DNA of 64,000 nt. It comes from Tricharina praecox (lineage: Eukaryota). Below, in pieces: positions 1 through 64,000 of the stretch. A program made the translations under genes and the position numbers. How positions within the stretch are numbered: the first letter of the stretch is position 1; each line of letters starts with the position of its first letter. Location: positions 682,001 through 746,000 of the forward strand of contig NW_026250411.1 of the NCBI RefSeq assembly GCF_024521635.1, written 5' to 3'. Below the pieces are notes generated by a model, which was given only the letters and a program-made list of their open reading frames with translations, was not told the origin of the DNA and did no database searches.

Positions 1-2274
1 ACATGCTAGGTACTCCATACTAGTAACCACCTACTCGTCCCCTCACGATCACCATCCGCACCACCACCACCACCACCACCCCGCCCGCCGCTCGCCGCCG
101 CCGAGCAGTCGGGCATAGATACTAGTACTCTACTTAGATGCGAACAAATCCAGCACGTGGTGCACCCTGCGTTCGCGGCGGCGCGGAAACCATCGGCGCT
201 GTCGTCGTGGTTGTCGTCATTGACCGGGTGCTCCTCTGCTCTGCTCTGCTCTACCGTACCCAGCTGCAGCAGTCGTGAGAGGCGGAGGTCATGCGCGATG
301 TTCTCCTACACTTGTGACAAGCACTCTAGCCGGCTGGTCGACCAGTCACGTTTGTTCTGCTCTGTTCTGCGTGAGGGGAGAGGAGGAGAGGAGGAGGTGG
401 TGGAGGGTTGGGTGCAATGTAGAGTATGCGTGTCGGTCAGCGCATGCGTGTGTGAAGGATAGACAGACGAACCACACGACGACTTGAACATGGGCCGGAT
501 CCAAAACACTCCAGCAGAACGTGAGCACGAAGATGAAGATGCGGGACCGGATAGTAGTGGTGGGTAATGGCACGGTGTGAAACAATGTATCTAGACCACC
601 CACTGCACCCAAGAAGATAATCGGACCGCCCCTCCTCCCCACCCTCCCCACCATCCAGCTTCTCCTCACGCACTGTTTCTCTCCAGGTATTCAATCTATA
701 TCTCCATTTCATTGGGGGCGGGGAGGGGCGAGGCGGAGTCTGTCGGTCGGTCGGGGACACGCACCACGCACCGCACCACGCACCGCACCACACACGCACA
801 CGTCGATGCGAGCCCATCGTCATGCTCTCGTTGGAGAATTGATTGATTACTATTGCCTGTACAGTACATAGAAGCAGTGATCTGGGGTTGGGGGCGATTC
901 GATGAAGGGTTTTTTCGGCGATGACGGTGGGCCCGGGGAGATTGTTTGCGCAGGCTGGAAAGTCGTGTATAGTACCTATGGTAAGGTAAGGTGGGGCCCC
1001 AATGGGGTAGAGTATGTAGATGGCCGGCGGGGAGCCTGGGAGCTGGGGAGCCGGGGAGTGAAAGTGACCTGCCTGCTTGCCCGCAAAGACTAGAATCCCC
1101 AGAATCCCCCACAGCATCAGATCACATCCGCAGCTCAGAGTGCGGTATCGATGATACTAGTTGGCGGGTACATGAGGTATCGAAGGTACAGATGCATACA
1201 CACGATCTCATTCGAAGCTTGAAGCTCAAAGCTCAAAGCTCAAGCTCGTCTACCATACCTACTCCAGTAGATCTGCCCCTCTCCCCCCGGATCCCCACGG
1301 ATCCCCGCAGTACTGAACTGAAACGAACCACCCATCTAAACTCAACGACCCATCTGAACTGAACTGCACTGAACGGACGGTGCAGCCGTCCGTCCATCTG
1401 TCCGTCGTCGGTCCCGTCCGTCAGCCCCGTCAGTCCCGTCCATCAGTCCCGTCCATCCCATCAGTGCGGATATGAAACATCCTCAACCGACGTCCACGCA
1501 CAAGCAAACAGAATACAGAATATCGTGCAACGTATGATATCGCCACCCCGCGTCCGGGACATATGTAGGTAAAGTACGGTAGATACTCAACAACTGAATA
1601 CACCTCCTTCCTCCGCCGCCGCCACCGCTGTTGCCGCACAATTACAATCTCACGAGAACGAAAACGTCGTCGACGTTGCCGGCGTTGACGAGGACGAGCA
1701 CGAGCAACGCAAACAAAGACATAAGCAAACAAACACATGGCCCAGTACCACCACACCAGACCCACACACGCACGCGTCGTACGCCTCGAACCGTCCGTCC
1801 CCCAAAAACACCCACGACTGTGACGATAGTAACGACGGTAACGACCTTGACGAGGTTCTCGCTCCATCCGCGCCAAAACTAAACCCGAAACCGAAATACG
1901 CATCCAAGCACGCACGTTTATCGACAGGTCATTATTATCTCTCTCTCCCCGCTCTCTGTCTCTCGCTACTCTCGTGTCCTCAGGCTCCTGGGGCTCCTCC
2001 GACACAGGCTGCTGAGGACCTTCTGTCCATGTAGATCTCCACCTACCGGCCTACCTACACACAAACCGACCAGTCGGCAGGTGTGATATGTATGTAAGAA
2101 GCATCAGGACTAGGTATGCATGTACGGTATGGTATGTAGGTTCTATAGGTTTTGTGGACTTACGAGACTTGTGGACTTGTGAACTTTAACCACCGACCAA
2201 CTACCTGCCTGCCTGTCTAGATGCCTACTTTATGTACTTTACGTGCTTTACGTGCTTTAAACGACGACGGCGCC

Positions 2275-2369
2275 TGGCTGGATGGCTGGATGGCTGGATG
2301 GCTGGATGGCTGGATGGCTGGATGGCTGGCTGGATGGTTGGATGGTTGGCCGCTGGCTGGCTGGCTGGC
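2275..2369. repeat. (GGATGGCT)n/(TGGC)n microsatellite
   Basis: Imperfect tandem GGATGGCT octamers grading into TGGC tetramers. Confidence 0.85.
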
Positions 2370-3800
2370 CCGCACTGGCTTACTCTAGGTTACAGGTACT
2401 CACTCTACGCCAACACTCCGCGAGATCACGATACCAACCAGCTCACCAACTCACCAGCTCGACGATAGGTACGGTACTTGAGTTACCCCGCTTCACATTC
2501 ACACGCTTCACACCCTGCGTCCGTGATTCGTGAATTGCTCGCTCGCCTTGCCCCGTCGCCCGTCGCCCATCCCCCGTCCCCCGTCACTCCCCAGCACCAG
2601 CCCAGACTAGGTACTGTGAGACCTTGTCCACTGACCATCATGGTCCCATGTACGGTATGATGTACGTACGACAGACAACGTCTCACGATACCTACATAAT
2701 GCGGGGAAAGCAGAGCTGGGGAGAGAAAGCGGAGGAAAAATAAAATAAGGATTCACCCCCTCCCTTCCTCCCTCCCGCACCGGCACCGCACTGCACCGCA
2801 CTGCAGTGAGAGCGAGCGATGATCATTCCCTCATTCCCTATTGGCAAACCAAACCCCAACAAGACAAGAAAGAAACTGTTTTCTGCACTGTTTTCTGCAC
2901 CGCACTGCAACTGCAACTGCAAGATAGACATGCCGCGATTTCGGTCGTTTTTGCTTTGATCATACCGTGACTACATAAACGTGATGTGTACCGGTAAGTA
3001 GCGGGCTGGACTTTCGTTTCTTCTTTTCTCCACAATCCACAATCTCGCTCGCCTAGAACGTCCGCAAAAAAAAACGAAGGAAAAGAAGAAAGAAAAACGA
3101 AGGAAGAAAAAAAAGTGAAAACGGCAACAGATGAGGAGAACATCTCACGCACGTAGTTACAGTACAGTACATGCTGAGGTGTTAGGTGCTCCGCAATGTA
3201 GGTAATGCAAGCAATGCAATGTAAGTAATGCAATGCAAGCCAACAAGCCCAACAAACACAACAAACACAACACAAACACAACCGGTAATGTTCGTGAGCC
3301 TCCGCTGTGGTGATGATGATCATTGACCCAGAGCAAACAGTCGGCTTATACGCATGGCTGTGTTTGTTTGCTTGTAACTCGGACGGGGATGGGGACAGGG
3401 ACGGGGACGGGTACTGCGATAAACGCTCTTTGCATTGGGTTTGCCGCTGTAAGCCTGCTCGGGATGAGCTGCTATTCGTATGGATTGCTTCAAGGCTCGG
3501 AGGATACCGGAGTCTACTGTATGGCGAACACGGGGAGTATATACCGTGTAGAATACATAACCCAAAGTTGAAACTTGAACAGCCTTCTACTTTTGCTTCT
3601 CGAATGTTTCCGGCACCAAGCCGGTTCGCCTCTCCTACCTCCGATATATATCATGTCCGCCGAACATTCGCCATAAACATCTATTTAGAGTAGTACCTAC
3701 CGCACTCTACATATTTCCATGTCGAGCCATCACTTCCGAGCTTCGACAGCATTACTCTATATCCAGCCCATCCAGTAAGGGTCCTCAAACTCGTTTCGTT

Positions 3801-3906
3801 CTCTGCTGTGCTCTGCTGTGCTCTGCTGTGCTCTGCTGTGCTCTGCTGTGCTCTGCTGTGCTCTGCTGTGCTCTGCTGTGCTCTGCTGTGCTCTGCTGTG
3901 CTCTGC
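3801..3906. repeat. (CTCTGCTGTG)x10.6 perfect tandem repeat
   Basis: Ten exact decamer copies plus CTCTGC. Confidence 0.97.
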
Positions 3907-5257
3907 ATAGAGTATTACCATTGGCCCAGCATCCAACTTCTGCATCCAGCTCTTGCATCCATACATCCATCCATACATCCAGCCAACCCAACCCAAATTA
4001 CCCAACCCAACCCAACCCACCGCCTCCCCTCCACTCCCTCCTCTCCACTCCACATCTCCACTCCGATGCCACCACTGCAAAAAACGTCACCGCATATGTA
4101 TCTCTCGTGAGTACGGAACCTACGGTACGGTAGAGTAGGCCACCTCGGCAATACTGCGCAGCTGCGCTGGCGGCGATCATGATGTGTGGCTATGTAAGCT
4201 AGGTGTGTAGGGTATGGAGGCTAGGTGGGATATGATGGAGGCTACTACGGTTTGGGAGGTTATTCCGCTGTCAGCTAGACTAGCTGGTGCTATGGTACGG
4301 AACTAGTAGTAGATAGGGTAGGGTACGGTAGGGTGGTAGTTGGAGCAGTCGAAAAAAATCTTCCGATCGGAGAAGGGGGGAGGGGAAGGGCTCGCGAGTC
4401 GCGATACTAGTTGATACGATGATTCTTTCGCCACCCAGAGCAAAGCGAAGCCACCATCTGAACTCTGGATGGGACGGACGACTGGCAACGGGAACTGGAA
4501 AGGAAAGTGGTCGCGTGCAGCGTGCTTTTGACTTTTTCGATGAATTTTCGATGAATTTTCGATGACTTTTCGATAAACTTTCCTTTCCTTTCCTTTCGCC
4601 TTCGGGGCTTTTTTTTTTTGCTTTCGGGGGCGGGGTTTTTAGCCTTTTTCTCGCCGAGGGTTTCGGATCATCGCCGACGACGACGACGACGACAACGAAA
4701 TCATCAGCCCACCTGCTGGCCGATCTTCCGACGGCGCTGGTCAGTGGCTTCGGGGGTTCGGTATGGACTAACTGCTGGTCCAACGTCGTTAGATGATCGA
4801 GACATGTAGCTACCTGTCGGATGTAGCTACCTGTCGGCACGGAGGTGCTAGTGTCTTGAGGATAGTAGTTATCCACCTGATTGACGCTCCGCTGTATGTA
4901 CTCTAGATACATAATACGGTATCTAGTGGTCACTGACAAGTCGCCGGGCTCTCGATACCAAAGTACCTGCCCAAGTACCTACATGCCCAAATACACTACA
5001 CAAGTATGGAGATATGTCCACTAGGTACTTGGGTATATATCGGCCATGCACTGGCAGCACAGCACGCGCATTGACGGGCATTGACGGGCACCGGAGCCAT
5101 GTAGAGTACTCTACCTATCACAGGGTGCATACTATACACGCAGACATATTCGTGAATGTTTTGACCTTTCGTGTCTGCACGTGTGTTGGTGGGCAACACA
5201 CGTGCCGTATGTCATGATAGTTATGCCGCACGATCACTCACTCACTCACTCACCAAT

Positions 5258-5302
5258 TCGCAGGAGTCGCAGGAGTCGCAGGAGTCGCAGGAGTCGCAGG
5301 AG
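5258..5302. repeat. (CGCAGGAGT)n 9-bp tandem repeat
   Basis: About five consecutive copies. Confidence 0.85.
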
Positions 5303-6996
5303 CCCGACCTGCCCGTATCGGCATCTGCGCGACACTGCACGGTGCATACGGTAGGTATCTAGATGCTTCACGTTACTCTATAGATATAAGGGTATGCATA
5401 CCAAAGTCCCGATCCGCCGGCCGAGTACGAGAGTACTAGGTACTCTAGTAAGACTTACCTGGAGTATTTACCGACGGCACATGTCAGATCCGACTACTGA
5501 CCAGACAGAGAGGTTCCAGTTGCAGTTGCGCTGTGTCAATCGACGATGTCAAGACCCAACCCAACCCAACCCCAGCGCAGCTCGGCTCGGCTCAGCTTAG
5601 CTCAGCCCAACTTAACCTTCGCAGCTCAGCCCAACCCTCGCAGGCCCAACCCTCGCAGAGTCGCAGCCCAGTCAAACCTTCCCAGACCAGCCCAACCCTC
5701 GCAGCCGAATCTAACCCCACCACCGGAAAATAACGTAAAAAGAATCGACCCGGCTCGCAGGGCAGCACGCCCGCGGGATAAATCTCTCGCGAACCTCGAG
5801 GCCCGGGGTCGGCGTCGGAGGTCGGCGCTTTTTTTCCGGTTGACGGAACGGGCGGCGCGGGGGGTTGGTTGGTGGTTGGTTGGGCGGGCTGGACAGCCAC
5901 CCACACAGCCACTCAGCGGCTCTGCTTTGGATATGGTAGTGCAGTCAACTGAGGCGCTGCGGTAGTTAACCATGGCGGTCCGCGGATCGCGGCGGATGAG
6001 CGGTGATGAGCGGTGATATGCGGTGTCGGTATGGAGTCCGGCCACGAGCCCGACCACGAGCCTGGTGGTGGTGGGGGCGGGGAGGGCACGAGGCTTTTCG
6101 ACTTGAAGATCCCCCTCCCCGCGAAAGTTTTGTGGTTTGCAGTTTGCATGTGAAATCCACCGTCACGGCGTCACGGTGTTGATCACATACCTACTACCGG
6201 TATGATGGTCCACCATACCACCATACATACCGTACCCACGCTGCTGGTCGTCATCGTGGACGGGACGCTAAACTTTAATGCCGTTTACTCTATCTGCATA
6301 CGTCCGCAGTGCTGATCTGGATTCTGGAAACTCGAGTCGTCGAATTCGATATTTGATGTCGTCGGACTCGCAGTCTTGCCAGGGAATTGATATTCAAAAC
6401 TTACATATGATGTGTCGGACTGCACTGCATATCTGTCGATTACATACGGTCATCCGGGCAGCGGGCTTATAATATGATATAATTGGTAGTAGCGGGCGTC
6501 ATGGTAATGGTCATGGTCTTTGGTGAGACGGTGAGACCTGTCACTTACCCACTTACTCACCGGTATATATCCAGCGGATGATCACGATCATGACAACACC
6601 GTACGGCACGGTAGCCTGGCTGAGGAAACATCTGTGCATGCAATCATTTGTCCAAACATGCACGCATGCATACGTTCCGATGACATCTCCCCTCTAAGCC
6701 AGCCAGCCCTCCTTTCCTTTCCTCGCAACGTCAACTCCGTAGCCCAAGCCGCAACCCACTCACCCGCCCCGCCCGCCCCGCCCGCCCCGCCCGCCTGTCC
6801 GCCCCTCCATCAGTCAGTCCGTCATCCCCCGTGGATCCTCACGCTCACGCACAGTGAGATCACCCTGACATCTCAGCTGCGTTGCGCTGCGTTGCGTTGG
6901 GGCCGTCGTCGTCGATAGTACACCCCCTCCCCCCCTTCCCCCTCCCCCTCCCCTCCCCCCTCCCCCATCATCATCCACGATCGTCGCGCACGCGCA

Positions 6997-7042
6997 ATAT
7001 ACGATATACGATATACGATATACGATATACGATATACGATAT
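6997..7042. repeat. (ATACG)n microsatellite
   Basis: About eight consecutive pentamers. Confidence 0.9.
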
Positions 7043-9402
7043 CATCTTGCCGCAAGTGTGGAGTGTATAGTGTAGAGTGTAGAGATTCCCGGGGCACTGG
7101 GACTATGGGACGTCGTGGAGGCATGGTGTGATATGATATGATACCGGTACTATACTAGGTAGATGGTATAGGTGGTAGCCATCTATGCCGGAGGCACAAC
7201 TCCAATAATCGACTCCTCGAGAATTAGAGAACTGGAACTCGGTGGAACCTTCGCCAACTCGACAACCCTCCCTCGAGAACTGGAACGAGAACTCGGTGGA
7301 ACCTCCGCCAGCCCGACCCGGCTGCCAATCGTGGGCTGTCCTCATCTCCCCCCGACCCACCCCCCGTCCCCACGTCCCGGAAAACAACATGCGAGTAGAG
7401 TATCTACATCATACACATATACAGCTTCAACTTCAACTTCAGTACTCTACATCCACTTCACCGCCACAGCGAGCCGGGGGTATCGCGAGCTTCAACAGCC
7501 ACAGTAGACTACCGTACTCTACTGTCGACTGGAGTACCGTACCGTACCCCAGCGAGCAGGCACAGGCAGCCGGTATCTACATATTTACATACATCGCAGC
7601 GGGGGGTCCGGGGTCGCACGCCCCCTCCTCGCGCAGTACATTTCCATACATACGGTAGGTAGAGTACATATAGCAGAGCAGAGCAGAGTACCGGCACTGA
7701 GTATCCAGGCAGGCAGGCAGGCAGGCAGGCAGATAATCTGCAGCCACTGCGGCATACTCTACAACTCTACACTCGTACATAGGAGAGGAGATACCCAGTC
7801 GGTCGTCAGTCATTCAACCATCAGCAGCAGCAGCACGCGGCGTCGCATCCACCAGAATCGCCAGAATGTAGGAACGATCTCGCATTCCTGACGGAAACAC
7901 TCTATCGGTGGGTAAGTAAGTTACGATCTGTCGCAAGCAAGCAACTCGTTTCCATTCTATTCTATTAGAGTACTCTATAGTACATATGATACCACGTTCC
8001 TCTGTCCGGACTCCGCACCTTGTGATGGCTGGTTATCTCTAGAGAAATGCTCCTTATCGCGCGCTGTGGTTGTAGCGTGGGGACACACGCTGCTACTGGG
8101 CGTGGGGGCCCAGCGATCGATCTGGCACGTTGATGCGGGCGGTTTGTAGACGAATTCGCGAGGTTCATGGGCGGGAACTCGACAGGCTCGGCCCGCTATT
8201 GGTGTTACGTACTTATGGAGGCTGGCTCAGCAGGGTGGGCGCAGCCGACGCGCCAAGCAGGAGGCAGTACTCTGGGCAGTACTCTGGGCAATGGGCAAAC
8301 GGGCAATGGGCAGAATAGGTGCGACGCGCGTGAGTGCTGATGTGTGATGTGTGCTGTCTGTGTAACTATTACAGAGGCACTCTACCATACTCTATCCACC
8401 ACCGGCCAACTACAGCAATTACTGCCGGTTCCCACATCGGCAACGTCCGGTTTCCACACTTCCACACTTCCACACTTCCACACTTCCACACTCGGAAACG
8501 TAACATCGCCCCCTAGGCTTGCTCCCCTTGCTCCCGGATGGGATTCGAATTGAAGCTGCTGCTGATTCTGCAGTGCAGACACAAGTTGGGATGAGATATT
8601 TTTCTGATCCCAGCGTTTTTCTTCTTTGTTTTTCCCCGTTACACTACCTGGGTGCTCTACACAGAACGGCGAGTGAGCACGGACAAAAGAACGAGCAGAA
8701 CCAGCAGAAAGCAGAAAAGAAGGGGGGGCGGATCTTTAATCTAATCCAATCCAGTCCAATCCAGAGGGTCAATGCCGGGTAGAGTAACTAGTCCCGTACA
8801 GTACCGTATATAGAGTACCGGCGCCCTGCATGCGCCATTCGGCCCGCAGGCAGGCGACGGGGCGTGGCGTGTCAGGAATAGAGATGGAAGGATTGATGGC
8901 GCACCTCTGCTAGATACATACCATCTATGGGTTCTAGCTTCGGAAATGGAATATTCCTCGCCTTCCATCTCACTAGGTATTCGAAGCTCCACTTTGCACC
9001 TACTTGGGTATGCTATGTATGTAACTACATATTCCTCCCCCCGATCCTCCCCCGATCGTGTCTTCAGGGGAGGGAGGGGGGGTCAAAGTGGCGAGTGCCT
9101 GCGTGTGATGCGTGCATGGATACAGAGGGTAACCACCCTCAGTTTGGGAAATGTCCGTCTGTCGTCGCCGGATGGACCTTGCATACGACTATATCTGCAG
9201 TCTGCAGTCTGCGGTCTCACCGAGTGCATAGACGAGACAAAAATGTCGGCACATTATTCGACATGGACATAGGGTAGCCGTGGAAGCAAATGATTTGGTA
9301 TTGTTCCATATTCTACTAGCACGCCGACAAATCCCTTCCGCTGATTCGCGGTGATTCGTGCTGGAAAAAAAAACTGCCAGACCCCAGATCGAGCTCTAAA
9401 GG

Positions 9403-11292
9403 CTAAACGGTCTCCCGTGCCTCGAGTTGAACCGCCTTTACAGCCCTGGCCAGCTCCTCCTCCTTCAGTCCCTTCGTTGCAAGTCGCGCCTGCACCTCCT
9501 GGACAATCTCCACCAACTTCACGTCGACACCGTTCTTTTCCGGGTGGCCATCTGGCAGCCCCATCTCCTTGATCTTGACCACTCCCGCCGCCAGCTCGTC
9601 TTCGCCCAGGACTACCGCGTAGGGCACGCCGTGCTTCTCCGCGCCCGCGAATTGCTGCATGAGCTTTGGCTTGACTTTGTAGAGGAACTCGGCCTGGCTG
9701 GCGTTAGTGCGATGTGACGGGGAGAGGGGGGGTGAGAAGTGAAGTGACAAACCTTGATCCCGGCGTCCCAGAGCGTCTTGCACACCTCCATCCGCTCCTT
9801 CATCAAGCCGGTGAAGCCCTTTCCACCGAGCGCCATAACGTACACGTCGACCTCATTACCGCGAACCTCCTCCTCCATACGTGCCTTCGAGATCGAAAAG
9901 ATCCTGTCGACGCCGAACGAGATACCCACGCAGGGAATCTTTCCCTTGGCGGACTTGGAGAACATGCCGACCAACTCGTCGTATCTTCCACCGGCCGCGA
10001 TGGAGCCCACGCCGATGGAGTCGTCGTTGGAACGGTCGGCATCGGGATCGTCGCTCTTGGGTGGCTTGGGACCGCGCTTTCCACCGGCTTTGGCGCCGGG
10101 GGGCGCAGAGGCTTCCGTGATCACCTCGAAGATCACTCCCGTGTAGTAGTCGAGACCCCGCGCGAGTGAGAGGTCGAATGAGAGGACGGGCATGACATTG
10201 AAGACCTCAAGGTAGTCGATCAGCAAACCCATGTCCGTGAGGCCGGCGGCGAACGAGGCGTTGGAGGCGAGCTCGGGGATCTCCTTGAGTTCGTCGAGGA
10301 GGTCGCGGCCGCCCTTCTTGAGCACGTACTGGCCGATCTTGTCGGCGACCTCGGGATCGAGCCCCTTCTCCTCCGTCATCTCTTTTCGTACCTCCTCCCA
10401 TGACATCTGAGCGGTGAGTGTAAGTGCGTGGAAAGCCGAGTGATATCACGAGTGAAAATCCTCACCTTGTCCAGCTTATCAACCGCGCTCGAAATCTGTC
10501 TGATCTTGTCGGACGGTACCCCACAGATCTCAAACAGTCCATCGAGGATCTTCCGGTGATTGATCTTGATCGTATACTTTCCAATGTTCAGACTATCCAG
10601 GATCTCCATCGCAATCCTGAGGATCTCTGCGTCGGGGAGCATAGGGTCGTAAACACCCGCGATATCGAAATCGCACTGGTAGAATTCCCTCATCCGTCCC
10701 TTCGCCATGGCGGGCTGATCGCGGCGATACACCTTCGCGATGTGGTAACGTTTGATCGCGGTGATCTGGGGGTTCATCGCGAGCCATCGTGCGAACGGCA
10801 CCGTCAGGTCGTAGCGGAGCGAGCAGATCTCGCCGCCCTGGTCCGCAAGATCGTAGATGAGCTTGGAGTCCTCGCCGTACTTGCCCGTCAGGACCTCGCG
10901 CAGCTCGAAGACCCTGTGGTGGTGCCGCGTGAGTCAGCGCCGGTCTCTCTCTCTGTGTGTGTATGTGGACGGAGGAGGATGGTAGGGCGCGCATACGGCG
11001 TGTCAATCGTCACTCCTCCGTGACGCTTGAAGACCGTCGTGATGCCGTTGAAGATCCGGTCGCGGATCACCATGTCCTTGCCCTCCCAGTCCTTGGTGCC
11101 CTTCGGCACCTTGAGGTCGATCTTGCCCTTCTTTTCTTTGGGCGGCATGTCTCGTATTTCGCGCGGGGGAGTGTCCGAGAGGAGGTCGGTTGGGAGTGAG
11201 AAGTGCCGTACGAAGGGTGCGAGTGGAAGGCGTTTCGTCGTCGTCGTAGTCGTTGGTATTCGTATGGAACGTAAAAGACAGCGACGACTCAT
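9403..11292 (-). CDS. HTS1: Histidyl-tRNA synthetase, 4 exons (11292/11148-10997, 10913-10466, 10406-9753, 9693-9403); two in-frame ATGs
   Basis: Motifs [68 protein letters not shown] introns keep the frame. Confidence 0.97.
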
Positions 11293-11600
11293 TGGCGGGG
11301 TGATACAATAGCGGGGAAGTCAATACGCGTGCGCAGCGACTAGGTTTGAAGCTGGTGTGCGGTGGCTGGTGAGACTGTGGCACTCCCGAAGAACGCAAAT
11401 ACATTGTACCTGCTTGCACTTGAACGATTTGATTCGCGATTCTTTGCTTCGATATAATCACCGCATGTTGGGAAATCCGGAGTAGCGATTTCCGATCATA
11501 CCCACACTCGGTGTTTCGAAAAGCCCGTTGCGCGAAAGTACTGCCTTGCATATCGACATCACGACACCATCTCTCTCTCCACCCACGTAGAGCAACCGCA

Positions 11601-12577
<977 letters not shown>

Positions 12578-12671
12578 ACACACCAAAGTTGCAATTGTTC
12601 TACGAGCTCCGTGAATGCCTGTCATGAATTGTAATTCTACTGCTATGCTTATGGATACACCAATGGTCACT

Positions 12672-14374
12672 TCACGCATCAATAGAATCCACCATAATCT
12701 TTGGCTCCAGCGTAGAAAAGTGCTCAAAGTAGCTCTTGAAGAGCTTCACCGCATGCTCGACATCGTGGGAACCACTATCGTCCGTACATTTTAGCCTTCA
12801 CCCACCACATACTACACTTAGGGAAGGAGAGACTAACCCGGTCTCACGAATGCTGTGCATGCTCAACTGCGCATTCCCCATATCGACGGTTCTCATACCG
12901 AGGGCCGCACTGAGCATGGGGCCGATAGTGGATCCACACGAAGAGTCGTTGCGCACAACGAACAGCTGCAGCGGCACACCAGCCTGTCTTGCGATCTCCT
13001 GCGTCATCACTATTCCGGGGGAGTTAGTGGCGTAACGGGCATTAGCGTTGACCTTGATCACCGGTCCGGAGTTCATGTTTGGCCTGTGGGAACTCTCGTA
13101 TTTTGCACCGTAGTTGGGGTGTACGGCGTGTGCTTGGTCGCAGGACCAGAGCATGCTCTTGATTAGAGACTCTTCGTAGGCAGATGTGGAGGGCGGTGGA
13201 GGGGAGCTGGAGTCGCCTGGGAGGACGGAGAGGCGACGGATTACGGCGGGAAGGAGGTTGGAGTCTGCGCCCTGTGCAGTCTGCGAGCCGATTTCTTCGT
13301 GGTCAAAGAGGGAGATGAGGCGGATAGCGGATTCATCGTCGAGGGAGGTGACGGATTCAATGAGACCTTCGGTCGCGCAGTAGGACATCATCTGGTTGTC
13401 GAGGCGCCCAGAGAAGATGAATTCATCGTTGAGACCACCGAGGACGGCTGCTTGAGTATCGTACAGAATCATCTCGAAGTCGATGATATCCGCAACCTCG
13501 ACGCCGGCTTCGGACGCGATACGTTCAACGACCGGCGCATGGTGACGCTCAGTGATCGCGGATAGCGGCTGGAAGTTGGGGTCCTTGCTGATTTCTTTCG
13601 TGTCGGTGGGGGCATCGGGGGTTTTATTGAGCTCTGTGGCGGCGAGGCCAGCGATAGGGAAGAGTTGTGTTTCCTTATTGAAAGTGAAGTTTTCTTGTCG
13701 GTCGAGGTGGATTGCGAGAGTGGGAATGCGGAGGATCGGACTGTCGACTTTGATGAGCTTGGAGACGATGTTTCCCCCCTTGTCGCGAACCATAGCCCGC
13801 CCGGCGATCGAGAGGTCGCGGTCGAACCACGTGTGCCAGAGTCCACCTGTCCATCCATCATCGTCAGCATCGTGATATGAAGTCTATCACACATAACCCC
13901 AACTAACCTCCGTACGTCTCGACACCAACCTGGATGTACGATCCATTCTCCCCAAACTTCTTCGAAACGGGCTTGATCCTCAACGCCGGCGAATCCGTAT
14001 GGGCACCGAGTAGAGCCATTCCATTTCCCGGCTATCTCCATCAGCGCTGCCCACCCACCCCATCCCGCCGGCGGTCACAAGACAGGACAAGCATACCTTC
14101 CACTTACTCCCGACCCCAAAGGCAACGATAGTCGATCCATTGCGTGTGAGAAAATACTTCCCACCCTTCTTGACCGTACTTGCCCACGGGTCCCTCTCGC
14201 GGATCTCACAGAAGCCCGCCTTCAGCAGCCGCTGTTTGACGGACTCGACCACGTGGAAAGCTATCGAGCTCAGTCAAACCCCCGCAGGTAGAACGGTGGA
14301 TGGAGCTTACGCGTGGGAGATGCATTGACGAATGAGAGGAAATCAACGGCGTATTTCTTTGTTGAGGATGCCAT
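12672..14374 (-). CDS. APE4: Aspartyl aminopeptidase (M18), multi-exon
   Basis: [66 protein letters not shown]. Confidence 0.95.
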
Positions 14375-15136
14375 TGTCGTTGTTCCAAGATGGTGTTGAT
14401 GGTGATTGTGGGGATTGCGGGGTGGTGCGGGAAGGTGCAGGTGGAGGTGGAGTTCACTTGCTGGTGTTACAGTGGGCCCAAACTCCTCGTGTGACCTTAG
14501 ATCGTCCGAAGCTGCTCGCGTTTTCTTTTAGTAAACTTGGACCACTTAACAATCAAAGCAGCCCTTCCTTCTTTCTGGAGTTTTTTGATCGATAGCTGGG
14601 GAAGTACTCACTGCGCATGACTCTGATAAGAGGGTATGAGTGCTATGGGTATGATTATCGTTGGGTTTGTGCAAGCGTTATGGGAGTGGCAGGGCTGGAA
14701 TTCCACCGCCTTGGATAAACGCGGCGACCAGTCAGAAGGTGGAACCATCATTGCGGACCTTACGTCTTCCTTTATTACGGATTACAGACGTGACGAGTTT
14801 GAGATTTGCCAGCGACGGCTTGGCCGGTAGCCGTCAGAGGTGCCTGTGAATAACACCAGGACGACGGAGAAGTCACGATGGGGTGGTCAGTTCATTCAAT
14901 CTCACTCGCCCAGGATATGAAAGCCTCGTTCAATCCATACAGTCCAAAGAAAGACTGTATGCGGAGTATAATTGATGTTCTCTCTCTCATGCAGTCCAAA
15001 GTTCCTCATAGGAAATCCTAACGTTTACAAAGAAAAACGCAACAAAACGCCCAAAAACGCCAAATTCGTATGCTGATAACTATCAACAATATGCACCACC
15101 CGGGTATCATCCATCCGCCTTCCACTACATTAGGTA

Positions 15137-17328
15137 CTACTCTTGAAACGTCTTCTTCAGCTGTTCGAAATGCTGTTTCTGCTCGATTGCCAGCCTGCCA
15201 TCCGTATCCTATCGAGTCGTTAGCAATTTTTGATGTAGCGGGGGAGTAGGTGAGGTGCTCACGGAGATAATCGTTAAGACCAGCGAATAATTGTTCAGCA
15301 GGAACCGCTCCCTCTTCCTAGCATCACTAATACCACTGCTTAGCTTCGTGAGGAACGCTTCAAAATCGCTTCTGAGCCTTCCGAGACTCCGTTGTACAGG
15401 CTCATCATCTCCCGCCTCGGCGCTGAGCGAAAGCAGTCCATGTAGTAAGCTCGCAAAGCGTTGGGTTAGGAAATGTGGCGCGGCACTTTGCTTCGCAGCG
15501 GGACCGGAGACGGCGGCGAGCATGCGAGTATTGTTGATATTTCGGCGGAGCGACTCGCACTGCGCGTCCATCACTAGCTGGAAGCGAGGCCAGAGAAGCA
15601 TGTTGGTTGCGTTAAGGTAACCTTCGGCAGCGGGGATGCGACGCTTTTGCATTTCAAAGAGGGCATATTGGTTTAGCCTTACGCAAAGGAGGATGCCAAG
15701 AGAATCGTAAGTGTTGTCGACGAGGGTCTTGGTGAAGGCTCTTCCAAGGGCGAAGGTTTGCTCGAAGATACTGTTGAACATGTGGGATAACTGGTCGTGC
15801 TTCTTGTGTGAGAAGAATTCGCTGATGAAGGTGTACTCCGCTGAGCAGTTTTCCATCAACGCCGTGTTGAAGTGGCGGAAGTGAAATTCCAGGTAGTGTG
15901 TAGTCCTATCGTCTTCGGCTTGGTAGGCCGCCATAATGGGAGCTGTGCGGTTGCGGAGTATCTCAATTCGTCGACCGATGTTGAATGGATCGTACGTCGC
16001 CGCCACGGACCCCTTAAGACCAGGGATGAGACCACCCTTCCGTGCTGCCTCTTCCTGACCGAGCACGTCATTCTTGTCCATTACGTGCAGCTTCAACTTC
16101 TCAAACGTCTTGTGGTATCGTTGAAAGTGCGTCGAGTAGTACCACCGCATGGTGTTTGTATACGCCTGAGCGATTTCCTCTGCTAGCTGTGCATGATGGT
16201 TCGCCATGAATTGGAATAGCTCTTGGTATCGTAGGAAACCCTGCTGCTGGATGAGCTGCGAATTGGCACCCGGTATCCGCAAAGCCTTGATTCTAGACAC
16301 GAAGAAATCTCGCACTCTTTCAATAGTCTGATGGCCCCAATTAGTCCCCATATCGCATAATACTGCCAGCCAATGGGTAACACCTTATGTGTGATCTTCT
16401 CCAGCTCCGGCTGAACCTCCTGCACAGCTTTCACTTTTGCCGGGTCTTTGGATTCGATTGCCTTGATCCTCCTATCCGTATCATGTAGAGCCTTAACCCA
16501 AGTATCATTAACATCGCCCTCGACCAGCCGCCTAACATCGTTAGGCGGCAGTATAAGATCATCCACGATCGGCCCGAGCATCATTTCAACCGCCTTCCGG
16601 TTTCCAAGTTGCCTGTCGAGACTCATCGACCGGTTCTGAAGAGTCTCAATCTCGCCGCTGACTGTACCTAGATCGACCTGAAACGCGGATAGATACGACT
16701 CGACAGATTTCAGCACCTCGTCGCACGCGGTGATGCTGCGGTGCAGGTCCTGGAATTTATCCTTCTCTTTCTCATCTGCGCCCATCAGCCATCATCCCCA
16801 CAATCGCCGGGAGAGAAACCAACATTCCCCAACCGATTGCTCATTATACTCCCTCTTCCTCCCCACCGCACTCCCAAGCTCCTCCTCTGCCTTCATAACA
16901 AACTCGTCCAGACTCAGCCCAGCAAATGCTACATTCTCCGCATCCCGCGCCTCCGGCATCCACACCTCGCCTTTCCCCGTCACCAGAGGCGCACCGAGTA
17001 TCCCCTCCAGAACATTCAGCGGATTCCTAACTCCCGGCGGCGCCGGGGCCGAAACTGCCTTTCGATACCCCAGTTGGTTCCCCTTGATCGGTAAGGACAC
17101 CGTCGACGCGTTGGGTGTGTTCCCTCCGGCGAGGCTCATCATGCTGGATCTGTGGGACAGCGCGGGCCGCACAGCAGAGGCGTTGGGCCATCGTCCGAGT
17201 GGACTGGGAGCATAGTTTCGGAGCTGTGGGGCGAGGTTGTTGTTGTTTGGGGGTGAAGGTGGACGTGGGGGTGGTTGCTGCTGCTGCTGTGAGAGGGAGG
17301 AGGAGGACCAGTTGCCCGGTCTCCACAT
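15137..17328 (-). CDS. VPS52: GARP complex subunit Vps52/Sac2, 4 exons
   Basis: FQDLHRSITACDEVLKSVESYL, IKALRIPGANSQLIQQ, TMRWYY, LWPRFQLVMD, FLLNNYSLVLTIIS; spliced final exon ends at TAG 15137. Confidence 0.93.
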
Positions 17329-17998
17329 TTTGCTAGCTAGGGCGTGCGTGCCAGTAAGTGCCGGACCGATTGGTTTTGTGAGTGAAGGGTGGAGGGATTG
17401 AATAGTTCAGAGCCCAAGGCCGCGATGGAATGGTTGGTAGGAACTGTAAATACTTCGGTAAATGATACCCTGGCAGTTCCAAGTAAGGAGCCGCAAGACG
17501 TAGACGGGAGCTGTGGTAACTAACTGGCTAGGGTTGCCGAGCCGAGAGTTGCAGTCTGTCACTCGGTTTTGTCCATGGAGGGTTTTCACCATGTGATAGA
17601 CTTTCGTCACACCGGAAGAAGGTTCACAAGAAAACCCGTGGCTGCGTGGGTATTTGTACGTTTGGGTGATTATGAGAAGTACATCACGTGTATCTGTATT
17701 TGTACCTGCATAAAGGATCGCCATGGACTCAAAGACAAGCTAACAGGGAATACACTTCATGAAAGACTACGGAGGGAAACATCCTACCAGAAGCCTCGAG
17801 CGAAGATGGTGGGCTACATGGAAAGTCCGGCTAGGAATGGACAGAATTCTAGAAAAGGTCACAGTTTGGCTAAAGCAAGAACGCATCACAGTAGAACATT
17901 TGAATTCTCATATTCGGTTGTTCTTTTTTTATTCGTGACTACCGAAGTGTGTCTCCACACGAGTATCCACCTTTCCCCAACCCATCCGTGTTCTTCCT

Positions 17999-18726
17999 CT
18001 AAGCGTTGGAAGACAGGATGTCAGAGTCACCCTGGTCAAGAATGGCCATGGTGGAGCAACGGAAGAGCTTTCCGCAAGCGGTACCGAGCTCAATCTATAT
18101 CCCCAGACAGAACGAGTCAGCAAAGCGGGTTCCCTCCAAAGCAGAAGTTTCTTGCTTCTTCTCAGGGATGAAGACCCGGCTTTCCGATCCACTCAATTGC
18201 CACGGAGCAGGTGCGACAATTGAAAGCTTCTTCTCGGAAACTGGGTCTTCACGGACGAGTCGAGGTAGAATAAAAACATAGGGAGGGGTTCGTACGTTGT
18301 TTCCAGCGAAGTGGTGGACGTTGCACTTGCCCAACATGGAGTAGTACTCGAGCTCAGACTTCCTGAGAGGAGGGGTGTTGCCTAAGAACAACCATCAGCA
18401 CATTAAACCTTCCAATGTATGCTCGCGATAGTGCCTCATCCGGATGGCGCCATCAACTGTAGCGGTCGAGGCGTATGCTCTGGAGGGATTTATCGCGGGT
18501 GGTTTGTAGACGTACCAGCAATGATGACGAGCTTGGCCTTGCCGGAACGGAGAGCCTTCAGGGTCGACTTGTATCCGAGCACGTACTTTCCGGACTTCAT
18601 AACAAGCGCCAAGCGCGAGTTAATGGAGTCGGAGCCGGTCTTCTTGGTCTTCTTGGTGGGGGCTGTCGCATATCGTCAGTACGTGAGAAAAACAGATGGC
18701 GGAACCGGCGGGAGAAGCATACCCAT
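17999..18726 (-). CDS. RPL30: 60S ribosomal protein eL30, 4 exons (ATGG micro-exon; introns about 18663-18722, 18383-18515, 18095-18295)
   Basis: [51 protein letters not shown]. Confidence 0.97.
18131..18251 (-). promoter_or_regulatory. Two tandem kink-turn hairpins in RPL30 intron 3 (putative eL30 autoregulatory element)
   Basis: Hairpin 1 (18251-18169): UUUCCGA-GAA-GAA-GC...GU-GGA-UCGGAAA. Hairpin 2 (18168-18131): UCCC-UGA-GAA-GAAGCA...UGCUUU-GGA-GGGA. Both fit C-stem / 3-nt bulge / tandem G.A / NC-stem. Confidence 0.75.
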
Positions 18727-18883
18727 CTCTGCACTTCCGTTTGGTTGTTGGTTAAAGGGTTGTCGGGGAAGTACTCCGGTAAATTTGGTCGTTATTTGTC
18801 GTTGAAGATTGTCGGCTGTGAACTTGCTAGACTTTTCCTAGGTGAAAGTTCAAGAAGATTTGTGGGTGTTGTGGACCACGCTA

Positions 18884-18908
18884 AGTGACTGGTGTAGGGT
18901 TAAGGGCC
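18884..18908 (-). promoter_or_regulatory. Ribosomal-protein promoter motifs (Homol-D-like CAGTCAC and CCCTA/Homol-E-like)
   Basis: Minus strand reads GCCCTTAACCCTACACCAGTCAC about 160-180 nt upstream of the RPL30 ATG. Confidence 0.5.
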
Positions 18909-19029
18909 TGGCACTTTAGTCACTGATCATCACTCGAATAGGTAGTCCAATTTATAGAAGACAGAATTCTAGTAAAATAAACAGAAAATAAATGGTATTG
19001 CCTTTTGGACCCTTTTAACTCCTCACCAC

Positions 19030-20624
19030 TTATAGCTTGATGCTCATGTCCTTATAATCAAGAGCCAAAGCGACTGCTCCCACCGCTGCGAGATACGCCG
19101 TCAATATGCCCATAGCTTCCACCCGTCCCATATCCAGTGTCTTGATCGTAACGTTCACAAGCCCTGTTAGGAGATTCGCCTATCTCACGTCAGTTACCTT
19201 TTCTAGCAGAAGTGTAAGGGTCACTCACCATTAAAAACACAGCCAATCCATTGCGATTGAATGCATTAAGCACTCTAGGAACATTGAATTTATATGCCTC
19301 CTTCTCATGGACCACTCCGGTCTGCCGCTTCGAAAGGAGTAGTCTCTCAACTAGGTAAAATGCGACCAACTGTGTGGTGTTGAAAGCAGCAACCCAAAGA
19401 ACATATGAAAGATTCGCTAGTCTCCTCGAGACACCGATTCCTAGGCCCTGATATTCATTGCAGCCAATGAATGCAAAAACCCAGAACGCCGCCCAACCCA
19501 ACATCGTCTTCAACATCTTCGACTTCTTGGGATCAACTGCATCGTCTCGGGGGAGTACGTAGGTGCCGGATGACATTCCAGCCAGGAATATAGCAAGATA
19601 GCCGGCAAAGCTGCTTGCACCTTCTTTGTTCATTCCTAGAAGACCGTACTTGTGGCGGTCGCCAACGAGGACATATTCCTCTAGACCTGTCGTCTTCAAA
19701 ACGATCTGGTAACCCACCGCAACGAGCAGAGTGAGGACCGTGTAGATGACTGTTGGGTTCCGGTTCCCGGTGGGGATCGATTGTAACAGCGCAACGAACG
19801 GCGGTAGGAAGCCGAGGGTGAAGAAGAAATTCCAGTGCACTCCGTACTCCGTCACATGCTCGGCGTAATCTACGCCTTTGACCATAGCTAGCCGCACAAA
19901 GCCTAGAACTAAAAGTGGCAAAGAGCTGCGCATAGCAGTCTTCATCCTTCCCAGAAAGGACACCGGACGGCTAGAAGATGCGAGGTATTGCTTGACCACT
20001 GTACGCGCCGACACAAGCCCCGAGGAAAACACGAATGATCCAACACCAAGGTCCATCAATGATGTACCCCAGTTCTCGACCTTTGCGAACCGCCGGGGGA
20101 AGACGTGGAAGTCGACCGCCAGGATGGCAACGCACGTGATGACCATCATGCTACCGCGGTACACAGTGAGGAATGCTTTCTTTGGCAGCAGGTCCTGACT
20201 CTTCTCGCTGCCTTCGACAACATCCTTGGACTTTGAAATGTTGGGCCTTGCAGTCTTGGGTGGTTTCGAAGTGGTGAAGTAGATGAGGACAGCTGGCGAC
20301 AGCACAAGTATGCTCAGGAGCAACGGCTGGGCAGAGTATAGGGTCGTCGCGAGAAGAACGAGAACACAGTTGATGAGGAAATCGATAGCCAATTGTGCCG
20401 GTCCGTAGGAGGTAAAGAGGCACAGACGGGATTGGAGAACCGCGAAGAAGACATACGAGACCTATGAGACCATTGTTAGCATTCCCGAAGCACACTCATT
20501 TGCAGGGGCGTGAATTTACAGGAGCTATGGCAGTGACAAGGTTGATCTCAGTGATTGATCCTCCCGTAAGGTTGGAAACAAAAGCTTCTTTCCGAAGCTT
20601 GTACAGCTCCTCCGGCGTTTTCAT
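19030..20624 (-). CDS. GWT1: GPI inositol acyltransferase, 3 exons
   Basis: KEAFVSNLTGGSI, ILAVDFHVFPRRFAKVENWGTSLMDLGVGSFVFS, EHVTEYGVHWNFFFTL, SRRLANL, NRNGLAVFL. Confidence 0.96.
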
Positions 20625-20841
20625 TGTGACAATTGCGGCGTTGTTTATGGTTTAAAGCACAGATCGCCGGAGAAATGCCGTGACGTTGTCCTGTGCGACG
20701 GGGGTTAGGGGTCCTCACGTCTTAGCGCAATGTATACTAGAGCACATATCAAGCTTTCATGGTTCAGGAGCTATTTCCCTTCACAACTACACCAGCACTT
20801 TGATGACCGACGTGCTTCTGAATACCATATCGACAGCGAGA

Positions 20842-22431
20842 ATGGCAGAACCAGGAGTCAATGGAGATGTTCCAGTCGTTAATGTCTTCAGCATGAATTG
20901 CTGGGGAGTAAGTTTAAGCGATTCTCACTTGGAAGCTTCCGCTGACAATGACGACAGCTCAAGTACATTGCTTTACACCGCGTCGCCCGTCTCAACGAGA
21001 TATCGCTTCGAATAGCTCGTGCGTCGCCATCCCACGATATCGTCGCGTTGCAAGAATTCTGGGTCTACGCCGATTACCTTAATCTGCGCCAGAAGACCAA
21101 GCACATCCTCCCCTACGGAAAGTTCTACTTCTCTGGTTCAATCGGGGGCGGTCTGGTCATCTTATCCAAATGGCCGATCGAGCAGAGCAGCATGTTCCGG
21201 TACCCCCTCAATGGGCGACCTACTGCGTTTTTCCGAGGTGATTTCTACGTGGGGAAGGGTGTGGCCTGCGCTGCGATTCGGCATCCGAGTGGGCGGACTA
21301 TTGAGGTCTTCAACACACACGTACGATAACTCTCGTCACACATAACTAGCTGTTGCTAACGCGTCCTGGTAGTTGCACGCTCCATACGAGGAGAAGGACA
21401 CATACCTCTGCCACCGCACCGCGCAAGCCTGGGAAATCGCCAAGCTCCTACGGGGTGCAGTTCAGAAGGGCAATGTAGCCATCGGAGTAGGCGACTTCAA
21501 CATGATCCCGTCGTCACTCGCACACCGCCTCATCGCCACCCATGGAATGGTATCTGACAGTTGGCTTTCGGCGTACCCCACAACGCCTGACATTCACCCC
21601 CCGGGTGCGAATGCTAAGTTCAATATCGAGATCATGGGAGCGACATGTGACAGTGTTCTCAACACCTGGAGGATGCCGGGGCTAAAGTTGCCCCCATCAG
21701 ACACTGTTGACCCGCGCGGTAAACGTTTGGACTACGTCTTCCATTCACCGGCCAATTCTTCTATACGCAGCGTAAAGGTCGGCATGATTGAACCTATGGA
21801 TATGCCATCACAAACTGGGGGCAAGGGTGGAGCCGGGAGAAACTGCAGTCTCTCGGACCACTTCTCAGTAGAAGTGCAGCTAGCTCTCGCGCCGAATTAC
21901 GAGCAGCAACGCGAACTGGCCATGGCAAGGAACCCGAATCCTACCTCTAACGAATCACTCATAGACATCGCCGGCTCTGCACGAGCACATGAGGCCGAGA
22001 TGCCGCATCAAGCTGGTGAGGTATCTGGCGAGAAATACTTGCCGATGGACATCATCGACAAAATATTCGCTGTGCAGAGAGAGTACACGGCTCGCGAGGT
22101 GAAGGAGAAGTTTTGGCGCATTGCCCATTTCTGGGCTTCGATACCCGTGTTGATCCTTTTGCATGTGGCTATATGGTGGAGTCCGCATAATGGCGTGTCG
22201 TTCTTGATCATGCTCCTCGGATGGGTGGTTGCGGTCACCGGTGTTATGGATGGTTTGATCGGCTTTATCTTCACTGGCAGTGGTATGTATTCCCTTTCAG
22301 CTGTTTTGGAACAAGCTAATCGATGTCCAGAGCTGCGAGCACTCACGGAGTTTGCAGAAGAAATGAGCATGTACCGGCACCTTGCAGAGATGTCTAGCGA
22401 CAAGAACGACGTAGAAGCTGGTAAAGATTGA
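20842..22431 (+). CDS. ISC1: Inositol phosphosphingolipid phospholipase C (neutral sphingomyelinase family), multi-exon
   Basis: MNCWGLKY, IVALQEFW, NGRPTAFFRGDFYVGKGVA, NTHLHAPY, GDFN, RLDY, SDH; two C-terminal TM helices. Confidence 0.95.
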
Positions 22432-23002
22432 TTTCTGTTACATACAATCATCAGCTCTTGCGGACGAGGTTAACATTGGTGTTCGTTGTTACAGGTCGTC
22501 GGCGTTGAGCGTTGTTTCTGAATTTTGGTTTGTATTTGCTTGGAAATGTGTTGGGAGGAATGTGTAAACTAGGAATACTTGTACAAGTCGTACAATCATA
22601 GAGCTCGTTCGGCCACTCTAAGAGGCAATGAAATCGTGGAATTTTAACCCAATTCAAGGCGAATAAGCTCATTACTGTAATAACATTTGACGATGGTTGT
22701 GATCGATCGATAAAGATTATTTCTCTAAGTAGCTTAACATTACCTTTTTCACTTGCGCTCCCAGTAAACGGGCGGATCAAGAATAATGAGAGAGCTCGTG
22801 GAGGACCATGTCACGATGGGCCGAACCTCTTGCTGCTCTCCATGGCGTACACCGAGTGATGTAATCAAACTGAATTAAGAACAACACAACACCACGAAAG
22901 AATATCAGACAAGGAATCATCGGCCGCGATTGTCTATCAACAACAGGATATACCCTCTACCACCATCCGTGACGTTAACCATCTTCCTTCCTCTCCCCCC
23001 AC

Positions 23003-23586
23003 TTAAGCTACTTTCGCAGCATTACGGTGCGGCTTCGGGTGAATATCGATAACGGCATTGACCAGTTCCTCGGCGACCTTGGGTGACTTTTCCTCGCCCA
23101 CGGTCTTGATCTCTTGTAGCTTCGCTTCGACCTCACGGGTTGACTCCTGCTCAGCTTGCGCATTTACGCCGGAATGCTGCCAAAGCGTCAGCGATGTCTA
23201 GAGAGAGAGAGAGAGAGAGAGCGGGCGGATAAGCACCTCCTCCTCGAATTTCTTGAACTCGGCCTCCTTCTGCTTCTTGTACTCTTCGATCTCCTTCTGT
23301 GCCTCGCTGCGGGCTTCCTTTACTTTCTGTGTTCGGTCTGCCAACCGTTAGCTCGAGTGATAGCGAGCGATACGGTTTACGAACATGTCCTCGCTTTCTG
23401 CACGATCTTTTGAGCATCACGCTCGGCCTAGAAATCCGTGAGCAAGCGCCGTTCCGCGAGATAGGTAGATGGCGGGGTGCGAGTACATCGAGGAGCCGTT
23501 GGATTCCGGCGGAGTTCTGGGCTGACTATTTTCGCTCAGTTAGCTTCAGTGCCATCCTTGGAGCTTTGGAGAGGTCGAGATACCAT
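23003..23586 (-). CDS. VMA10: V-ATPase V1 subunit G, multi-exon (ATG-only first exon)
   Basis: M|SAQNSAGIQRLLD|AERDAQKIVQKAR..RTQKVKEARSEAQKEIEEYK across GT..AG introns. Confidence 0.93.
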
Positions 23587-23733
23587 TATTTATTGCGGTG
23601 GGGAAAGATGAGGTCGAACGTGGAGGTGTTAGGTAAGTTGTTGGAGCTGGCTGGCTGGGGGGCCGGGGGAGTGACGACGGCTGGCTTGGTTCCAGTTCCT
23701 GGTTGCGAGCCGGGTAATGGACCTTTAATTTGA

Positions 23734-26402
<2,669 letters not shown>

Positions 26403-26933
26403 ACCGGACATGATAATGGATGGGGCTAATTGGTTATACTTGATTGATTGATTGGTTGGGTGCTCGATTGTATCATAGCTGAGTTTTTTTCTTCCTAAAT
26501 TATTGAGAAGTGTGATGAGACGCATGTTATGCGTCCGTATATTTACAAACTGGTGTCTGGCTGAGTCTGGCTGGCTTCAGGTGTTTCTGTCTCGTAAAGG
26601 AGGCCAGGGGACAAGCTTTTAAGCGAGAGCCACTAATGCAGCCTCCATTGCGGGACCATTCTTTTTCATCGGGCGGTGGCTCGACAAGCAACAACACTCT
26701 GTGGACAAACATCCATGGCTGTCCATGATCGATTGAGTCTTTGTTGCCACAGTAGAATCCTGCAATGTATCTGCATAGCACAGAATCTCACTCGATCGTG
26801 AATCCCGTGATGAAAGCCTAGAGCCCCAAAAAAGCAAACTTTTGTGCCATCCGAACGCCTCATCCCCACCCACAAGACTGTCTATGTATTCCATTTTCCC
26901 TCCTTCCCGGCCGCTCTCCCGGAGACCTCCCCA

Positions 26934-27368
26934 CTAATTCTGCCTCGGTTTAACAACTCCATCATGAACAAAATAGTATGCCACAGCGGAGTCCTCCGCG
27001 ACAACAGCGAGCAGCAGCCTCTTCTTCCTCGTGGCGCCCTTCGCATCGCTCCCCCACACGCCCGCCGGCATCGCATCAAACACCTCCGCCATCTTCCGCG
27101 GACTCCACTTCTCGCGCAGGTCCACGGGGAGAACCCACTCCACCTGCTGCTTCGCTTCGGCTGACGGAGGCGCGTGCGGGTCCGCGTCTGGGTCGGTGTA
27201 TACCGGGGAGGGTGGGACGCCCGTTAGGAGGGGCCGCGGGAGGGTGGAAGAGGCAGGGTGTGTGCTGAGGCTGGTCCATAGCGCGGACGACTCGAGGTGT
27301 CGGTGCACGATCGTTACGAGGTGGGTGTGCGCCGCTTGCGCGGCGGGGGTGTAGCTGGCGGTGGACAT
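26934..27368 (-). CDS. SEN15: tRNA-splicing endonuclease subunit Sen15
   Basis: EWVLPVDLREKWS..F, LLLAVVAEDSAVAYYFVHDGVVKPRQN C-terminus; first ATG at 27368. Confidence 0.88.
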   Translation of the reverse strand: MSTASYTPAAQAAHTHLVTIVHRHLESSALWTSLSTHPASSTLPRPLLTGVPPSPVYTDPDADPHAPPSAEAKQQVEWVLPVDLREKWSPRKMAEVFDAMPAGVWGSDAKGATRKKRLLLAVVAEDSAVAYYFVHDGVVKPRQN

Positions 27369-27839
27369 CGTGGGGGCGCCGTCGTAGCCGTGAGGGTAGG
27401 AGCGTGGTGCGTTTCGAGGTGGAGGTATTCGTGCGTTTCGAGGTGGTGATGGTGGGGTGGATGAGACGGGACGGGGGAACTCCACTAGTGAAGTCAGATT
27501 GTGAGTCGCTACCCTAGTCAGCCGGCCAACATCGAGTCGGGATAGCTGTTGCACGTCGAACTGAGGGGAAATTCATAATCCTCTTGCCTCTTGGCACCGT
27601 ATCCTCCCGAAAGCCATTGTGTCGCGCGAGTGAATCCAATCGAGAGTCTGGGGAAACTGGCGAAGATTAATGACGGCTAGAAGAGAACCCGCGGCCGCTA
27701 ATTACTCTAGAGTGGTTGGAGAGCTCCACGCCAAGCCGTACAACTAGGTGACACCCGCAACAACACCTCCCCCCACCTCCGTCCATCATCACCACGCAGC
27801 TCATCTTCACCCCAATCAACTCGTCTACCTCATCTAATC

Positions 27840-28652
27840 ATGCCGGTAAGCTTCCTTCTGCTCCTCCGCCATCAACCACTACTTCCAGGCTCACACCGCA
27901 GGCCTACCACTCCTCGTTCCTCCGCGACACCGAATCGCGCGTAATCGGTACCTCCCCTATTCACCATTCCGCATTCCCATTCCTATTCAGCGTGCACGCT
28001 CGCATCCACATCTCGTCTAACCCCTCCTCCCCCAGGTAACTTCGGCCTCCCCGCGCTGCGCACGAAAACGCGCGGACCCGCCTACACGCTGCCAGCGCTT
28101 CCCGCGGGCACGAGCGACCTAGACATCGACCCGGACAGCGAAGCGTACGACATCCTGGACGAGACGCTGACGCTGTTCCGCGCAAACACTCTCTTCCGCA
28201 ACTTTGAGATCAAGGGCCCCGCCGACCGCGTGCTGATCTATGGAATCCTGTGGATCTCTGAGTGTCTGGGGCGGGTCAAGCCAGCCATGAGCATGCGCGA
28301 TGCTGAGAAGGTAAGCTAGCTCCTCTGGATGGATGCGAGAGGGAGAGGAAGAGGGAGGGAGGGAGGGAATGTTGTACTGGGGACTGATGCGACGCATGGG
28401 GACAAATAGGCACTGCAGGCGGCGGCTCTCGATCACTTCGCCTTGCCTGGTGATCCGGCTTTCCCCCTCAATGCGCTCTACCAGCCGCCCAAGGATAGGA
28501 ATGAGGCCGATACCCTGCGTGGATACATCGGGCAGATGAGGCAGGAGCTGGCCGCGAGGCTGGTGGTTAGGTTGTATGCGGATGGAACTGGCAAGCCAAG
28601 TAAGTGGTGGTTGAGCTTTAGCAAGAGACGGTTTATGGGGAAGAGCCTGTAA
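27840..28652 (+). CDS. ARC18: Arp2/3 complex 21 kDa subunit (ARPC3), 4 exons
   Basis: MP|AYHSSF, YDILDETLTLFRANTLFRNFEIKGPADRVLIYG, PGDPAFPLN, PSKWWLSFSKRRFMGKSL. Confidence 0.96.
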
Positions 28653-28840
28653 GCGATGAAGGGATATCATAGAACGGAGCAACGAATTGGATTGTATTGA
28701 GGTGAGATGCTACATGTTTTCACTAGCACGAAAAGTTCGTGCGCCTTTGCTTGTAAATTCATGCATTCCCATGATAGGTAATAATACATCGGATATCGCT
28801 CCAGTTCCAGTTCCACAAACGCCCATTGATTTCGTCTGCC

Positions 28841-29590
28841 CTACTCCCTCTCCAAAATGACCAGCAACCCCATGATTCCAAGCAAAACACTCTTTGCCCA
28901 CGGATGCTCACTCAGCAGGATGGTAACGTATCCCACAAACGGAATGTACCCAACCACGCTGCCAATCACCTCCTTCTCCCGGTCGAGATAGAACTGGTTG
29001 CGTGCGTACAGCTCGGTATCGTCCGCATGGTTGTTGTCGCCCTTCGTGAGGAGGTTCAGGGGCGTAGTCCTATAGTACATCCATCTATCAGTTTCCACAT
29101 GCCGGATATGCACCTGGGGGCGGGTGGTGGGGGACGGTGGGGGGATACATACTCTCCCTTATGGCGCCTGACGACTCTGTGCACGATGGGAATATCCTTT
29201 CCGACAACGTTGTAGACGACGATCTCGCCGACCTGTGTGCCGGGCGAGTGCTCGTGCGCAGGCGGACCCGCGTACTGGTTCATTCCCAGGTTGCGATTCC
29301 AGAGGAACAGCAGGTCGCCGCGCTGGAAGGCTGGCTCCATACTACACGCCGGAACAACTTAGCTCGCGCACACAGAGAATGGTGGGAGGGGAGGGAGAGA
29401 GGGGGGATAGGTACCTCCCCGACAGCACGACGACAATGGGACTGGGCGAGTCCGCGGCGACGCTGAGGCCCTTCCAGATCATGAACGCGGAGCCCAGGAT
29501 CAGTGCGAAGTTCAGGACCTGCGAGAGGATCTGGCGGGGCTTGAGGCGGCGGAGCTCCGAGAGGCCGAGTTGGTTGAGAAGGTCGTCCAT
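28841..29590 (-). CDS. SEC11: Signal peptidase complex catalytic subunit, 3 exons
   Basis: [51 protein letters not shown]. Confidence 0.96.
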
Positions 29591-30242
29591 GGTTTTTGCT
29601 GTCTTTGCGGGCGGGGAGCTACACTGTAGCTGCGAGCTTCGGTCGTGGGCGTGGAGGGAAGGTTGATGTTGGTGCGCACTGTGTGTGGATTGGTTGGACA
29701 CGTTGTAAATAGCGTAGACCCCGTGTAACGTTCCCAGATGCCACAATTCTTAGCGTGGCTTTGCGGGGTTCATAGTGGATCACTCGCTTCACTTCAAGCG
29801 ACGCTCGATTTCGCGGTCGTATGTGGACGTGCGCTTGGTATCGTACGAATGGTATTTCGATTTATTGAGGGGTGGTCTCTGCCGTCATCGGTATAAATGC
29901 CCGCTTTTGAACGGACGGAAGAGACAGGACGGAATGGTGGAGGAGCCTGAGCTCCGGAAAGACTGACGGACGGGACAGGACGGGCTGCTAGGGACGCTGT
30001 CGACAGGCTTCACAACAGTCCCGAACATCAACACGTAGCAACATGCACAACGGGTAACTACGTTGATCATGTACTAAACCCTACATATACTGAGCCCTAG
30101 ATCCCTGATCTTTCCCGAGGTCCTAGCAAAACGAACTGATGCAATAACTAATCATCGCTGAACCGTGAAAGTCAGCGTGGCTAACCTTCTGCAAACTCTA
30201 TTCTTTGGTCGTCGTCGGTATCTATTCTATATAGTATGATAT

Positions 30243-31594
30243 CTACGAGATAACTCCCAGGCCCGCTAGATTCTTTCCGTACCGCCACTGATAAATAATA
30301 AAGACAACAGTCGCAATCCAATTCCAAACAAAGGTGTAGCAAGCTACCTGCATGGACCGCGGGGCGTCGAGCCAGATCTCGCCATAGCCGTCAGTCAGCT
30401 CTAGGAATTTCACGGGATCGTCAGTGCAAACGCCGTCTATTGAGTCGTTTTCTATTGCCCATCTATGGATGCCGATTAACATTTGCTAGTAGGTATTCGA
30501 TCTAGCAGGAACGGGAGACATACTTCATGGTTTCCTCCTCGTTGACGGTCCAGACATACACCTTCCTTCCCGCGTCCTTGGCTTCTTTGGCAAGGTCTTT
30601 ACCTGCCGTGGTTTGCAGTATTGGCCAGAATAGGTTGAAGCCGACGTTGGTGTGCTCCAGGAACTCACGGGCGTACGTGGTCGAGAAACCGATATGCTAT
30701 ACCTTTCCGTCAACATTACTCACCACCCGGTGATCGGTGGCAACTCACGACAATCGGAAATCCTGGAAGATACTTCTCGCACAGCTTCTCGCCATTAGCA
30801 TCGCATACGCCCATGTCCCGGAGGTCCACCGAACATACAGGTAAAAACTTCAACGTCCAACACCCCAAAACAATCTTCTCTCGCCAGTATTCCGCGCCGC
30901 CATCATGGACAGACTTTATTGTCTCGGCAGTCAATCTCATAACATCGTCCGCGACGTTGTCGACCTTGATATCGAGCAGCAACCATATATCCTTGTCACG
31001 CACATACTCGACGACCTCCTTCAGGGAGGGTAGCGGCAGATGCGGCTCCTTCAGTGTGCGCAGCGTCTGTATGTACGAGTAGTCGCAGTCGATGATTTTC
31101 TTCTCGACGCCGAAGCAGCGTTTCAATGTTGCATCCTTTGGTGCTTCTGGTTAGCACCCCACCGAGAAGTGCCAAGTGACAGGAGCCGGATTACATGTGA
31201 CATAACCACAACGCCGTCGCGCGTGAGGTGTAGATCTAGGTATGCAGGTTCAGTCTCCGCCGGCCGGCCGAACTGGAATGGAGGGTAGCCATAGTCATAC
31301 CCGTCTCAATCGCGTCCGACCCGGCTTCGAAAGCGGCTTCGAACGCCAGCATCGTGTTTTCGGGGTACTTTGTTTGATCCCTGGGCGCGGTTAACCAGCC
31401 GCCCCGCTTTCCCGATCAGCTGTGGGTGCATACCCGCGATGTGTGATCGCCTGTGTGCTCCGTCGCTGCTGCATTGCGTCGCTTGGTTCTGGAGCGGAGT
31501 TAGTATGATATTTCCGGACGTAAAGATGGGGACAGCGCTGACCGTCGCAAGACTTGAGTAAGGGGTCCTGCAAACGAATCTTCTCCTGCTCCAT
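30243..31594 (-). CDS. Glycerophosphodiester phosphodiesterase (PGC1-like), multi-exon, C-terminal TM
   Basis: AITHRG..KYPENTMLAF, DLHLTRDGVVVMSHD, LLDIK, YVWTVNEE, DGVCTDDP. Confidence 0.88.
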
Positions 31595-32945
31595 AGCTTC
31601 GAGGTAGTAATTCGCTGTCTGGCTTGTAGTTGTGGAGTTGAAAGCTCAAGAGGCAGCTCGGTCATATAGGGAAATGCAGGCAGACGGAGAGCTAAGGATT
31701 GTGGAGTGTGGAGCTAACTAGCAGTATGTATGCAGGTACTATAGTAGAGTAGTAGACCTGGCGATACAGTCCAGCTGGCGACGACTGCAACTTCGACTTC
31801 AGCTGTTCCCGAGCAGAGTGTGTGGAGTATATAGCTGGAAGGAAGGGAAGTGAGGGAAGAAGTACCTAGCAAGAGGTCCCCTCTGTCACACACCTACTTA
31901 GTCATTTAGGTACCTCGTCGTCTGATACCTAACCTCGTCGTCTGATACCTAAACCGCCGCGCACAGATCAAGGGTCCTAAACATCTGCGGTGTCACCTCG
32001 CATCTGCAAAACACGGAGAATGTTGTGCCGCGGGTCTGGTTTAGGCTGGGTTAGCCGCCAGCCAGGTGTTTGGCTAACGGCGGGGTTACATAAGATGGTT
32101 CACAAGCCTGGCCGTGCAACGCATCACATGCATAACCTATGATATATTTGAGAGCTGGCGGAAGGAAATTGAACGGTGGGTCCTCTGAACATTTCAATGA
32201 AGTCATTCCGCTCAAGTATCCTCAGCTGTGTGCTAACTAATCGCCCACAGTTCTTCGGCATTTCATGCTGCATACGGCTATACAAAACCGACAGTGCTCG
32301 ATTACCTACCGTATCTCTAGCCACGAAGATGGATTGATGACTCAAAGACATTCCATCCTATGACACTGACCGTCTTTACGGCAATACGAGGGCGAGTGAT
32401 CGATGTTCCTGCATAGCACATTCTCGGCGATCATACGGAAGGATTGGTCGGCCGCCACCGCGTTGCTGTCACGGTACGCACAGGCAATGCCCTCTAAGGG
32501 CTGATATACTTAGTGAAGTTGTGTTGTGTTGTGTTAAGGGATCGAGTAGAAGGAGCGGCCGCAATCGCTGCAATCGCAGCAATCGTTGCCATCGTTGCCA
32601 TCGGTTCATGGAAAGATGCACAACCGGTTCTGCCAGCTTTCCCGAATACAGGACCAATGTCGGTGTCAGATCATAGATGCGCTTGGAAAGTTGGCCGCTA
32701 GATAGCCGTCTAAATCTCGACTTTGGCTTCCTCCTGTAGATAGGAATAGAGCACTTACCCACTCCTATATCTGTTCCGTAATCTACATATACGTCGGCTC
32801 CGGCCGATGGGATACGCCTAGGTACCTCTCACTATCCAGATCGATATCCACAGCACTGGACCGGACCGTAGCGCCGTTGCACCACTTACTAGGTAAGTAG
32901 CTGGATACCGCGGGATTGAAGGAGTTATCTATCGTGTCCCTGGTT

Positions 32946-33767
32946 CAGTGCTCCCGGTAGTCCAGTCCAGCCCAGTCCATAAAATTGGAGGGCGGTTTAA
33001 ATTCAGTCCGTCCTCAAGATTTGCCGCCTCGGACTGCAGTCGACTGACAGACTGATACTTTCTGAAATTTTTGGGTCGAACAATAGGGCTAGCGGGCATC
33101 ACTCTTTCGATGTATCACATGTTCTCTTTTCATATCATGCCAGCTCTCTATCTCTTACTCCACCGTCGTCTGAATAAAGATACGATGGGGGGTTCCCAGC
33201 AGGAACCACATCCATGATCCATACGATTCTATTGATAATGTGATACAGTACTGGGCGAATATTAAGTCACATGGACCTCGCTGGAAAGATCTCGCCAGAA
33301 TATAATGGCCCTCGAGTGTTTGGGCATTCCCGTCATGAGAGCAGAGCCAGAACGAGTTTTTAATGGGACTAAAGTCACACTCTCTCATCGTCGCTGCAGC
33401 ATGGGTGACGACGCACTGAAGGCCCTGGAATGTCTCAAAGCTGGCAGCGAGATGGTCTTGTACATAGCTGCTACAAAGGGCGATATCAAGGAGATGGAGA
33501 CTGTCCTCAATGCACTGTGCGAGGAGGATCTGCAATAGCTTTACTATAGACGTGTACAGAAAGCTCATTACTGATTTCAAACATTTTCCATTCAAAGTGC
33601 CAGTCCGTCCAGTCGACTGCAGTCCGTCCAGTCGATTGCAGTCCGTCCAGCCCCTACTAGTTGCGCCGACTGCCCAGTCCAGTCCACGCCTCCTGCCGGA
33701 CTGAATCTCTCAGTCCAGTCCGACTTTTGCCAAAAAGACGGACGAGACTGGACTATCGGAGGCACTG
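32946..33767 (+). mobile_element. Internally deleted hAT DNA transposon with a transposase C-terminal relic
   Basis: Imperfect TIRs CAGTGCTCCCGGTAGTCCAGTC (32946) and reverse complement CAGTGCCTCCGATAGTCCAGTC (ends 33767); subterminal CAGTC repeats; frameshifted WKDLAR/MALECLGIPVMRAEPERVFNGTKVTLSHRRCSMGDDALKALECLK resembles the hAT dimerisation domain. No clean TSD. Confidence 0.8.
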
Positions 33768-33832
33768 CTTGATGCCGAAGCGCCACTTTACGTTGTCCTC
33801 TGCTGGGGGCAGAGGAATGATCGGGCTCCGGG

Positions 33833-34142
33833 CAGTGTTCGACATAGTCCGGTCCCGACTGCAGTCTGAACTGGACGGACTGCCCAAGATCTGTAAAAGT
33901 AGTCCGTCCAGTCCATGGATTTCGTGGACTGGGTGTAGACTGGGTGCGGACTGCAGTCGACTGCAGTCCAGTCCGTCCTGCCATCGATTTGTTTTGGACT
34001 AGGTAGGTAGGTAGTCCGTCCGAACACCGCTCCCGGGCGGTCTGCCAAGATACAGTCCAGTCCAGTCCAGTCCAGTCCAGTCCAGCCCAGTCCGAGGCTC
34101 AGGACGGACTGGACGGACTGGACTGGACTGTGTCGAACACTG
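33833..34142. mobile_element. 310-bp non-autonomous hAT-like MITE
   Basis: TIRs CAGTGTTCGACATAGTCC ... GGACTGTGTCGAACACTG; interior made of CAGTC/GACTG and GACTGCAGTC repeats; no clean TSD. Confidence 0.78.
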
Positions 34143-34770
34143 GATTGGGGCTCCAGAGGACAGTCTCGAATACCTAACTTCCAGGACTCTATGATGTGGA
34201 AGGGAATGAATTATCCAGCCCGAGTCACGACTCACCCGCGCTGCTGTGGATCCCCCCCCACTACTACATGGTACTTGTCATGCCTGTCTGCCTGTCTGCC
34301 TGCCTGCCTGCCTGCCTAGAAGCGTTGAGTGATATCAGGTAGGTATCATGTTTTGTCGCCGGTTGTTCCCTGTGGCATTGCAAAAATCGCAGGTTCACCC
34401 CGTCTGCTACGATAACTGGCGACAATAGAGCAACCGGTATACTATGCTTAGACTAAGCAATTGCCCAGCTAGAGTAGTTGGACAGCCGGACCGGTGCCCG
34501 AACGGGCCGACAAAGCGGAGGTGGTCCATTAATTTACGAGTGATCGCCATGACTCAATTTCTCTGAATCGAAGAATCCCCGAGTAGAGAGTAGAAGTACC
34601 ATTACCATTAAACTAACCCAGTGCGTCCTATCCAAATGCGCACCCAGAGACCGCCGAGAATACAGGTAAAGTAGGCCCAAATTATATGTAAAACCAAGCA
34701 CTTACGCAAATGCCGAATTCCCACACATATACCTCGTGTGCGCCATGCCTACCTACCTACTTCACACTCC

Positions 34771-36456
34771 CTAAAACCCACCCCCAACCACCGCCATCAC
34801 ACCGCTCATTCCCAGCAACAGCAATCGGCGATCAACCATGACCCCCGCGGCGACGCCCTTCTTCTTATCTGGCTTCCCATCACCATCGAGGTCGCCCGGC
34901 TGTGTGCACGCGCACCCGCCCGTGCCGCCCGACAGGTCCTGCTTCACGCGGTCCAGAAAGTTGATCGCGTTGGTGGCCCCGGCGTCTTCCAGGAATGCGT
35001 TCAGCACCGCCTGCTTCCGCGTGATCGTGTAGTCGCGCACTTCGCCCGTGTCCGCGGTTTTGGAGAATTCGAACCAGACGGTTGCCTTACGGGGTGGGTC
35101 AGCTGACGGGATTGGAGGGGAGGGGAGGAAAGGGGGGAGAGAGGAAGTACTTTGAGCAGCGGGTAGTCTTTCAGTGTTTCCGGGCTCCAGAACTGGCGCC
35201 ACCACTGGCGCTTGACCTCGACCTCGCCGTCGCCTTCGGGGAAGTCGGGGTAGTACGCGGACGCTGTCTCGGCGATCATGAACGGCTTGTTTTTCCCCTT
35301 CGCGTAGATCTCGTAGATGTTGAACTTGGTGCCGGGGTTGTTGATGTACATATTCAGCGGGCCGCGCTTATCCATTTTATTCGCCCTGTCGTCGGACTCT
35401 CGGTTATCGCGCTTGCTGTACAGCGAGATGCCGATCCAGTCCACCACGTCGTCGCCGGGATAGTACGGACCGAACGGATCATCGTGCTCGTCAAGGACGC
35501 CATCGCGGTTGGTATCCATCTGCTTGAACCTGCTGCCCTCGGTATCGGTGGGAAGATACTTCCCCGCGCCGTCGTACGGGTATCCCACACCCGTATTCGG
35601 CGCCCACACCATAGCCGTGTTCTCCGCGGCGGCCTTGACCGCCGCGGCGACGGCGCGGTAGGTGTCTCTGTACTCGCCCGGCCGCGCGCCCCACGGATAC
35701 CAGTCGCCGTTCATCTCGTGTGCGAAGCGCACAAAGACGCCGACGCCGGCATCGTTGATGTCGCGGCAGAGCCGGGCCAGGTACGTGGTCACCACGCTGT
35801 CGATCTTGTGCAGCCCGTCCCACGGCTCGATGGTGAGCATCAGGATAGCGCCGGCGGCCTTCGCCGCCGCGATCTGGCAGTTCAGTGGCTCGTTCAGCCC
35901 GCCTTCGAGATGTGCGGCGTCGAAATACACGTTCAGGATCGTCGGCGCGCGGTTCTCGCCGAGGGAGAGCACGTAGTCGTCTGTTGTCATAGACTTTGTG
36001 TCGAGCGAGGCCCCCCATGATATGCTACCGGTTGTGCTGGTCAGGTCGGCGAAGGTCACCGCTTTGGATGCTGGGAGGAGTTTGCCAGTGTACGTGCAGT
36101 TGCGGAAGGTTACTACTTCTGCTGCGGCGGCGGGGGAGAGGAGGAGCGCGAGGGTGAGCGTAATGAGGGTGAAAATCCATGCTGTAGTGGTAGGGACCTT
36201 CTTGCTCTGTAAAGATCGTCGCCATGACGATGCCGATGGCCGTGGCCGTGGTGGTGACCTTGGTATATATCGTCGCGATGGTGAACTCACTCTCGATGAG
36301 CCCTGTGGACAGTTTAGTACAGCAACAACTTGAGGAAAGGGGAGTACGAGTGAAAATAGTACTCACGCCGAGCAATATTTCCTCGCAGTCACAGCCACTG
36401 CATCCACCTGTACCTCCACCTGTACCTCCGCCGACGCACTCTTCTATCGCCATCAT
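34771..36456 (-). CDS. Glycoside hydrolase family 26 with N-terminal signal/anchor and GPI-like C-terminus, 3 exons (introns 36303-36366, 35086-35150)
   Basis: LTIEPW, VRFAHEMNGDWYPW (acid/base), YYPGDDVVDWIG, KPFMIAET (nucleophile); hydrophobic WIFTLITLTLALLLSPAAAA and tail LLLLGMSGVMAVVGGGF. Start inferred through the upstream intron. Confidence 0.85.
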
Positions 36457-37955
36457 CGAAATAAGAAGAAGGAAAAAAACGAGTGTATGTGGTGTGAGTT
36501 CAGGAGTCAACAAGCAGTCGAATTCTACTGGAGCAACGCTGCAACCCAGATCTCACAGCGACGCCACCGCATTCCTACTGTGCGTACAGACGGATAACCC
36601 TTCCACCAGCACGAACACATGTATCTGAAGCTAGACCCAATAGCAAGAAGGGCCTACTAGTACATAGAATGAATGGGGACTCACACCTATCATGATTCAT
36701 ACATACACCACTAGCCACTGACCACCAGTAGAGTAGGTATGATGCAAGCACCATTTCCCCCAATGAGCGCCCCAAGGCCTCGACTCGCCAGCTCACTCGT
36801 CGCCCCGCCCCCATCCTTGTGTCCCAAGCGATGAGCACGACGGCCTCAACGAGTCGAACCCAGACAAATACCGTACCGTGGCCCTAAAATCCGACCCACC
36901 CAACCTTGGTCGCAAAATAAATCCGAGACATGTGTAGAATCTAGATATGCTAGATATGCTGCAGCGGGTTGGAGTCCGTGATAGGCATACTCAAATACCG
37001 GCAAAAGCGCACAAATGATGGGAAAGCGCAGGAATTGTTGTCCTCCAGAGTCCAGGCTCCTTACATACGAAGAATCATGGAAGGAAAGAAGAGAAGAGAG
37101 ACGGAAGAGAAGGAAGAGATCGGCAGCAGCAATTGAGACGTAAAACGCAGAGCGCAGAACTCTACGCACACAAAGAAACGGCAGCAGCTGCCGTTCCCAT
37201 CCGTGCCGTGTCTGAGCTATGTATAGCACCAATAGCAAATCTAGCAAATCTAGCAAATCGTACAACTTGTAGTCTGGTAGTCTCTTAGAGTAGATCCCCG
37301 GAAGCGAATGGCAATCCCGTACGGGGGATGACGTGGGAAATCCGCGTTGTTGTGGTTTAGTTGTGGTTGTTCTGGTTGTCCTGGTTGTTCCTGTTAAGGT
37401 TGGTGGTGGTGGGGGATCAGAGGATCTATCCAGTAAGCGAGCGCAACTGGTGCTTAGCGCTCCCACTTCATGCTCAAGTCCCAATTCGGCTCTGTGTGCT
37501 GTAGATAGTGGCGTTCGATCCTCCGAAAGGGGAAGAAACCTTTGCGGGCTTTACTACGGTAGCTTTCGCTCGTGTGGCTGATTCGGTTGACTTCGATGAG
37601 CGCACTGGTTTTGTACCTCTCGGGACTCCTTCTCGGACGGGGAAGGTCCCAAAATTCACTACATACTCTACCTCCCCCCGAGGGCTGAATGCCCGTAATG
37701 ACGACACAGGCCGCTGCATGAGCCACCGTAGTGGCGCAGCCTTAGAGGAGGAAGATGGACATACTTGGGGCAGTGGAAAGATTATGGCTATCTACAAGAA
37801 CTATCTTCGATCAACGACAGCGGAAGGCATAGCAGCAGGTATATGAGCTCAAAGAGATAGTTATGTAAATGCAATGCTCAAGAGTACGATCTGTTACTGG
37901 GAATATACCAAGTACACTTTTGATCCCACAGTCCACTGCCAGCAGCCCAACCCTC

Positions 37956-39609
37956 CTACTTTCCAACTGCCTTAACAATCGCATCCATGCTCAAACTCTT
38001 CGGCCTCTCAATGGGCAGACCCAGCGCGCGGTCCCAGACCAACTGCGCCAGCGGTCCCAGTCCACGACTCACGCCGAAGGTGACAGTGTAGTACAGATCG
38101 TGGTTGATTCCGTAGTGGTGGAACAGACATCCCGAGGCGGAGTCGACGTTGGGATGCGGGTTCTTCGTCTTGCCGTGCTCGGTCAGCACCTTGGTCGCCA
38201 CCTCGCTGGTCTTCTTGACGAGCTTGAACACATCGCTCTTCTTGACCTCGGGTCGCGACTCGGCAAAGGCCATGAGTGCGTCGAAGCGGGGGTCCGGCTT
38301 GCGGAGGACGGCGTGGCCGTAGCCCGGGATCACCTGACCCGACTTGAGGAGGCTCCACAAGTACTCTTCGACGTCGGCCGACGTGGCGTTGTTGCCGACC
38401 TTCTTCTGCATCTTCTGGACGAAGCGCAAGACCTCCTGTGCAGCGAGTCCGTGGAGCGGGCCAGCAAGTCCCTGGAGACCAGCGGAGTAGGACAGGAAGG
38501 GGTCGCTGAGTGCGGAACCAACGAGGTGGGTAGCATGCGCCGAGACGTTTCCTCCCTCGTGGTCACCGTGGAGAGCGAGGTACAATCGGAGAAGGTCGAC
38601 GAAGCCCTCATTGTCGGCTTTTCCGAGCATGGCTGCGTAGTTGTGCGACCAGTCCTGGTTCAGGTCAATCGGCGGCAAAGCTCCACCGCCGAGGTAGGTG
38701 TTCTGGTAGATCTTGGCGGCAATGGTGGGCAGTTTGGCGAGCAGCTGGATCGAGTCGTCGAATGTGGGCTCCCAGTAATCCGCCTTCTTGAGTGTTCCGG
38801 ACTCGTACAGTTTTGCGAATTTGGAATCGTGGTTCAGCGCAGAAACGGCGATCGCAACTGGAAGTCTCAGCTGTGAGCTGAATGGCAACGCCGAGCATGG
38901 GGGAGGAAAGCATACACTGCGTCATGGGGTGCAAAGTGGTGGGCAAGTTATCGAGCAGCTTCTCGATAAACTCCGGAATGCCGGCATTCTCAGCCAGCGT
39001 CCGACTCAACCCACGAACCTGCTCCGTGCTCGGGACCTGGCCAGTCAACAGAAGCCAGAACATTCCCTCGGGCAGCATCTCCTGTCCCGAGAGCCCCTTC
39101 GGCAGAACCTCCTGGCAATCCTTGATGGTTTTTCCGTGGAAGCGGATGCCCTCGTTGGCGTCGAGGACCGATCCCTCCCAGAGCATTCCCTTCAACCCAC
39201 TGCCACAACGTCAGACGCCATGCGGGCCGACGACCGGAAGTAAAACATACCGCATGCCCCCGATGGCATTCTCGACTGTGATCTCGCCCAGAACCTTCTG
39301 ACCGTGCACGGCCTTCAGCTGCTTGAGCTGCTCGCGCTTCGCTGGAATGACCTCCTTCAGCGTCTCCTTCAGGTCTTTCTGCGAGCTCGTCGAGGCGTTC
39401 CGCTTGGCTACATACGAGATTGTTGCGGGTCGGAACTATTTACGAAACATTGAGTAAGTCATTGGGCCCTGTCTGTCGCTCCCAGCATTGCGGGACGGTG
39501 ATGTGGGGTAACGTGGAGAGGTGGAGGGGTGGAGGGGCAGTGAGGTAAAACTGACTTTGGCGGCCCTCAGGGCTCTGCTGCAGCTCCGGATCGAAACGTT
39601 GGACGCCAT
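37956..39609 (-). CDS. mcsA: Mitochondrial 2-methylcitrate synthase (citrate synthase family), 4 exons
   Basis: [95 protein letters not shown]. The HGDH and LAAQE variants fit the McsA/Cit3 type better than Cit1. Confidence 0.88.
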
Positions 39610-40980
39610 GATGGGGTCTAGAAGGGTATCAAGAGATAGTGATGCACAGACAATATGCTTCTGCTACTGCTTCGATTGAGGGGACGGACACAATTCGATT
39701 AAAAGGGAGATGGAGGGTTCGGCTATGAGGAACGGAGAAAGGGAAGAAGCCACGAGGTTTCAGGCCGGTCTAGGGATACGTCGATCGATTGGGAAGCATC
39801 TTGCCTGTGCGGTCAACTGGGTTTAACGGCTTCAGGACGGAGGGTACGGATCGGGCGAGTTCCGTGTTGCTTTTCTATGCCGTGGATTGCCGAACAGGTT
39901 GCTTCCTTGCTCCCCCCAAGCCCAGCATGTGATCTGCCAGCTCCACAGCTAGCTGATTTTGTGGGGTCGGCCCGAGTTTAATAGATGCGCTAATTCGTCA
40001 CTAAACGCCCTTATCAGATGTGCGCTGGTGCGAGGTACCCCGCACCCCCACAAGGGGATCGGCTAGATCCGCGCGAGTATAGAGTAGTCATCAGTGTGGC
40101 CCACGATCATACATCCGATAGTAGTCGAAGCAACAGGCCTCAACCGGTGCGATTGCGGTCGGTTGCGATCTTTTCTACTCCAAGTTCGGCACGCCGGAAC
40201 CCACCCAGGTCTCCAGCCACCGGAGGCCGAAAAGACTCCCCTAAGTCCCCTCCCCCATCTGCCGCACTGGCCGCATGTGGTTTAGTAGAAGGAACAGCGC
40301 GCAACGTCATGCCTCTACCAAGGTGCTGGATTCTCTGCCGGCATGCATACCGAACCACGACGCCTGCAGAACCACGACCCAATGAAAGCCGATGAAATAT
40401 TGCTGCGGCAAGTATGTAGAGTAGAGCTGTCCATGGTATGTTGTTCGCCAGCCAGCCGTCCCGACTCGAGAGAGAGAGAGGGGCGGCGAATCAATTTCGA
40501 TGGGAGCAAACAGGCCGCGTACCTGTGTGTCCGAAAGAGAAGGAGAGAGAAAAACGGAGGAATCAGCGCAGTTGAGAATGGTATTGCCATCAATTGAAAT
40601 CGTCCATCATCAGCCAACGAGGCTGCCCCCCCCTCGGTCGCCCGAGGTTCGTTCATTATTGTACGTAAAGTGTATAGAAGTATGTGAGAAAAGAAAACCA
40701 AGATGCAACCCGCATGAAACCCATGAAAAAAGGGAAAAATATGAAAGATGAAAGAAAAAAACGAAAAAGTCATGAATCCCGTGGCTCCTTCCCTGGCGTA
40801 TCGTACTTCCTCCTCCGGCCTTCCTCCCAATCCTTTTGCCCCTCCCTCCATCCCGAGTCCCCTTGCCTTCCTCCTCCATTCCTTGATGCCAAAATTAACC
40901 CTCCTTCATACAATTACAATCCTTCATGAATCAACAGAAACAAAACCTTCCTCCCAAATTCCAAATCCCAAGCCCCCAAA

Positions 40981-43369
40981 TCAAGGGCAGAACAAGAAAC
41001 GATGAGTAATGAAAAGATTGAACGCATTAAGAAGAATGATGGGCAAGAAGTTGTACCAAGCCCAACCGCCGAGGATGCAGTAAGCAACTCCAGATATCAG
41101 GAAGCCCTCGAAGGTGATGGTCCAGCACCAAGCCAGGATCCGCATGTTCCTGTACTTGTTGTTCTTGTGGGCCTTCGCGTCTCCGGACGGGACCCAAGCG
41201 AGGGCAGTGCCGAAGAGTCGGTCCTTGATGGCGGTGAGGTAGGCGTACTGCTGGATGGCCATGATGTATTGCACGTGGATCGAGTACTTGGCTTTGGCCC
41301 ACATCCGGATCGCGATGAACGAGTACAGTAGCGACGGAATAGCGAACGCCAGGTTGTAGTACATCAGGAACTCCGGACGGAACCACATCAGGAGGATACC
41401 GGGGAGCGGGTTGATGAAGATGCCGAGGGCAGTGGCCGAGTAGTACATCATACCAGACAGGTAGCACACCTTCTGGATGAAGGTAAGGTTGGAGGTCCAG
41501 AAGTCGGGGTTGGTCAAAAGCGTAGTGGAACCCAGGCACCATCGCATCTGCTGAGAGAAAAAGGCTCTAGGAGTGTCCGGGCAGACTCCGCAGGCGAGAC
41601 ACAAGGGAACATATCGCAATTTCCATCCACGGTTGACAGCGTAGAAGCCGGTGTGCACGTCCTCGGAAAACCCAATCTCAGCAGTTCCTCCAGTCTCGAC
41701 CAAGGCCTCGCGACGGTATACGGCATTGCTGCCGACACAGATGGAAGCACCCCAGCGGTCACGGTTCTGTTGGACGATGCGGTAGAAGAGCTCCTGCACG
41801 GATCCGGCTCCTTGTTCGACCCAGGTCTGGTCTTCCGTGGTGCGGAAGAATTGCGGGGTCTGGACGATGGCGAGCTTGGGGTCGTTCTTCATGTGGGGGA
41901 TGAGCTCCATCAGGAAATCGGAGCGGGGGCAGAAGTCGGCGTCGTAGATGGTAAAGAAGTCACCGTCTGTACGGGCAAATGCCCATCGGAGATTACCAGC
42001 CTTCTTCAGACGAGGCTTGTCGTCACGCGAGAAGTAGTTGAAGCCGTAGGATTCCGCCATAGCCTTGACCTCGGCCATGTCACCATCGTCCAGAACATAG
42101 ACTTTCATCTTCCCCTCCGGGTATTCCAGGGCGGTGATGTGCTTATAGGTGTTCTCCAGGATCTCGAGGGGCTCTTTGCAGCAGGGCAGGTAGATGTCGA
42201 CCGTGGGGGCGCTGTCAGGCGTGATTGCGTGCTCTGCGATGACCACCTTGTGTGCCTCGAAGTCGTAGTCCTTTCCGACGATACCGACCATGTAGGAGAT
42301 GACCAAGTAAATCTGAAGGAGACCGACGAATGCGCCGAACCAGTAGAAGATCGGAGCCGAGATGGTGAACAGCCACATACCAGCCGACAAACTGAGAAAA
42401 GAGAAGACACCAAAGATGTACAGTGGTACTCTCCGAGTGTTCAGGTAGCAGTACTTCTCCTCGTCCGTAGGTCCTGAAGGAAGCACGAGCGGAGGATCCT
42501 CGGTAGGGTTGTACTTCCGTTTCATGGTTGCCATCTGTCGTCCGAAGAAGCCGAGCTCTGCATCCGCTCCATCCGAAGTTCCCGCGGCCGCAGCCGCAGG
42601 AGTCTGCTCTGGTGCTTTCTTCTCGTCCACCTGAGGCACGTGGGCCTCAGCCACCTGCTCTTCATCTCCAATCTCGGCCTTCTGAGCCTCTCCACCAGCC
42701 GGTCCGGCAATTGGTGACGGGAGCTATATCGTGTTAGCTGGAATTCATCTATCCTTGGTAGCCATCGCGACTGATTGACTCACAATGAGATCTCTCGCCG
42801 GAGACTCGGTTGTTCCAAACGAAGGAATAGTAACCGGAGCAACCGCATCATCATCGCGCTCGAAAGTGCTAACGGGCCGGCTGACTGTAACTGCTGCCTC
42901 GGGTCTCTTGATGACTTCCTCATCCTCGGACTCCTCAATCGAACTTCGTGGTTCTTCCGCCCGGTGTTTTCCTGACCGATTGACGACAATCTGTATCAAA
43001 CAAAGAAGAAGAAACGGGTCAATTCCTGTTCAAGCCCCCAAACGAACCGGAGGAATGCTCGCTTACATCAATCTTCTCCCGGTCCTCCGGGAGCACTATG
43101 ACTCCCCTAGGAAGCTTGTTGTCGTGCTCAGAAAGATCTGTCCGACTGGAAGCATTCGACACAGATGCTCTCGGTGTGTTTGCTCGTGTTCCAAACAACG
43201 AGTCCAATGGTGTGGAAGTCGACGACATATCGCTAATAGTCGCCGGTGTGTATGCTCGGCCCTGCGCTTTCGCTCTCAATGCCGCGGTCGACAGCTCGAT
43301 TTCCTTCTGAGCGCGAAAGTAGTCACTGTTGAGAACCGACTCGTCCCGCTCTGCAAACGGCGTCGACAT
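40981..43369 (-). CDS. Processive GT2 glycosyltransferase, cellulose-synthase-like, 3 exons (introns 42991-43066, 42724-42783)
   Basis: D,D,D,QxxRW set: VLDDG, KAGNL, YDADF, QTPQFF, SED, QQMRW; 2 N-terminal and several C-terminal TM helices; disordered N-terminus joined in frame. Confidence 0.9.
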
Positions 43370-46300
43370 CTCTGCAATTAGGTATTAGGTGTATGTTGGT
43401 ATGGATGTATTAAAGAGGCAGCGGAGCAACAACGAAAAGAGTGGTTGTTGGTCGCAAAAACGAATGAGGTGCTCGGAGGTCGTTGGGGAGCTGCTGTGTT
43501 ATAGAGGGCAGGTACTGGGTCGAGCGGGCTGGATAGAATTTATACCAACCCATTGTTTGCCCCAAGAATAAAAAGGTGCTGCTGTACAGACAGCGCGGGT
43601 GCCCGCCCACCTCACTCCCTCGCACGCATCCCAGCCCGAGACAAAGGTTACGCCCTGCAGCAACCATTGGTGCGGAAGCATGTTAGAATCCGACTCTGCA
43701 TAAGATCGCTAAAAAGTCACAATTGGCCACAACTGGACCCAGGCCAAGCAGACGGCGCTGCTTAGGTACTTCCTTGCGAGTTCCACTTGCTTTGCTGTAC
43801 TGAATCCTGATGATGACTAGCGAAATCCCGTGTCTGCTATGTACTAAGATAGTAACCTGGGCCGATCTCCTGCAAACCAGTGGCCGGGATACATCATCGA
43901 TCCGCCGATGAATGCTTACTTTTCCATAAGCGATGGATTCTTGCACGTCTCGCCGTCCAAGCAGATATGTACATGCCTAACTGATTGCCATGCCAGGATC
44001 GTGCAACGGTAACATTTCGACGTTTGAGCGCTCATCCGAAGCCTGGGTCGAAAAATGCCCACGATGCCCACGATGCCCCGTGTTGCGATGCGTCCTGCAA
44101 CATGCTGTGCGGGCGCGTGTTGGCAGTCCCCCCCGTAGCCAGGCTGGTGGGTTCGCCACGGGTGATGGTGGGAGGAGTGACAATCTGTGACTCAGTCCCG
44201 TGTCTCGGCGTCCCTGGCCGCTGGCCGCCGCGGTCAGGCGGCCGACGTCGGAGTTGGCTGTGGAAAGAGTGATAGCGTGGTCTGCCATCTCGCCCGCTCC
44301 CAGCCACTGGATATCCCTGGCGATACGCACCGGGCGCGGGAACTCGAAAAGCTCTCTCTCTCCCGGCCTCGTCCACTGGATTTTGCGCTTTGTCTCTCGC
44401 TGACGGCCCGGACGCGAGGAGGGAAATGGACCTTCTGCCGCCGATCGCACCGTGGATAGAGCGTAGGCCCGGATTCTCGATCAGCGCTAGATGCGGAGAG
44501 CGTGTCTGCAGTGGTACCAAGCCTCGGATTGCCGAACTTGCCAGCAGAATGGGAAGGCTAGCAAGGGGCTCCAATAAAGTCGGTTTTTTCGGACACTACT
44601 CCGGCCGTGGTCTCAGATCCACCGCCCAACACGTTTTGCTGTGGTTATGGCTGCCGTGACAAACAACACCCCACGACAACAACCGCGTGCGCCTGCTGAA
44701 CGCGTGCTGGCGCGGATCCCTCAGCCGCATGTACTCCACGTTAAAGATTCGCGATTGTCGATTGCTTACTACTGTGGTTTAGTGCTCGGGAGAGGCGTTC
44801 ACTCTCCAACCTTAACCCTACGTCTGGGCGGATGGCCCCCCTAAGATCGTGATCGCTGTGTGCGTACTTAGCACAACGGTGCCTCTCAGGGTCCGAGTTT
44901 ACTCGGGATGCAGACGATTTCGTGGCGGAGGTGTTGAGAAAACGAGAGCAGACCTCTCGCTCGCGCGGCCAAGCATGTGTGTAGTAGGGACGAAACCTAC
45001 AGCACCTACATATGTACATACTGGAAACCAACAATCCACCCGTGTCCCAGCCTGGGCGAGGCTGTTGGCAGTGGATGCATGATTGCAACTTGATAGCCAG
45101 CACTCTCCATACTGGTAGATTAGTTGCCCCCGTCGGGTCCGACTCTAATGCTCCCGCCGAATCAGTCTCCCTTTGACGAGCACCCAGACTCCTGTGCCAG
45201 ATTACTGGGTGGGCGGTGGCTTGATCTGGACGGTTATCTCTGCCAGCTAGTTCGGATCCAGATGGCTCTCCGCTTCTGCTTCGGCTTTGTCTCAACTTAC
45301 CGTTGAAGTGTCAGTGTCTCACTACTATTGGTATCTACAGTAGTAGAAGCACTCTACTATGCCATGAACACCCGTGAACGCCGAACTATTGCATCGTCGG
45401 AGTCCTCCAGTCTTCCCTTCCCCTTCCTTCGGAACGTGTCGGGCTCCCTATCGCTACTACTAGTATACTAGATAGCGGTGAGGGAAATAGTCTATCGGTT
45501 ATGCTTTACGCTCAGCTGCAACTCGAAGAGTGCTGGAAAGTGGAGCTGTGGGGGGGTTCTCCCTGGCAGGGCTGCCGTCTCAACGCCTATGTTCTCAAGA
45601 TTGAGTAACCGGGTTTCCACTTGGTGGCTTTGTTGGTTTCTACGCCATTCAACGGCTTAAGCTACATCTATGTGAGGTTGCCGAGAGAAAAAAGAACTTC
45701 CTTCACCACCGCTTGCCTCTCCAGAGGAGGGCATAGGCGAACCGACGGGCATCTCCTTCATCTCGAATCCAAAAGCAATGCCTGAAGGCTGTGATGCTGC
45801 AATGCTCCTCACAGTATCTCGTCGGAGAAGCCCAGAAGGCTGCGCTGTTCTGGCTGCATATCATGCCCTGAAGCCGAAGGTACATATGTACCAGCAGTTG
45901 CTGCATCATACCACACGGATTACTACTGTAGTGGATAGCTTCAGACAGCAGAAGCCGCTGTGAGGGATCGAGAGATTTTTCCAGCTGAAAGACAGGGCCA
46001 CTCGTCAACTGCTGAAGACAACACTAAGAAACTGCCGGCTGGTTAGAATGTTTTGCCCAAGAGATCCACTGGCATCTACGGGACTTGCTGGTCAAGATTG
46101 CAGCAGATCGTGCTCTCTCGCCAGCCGTCGGACGAAAGGTGCCTGTCTTCTTCGCATTCTCGGACACAGAGTCCAGAGTCCAGATGTCAATTTTGACTCC
46201 CGCCCTTCGCGCACTCCGGCCGGTCCAGTTGATCATTTGCGCCTGGGACCCTCCTTTGGCGATATTTTCATTCCTGCAAGACCTCTAGCTAGTCGGGACT

Positions 46301-49300
46301 CTCGCTTCGAGATGTTGTCACCATGTACATAGAGATAACGAAGAGCGCCTACATACGTACGGTTGTTCTCATTCAGTGGCGTCGTCGGTATTCAGGTCCG
46401 ATGCTTCGGCGCCAGCAAGTTTGTCTCCAAGAACGACGAAAGTTCTGAATCTCGCGATCACTCAGGAGTCAGGACGCCAAATTCGTTCCTGGGCAAAGTG
46501 GAGTGGGTTTGGGCCCAGATACCTGGCGATACCTACTCCCTAACCTGTGGAGTTTGCATCTCTTTCGTAAGCTGGTCGATCCGGTGTTTCCACAGGAGTC
46601 AGGACGGGATGATGCATGCAATCAACGTGGTTACATCATGGCAAACAAGCTGCAAGACCACCCAGCTCGAGAGAAACTACGTGAGTAGGACTCGGGGTTA
46701 CTCCTTTACCGGGGAAGGACAGAAATCCCCGCGGGGATAAACCTTGTGAGAACTGAGATCTATGCATAATAGAGTGGGAAAGTGCGGTTATCTTCAAGCG
46801 GGACAACTACGAGAGGCGAGATACTCTATACAGGCGACAATAAGCGGAATATTGGCATATCAATGACTATTGACCAATGACCATACCTACTACATACTGA
46901 GATCTATTAGCAGCCCTGCGCAGAGTCTGAGGCCCTTCCGACGAGAGATCACGGGAGGGAAAAGGATACTAAAACAAACACATAGAGAAAGCCACAGACG
47001 GGATACAAATCCAATCAAGCCCTGGTGAAGTGGTGGCGTTTCGAAGCCGCAGTCGAAGTTGAAGCGCCTCAAAGAACAGTTTATGGCTGGGGTGAGCCTG
47101 TGTAAAAAGAGAAACAAAGTTTGATTGCGATGCGATCCGCCAGGCATATACCTGGCATTCCACATACGGTGCACCCAAGCCATTAACCACGGCGGCAATC
47201 AGCAAGGATCCGAACAAACCACGAATGATATCGCTAAATTCATCCACCCATCGCATTGCGAAACGTGGGTTTGCTGTGCACTCGTGCCGGATCAACCTAA
47301 CGGAGAAGATTCTTGTGGCTTGCAGTATTCTACACACAAGGCCCGAGAGGGTTGTCTAATTCTGTGACCTGCATGCCTGCTCATGTACATCGGATATCAC
47401 TCGTGTCAGAGACCGTGCTCAGCTTGTCGTCGACCGGCCCGCAGGGGGTGGTGGCTTCGGTCGGGAAAGTACATGCACGCATACTACAGACTCTGCCAAC
47501 ACGGCTCGGTGTTTCCCGTCGAGACCCACTCCTATCTTCTTCACTCCCCTAGCTCGCGCGTAGCTTATCAGACAAACATGGCGCCAATGATGCCTGCCAC
47601 AAGGGAAGTCATGGCGTAGGGGGAAGGGGGCGTGGGGGATCGCACCGGGAGTAGAAAGCAGATCGAATGGGTTGAAGCACGCTCACCCACCACCCATCTG
47701 CTGGTATCTGCGCATGCATGTTGCAGCAAAAGGACTGGAGGGGAATACTTTCCGAGTGATATGACATGCACGTCTCTTGCTCCGCAGCAGCGGAACTCTT
47801 CGCCGCCAACCAAACCGCAGATACTTACTTCTCGGAGTATACTTGGTCACCCCGCAGACTTTCCCGTGAACCACGAGCGAGCATACGGCCAACCAGCCAG
47901 TCAACCATGCAGCGCCCCGCATCCTCGGAAAGTTTGGAAATCAAGGAACCGGTGAATTCGCTGAAACCTCACTCGACCTTGCTCCTCGTGGCTCGGCGCT
48001 GCGACAAATCAGTCATGTTACTGGAAGTCTTGTCTCTGCACACGTATCATGATTTACATACCTCATAACTACCTCTCCGTCACCATATATGTAGATGTCT
48101 GCATCCCGTCTCCCCACTGGAAAGTCTGCAGATACTGCAATGCACAGCGATGATCGATTTCTCCGGCATCCGCTGGCCACCGGACGAACAAGATTCTATC
48201 CTCCTCCACCACCACATTCTCTCCCCCGCCAACGATAGCGACGACGACGCGCTTCATCGGAAATCAACGAAAACGATTCAAAAGTACCTACTTTGGTATT
48301 TCCAACGTCGAACTCTGCCTAAAGCAAGCACCGCCGACATACCACAGGCTGTGATTCGCGAGTGACATAGAGTGACCCGCTTTCTCGGCCGAAGAAACGA
48401 TCTCAATCAACCACCTACCTGCCCTCGATCTCCCATCTCGATGGACTTCATCTACCTATCTGGTATCCACCTATACGTCGCCATTCCCACTTCCCCCCTC
48501 CGAGAAATGGAACTAGCAACTGTTGTTCCAAACTACCTACTTCAGTTCTTTGCTGCGTCCATTTGCGTCGACACTCCATCCACTCCGTCCACTCAAGTTC
48601 TCTACCGATCTCCGACGAGATGCGAATGCTCTAGGTACTTAGTTACTCTGAACTTGCCACTAACGCCCGCGGTTCTATAGGTATCTCGGGGCAGGACTAT
48701 GTATAGAAAAACCAAGCTTCCGCGAAGTCGAATTCTCGTCGACTATGTACCTACCTACTCTACCTACCGTACTATGGACATTGGACACCGATACTACGAC
48801 TGGCGATGACTCGGTGTGCTGGAATAGGGAGGCGGTACTAATTACTAGTATGATAGTACCACTGAGTCCTGACGAACTGGGACAAAAGGATGGGCCACAA
48901 GAGTCGCTGATGGGAACGGCTACTCTGCCACAGAGGATACGGTAGTGCACCGCTACGAAAGACCACTCTGTTTCGCAGAGATTTTCCGTTGCCCGATAGC
49001 CATCAGTTTTACCCTTGCTCGCGCTCGCGCAGAGTTCGTTGTCGTCGTCGCTGTCGTTGCCGTCATTGTCGTCGTCGTCGGGTTGACATACAACAAAGCC
49101 ACTCGGACTCACTAACCAAGTGCTTGTTAGACCGCTAGAAAAGGGACCGATGCGCTTAAACCCTCAACGCCACCGGCGCCAAGGGAACGTCCACGATTAC
49201 ACACCTACAAGACTCCCAGTCGACGACCACAAAACAGAGATTTTCTAAGAGCTATTGCGGAGCACGAATCCCCTCGCGAATTTTCGGTGACTTGGGCTAC

Positions 49301-51539
49301 CTATCGAAAGACTTTTCTCGCTGCGAAGGAATTTTAGCATCTCTGGGTCCAAGCGTTCGGACCATGAAGCGATCTAGGTCTGTAGCATGCGCACCTTGTA
49401 TGTAGGAGAGGAAAATCCATGAGACACTGCTTAATCTATGATGTAACCACAATGGAACGAATAAGCGGTCGATAAGGTTTTGTTGATCCGACGGCCGGGA
49501 ACCATTGGACTTGGACTTAATTCTATGCTTGGTTGCGCTATTGTCTTCGGGTAGGTTGGACCAACGCGCTTATACACTCCTACATACTACTCCAGACTCT
49601 GAGTCTCTGGCACCGACCCCGTCGTGAATCCCAACCATGGGGGGAGATGAACTCGAGTGAATCGGGCTGCACGAGCGTGCATGGGGATAGACACAAGTGG
49701 CGGTTCTGTTATGGGGTATTTTTACTTGGGGGCGTTGATCAGGATAGCTCTGTATGATACGCGAAAAGAAGTGCGGGCAATGAAGGAAGGAATAATACAT
49801 ACCAGATCAACTCATCCGATTGGACACCCCTCTGGGCACTAGTTCAGTAGAATAGTAACTACGCGCTACGGCGCATCATCATCAGTATCTCCATCGGCAT
49901 CTCTCCAGCACTGCCCATCGGGCAAAACACTTTCCCCTTGCCATTATATTGTGTGAAGGCATTTCTCTTTGATCCTTCCTGACTCCATGGCTATTGTCCA
50001 CTACCTATACCGGTAGGTAGTAGGGTGGTCATCGTTGGATATAGGTATCATATCTCTACTGGCCTCACTCAAAGACGTGTATCATACAACGAGGAACCGA
50101 CAGTGCAACCAGACCTTCTCCTATATACGACAGGCAGGTCTAGAGCATCTTAACGCCTCCCAAATTTGTGCTCCGCTTGCCTGAGCCACTCTCAGAACCC
50201 GTCCCTTGAAAACCTGTGGCGTTTGTCTAGGTCACAGCTTGAGTTCACAGCTACTCTAGTAGCGCGGCACTCGATGAAGTTACCGCTTAGTTTCACGGGA
50301 GGAGGGGGGGCGGCTGGCTATCTGAATAGCGACCGAGGCACAATGGATCACGCCTAGAGCGAAATCATGTTTCATCACCCGCTCCACTCTAGAAGAGCGC
50401 TGCCATCGGATCGAAATAGTCATTCACGCTTCCTGAGCACCAACTCCTCGCTTCTATTCTGCTCCCAAGGCTTGCTCTCACCCAATTCTAGTAGCGTGTC
50501 TCGACTCGGTTGTTTTTTATGGTTTGATCATGATTGTATGTGACCTGTACTACTGGTTATAGGGAGGATCAGTTCTCGTCCACTATCCAGTCCAGTCCAG
50601 TCCCGACCTCAATCGTCTCGCACACGGCTTGTTGTCGCTTCTTTGCCCTCCGTACTGGCCAATGATAAAGACATGTAGGGCTCACCATGGAAATTACAGA
50701 GGAAGGAAAGAATCCGTGTCTGACACCTTCCTTCGCCTCGCCCCTGCCTGGTCGTCAGGGACTCAAAGGATGCCATGAAGGAGAGCGTGGAGGGATCCCG
50801 CGCTCCCCAACCTCGTTACCGCTCGCCTCCTCCTCCTCCTCCTCCTCCTCCTCCCACGCCTCACTGAGTTGCCTCCAGATCCGCCCTCCCACATCGGCGG
50901 TGGCAAGGAATTCCAGAACCGCTTAACTGCACCACTCATCTGCGAAGAAGTCTCAGATATTGATTCTTGAAGCGAGCCTTACGCATCTCCCCTCTCCATC
51001 CGGACCCGCGCCCAAAGCTTCTTCTGGCTCTTCCCATTCGGAAGCAGCACTCGAGAAGGCGGTATCGCCTCCGGATGTCTCATCGGGTCTCAACCGTGAT
51101 TGCGGGCTCCTTCTGGCGCTGGGGCGGCGGTGCGCTTCCTGGCCCTGGCCGGATCGTATTCCCGACCGCTGCCTGGCCTTGAATAGATCATACCTAGTTC
51201 ATAGTTCATCCTCGCCTCACGATGGCTGCTTGCACGTTCGACTGCTGCCAACCTCTAGATATAGTAGCCACGGATTTGTCTGTTAGGTATGTAACAGGAG
51301 TGATATCTAGTGATTAAGATCATTGGGGTGGGGAGGGGTTCTTGCCAACACCCAATTGCAAATACCGCCTCCAGTGTACCGTTCGGACGGCGGGTCTACG
51401 GCCAAAGAAGCATCAGTCCGTAGTGCTTGAGATTGGCGAGTCATCACAAACGCAACACGGCGAGAGGCGGAAATACATGAGTCCACGACTCCACGTAAAC
51501 GTTGATATGCTCAGACATGTGATCGACTCCTCTCTAGAC

Positions 51540-51625
51540 AGACCAATTACGGTCATGATAGAACAAACAAAGCTAAGTGCTCTCCTTGATCTAGGAGGGT
51601 GTGTAGGTAATCACTTGGAACCCCC
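51540..51625 (+). mobile_element. Possible LTR-retrotransposon aspartic protease relic
   Basis: PITVMIEQTKLSALLDLGGCVGNHL resembles the retropepsin pattern ITVxI....ALLD[ST]G..GN, with a degenerate catalytic motif. Confidence 0.35.
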
Positions 51626-51978
51626 CATTCCGGTTTGGCATCAGATGTTCGGGTTCGCTGGGTAATGTGCATTGTATCTCACTCGGTTATTCGACTTTAG
51701 CCAATGCTGAAATTTGGTGATATCCTCTTTTGGTGATAACTCTTGGTGATGTTCTCTTCCCCTGCCATTCTCTTTAGCTACTGGGGATCGATTTTTATAC
51801 GAGAACCCAGCTCAGTCCAGTATATTTGCAAAATATAACAAAAGTTGAAAATGGACGCGGAAAAGCAGCAATAACCGTCACAAACACTGAGGAACGTCGT
51901 CCCAACCCGGATAGAAAGTACAATACAATGAGAGTGTGACAGACGGAAGCTGAGGGGAAAAGAAATCAAAGGTGAAAA

Positions 51979-52097
51979 AACTACGGTACCAGGGATTCCC
52001 GCATGGTCACCCACTGCAGTACTAACCTGGCGATACCATGCTTAACTAGGGCTGAGCGGACGGGAAGCCGTGTGTTCATGGTTCTATGACCGTAGCT
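51979..52097 (-). rRNA. Dispersed 5S rRNA gene
   Basis: 119 nt AGCTACGGTCATAG..CTTCCCGTCCGCTCAGCC..AGTTAAGC..GTTAGTACT..TGGGTGACC..GGGAATCC..CCGTAGTT; terminal helix pairs; T6 Pol III terminator; TATA-like box about 25 nt upstream. Confidence 0.95.
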
Positions 52098-52829
52098 GAA
52101 ATATCACGTGGTTAAAGTATTATAAACTGCAAGTTCCGCCGAAATAGAGGTATCATTCTTTGTCAGTGCCGTTTCTACCAAGTTTTTCGCGGAGTATTGG
52201 CTTATTTACGCATTCTACCAATATTCACAGAATTCTGAAAAAATGCCAGCATAAAAGGCAATTGCTCACAAATGACGACTGCTTTATAGGATTAGATTAC
52301 TGTGCCGTCACAGCCATCAACTCCGCTATGGGGGGAAAGTGCACTCCATTGCTGTAGTGTTGGAATATAAAATGTACATAGAAAGAGACATGAGATTTGC
52401 ATGGAGAAAAACTCCGAAGGCGGTTTGCTTGGAAGTCACGAAAAAGGAAGTTTAATCAAGAAGGAGAAGAGAAATACAGTGAACAACTCTCTGAATAAAA
52501 CTACCCTCTGGAGGAGATGAGTACCTAGTATATGGGTTCCACCACCAGCTGCCTTCTGCCTTCCGTACCAAGTGAACATTCATAGGCTCTATCTCCGACA
52601 CTGACAGCACTACAATGATCCGGTCTGAGAGGGATCGTGAATGAAAATGTCATACCTAGGGTGCTTCGTCAATTTCTTCCACTTCATCACGGATCATTCG
52701 CTGACCAATTACACCCCCCCCCCCTCTCCCGTTGCAACTGCCCAATTGTTATAGCCGCAATCCGCACCACATGATAGAAGGCTTTACTCGTAGAATGTAC
52801 TACAAAGCTACCCATTGAGATACTGATCG

Positions 52830-53100
52830 TACGGATGTGATTATGGTCATTATATTGGCAGGTGATGACTCTAGCTCCAGTAACTGGGTCCGCCCACCAT
52901 TGACACATTGAGTTGGACTTTGTATACACGTCTCTACGTATTGATTAGGTAATGCTTCTTTGTCTTGCTTCCTGATGCCCATGCAAAGACACTCTGCTGA
53001 CCGGTATTGGAACTCCCACACGTGACCGAGCAAAAGCACCATCCGGCTCAATGCTCCCAGCCTCCCAGGCTTGGGTTCATGAAAGCGAAATGCTCCAAGA
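52830..53100 (-). pseudogene. Possible degenerate FAR1/Mutator-type DNA-binding domain relic
   Basis: Frameshifted fragments ECLCMG ... RRDVYTK..CQW ... VITCQYNDHNH give a C..C..HxH spacing; weak. Confidence 0.3.
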
Positions 53101-53621
53101 AACTTATTGCGTAATATTGGGCATGTTCCAAGTTCCAGCAACTCCTACCTATCGTAGCTCTGACGAGTAAACTGCGTTGCGGCTTGAGGGTACTGCTGCT
53201 GATTGCTCACGAATCCTGGTATTTCGTTTCTGCTGTCTGCGGTAGGTACATAGTAAGGACGTTGATTGCCTGCCGCGTACTGCTTGGCTAGTGATATGTA
53301 TGTGGTTGTCGTAGGTCATACATTCGTCGACGAAGCAGTGCAATCGCTTGAACTCCATGCAGTAGAAATCAAAATGCAGCGTTGGGATCCACAAAGTAGC
53401 TAGGTACCGTGGAGTACCTATGATTCCTTCAGCAGGAAGCGCCGCTGAGAGGCGAAGTGCCGGAGAAAATGAAATGCGCCACCGAGGGCTTGGATGGTGA
53501 TGTGTTAGGTATATTGTGTGTTGTGTGTTGTGTTTTGTGGGAGGGAAGGATCGCGAGTGGTTGTTGTCATTACATACTAGGGATGGAACTTCATCGAATG
53601 TTACATTAGAGTACGTACGCC

Positions 53622-54277
53622 TGTGTATGGCTCGTGGTAGAATGAATGGCTCGTCTGAGAATGTATGGCTCGTGGTAGAACGAATGGCTCGTCTGAGAAT
53701 GTATGGCTCCTCAGAGAATCAATGGCTCCTGAGAATCAATAGTTCTTCTAAGAATGAATGGCTCCTGAGAATCAATGGCTCCTCTGAGAATGAATGGCTG
53801 GTCCTAGAATGAATGGCTCGTCCTAGGCTGAATGGCTCGTCGTAGAATGAATGGCTCAATTCAGAATTAATGGCTCCTCTGAGAATCAATGGCTCCTCTG
53901 AAAATCAATGGCTCCTCTGAGAATTAATGGCTCCTCTGAGAATCAATGGCACAACTCAGAGTCTCAGAATGAACGGCTCCTCTTAGAACTAATGACTCAT
54001 CTTAGAACAAATGGCTTGTCTTAGACCGAATGGCTCATCTGAGAATCAATAGCTCGTCTGAGAATCTATGGCTCGTCGTAGAACGAATAGCTCGTCTTAG
54101 ACTGAATGGCTCGTCCTAGAACGAATGACTCGTCATAGAATCTATGGCTCGCTGAGAATGAATGGCTCGTCGTAGGGTGAATAGCTCGTCTCAGAATGAA
54201 TGGCTCGTCGTAGAACGAATGACCCGTCTCAGAACGAATGGCTCAACCCAGGAAGAATGGCTCGTCTCAGAATGAAT
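53622..54277. repeat. 19-bp minisatellite, about 34 copies, consensus AATGAATGGCTCGTCTGAG
   Basis: Contiguous diverged units such as AATCAATGGCTCCTCTGAG and AATGAATGGCTCGTCGTAG; no spacers. Confidence 0.93.
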
Positions 54278-54589
54278 GTGGAGCATTCGATCACTGTAAC
54301 TGTCACCTACGTGAAAGGGCACGGATGAGACGAACGCTTAAGCTTTAGTACAACGTTCCAGGACAGATGAGATGAACAGCAGCCTCGACCGTTATGTAGA
54401 AATTATAGGTGATAGTTCGTGAACGATATGTAACAAGCACCAAGTGACATTCTGTGACATTCCTGCAGGTAAACCCCCGACGCATCCGCGAACAACATTC
54501 AAATGCAATTCCAACCCGCAGCCCAGCCCAGCGCAACAACCGCACCCAAAACGCCCCCAAAGCCAAACATGCAATTCTCCATCACTCCA

Positions 54590-56657
54590 TCACCCCTCCT
54601 GCCCAGCCCTGTGAGCATATGCATCGCCCTCCTCTTCCCACACGACGCCGTCCTTCGCCCACATCCAGCGACAATACGCACGCAGCTCTTTATCCTTTGG
54701 GACGACACTTCTCCACTCCTCGTCTCCCCCCTTAACCCCGCCCCGCAAGGCGTCTCTGCAAAAGATCCTCCAGCTGTCGAGGGCATATGCGCCGACACCC
54801 GGCAGATGCGCAATCTCCCATTTCATCTTCATTTCCACGCCGCGGGGCTCGCGGCCGGGAATGGGGAATGGCGGGGTGTCCTTGGCGGGGTAGTTGTATA
54901 GCACCTTTTCAGCGGCGCCCGGCGGGTTCACGAGCCATTCTGTGGCCATCTTGATGAGGCGCTCGGCGCGGACGCGATAGAGGCCTATGGGCTGGAGGAG
55001 GGTTTCGAGATCCGCTTGTGGGGCGGTAGAGAGGATCTCGGGCGTGGGATAGAGGGAGAGGAATTTGTCGAGGAGGGGCCGAGCGACGGAGCCCTTGGTG
55101 CGGTTGAGGAAGGTGGTGGAAATTAGGAGATGGAACTGGGATCGTTAACAGCTGTTGTGTGGGAACCAATGATGAGGGGACAGACAGGATTGTCACGGAG
55201 TTCTTCCTGCACCAGCCCGAACTTCTCGGCGGTAAATGGCGGCCAGGGGGTGACGCTGATGCCCTTGGGGGTGCGTCCGGATCCTTTGACGTTTACCACT
55301 GTTGCGAGTGTTCTTGGGGCAGTAAAGTAAGGCGAGTTGACTATGGATTTCCTAGTGCTTTTGCGTCGTTTCGGTGGTGGTGTGGTGGGTTCCGAAGGCT
55401 CTTGGGGGTCACCGGAGGGCACAATGATCTCTTCCGTTACCCCTTCTTCAAGTCTGATGTCGCCGTCTATATCCTCAATCTGCATACCCGAATCCGGTGA
55501 GATTGGAGACGAGGCACGCCGCTTCCGCTTCTTCGCGGTTGGCGTTACCGTAGCTTGATGATTCTCCTCTTGTAAGACCGTAGTCTTCCTGGCCGAGTTC
55601 CGTAACGAATATCTAGGCTCAACTTCAACTTTTGGAGCCGGCGTTGAGGTCGGCGCCTTTCGTGGAGTACGAGTCCTTTGTGGAGTGGAGACCACGGCCT
55701 GGATTTGACTGCTACGACGCTCTGGTTCGTGTGCGCTGAGGGGCGGCGTGGGTAAAGTGTCATCGTTGTCGCCGGATGTTGAAGTTTTGAGAGGGGTGAG
55801 GGAGGGCTTGTGTTTTTCGTCAGGAGGATTTGTGTCGGGTTGCTGAGATTTTTAGCTATGGAGATCGGGATCAATCTGGAATGGAAACGTACGGGAAACT
55901 TGCAGTCGAGCTCGGCAGCCTGGACGTTGGTATCGCGCTTCACATATCCAGTGTCCTCTGGTATGGAATCTGGGTCTTCACTGACGTACTTCAGCTCCTT
56001 TGTATCCTCCGACATGGAATCTTGCGTGTCGTGCAATTTTTCCTCTACCGTGACAGACGGGTTCAAAGAACTTTCGACTGGTCCGGGGATGTGGTCATGT
56101 TCCATTTCTTCAGTTCTCTCGACCGTGGGAGGCGTGTCGGTGTGCGGCTTTGTACTAGTTGTGAAAGCGTTGTCTTGGTTTGACTCCGTCTCCGTCGTGG
56201 GTTTATCCTCGCTGAGCTCCTCCTCTTCCGGAGTAAGAGCTTTCTTGTCGGCCGTTTCGCCATCGATTGCAACTTGCTCATCGCGCACTTGCACTTCTAC
56301 ACCCAGAGTTCTGTCCGGTGGTGTGGGAGCCGTAACTTCGATATTGACCGTAGTATCTAGGACCGCATCGGTAGAAACTTCGTTGTGCTCGCCTTCGCTG
56401 CCAATAGTGGTGGTCTCTTCGGTCTCGCTCCCCTCCATCACCACGTCCTCGCTCCCAGGGGTAGCTGCGTTCGCATACTCTTCGTCCGCCTGCCCCTCCT
56501 CCTGGATCTGCTGGCTCTTCTCCCCACTCTTCCGCGCCTCCTCCTCCAGCTTCCGCTTCTCCCACCGTTGCCTCAACCTCTCGCGATCGCGCTTCCTCCT
56601 GCGAACGATGATGCCAGGAGCGCCGTTGGAAGGCGTGCGCGCGTTGAATCTTGCCAT
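54590..56657 (-). CDS. MBD4-like HhH-GPD DNA glycosylase with long acidic disordered N-terminus (introns 55843-55892, 55136-55185); start uncertain
   Basis: FGLVQEELRDNP|FHLLISTTFLNRTKG, PIGLYRVRAERL, WEIAHLPGVGAYALDSWRIFC, VVPKDKELRAY..W; the 50-nt intron joins the 56657 ORF in frame. Confidence 0.82.
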
Positions 56658-58081
56658 TATCTGTCTCGTTCACACTTTCTCTGCGTGTGTTTGTTGTCAA
56701 TCCTTTCCTCACGAGGGTACGGTAGTTGAGCGAAAAATACGAATGAAAAAGGCTTGCTTTTTAACTGGTCGAGCAAAGAGACAGTAAACAGCACTTCTTC
56801 ACCAGCGCGGGGTGCACACTGCAGTGACGTGCATGGATTGAGTTTTGTCACTTGTGGCATCGGGGAAGTTGCCTTTCCTTCCTTGCTTGGTCGTACAGGT
56901 TCAAAGCTGGTATTTGGTGGCGCTATAACTAGCGGGAGGTGCCGCGGCTCGCGCTGTCCTGCGTCACTGGATCGATGAGAAGAATGAGAAGGACCAAGGC
57001 TTGATGCTCGGGCTTAGAGGTCAACGGCTCTTAGATCGTCGGAATTACTCAGTTTAGCGGGGCGGCTGGGATGGAGAGCTTTCGACCGGGAGAATGCCAG
57101 TCTTCCGCTCGCTGGACGCTGGTAGCAAGGCTCCGCGGATTGTCCTGACGCCCTGATGTCACTCCCGCCACCCAGAAGTTTCAAAAAGCTCTAGTACGAG
57201 CGTGTACAAACAATCGAAGGGACAGGAATGGGGGTTGTAAACTGCATCATCGGTAGCCGGCGGTTTGGTTGGGGTCAGCGACGGGATGAGGACTTCCCTC
57301 TGCCGGGATCAGACGGACTGCCGGGATCAGACGGACGGACGGGAGAGATCTCGATTGTGGGCGGACTTCAGTGCGCGTAGGTACACTCCACCAGGTACTT
57401 TACACGTACTCCATAGACGCCATAGACGCCACCGGAGTGATAGCTCATGATCGCATGCAACCGGACCCACCAGCACTTTACTTGCAGTCAGGCCCCAGCC
57501 AGTCCCCCAGTAACCCCCCGCGATCCACTATATCATTCTCCTCCATATCTTCCTAGAACGGATTGCAGTGCGTCACATAGGAAAGAAACAATCCGGCAGA
57601 AACTCACCGAATGTTCTAATTCTGTAGCCGGGTAATTACAGTGCGACATCGAGCAAGGCACGCGCTCCCTCGGCGGTCAGCAGGGCTCGCTGTCCTCTGC
57701 CTCCAACTTCACAGGGAAAAGAACGCAAGACACAAAAGTCATCCTCCGATCCATCCACTCGTTGTTTCCCACCAAACATCCCCTCCCTCCATGCCTGCCA
57801 TAGCGTCAAAATAAACAATATACTCTGTCTGCTATACTTCTCTACCGAAAAGCAGGAAAAAAGCTACACGTGCAAGCTCCGTCCGTGATTTAAGGTGAAG
57901 GTGTCAACACGTTGCCGCCAGCTTGCTTGCAGATGATCATAATCCTTCGTTCCCGGGTTTCCATCTGAACGACGACGACCGACAACGACACCACAAGATA
58001 CCTAGCATATCCACCCGCTGCTCGTTCCAGCCCCGCATTGATCCCCACAATCGCGTCTACCTGCCGGGCATACTGGCCGCC

Positions 58082-60335
58082 ATGCCCATCGCCGCCACGA
58101 CCGTAGCTACGCAGATGGCCACCTTGGCTACACAAGGAGCCTACGCACTGCTGAGTACGGGCGCCCCTCCCCCTCTATCTGCACGTGCGCAGCTCTCTAA
58201 TGGGGGTTGAAAGCTAACAGACCGCAGAACGAGAAGCCGAAGAACCGGATACGGATGGTACGCCCTCCTCCTCCCCCGTCTGCCCGCCGTACCACCTCCG
58301 CGACTGACGAGCCGAAACTACCCTACAGAACCGAAAGATGTCGAGCAGTCGGAGATGCTCGCGTCGTGGGCGCTGTTCATCCAGGTGTCGCTGGTGCTGT
58401 TGGCGCTGTTTTTCAGCTACTATCTGCAGCTTAAGAAGATTCAGGCGGTGCATGAGACTGTTGTTTCGATCTTTGCGGGTATGCGATACATGTGTGTAGG
58501 TTGAGGGGAAGGGTCGCTGACAGGCGGTAGGAATGTTTGTCGGCTTGATTATTCGGGTTACTCCTGGAGAGTATCTGCAGAGTCTCGTCAAGTTCGACTA
58601 CCAGATCTTCTTCAACGTTTTGCTGCCGCCTATCATTCTGAACTCGGGATATGAATTGCACCAGGTGCGTTGTATCTGTGCGCGCTGAAGGTGGAGGAAC
58701 GGGGGAGTGAAGTGGTTGCTGACGGCGACGGTGCGCAGGCAAACTTCTTTCGGAATATAGGCTCGATATTGACGTTCGCTTTCGCCGGGACGTTTATCTC
58801 GGCGTGGACACTCGGAATCATCATCTACATCTGGTCGCTGACGCCGTTTGAAGCGCTCAACATCACCTTTGTCGAGGCGATAAGCGTGGGTGCAACCCTT
58901 TCGGCCACGGATCCGGTCACAATTCTGGCGATCTTCAACGCGTATAAGGTCGATCCGAAGCTGTATACTGTCATCTTTGGAGAGAGCATTCTGAACGATG
59001 CGGTGGCTATCGTCATGTTCGAGACGGCCCGACACTTCCATGGTGCGGAACAGGCTACCATAGGGAGTCTGTTTAAGGCCATTGGTGTCTTCTTCGTGGT
59101 GTTCACTGTCAGTTTGCTGATTGGCGTGCTCGTCGGCATTGGAACGGCGCTGTTGTTGAAACATACATACATGCGGCGCTTCCCGGGGATTGAGAGTTGT
59201 TTCATCCTGTTGGTTGCATACGCATCGTACTTGTTCTCCAACGGCTGCAGCATGTCTGGTATGCATATATCACATCCTCTATCATACAGCCCAGCTGACA
59301 TCCCTAGGAATTGTCTCTCTACTGTTCTGCGGCATCACGCTGAAGCACTACGCCTACTACAACATGTCACGGCGCACACAGCTGACGACGAAATACCTGT
59401 TCCAAGTGCTTGCGCAGCTCTCTGAGAACTTCATCTTCATCTACCTAGGGCTCTCCCTCTTCACCGAAACGAAACTCGTCTTCCGACCCGTCCTGATCCT
59501 TGTAGTCACCATCGGAATCTGTGTCGCCCGTTGGGCTGCCGTCTTCCCACTATCAAAGCTCATCAACCTCGTAATCCGCAAACGCGCACAAGCGCGCGGA
59601 AAGCCCGGCGCCGAGGAGCTCCCCCACAGTTACCAAGCTATGCTCTTCTGGGCCGGACTCCGCGGGGCAGTTGGTGTCGCGCTCGCAGCCGGCTTCACAG
59701 GCGATAACGGCAACTCCCTGCGCGCCACGGTCCTGGTCGTGGTCGTCCTCACCGTTATCGTCTTCGGCGGGACAACCGCACGCATGCTTGAGATTCTTGG
59801 GATCAGAACCGGCTGCGTTGAGGAACCAGATTCCGACGACGAGTTCGACATCGAGTCCACTGGGCGCTTCTACAAGTCCAACCCGAACGGCTTCGACGGC
59901 TTTGGCAACACCCCCGCCGTTGCGCTTGGCGACGTGGGAGCGGGCGGGTACGCTTCCGGTCAGCAGCGGCCGTCGCCCTCGGGCCGCACCCCGTCGGAAC
60001 GACGCGCGAACGTCAACACCGACTTCCTGGCCGAGGAATCGGACGCCGAAAGCGACGCGAGCGATCTTCCGCCGCCTGCGGCGGCGAGGAGAAATACCCT
60101 CTTGGCCTCCACCCCGCCAGTGCTCGAGGACATCGGCAGCGGAAGCAGCAGCAGCAATACTCCCCAGCCACAGGGCGCGCTCAGTCAACTCAGCGGGATA
60201 TTCTCCGGCACGAGCGATGATCAGGCCGAGTGGTTCCGGAAGCTCGACGAGGGGTTTATCAAGCCGAAGCTACTGCTGGATCAAGGCGGGCGTGCAGGGG
60301 GTGGGGGGAGTGGGAGTGGCGGAAATGGGCTATGA
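58082..60335 (+). CDS. NHX1: Endosomal Na+(K+)/H+ antiporter, multi-exon
   Basis: FFNVLLPPIILNSGYEL, LSATDPVTILAIF, IFGESILNDAVAIV, LSENFIFIYLGL, WAGLRGAVGVALA. Confidence 0.96.
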
Positions 60336-60370
60336 GAAGGAGGGAAACGGAGGATTGTACTTTAGGTATG

Positions 60371-60703
60371 CTAGGTTTCTGGGTTTTCGAGGGATAGACG
60401 ATGCATGAATGTTTTTTTTGTTTCATTATTCGCAACCAGACGATGGCGAAGCGCACTTGTCCCGGTACCTATCCTGTCTAGAGTAATCCAGATAGCTGAC
60501 CTTACCTCCCCCATCATCCGCTTGAGCACCGCAACGGTGTACCTAGATCGCACCAAGGAAGGGAAGGTACACGATAGTGAAAAACTGCATGAAATCCACC
60601 TGTCCCGTCCCTTCTCGTCCGCCAACCTCTCCGCCGCCTCTACCGCCCCTTTGTCCAGCTGGTCCAGGAACTCGCCAATGTCCCTACCCAGCTCCAGGTC
60701 CAT
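60371..60703 (-). other. Possible small coding remnant or hypothetical gene
   Basis: Helical-looking MDLELGRDIGEFLDQLDKGAVEAAERLADEK, a plausible 57-nt intron, then YTVAVLKRMMGEVRSAIW; no recognised family. Confidence 0.25.
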
Positions 60704-61762
60704 GTTCCGCAAATTAGGCACTCGGCCTCGTCCTGTTGCGCCGTTTGGGTCTGTCGTCCTCATGCATCCGCTCAACCTCTTGCCGCAGTGTCCCTTCGCT
60801 CCCCCCACCAGGCACTGCGGTAAATTGCTCTCGGATCCTGCATGATGATGATACTTCAAGGAGGGGTGACAGTCTGTGGTTGCCATTGCCGCCACCATAT
60901 ACTTTACACACAACAACTGTGCATGATCCCCGACGCCTATCACAGTCAATCGCCACGATACCTACATCATGGATCAGACAACCAGGCCTCCTGTTTCCAT
61001 ACGCTCATCACCGCACCCAGTCCCACGTAACGCGACGCAAATACCTCTCCCTAACGCCGATTCCTGCCACGTCTTCACAGTTCCGAGTTCCCGGTGTTTC
61101 CTACCACATACCGCGCCCCACCATGGTCCATGACAAGCTACAGCCTACAGGCTACATCCAGCGCCCAATCTCACACCAATCACCGCGCACCGCGCCCCCA
61201 CCGCGCCCCCAGCACAGCACAGCCAGCACAGCCCACTCGCAGTCTCGCACATGACCACGCGAGCGTCTCGCGTTCGCCGAGAAGCTCGAAGCTTATCCCA
61301 CTTACAAGTTCCCACTTCCACTTCCCACTGCCCACTTCCCACTGCCCACTGCCCACTGCCCACTTATCACTTTCCGCAAGTGGATGGGTGGTTGCAATTT
61401 CCAGGATCGCGATGACTCTTACAGTCCCCCCATCTGTGACTCACGACCAAGCAATCTAACCCTTGCAGCAAGGAACGAAACACCATAGCCCTCAATGCCT
61501 GCCTGCCTGCCTGACGAATTTTTTGCGCGACGCGACAGGACACGACGCGACGCGGGGGCCGGCCGACACGGACGCGGACGCGAGCGCGACGAGGGACGGA
61601 GTCAATCAATCGAGAATCCAATATACGCATGGAGAGTGGGGATGTATATAAGACGGCGTGTTCGCCAGCTGGGTGGCGGTGTTCGGAATCACCAGTCCAG
61701 CAGAAACAATCTCGAGATATCTATCTACTATATCTACAGTATACTAAAGCCAATCACGAAAA

Positions 61763-63369
61763 ATGGCTCGCACCACTCGCAGCAGCACGCGCAGCGCCAA
61801 GCCCGCCCGCTCCGCGCAAGCACAAGCACAAGCACAAACGAAGCCTTCGGCGGTGGAATACCAGGCCCTGGCGCTCCTCGACGAGACGCGGGAGGACCTC
61901 GGGTCTAGTATCGACGATGACTCCGGCGACGATAAGGACTTGCCCTTGGCTATTGTAATTACCCTTCTCATTCTTCTTCTCCTGCCAGACAGACAAGACA
62001 TTGAGATTGGGACTGAAACTGACATCCACAGAACGGCATCGCCCCGAGAACGGCGCTGAAGCCCGGCGCAACGCACCAGCGTGGCGCATACACTATCGAG
62101 AACCGCGGCGGCAGGTATACATGCAGCTGCGCGGGCTTTGGATGGGGGCGCTTGGTGGCCGGCGCGAAGGCGACGACGTGTGCGCACCTGGTACTGCTGC
62201 TGGGCGGGAAGTATGAAGAGGCGCGGGCGAGGGCGGGGCTGGGTGAGGGTGTGCATGAGGATGAGGATGAGGAGATGGAGGATGCGGATGCGGAGGAGGA
62301 GGAGGAGGAGGAGGAGGAGGAGGAGGAGGAGGAGGAGGAGGAAGAGGTTGTTGCGCCGAAGAGGAAGGCGAAGGCCACGGCTGCGGCTGCGGCTACGCAA
62401 AAGAAGCGGAAGGCCCCCCCGGTCGTGGACGACGACGAAGAGGACGACGAGGAAGATGCCGCCCCCGCCGCTGCAACTCCCGCCGCCGCCTCACCCTCAC
62501 CCGCCAAACGAGCGCGAGTCGCCCGCGCCCCCGCCGCCAAGCCCGCCGCCAACGGCGTGTTCAAGCCGCTCCTGGCGCACAAGTGGGATCTCGACACGGG
62601 GATCGATCCGGCGGGCTGGCTGATGTCGGAGAAGCTCGACGGGGTGCGAGCGATTTGGCACGGCGACAAGGGAGTGTTCCTCAGCCGCGAAGGCAACCCG
62701 TTCTACGCGCCCCCGTGGTTCACGAAGCGGTTTCCGCGGGGGAACATCAAGCTCGACGGCGAGCTGTTCACGGTCCGCGGCGGGTTCCAGGACTGCGTCA
62801 GTATTGTCCGCGCGCACAACCGTCCGGACCGCTGGAAGTTCTCCGTCAGCTACCAGGTCTTCGATGTCCCCACCATGGCGGACCAGCCGTTCGAGGAGCG
62901 CCTGAAGTGGCTTAAGAGAAGGTTTGATGGCGGCAAGGATGCGATCCGCTGGGTCCATGTGCTGCAGCACGAGACGTGCAAGAGCAAGAAGCACCTAATC
63001 GACCGGCTCGACGAGGTGTGCGCGAACAAGGGCGAGGGCATGATGCTGCGGCAGGCCGGCAGTCTGTATATCCAGGGCCGCTCGCGGAGTCTGCTCAAAG
63101 TCAAGCGGTTCCTGGACGCCGATGCGATTGTGAGAGCGCATGAGGGCGGCTCGGGGAAGAATGTTGGCGTGTGTGGCGCCCTGAGGGTCGAGATGCTCGA
63201 TGACAAGGGGGATCCCACGGGAAAGCTGTTTAAGGTCGGCAGTGGATTCACCGATGCGCAGAGGAAGGTGCCGCCGAAGATCGGTGCCACTATCATCTAT
63301 CGCTACCAGGAGTTGAGCAACAGTGGCACGCCGAGGTTCCCGACGTTTGTGGGCGAGAGGGCGGATTAG
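61763..63369 (+). CDS. Minimal ATP-dependent DNA ligase (LigE/PRK09125-like) with N-terminal SWIM-type zinc finger; 2 exons (intron 61955-62031)
   Basis: Motifs I SEKLDGVRA, III LDGELF, IIIa VFDVP, IV EGMMLR, V LLKVK; OB domain FKVGSGFTD..R..PP.IG..I.YRYQELS..G.PRFPTF; upstream YTCSC-x16-CAHL. Confidence 0.92.
62293..62342 (+). repeat. (GAG)n coding repeat (poly-Glu in the ligase linker)
   Basis: About 16 consecutive GAG codons. Confidence 0.95.
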
Positions 63370-63570
63370 GTTATTTTGTGCTTGCTTGCTTGATTATGAC
63401 TTTATATTCTGCTTCTGCTTCTTCTTCTCATTTTGGATGGAATAGGGTCTTCTGGATGTTGTATTAGTATTGCACCTGCTTGCTTGTCATGATGATTGAA
63501 CAAATGAAGAAAGATATCACACATCAAGTCATACATCAATTCCCACCATGATATGTACCGTTCGTTCGTT

Positions 63571-64000
63571 TTACTCAGCAATAGGCGTAGCCTCGACAAC
63601 CCTTCTAATCCCCTCCTTAAACGCCTTCAGCGCGGCCTCTTCCTGCACTTTGATCTCGCGCTCAAACGCCGCCATGCGTTCCTTGGACTTGCGCAAGATC
63701 TGTTCGCGCGGTGCCGCAGCTTGCTGTTCCACCCACCCAGTCATTATTTGTCTGTTGCGATTTTCCCAGGATGGGAGAGAGATATACGGTGTGCATTCTC
63801 GACCGCAGTCTCAACTTCCTCACTTCCGCCAGCGACGTGCGATCACCATCACCACCCTCTTCCCCTTGTGCAGTAGCCGCAACGGCTTCACGTCGGCGGA
63901 ACTCACGGATCGTGCCGTCGACGTCGACGCCGATCTCTCTCGAGCGCGTGGAATGAGTGAACAGGGAGTTCTCTTCCAGCAGTTCATCGTGCGCATCCAC
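63571..64000 (-). CDS. 3' end of a hypothetical coiled-coil protein continuing beyond the window
   Basis: Final exon reads IMTGWVEQQAAAPREQILRKSKERMAAFEREIKVQEEAALKAFKEGIRRVVEATPIAE*; upstream exon structure unresolved. Confidence 0.45.

What the first reader, a model, noticed from the sequence alone, without database searches (positions are those of the whole stretch)
18131..18251. Double kink-turn in RPL30 intron 3, next to the branch point: candidate autoregulatory splicing switch
Seen: intron 3 is 201 nt, against ~50-70 nt for most introns here, and is largely filled by two directly abutting hairpins. Hairpin 1 has an ~18-bp basal stem (UGAAGACCCAGUUUCCGA/UCGGAAAGCCGGGUCUUCA), a GAA bulge, GAA/GGA tandem G.A pairs and an 11-bp apical stem (UCAAUUGUCGC/GUGGCAAUUGA). 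Hairpin 2 is UCCC/GGGA, a UGA bulge, GAA/GGA and GAAGCA/UGCUUU. It ends ~10 nt before the GCUGAC branch site. The intron is in frame and stop-free until its acceptor UAG, so retention truncates the protein. Established: eL30 is an L7Ae-family K-turn binder, and S. cerevisiae L30 represses its own splicing through a single K-turn at the exon 1/5' splice site. Inference: a differently placed, duplicated and possibly cooperative sensor acting near the branch point/3' splice site. Fungal structured-RNA surveys may already list an rpl30 motif; I cannot check.
Basis: partly seen in the sequence, partly recalled or inferred. Interest (0 to 1): 0.75.

Follow-up and report, generated by a model that had tools for sequence, protein, structure and literature searches.

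The report
Conserved kink-turns in fungal RPL30 intron
The last intron of this fungus's gene for ribosomal protein L30 carries bent RNA folds of the type that L30 itself binds, placed just before the splicing branch point and kept in many related fungi, so surplus L30 probably blocks splicing of its own message there.

Summary
Real and conserved. The branch-point-proximal k-turn (hairpin 2) is found in 84 of 89 distinct orthologous introns, against about 4 in shuffles, always 10-20 nt before the branch A, with compensatory changes. A second, upstream k-turn is optional: 47 of 84, and absent from 6 of 13 rows of the window's own clade. So obligatory cooperativity is not supported. The third bulge base is A or C in 84 of 84 and never U. 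This is the published preference of L30, not of Snu13. No snoRNA boxes are conserved. Best reading (about 0.68): free eL30 binds the intronic k-turn and impairs U2 loading. Binding and regulation are inferred, not shown. I found no paper describing an intronic RPL30 k-turn, but Li and Breaker's 'rpl30 motif' (said to lie mostly in 5' UTRs; alignment unreadable) may overlap it. This scan noted the same element before in another fungal genome (e1-7569166). New variant of a known circuit.

The parts
17999..18726 (-). RPL30 (eL30) gene, four coding exons (18726-18723, 18662-18516, 18381-18296, 18094-17999); single copy in the genome by a search with exon 2
18095..18295 (-). Intron 3 (201 nt, GUACGA...UAG), spliced out in RNA contigs of two runs
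18131..18168 (-). Hairpin 2, the conserved branch-point-proximal k-turn: C helix UCCC/GGGA, bulge UGA (18164-18162), G.A/A.G/A.G (GAA 18161-18159, GGA 18137-18135), NC helix GAAGCA/UGCUUU
18169..18251 (-). Hairpin 1 with the optional second k-turn: bulge GAA (18233-18231), GAA 18230-18228 / GGA 18190-18188. The long basal and apical stems are lineage-specific
18116..18121 (-). Predicted branch site GCUGAC, branch A at 18117, 15 nt downstream of the third C-helix pair of hairpin 2 (inferred from consensus, not mapped)
18095..18097 (-). 3' splice site UAG; also the first in-frame stop if the intron is retained
18720..18781 (-). Yeast-type k-turn over the start codon and first 5' splice site (GGA 18777-18775; bulge AGA 18730-18728; G-A-U 18727-18725 includes the A and U of AUG).
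   Evidence: an RNA contig of X1 covers it to 18831
17999..18094 (-). Exon 4 (residues 80-110). It carries Phe90, the position I align by eye with human Y89 / yeast F85, the main RNA contact; it is lost on retention

Best explanation
Negative feedback on splicing. Step 1 (shown, comparative): the intron keeps a standard k-turn whose base sits 10-20 nt before the branch adenosine. Step 2 (inferred from a published specificity rule): eL30 that is not in ribosomes binds it. Step 3 (inferred): binding locks a hairpin that is only marginally stable on its own, next to the branch site, and hinders U2 snRNP loading. That U2 proteins contact the intron just upstream of the branch site is recalled, from no call. 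Step 4 (shown by sequence, outcome inferred): the retained intron cannot give normal eL30, and the RNA is presumably degraded. A second k-turn upstream, present in about half of the relatives, would raise occupancy or sharpen the response but is dispensable. The 5' k-turn over the AUG supplies a separate arm (translation, and intron 1 splicing where that intron exists).
For: Proximal k-turn in 82 of 89 distinct introns (strict) or 84 of 89 (relaxed) against 1.5 and 4.3 in 100 shuffles; distance to branch A 10-20 nt in 84 of 84 (the search window allowed 8-30). 96.7% of cells paired and 8 of 10 pairs with two-sided changes, 0 of 500 shuffles as high. The three outer pairs, which the descriptor did not require, carry 29, 26 and 13 two-sided changes. 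RNAalifold gives the same structure unprompted. Third bulge base is A 45 / C 39 / U 0 / G 0 of 84, and C 19 / A 14 of 33 in the 5' k-turn. It changes between A and C about 10 times on a weakly resolved tree. PMC1874613 (passages) states that Snu13/15.5K and L7Ae strongly prefer U there and yeast L30 prefers C or A. Eleven of 84 have 3b.3n = U.G, the pair given for the yeast L30e site in PMC5061560 (passages). The motif sits in the gene of that protein; a half-motif pattern gives 3 matches in the genome and only this one has the C helix and bulge. Precedent: yeast L30 blocks U2 binding (PMC11585973, passages); fission yeast rpl30-1 product represses rpl30-2 splicing (PMC4695336, passages). The C helix is predicted with p>=0.5 in only 28 of 84 naked introns, leaving room for protein capture. 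Retention gives a stop inside the intron in 74 of 89, a frameshift in 13 and a 48-residue insertion in 2. Only 6 of the 33 genes with a 5' k-turn have an intron right after ATG-G, so in most relatives that k-turn covers no splice site there.
Against: No binding or splicing data. The k-turn does not overlap the branch site or a splice site; it is only near. 3n = G in 84 of 84, with A.G in 72, predicts folding in Mg2+ without protein. PMC6298567 (abstract and passages) argues that a regulatory k-turn should be unfolded without protein; the yeast L30e site, with U.G, has 3n = G too. 5 of 89 introns lack the descriptor: L008 and L073 are short introns without it, L098 has none, L038 is degenerate, and L061 has one C-helix mismatch and still scores 32.8 bits. 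A stop in the last intron leaves only about 200 nt to the end of the RNA contigs, a weak trigger for nonsense-mediated decay (inference). Rows are related, so counts are not independent events. The search pattern only finds genes that have an intron at this position.
Confidence: 0.68

Rival explanations
1. eL30 binds the k-turn, but the output is not a steric block of U2. It may recruit nuclear decay, hold the RNA in the nucleus, or act on the excised lariat as a buffer for free eL30.
For: The same specificity evidence applies. In fission yeast rpl30-2 is an Mmi1/exosome target (PMC4695336, passages). The k-turn does not cover any splice signal.
Against: The narrow 10-20 nt spacing to the branch A in 84 of 84, while intron length runs from 73 to 242 nt among carriers, suits a branch-site effect better than a position-free decay signal.
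Confidence: 0.13
2. [quoted passage not shown]
For: 3n = G in 84 of 84 proximal k-turns, and 3n = G or 3b = C in 43 of 47 upstream ones, fit the published rules for ion-induced folding. 'Zipper' enhancers exist in yeast ribosomal-protein introns (PMC12311795, abstract).
Against: Introns of 73-86 nt consist of little but the k-turn (6 loci), and 60-73-nt introns without it exist (L008, L073), so the intron is long because of the element, not the reverse. It would not explain the A/C-only third bulge base shared with the 5' k-turn. A specific zipper between the GGAGGG strand and the intron 5' end is not favoured over shuffles (mean z -0.17, 5% of 77 at p<=0.05).
Confidence: 0.11
3. Another L7Ae-family protein (Snu13/15.5K, eL8) binds, as a snoRNA-like or kink-loop intronic RNA that modulates host splicing.
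For: The family shares one fold. 15.5K-bound intronic kink-loop RNAs that suppress host intron excision are reported in mammals (bioRxiv 10.64898/2026.08.03.742641, abstract only). The window intron has a one-mismatch box C at 18252 and CUGA at 18165 and 18120.
Against: No perfect box C in 89 of 89 introns, and one-mismatch boxes (19) are no more common than in shuffles (22.9); H box in 2 of 47 linkers. No U at the third bulge position in 84 of 84. No Rfam snoRNA match. eL8 specificity was not examined.
Confidence: 0.07
4. Neutral hairpins or the remnant of a small inverted-repeat element.
For: Hairpin 1 has long near-perfect stems that are seen only in close relatives.
Against: One copy found in the genome. 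Hairpin 2 is conserved with compensatory changes among genes whose flanking coding DNA is a median 77% identical.
Confidence: 0.01

Closest known systems
Saccharomyces cerevisiae RPL30 (formerly L32) autoregulatory k-turn (Eng and Warner 1991; Vilardell and Warner 1994; Chao and Williamson 2004; Macias et al. 2008; seen only as cited in PMC11585973, PMC6298567, PMC3706390)
   Same: Same protein family and gene; standard k-turn with A or C at the third bulge base; proposed block of U2 recruitment. The window gene even has the yeast-type element itself at 18781-18720.
   Different: The element in question is wholly intronic, in the last intron, 10-20 nt before the branch A, with the bulge on the 5' strand and an apical loop on the NC helix. 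3b.3n is mostly A.G (72 of 84) rather than U.G. It is often doubled and covers no splice site or AUG.
'rpl30 motif' of Li and Breaker 2017 (PMC5640933; section 21, section 5 and Table S1 read; the .sto alignment and Fig. 8f could not be seen)
   Same: [quoted passage not shown]
   Different: Described as mostly in 5' UTRs, as one hairpin, not called a k-turn (0 occurrences), untested. That fits the 5' k-turn found here in 33 of 55 genes. But their species list includes Chaetomium, Gibberella, Magnaporthe and Myceliophthora, while 4 of 4 of my loci with a DQQ C-terminus like PDB 7r81/7olc (recalled as Neurospora and Chaetomium) and enough upstream DNA lack the AUG-overlapping k-turn, and 8 of 8 such loci have the intronic one. 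I put about 0.35 on their alignment containing the intronic element.
Yeast RPL7B, RPL18B, RPS22B, RPL22 intronic autoregulatory structures (PMC12311795 abstract; PMC13232506 passages; others search listing only)
   Same: Conserved intronic structure bound by the gene's own ribosomal protein, repressing splicing.
   Different: Other proteins and folds; not k-turns. RPL7B works by displacing a zipper enhancer, for which I found no specific support here.
Archaeal l7ae 5'-UTR k-turn switch (PMC6298567, abstract and passages)
   Same: An L7Ae-family ribosomal protein captures a weak k-turn hairpin in its own message.
   Different: Acts on translation initiation, and its k-turns are of the type that does not fold in ions alone, unlike these.
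Mammalian 15.5K-bound kink-loop intronic RNAs (bioRxiv 10.64898/2026.08.03.742641, abstract and outline only)
   Same: Kinked intronic RNA bound by an L7Ae-family protein, suppressing host intron excision.
   Different: Built from terminal C/D boxes and processed as small RNAs; those boxes are not conserved here.

Membership tests
Standard k-turn | 3-nt bulge followed by G.A and A.G pairs | tested here: met
   Both window hairpins; 84 of 89 orthologous introns for the proximal one; the G and A columns are invariant in alignment A1, whose rows were chosen for them
Standard k-turn | Flanking C and NC helices supported by covariation | tested here: met
   8 of 10 pairs with two-sided changes; slid controls 19-54% paired against 96.7%. 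Inner pairs were selected for; outer pairs were not
Standard k-turn | Kinked 3D geometry with A-minor contacts | not testable with these tools
   Needs FRET, probing or a structure
eL30-type k-turn | A or C, not U, at the third bulge position | tested here: met
   A 45, C 39 of 84 proximal; C 32, A 9, U 5, G 1 of 47 upstream, of which about 4 are expected by chance; rule from PMC1874613
eL30-type k-turn | 3b.3n = U.G as in the yeast site | tested here: inconclusive
   U.G in 11, A.G in 72, G.G in 1 of 84; U.G in 33 of 33 of the 5' elements. Whether eL30 accepts A.G equally is not known to me
eL30-type k-turn | Direct binding of eL30 | not testable with these tools
   No protein-RNA assay or model available
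S. cerevisiae RPL30 circuit | K-turn formed by exon 1 and the 5' splice site, including the AUG | tested here: not met
   Not met by the intron 3 element; met by the separate element at 18781-18720
S. cerevisiae RPL30 circuit | Excess protein blocks splicing at U2 recruitment | not testable with these tools
   Only assembled contigs were available
Li and Breaker rpl30 motif | Located in the 5' UTR | tested here: not met
   Intron 3 is a spliced intron within the coding region; the paper says 'most', not all
Li and Breaker rpl30 motif | Match to their alignment or model | not testable with these tools
   .sto files not readable; no Rfam match over the gene
Box C/D snoRNA or kink-loop RNA | Conserved box C (RUGAUGA) and box D, U at the third bulge position | tested here: not met
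   0 of 89 perfect box C, one-mismatch boxes at chance level; U in 0 of 84
H/ACA snoRNA | H box between two hairpins and terminal ACA | tested here: not met
   H box in 2 of 47 linkers; ACA just after hairpin 2 in 19 of 84; neither in the window

The most novel reading that the evidence does not exclude
In filamentous ascomycetes the L30 feedback loop is modular and has been rewired. The 5' k-turn mostly sits on an AUG with no adjacent intron and controls translation only. The splicing arm has moved to one to three eL30 k-turns in the last intron, which act directly on branch-site recognition from a fixed 10-20 nt distance. Either arm can be lost but not both (0 of 55 lack both). This would be an undescribed, lineage-wide, tunable protein-gated branch-point switch, and a minimal model of how an L7Ae-family protein blocks U2 loading.
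Probability: 0.4. Interest if true: 0.75.

Novelty: new variant of a known kind. Interest (0 to 1): 0.55.

Why it matters
How L30 blocks U2 recruitment from a k-turn at the distant 5' splice site in yeast is indirect. A natural version with the same protein and fold placed right beside the branch point makes a steric model directly testable by spacing mutants. It would extend a textbook yeast circuit to filamentous fungi in a different architecture, and show that one gene can carry three or more sites for its own product. A 40-nt portable element that gates splicing through an endogenous k-turn binder could also serve as a control part in industrial fungi.

Tried and rejected
(1) Intron retention in RNA data: no contig of X1-X4 covers intron 3. 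Contigs drop rare forms, so this says nothing either way; X3 and X4 held only relatives' exons. (2) Rfam: no match at gathering score over the gene; four weak E-value hits, all far below their cut-offs. (3) Possible k-turn over the branch site of intron 2 (about 18449-18395): not favoured by folding (z 0.23) and absent from 5 of 5 orthologous introns recovered, including the closest, L067. Rejected as a conserved element. (4) Zipper switch between the GGAGGG strand and the C/U tract after the 5' splice site: it is the lowest-energy fold in the window intron by 3 kcal/mol, but across 77 introns it is no better than shuffles. Kept only as a sign that hairpin 2 is marginal. (5) Comparison with the eL30 site in the organism's own 28S rRNA (helix 58 according to PMC3706390): I could not identify a clean k-turn to compare (one search analysed the wrong strand and is void). 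Inconclusive. (6) Mobile-element origin of hairpin 1: one copy. (7) 'Never both lost' (0 of 55) is not significant alone: with 4 genes lacking the intronic element and 60% having the 5' one, chance is about 0.13. (8) A genome-wide covariance-model search could not be run, so uniqueness in the genome rests on a pattern search and a model search of the 64-kb window (next best hit 11.3 bits against 51.6). (9) Eight literature searches listed no paper on an intronic RPL30 k-turn in filamentous fungi. PMC8216456 has no occurrence of rpl30, L30 or k-turn. The library lacks most subscription papers.

Full report
Gene and observation. The finding lies on the minus strand in a four-exon RPL30 gene. Exons 2 and 4 match Pfam Ribosomal_L7Ae above the curated cut-off, exon 3 alone does not, and the named PDB hits of exon 2 are eL30. 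The last exon is closest to chains 7r81_e1 and 7olc_Lc, which I recall as Neurospora crassa and Chaetomium thermophilum, so the organism is a filamentous ascomycete by that recall. A search with exon 2 finds one copy in the genome. Contigs of two runs match the exons exactly and join across all three predicted introns. The two hairpins fold as described. Hairpin 1 is very stable; hairpin 2 alone is not unusual. Rfam has nothing over the gene.

Relatives. I scanned metagenome contigs for an acceptor site followed by the conserved start of exon 4. Five were chance matches in non-RPL30 DNA and one was truncated. The other 106 plus the window gave 107 introns, 89 distinct. The set only includes genes with an intron at this position. 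Their flanking coding DNA has a median pairwise identity of 77%. Taxonomy is not given; by protein resemblance they are filamentous ascomycetes of several lineages (inference).

The conserved unit is hairpin 2. A k-turn descriptor finds it in 82 of 89 introns (strict) or 84 of 89 (relaxed), against means of 1.5 and 4.3 in 100 dinucleotide shuffles. Its base lies 10-20 nt before the predicted branch A in all 84, although 8-30 was allowed. On 79 distinct hairpin sequences, 96.7% of cells pair and 8 of 10 pairs show two-sided changes; RNAalifold returns the same structure. Rows were chosen by the descriptor, so inner pairs are paired by construction, but three outer pairs were free and carry 29, 26 and 13 two-sided changes. 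Five introns miss: two are short and lack it, one has a single mismatch (32.8 bits with my model), one is degenerate and one has nothing.

The second k-turn is real but optional. It is found upstream in 40 of 82 (strict) or 47 of 84 (relaxed) against 1.7 and 4.3 in shuffles; three introns have two upstream copies. Several further introns show degenerate versions by eye, so this is a floor. In L108 the window's hairpin 1 keeps its core with a G-C to C-G change, while in L067, equally close, the 3' strand of the k-turn is deleted. In the 13-row supported clade holding the window, 7 have an upstream k-turn and 6 do not (82 rows, 129 columns, many forks unresolved; L030, L035 and the five introns without the proximal element left out). 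Six introns of 73-86 nt hold only the proximal k-turn. Cooperativity is therefore possible but not required.

A third site. The window gene also has a k-turn spanning the 5' UTR, AUG and first 5' splice site (18781-18720). Of the 55 distinct loci with at least 600 nt upstream, 33 have it. The start codon was mis-picked in three of the 22 negatives; a re-check of 23 loci found no AUG-overlapping k-turn in those three and other 5' k-turn hits in 2 of 23 (0.4 expected). Only 6 of the 33 have an intron directly after ATG-G. All 22 genes without the 5' element keep the intronic one and all 4 without the intronic one keep the 5' one, which is suggestive but not significant.

Which protein. PMC1874613 (passages) states that Snu13/15.5K and L7Ae strongly prefer U in the pocket for the third bulge base, whereas yeast L30 prefers C or A. 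The descriptor did not constrain this base. It is A or C in 84 of 84 proximal k-turns, 33 of 33 5' k-turns and 41 of 47 upstream ones, and it changes between A and C about 10 times on the tree. snoRNA boxes are not conserved. A half-motif pattern has three matches in the genome and only the RPL30 one has the C helix and bulge. This is the strongest evidence for eL30, and it is still indirect.

Mechanism. In yeast, bound L30 allows U1 but blocks U2 (PMC11585973, passages). Here the site lies just upstream of the branch point at a narrow distance. Its 3-4-bp C helix is predicted at p>=0.5 in 28 of 84 naked introns and at 0.01 in the window (the energy model does not credit k-turn tertiary contacts). 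I infer that free eL30 captures the hairpin and hinders U2 loading. Retention cannot yield normal eL30: stop inside the intron in 74 of 89, frameshift in 13, 48-residue insertion in 2. Against this: the 3n = G rule predicts protein-free folding, no splice signal is covered, and RNA contigs cannot show retention.

What is known. The principle is textbook for S. cerevisiae. Li and Breaker list an 'rpl30 motif' in 26 species, mostly in 5' UTRs, without calling it a k-turn. It most likely is the 5' element, but the alignment could not be read, and their Sordariomycete species raise real doubt; this unseen supplement bears directly on novelty. Eight searches listed no description of an intronic RPL30 k-turn. 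Earlier notes of this scan report the same tandem element in another fungus (e1-7569166) and RPL30 intronic k-turns elsewhere; I reached my reading before seeing them and they are not independent support.

Verdict. A real, lineage-wide, covarying eL30-type k-turn next to the branch point, often doubled, in addition to the yeast-type 5' site. New variant of a known circuit. Interest 0.55.

Noticed in passing
window 18781-18720 (-): Yeast-type k-turn over the AUG and first 5' splice site; present in 33 of 55 relatives, mostly with no intron at the AUG.
   Followed up: yes
window 18515-18382 (-): Intron 2 is 134 nt (133 in L067, 56-61 in four others). It can be drawn with a k-turn over its branch site, but this is not conserved; why it is long in this lineage is unexplained.
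   Followed up: partly
L009, about 77-57 nt before the end of the 5' segment scanned: A 5' UTR k-turn of the intronic architecture (bulge AAC on the 5' strand, not overlapping the AUG) in a gene that lacks the yeast-type one: a possible further relocation.
   Followed up: no
L024, L036, L048 (last intron): Three k-turns in the intron, in genes that lack the 5' k-turn.
   Followed up: partly
L087, L090 (last intron, 144 nt): In frame with no stop: retention would insert 48 residues rather than truncate.
   Followed up: no
L030, L045, L028, L055, L087 (upstream hairpin): Upstream k-turn-like hairpins in which the G of the second G.A pair appears replaced (by eye): non-standard k-turns or decay.
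   Followed up: no
L030: An extra intron splits exon 3 nine bases before the k-turn intron.
   Followed up: no
window 51978-52097 (-): A dispersed 5S rRNA gene (101.7 bits).
   Followed up: no
window 19190-20392 (-), 15209-17328 (-), 21373-22431 (+): Neighbours: GWT1, Vps52 and an Exo_endo_phos family gene; ordinary housekeeping context.
   Followed up: partly

What the first reader, a model, noticed from the sequence alone, without database searches (positions are those of the whole stretch)
61763..63369. Bacterial-type minimal ATP-dependent DNA ligase with SWIM finger, adapted as a fungal nuclear protein
Seen: a ~270-aa NTase+OB ligase with no DNA-binding domain or BRCT, so it is neither Cdc9/Lig1 nor Lig4. 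Splicing intron 61955-62031 reveals a CxC-x16-CxH finger (YTCSCAGFGWGRLVAGAKATTCAHL..GKYEEAR) that the ORF track truncates. A poly-Glu linker and NLS-like motifs (PKRKAK, KKRK, PAKRAR) follow, and the catalytic exon is intron-free and GC-rich. Established: such compact ligases typify bacterial LigE/PRK09125 and viral enzymes, while model ascomycetes rely on Lig1 and Lig4. Inference: a third, little-studied ligase, either acquired horizontally or patchily retained, where SWIM may act as a nick or damage sensor in an undescribed repair route.
Basis: partly seen in the sequence, partly recalled or inferred. Interest (0 to 1): 0.7.

Follow-up and report, generated by a model that had tools for sequence, protein, structure and literature searches.

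The report
Fungal LigE-type ligase with zinc finger
This is a real fungal gene for a small DNA-nick-sealing enzyme of an already published family (eukaryotic ligase E), inherited within fungi rather than recently taken from bacteria, and its zinc finger is an old, untested part shared with bacterial relatives.

Summary
Observation confirmed: a two-exon, 509-aa gene with a CxC-x16-CxH finger, an acidic linker with basic clusters and a LigE core (PRK09125 270 bits, cut-off 200; model vs LigE 6gdr rmsd 2.2 Å). A relative keeps the intron in place. The host is a Pezizomycete by its homologs.

The interpretation needs three corrections. (1) The family is published as eukaryotic LigE/LigK (PMC10665377, whose supplement lists Pyronema and Tuber members). 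(2) The finger is not a fungal add-on: it precedes the ligase in 76 of 80 bacterial loci. (3) Recent transfer is rejected (AU p 1.5e-7); an ancient transfer into ascomycetes is not (p 0.065-0.07). It is also one of five ligase-domain genes here, not a third.

Relatives fuse the core to PARP, WGR, PBZ, WWE and BRCT, which points to accessory single-strand-break repair. I found no paper on the finger; here it is conserved (dN/dS 0.14) but has lost the family's Pro, Arg and Lys. The scan noted the same module earlier in another genome (e1-4964015).

The parts
61413..61442 (+). Two TGACTC sites (61413, 61437) in an upstream block kept in the relative; Gcn4/AP-1-like by recall
   Evidence: L089 has two at 1829 and 1845
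61530..61582 (+). Five ACGCG (MCB-like by recall) in 53 nt, the densest cluster in the window; partly a short tandem repeat
   Evidence: GCGACGCG kept in L089
61763..61954 (+). Exon 1, 64 aa: basic Ser/Thr-rich start, then acidic stretch
61955..62031 (+). Intron, 77 nt, GT..AG with ACTGAC branch-like site
   Evidence: same place in L089, 57 nt with in-frame stop
62032..62235 (+). SWIM-like zinc-finger domain: three strands, CxC (62122-62130), CxH (62179-62187), two helices; divergent copy
   Evidence: dN/dS 0.14
62236..62559 (+). Low-confidence (likely disordered) acidic linker with poly-Glu and basic clusters PKRKAK 62356, KKRK 62401, PAKRAR 62500
62560..63105 (+). Nucleotidyltransferase domain: motif I SEKLDGVR (Lys at 62632), DGELF, FDVP, EGMMLR, LLKVK
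63106..63369 (+). LigE-type OB domain (OB_2) with GSGKN (63148) and FKVGSGFTD (63229), then stop codon
63452..63522 (-). Spliced 71-nt GT..AG intron of the convergent minus-strand neighbour, behind its presumed stop; the spliced contigs run on over the ligase exon

Best explanation
A fungal member of the eukaryotic ligase E (LigK) family, of the leaderless finger-bearing subtype, inherited vertically at least through Pezizomycetes and probably from a much older eukaryote. It most likely acts as an accessory nuclear nick-sealing ligase in single-strand-break and base-excision repair. Shown here: intact gene, all catalytic motifs, purifying selection, LigE fold, no signal-peptide-like leader. 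Following from established LigE chemistry: the motif I lysine (Lys265 of the spliced protein) is adenylated by ATP, AMP passes to the 5' phosphate of a nick and the 3' OH seals it, with the two domains clamping DNA without encircling it. Inferred: the basic clusters import it into the nucleus; the finger, on a flexible tether of about 110 aa, is a zinc-bound targeting module that brings the core to breaks or to a repair partner; MCB-like promoter sites tie expression to S phase or damage.
For: PRK09125 269.9 bits over cut-off 200. Best PDB sequence hits are the three LigE structures; model vs 6gdr TM 0.92 by target length, rmsd 2.2 Å. dN/dS 0.053 core, 0.14 finger, 0.24 linker against L089. 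50-row tree: Pezizomycetes 100/100, with Orbiliomycetes 88/96, 31 of 32 eukaryote rows in one clade 100/97; Morchella+Tuber 97/90 and Peziza+Kalaharituber 100/91 follow the fungal families as I recall them. Window alone with prokaryotes rejected p 1.5e-7; its four-member Pezizales group p 5e-10. Relatives are fused to PARP catalytic+regulatory+WGR, WGR, PBZ, WWE, BRCT, FHA and a weak NADAR hit. The genome encodes a PARP. Rotifer LigE is nuclear, radiation-induced and contributes nick sealing; Mortierella LigE is induced by X-rays (PMC10665377). Leader hydropathy 1.2 vs 2.2-4.0 in 18 gammaproteobacterial LigE.
Against: No activity, localisation or expression of the 5' exon was measured. This protein has no PBZ, WGR, WWE or BRCT, so the link to PARP is by relatives only. 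Its finger has lost residues found in most of 95 homolog fingers (Pro 81, Arg 94, Lys/Arg 88) and scores lowest of 12 tested against the family profile, 31 bits vs 32-67. The first Lys and the aromatic residue of the LigE G-K-G-K-aromatic motif are replaced (GSGKN). Deep tree nodes are weak: Dikarya 51/44, fungi not monophyletic in the free tree, and transfer into all Pezizomycetes (p 0.070) or all Ascomycota (p 0.065) is not rejected.
Confidence: 0.7

Rival explanations
1. Same enzyme, but the finger in this lineage no longer senses DNA: it is a structural or protein-docking remnant, and the core works alone as a back-up ligase.
For: Conserved Pro, Arg and Lys of the finger are replaced and two residues inserted; the finger changes about three times faster than the core in dN (0.17 vs 0.046); classical LigE seals nicks with the core alone (PMC6144786).
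Against: All four putative zinc ligands, the Trp and the G..E..R helix are kept in both window and L089; dN/dS 0.14; net charge of the domain is +7 against a median of +2 in bacterial and viral fingers.
Confidence: 0.3
2. The ascomycete gene came by its own ancient transfer from Myxococcota/Planctomycetota-type bacteria or a large virus, one of several independent transfers into eukaryotes, as PMC10665377 considers plausible.
For: The nearest non-eukaryotic relatives have the same finger-ligase layout; AU tests do not reject Pezizomycetes or Ascomycota grouping with prokaryotes (p 0.070, 0.065); Cymbomonas, Seminavis and two unnamed protist rows fall outside the main eukaryote clade; the catalytic exon has no intron.
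Against: The best trees put ascomycetes inside a eukaryote clade (100/97; SH-aLRT 82); a shared I-N-G-[IV]-K-P-type motif precedes the finger in ascomycetes and basidiomycetes; codon GC is native.
Confidence: 0.15
3. It is a mitochondrial DNA ligase, like kinetoplastid LigK.
For: The first 30 residues hold 6 Lys/Arg, 9 Ser/Thr and no acidic residue; LigK was first described in kinetoplastids and is related (PMC6264785, PMC10665377).
Against: Several basic clusters lie in the linker; Orbiliomycete and agaric homologs in the alignment start about 10 residues before the finger domain; rotifer LigE is nuclear; the genome's Lig1 has an Arg/Leu-rich upstream extension that could serve mitochondria (read by eye, no predictor run).
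Confidence: 0.07
4. It is an mRNA capping enzyme or RNA ligase, as the database label 'DNA ligase/mRNA capping enzyme' might suggest.
For: The label on many homologs; weak RNA_ligase Pfam hits on some homologs.
Against: No capping-enzyme or RNA-ligase Pfam hit on this protein; it passes the PRK09125 cut-off; the top fold matches are all DNA ligases.
Confidence: 0.02

Closest known systems
Eukaryotic ligase E / LigK (AvLigE of Adineta vaga, MvLigE of Mortierella; PMC10665377, PMC6264785)
   Same: PF01068 + PF14743 core; patchy spread over fungi, protists and some animals; the paper's supplement lists Pyronema, Tuber, Ascobolus, Terfezia and Dactylellina members.
   Different: No PBZ here; an N-terminal SWIM-like finger instead, which neither main text mentions (0 hits for SWIM). 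I did not compare this protein directly with AvLigE or MvLigE.
Leaderless Myxococcales/Planctomycetes NT-OB_2(-WGR) ligases (PMC8455567 cluster c; PMC7470946 sub-cluster of #3)
   Same: No leader, 44-52% identity in the best segment for most loci, same finger in front (76 of 80); both papers note that fungal sequences group with them.
   Different: Intron, long acidic linker with basic clusters, no WGR (a WGR-type motif in 19 of 80 bacterial ORFs by a strict pattern), divergent finger.
Classical periplasmic LigE (Psy-Lig 4d05, Ame-Lig 6gdr, N. gonorrhoeae 8u6x)
   Same: Fold and catalytic motifs; F-basic-I-G-S-G-F-x-D motif present as FKVGSGFTD.
   Different: No signal-peptide-like leader; G-K-G-K-aromatic motif changed to GSGKN; finger present here but in 0 of 18 gammaproteobacterial LigE ORFs.
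SWIM zinc finger (PF04434; Shu2/SWS1 type, PMC6316741)
   Same: CxC..CxH ligand pattern after a small beta sheet; 47 of 61 family fingers hit PF04434 at E up to 1, best 4.7e-4; a three-finger relative passes the cut-off.
   Different: This copy has no Pfam hit; the Ala of CxHxxA is absent here and in the family consensus; no solved structure matched.

Membership tests
LigE-type ATP-dependent DNA ligase (PRK09125) | NTase domain PF01068 plus OB_2 domain PF14743, no helical DNA-binding domain | tested here: met
LigE-type ATP-dependent DNA ligase (PRK09125) | Catalytic motifs I, III, IIIa, IV, V intact | tested here: met
LigE-type ATP-dependent DNA ligase (PRK09125) | ATP-dependent adenylation and nick sealing | not testable with these tools
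   needs an assay
Classical periplasmic LigE | N-terminal signal peptide | tested here: not met
   hydropathy 1.2 vs 2.2-4.0 in 18 gammaproteobacterial LigE; a simple window score, not SignalP
Classical periplasmic LigE | G-K-G-K-aromatic lysine fork | tested here: not met
   GSGKN; first Lys in 15 of 18 gammaproteobacterial LigE and 0 of 29 closest homologs
Classical periplasmic LigE | F-basic-I-G-S-G-F-x-D motif | tested here: met
   FKVGSGFTD
Eukaryotic LigE/LigK | LigE core in a eukaryotic nuclear gene, grouping with fungal members | tested here: met
   intron, fungal neighbours, tree; Tuber borchii and Ascobolus immersus occur both in my tree and in the paper's list
Eukaryotic LigE/LigK | Damage induction and nuclear localisation | not testable with these tools
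   shown for rotifer (both) and Mortierella (induction) in PMC10665377; here only motif hints
SWIM zinc finger (PF04434) | CxC..xn..CxH ligand pattern | tested here: met
SWIM zinc finger (PF04434) | Profile match over the curated cut-off | tested here: inconclusive
   none for this copy; weak hits for 47 of 61 relatives; Atlas neighbours at 0.83-0.84 are SWIM-labelled, a lead only
SWIM zinc finger (PF04434) | Fold match to a solved SWIM domain | tested here: inconclusive
   best Z 2.6; no Foldseek match at E up to 0.001; model pLDDT 70
SWIM zinc finger (PF04434) | Zinc binding | not testable with these tools
   needs metal analysis
Lig1/Cdc9 and Lig4 | Helical DNA-binding domain, A_C-type OB domain, BRCT pair (Lig4) | tested here: not met
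   dnl1 model 38 bits vs cut-off 218; the genome's Lig1 and Lig4 are separate genes
mRNA capping enzyme | PF01331 catalytic domain | tested here: not met
   no hit among 13 families at E up to 1

The most novel reading that the evidence does not exclude
Finger-bearing LigE is an ancient, vertically inherited extra eukaryotic DNA ligase family, kept in early-branching ascomycetes and lost in yeasts and the common moulds. It is the ligase arm of a PARP-coupled single-strand-break pathway that exists in fused form in bacteria (finger-ligase-WGR-PARP in one chain), and its SWIM-like finger is an uncharacterised sensor of DNA breaks or ADP-ribose, doing the job that the PARP-type finger does on Lig3.
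Probability: 0.3. Interest if true: 0.6.

Novelty: new member of a known kind. Interest (0 to 1): 0.3.

Why it matters
The gene itself is an ordinary member of a published family. What stays open is the finger: it is very tightly tied to this ligase across bacteria, large viruses, fungi, molluscs and protists, is repeated two to four times in some mushrooms, matches no solved structure in my searches, and was not discussed in the papers I searched. The tree also favours one old eukaryotic origin with many losses over repeated transfers. If the finger is a break or ADP-ribose sensor, it would explain how a minimal ligase is aimed in cells and would define a repair route that yeast and mould models seem to lack. 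This divergent copy is a natural variant for such a test.

Tried and rejected
RNA evidence for the 5' intron: no holder is on record as RNA. Two runs guessed to be RNA gave contigs over 62406-63600 and 62584-63600 with no other letters and a spliced minus-strand intron, but nothing left of 62406, where a repeat was skipped. They do not test intron 61955-62031 and cannot tell the ligase transcript from the neighbour's read-through.

Fold of the finger: profile search of PDB sequences best E 0.17; Foldseek none at E up to 0.001; VIA-align best Z 2.6. No conclusion either way.

Standalone fingers: of the best 150 of 1390 profile hits, 44 carry ligase motif I, 82 end within 110 aa of the finger (probably fragments) and 24 are other, several of them visibly frameshifted ligases. 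I could not count true standalone fingers.

Tree: the bootstrap run with the mixture model on 93 rows did not finish; bootstrap and AU values come from 50 of those 93 rows under LG+G4. The 93 were chosen by hand from 367 cores.

GC-richness as a sign of transfer: rejected. The idea that the finger replaces the lysine fork: not supported, since finger-bearing viral ligases keep the first Lys in 10 of 12 and finger-less ones in 3 of 66. The first fork count used a wrong pattern and was redone. The ACGCG cluster exceeds random placement (0 of 2000), but that test ignores its tandem-repeat nature. Cultured phages: 221 records match, all under 60% identity and none over 80% of the query. Literature searches for SWIM with ligase listed no paper on this finger. 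Scan notes by sequence and by place were empty.

Full report
Gene structure. The gene runs from ATG 61763 to the stop at 63369 on the + strand, with one 77-nt GT..AG intron at 61955-62031, giving 509 aa. Without splicing the frame stops after 98 aa, and the first in-frame ATG of exon 2 lies behind the finger. Four donor/acceptor pairs keep the frame. The metagenome scan confirmed 1 relative among 58 pattern matches, L089, 92% identical in the core. It has a similar exon 1 and an intron at the same place with the same ends, 57 nt long and containing a stop. The spliced junction rebuilds a motif seen before the finger in 43 of 120 homologs. Splicing is therefore well supported by comparison but not shown in RNA. 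The gene sits between a Na+/H+ exchanger and a convergent gene without a Pfam hit. The closest named homologs are Sphaerosporella and Trichophaea, so the host is a Pezizomycete, probably near Pyronemataceae (family placement recalled).

The catalytic core. Pfam finds DNA_ligase_A_M and DNA_ligase_OB_2. NCBIfam PRK09125.1 scores 269.9 against a cut-off of 200, and no other ligase model passes its cut-off. The best PDB sequence hits are the three LigE structures. The predicted model (mean pLDDT 82, core blocks 87-98) matches DNA-bound Alteromonas LigE 6gdr at rmsd 2.2 Å. Motifs I, III, IIIa, IV and V are intact. Of the two DNA-binding motifs described for LigE (PMC6144786, passages), F-basic-I-G-S-G-F-x-D is present and G-K-G-K-aromatic is changed to GSGKN; none of the 29 closest homologs has the first Lys. 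Against L089, dN/dS is 0.053 in the core, 0.14 in the finger and 0.24 in the linker (one pair, synonymous sites near saturation).

The finger. It is absent from 18 of 18 gammaproteobacterial LigE ORFs examined. So it is an old part of the leaderless subtype and not a fungal addition. What the fungal forms add is a long acidic linker with basic clusters (20 proteins picked by hand). The SWIM label is reasonable but weak: 47 of 61 fingers hit PF04434 at E up to 1, the window's does not; some database names already read 'SWIM-type domain-containing'; no solved structure matches. The Ala of the CxHxxA consensus (PMC6316741, passages) is missing. The window's copy keeps the four ligands and the Trp but has lost Pro, Arg and Lys that are at least 90% conserved in the finger alignment, and L089 shares these changes.

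Functional context. Longer relatives join the same core to break-sensing and ADP-ribose modules (roles of these domains recalled). In 20 hand-picked proteins, Pfam found PARP catalytic + regulatory + WGR in 2, and WGR, PBZ, WWE, BRCT, FHA and a below-cut-off NADAR in others (full list of 45). Some agaric proteins carry two to four tandem fingers. The window's protein has none of these extra domains, but its genome encodes a PARP. Upstream are five ACGCG sites in 53 nt and two TGACTC sites, both partly kept in L089; ACGCG sites also lie near the apparent starts of the genome's Lig4 and Lig1. Reading these as MCB and Gcn4/AP-1 sites is from recall and is only a hint.

Other ligases in the genome. 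The PF01068 search gave 8 matches: Lig4 twice (3630 identical bases on contigs C40 and C73), Lig1, a second Lig1-like gene, another ligase-domain gene and this one (identities read from the sequences by eye). Only this gene matches PF14743, and an agaric homolog finds only this locus.

Origin. GC3 is 0.87, within the 0.79-0.90 of four native genes. In the 50-row tree, Pezizomycetes form a clade (100/100), join Orbiliomycetes (88/96), and 31 of 32 eukaryote rows form one clade (100/97), with Cymbomonas outside. The 93-row mixture-model tree, SH-aLRT only, gives Pezizomycetes 99, with Orbiliomycetes 93, Dikarya 89, and a main eukaryote clade 82 that includes one long viral row and leaves four protist rows out. 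AU tests reject the window alone (p 1.5e-7) or its four-member group (p 5e-10) joining prokaryotes. They do not reject all Pezizomycetes (p 0.070) or all Ascomycota (p 0.065) doing so, nor fungal (p 0.082) or eukaryote (p 0.44) monophyly. Rows were hand-picked and the root is not secure, so no donor is named. All 19 named ascomycete hits among the 120 listed are Pezizomycetes or Orbiliomycetes (2842 hits in all, many rows unnamed). The LigE rows of the Nicolas supplement show the same two classes, and PMC6264785 reports absence from Saccharomyces, Schizosaccharomycetes and Neurospora. Loss in later-branching ascomycetes is likely but was not tested on genomes.

What is known. PMC10665377 (abstract, passages, section 7, part 1 of 2 of the Discussion, term searches of 4 supplement files) names the family eukaryotic ligase E, shows nuclear, radiation-induced AvLigE with a contribution to nick sealing, and induction in Mortierella. 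PMC6264785 (passages; supplements not searched) calls it LigK and finds it in many fungi. PMC8455567 and PMC7470946 (passages) note that fungal sequences group with leaderless Myxococcales and Planctomycetes ligases, many with WGR. The word SWIM occurs in none of these four main texts, nor in the four supplement files of the first. Figures were not visible, and their domain drawings may show the finger. Five searches (listings only) found no paper on the finger; subscription journals are mostly not covered. An earlier scan note (e1-4964015) describes the finger-LigE-WGR fusion in another genome as an ordinary, untested family member; it agrees with what I had already found.

Verdict. A real, intact, conserved gene; a new member of a known family; most likely an accessory nuclear repair ligase (0.7). 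The open point is the function of the finger, which belongs to the whole subfamily rather than to this locus. Interest 0.3.

Noticed in passing
window 63452-63522 (- strand): A spliced 71-nt intron behind the presumed stop of the convergent neighbour; the spliced contigs continue over the ligase's coding exon, so the two transcripts overlap or one reads through antisense.
   Followed up: partly
L001 and L002 (G000 C40:20658-24287, C73:18875-22504): The Lig4 locus is present twice with 3630 identical bases: assembly redundancy or a recent duplication.
   Followed up: no
L005 (G000 C83:918305-921937): A further ATP-dependent ligase-domain gene that by eye is neither Lig1 nor Lig4; possibly one of the long fungal ligases mentioned in PMC7470946.
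   Followed up: no
P0275, P0280 with P0087, P0276 (tree): Oomycete LigE groups with Glomeromycota at 100/97, which hints at a eukaryote-to-eukaryote transfer.
   Followed up: no
P0282, P0290, P0291, P0297: Proteins with finger, LigE, WGR, PARP regulatory and PARP catalytic domains in one chain; two are named as Acidobacteriota-group bacteria.
   Followed up: partly
P0272, P0273, P0123, P0143, P0121, P0125, P0265, P0198: Tandem copies of the finger: two to four in mushroom-type ligases, three with an A20 finger and WGR but no ligase, two behind a cyclin domain, eight SWIM-like repeats in one protein.
   Followed up: partly
L090, L095, L097, L104, L108, L110, L169: Finger-bearing LigE on viral contigs of 320-527 kb; whether jumbo phages or giant viruses was not determined.
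   Followed up: partly
window about 58200-60335 (+): Intron-containing Na+/H+ exchanger gene upstream of the ligase.
   Followed up: partly
window 61310-61365: Short tandem CCCACT-type repeat in the intergenic region (seen).
   Followed up: no
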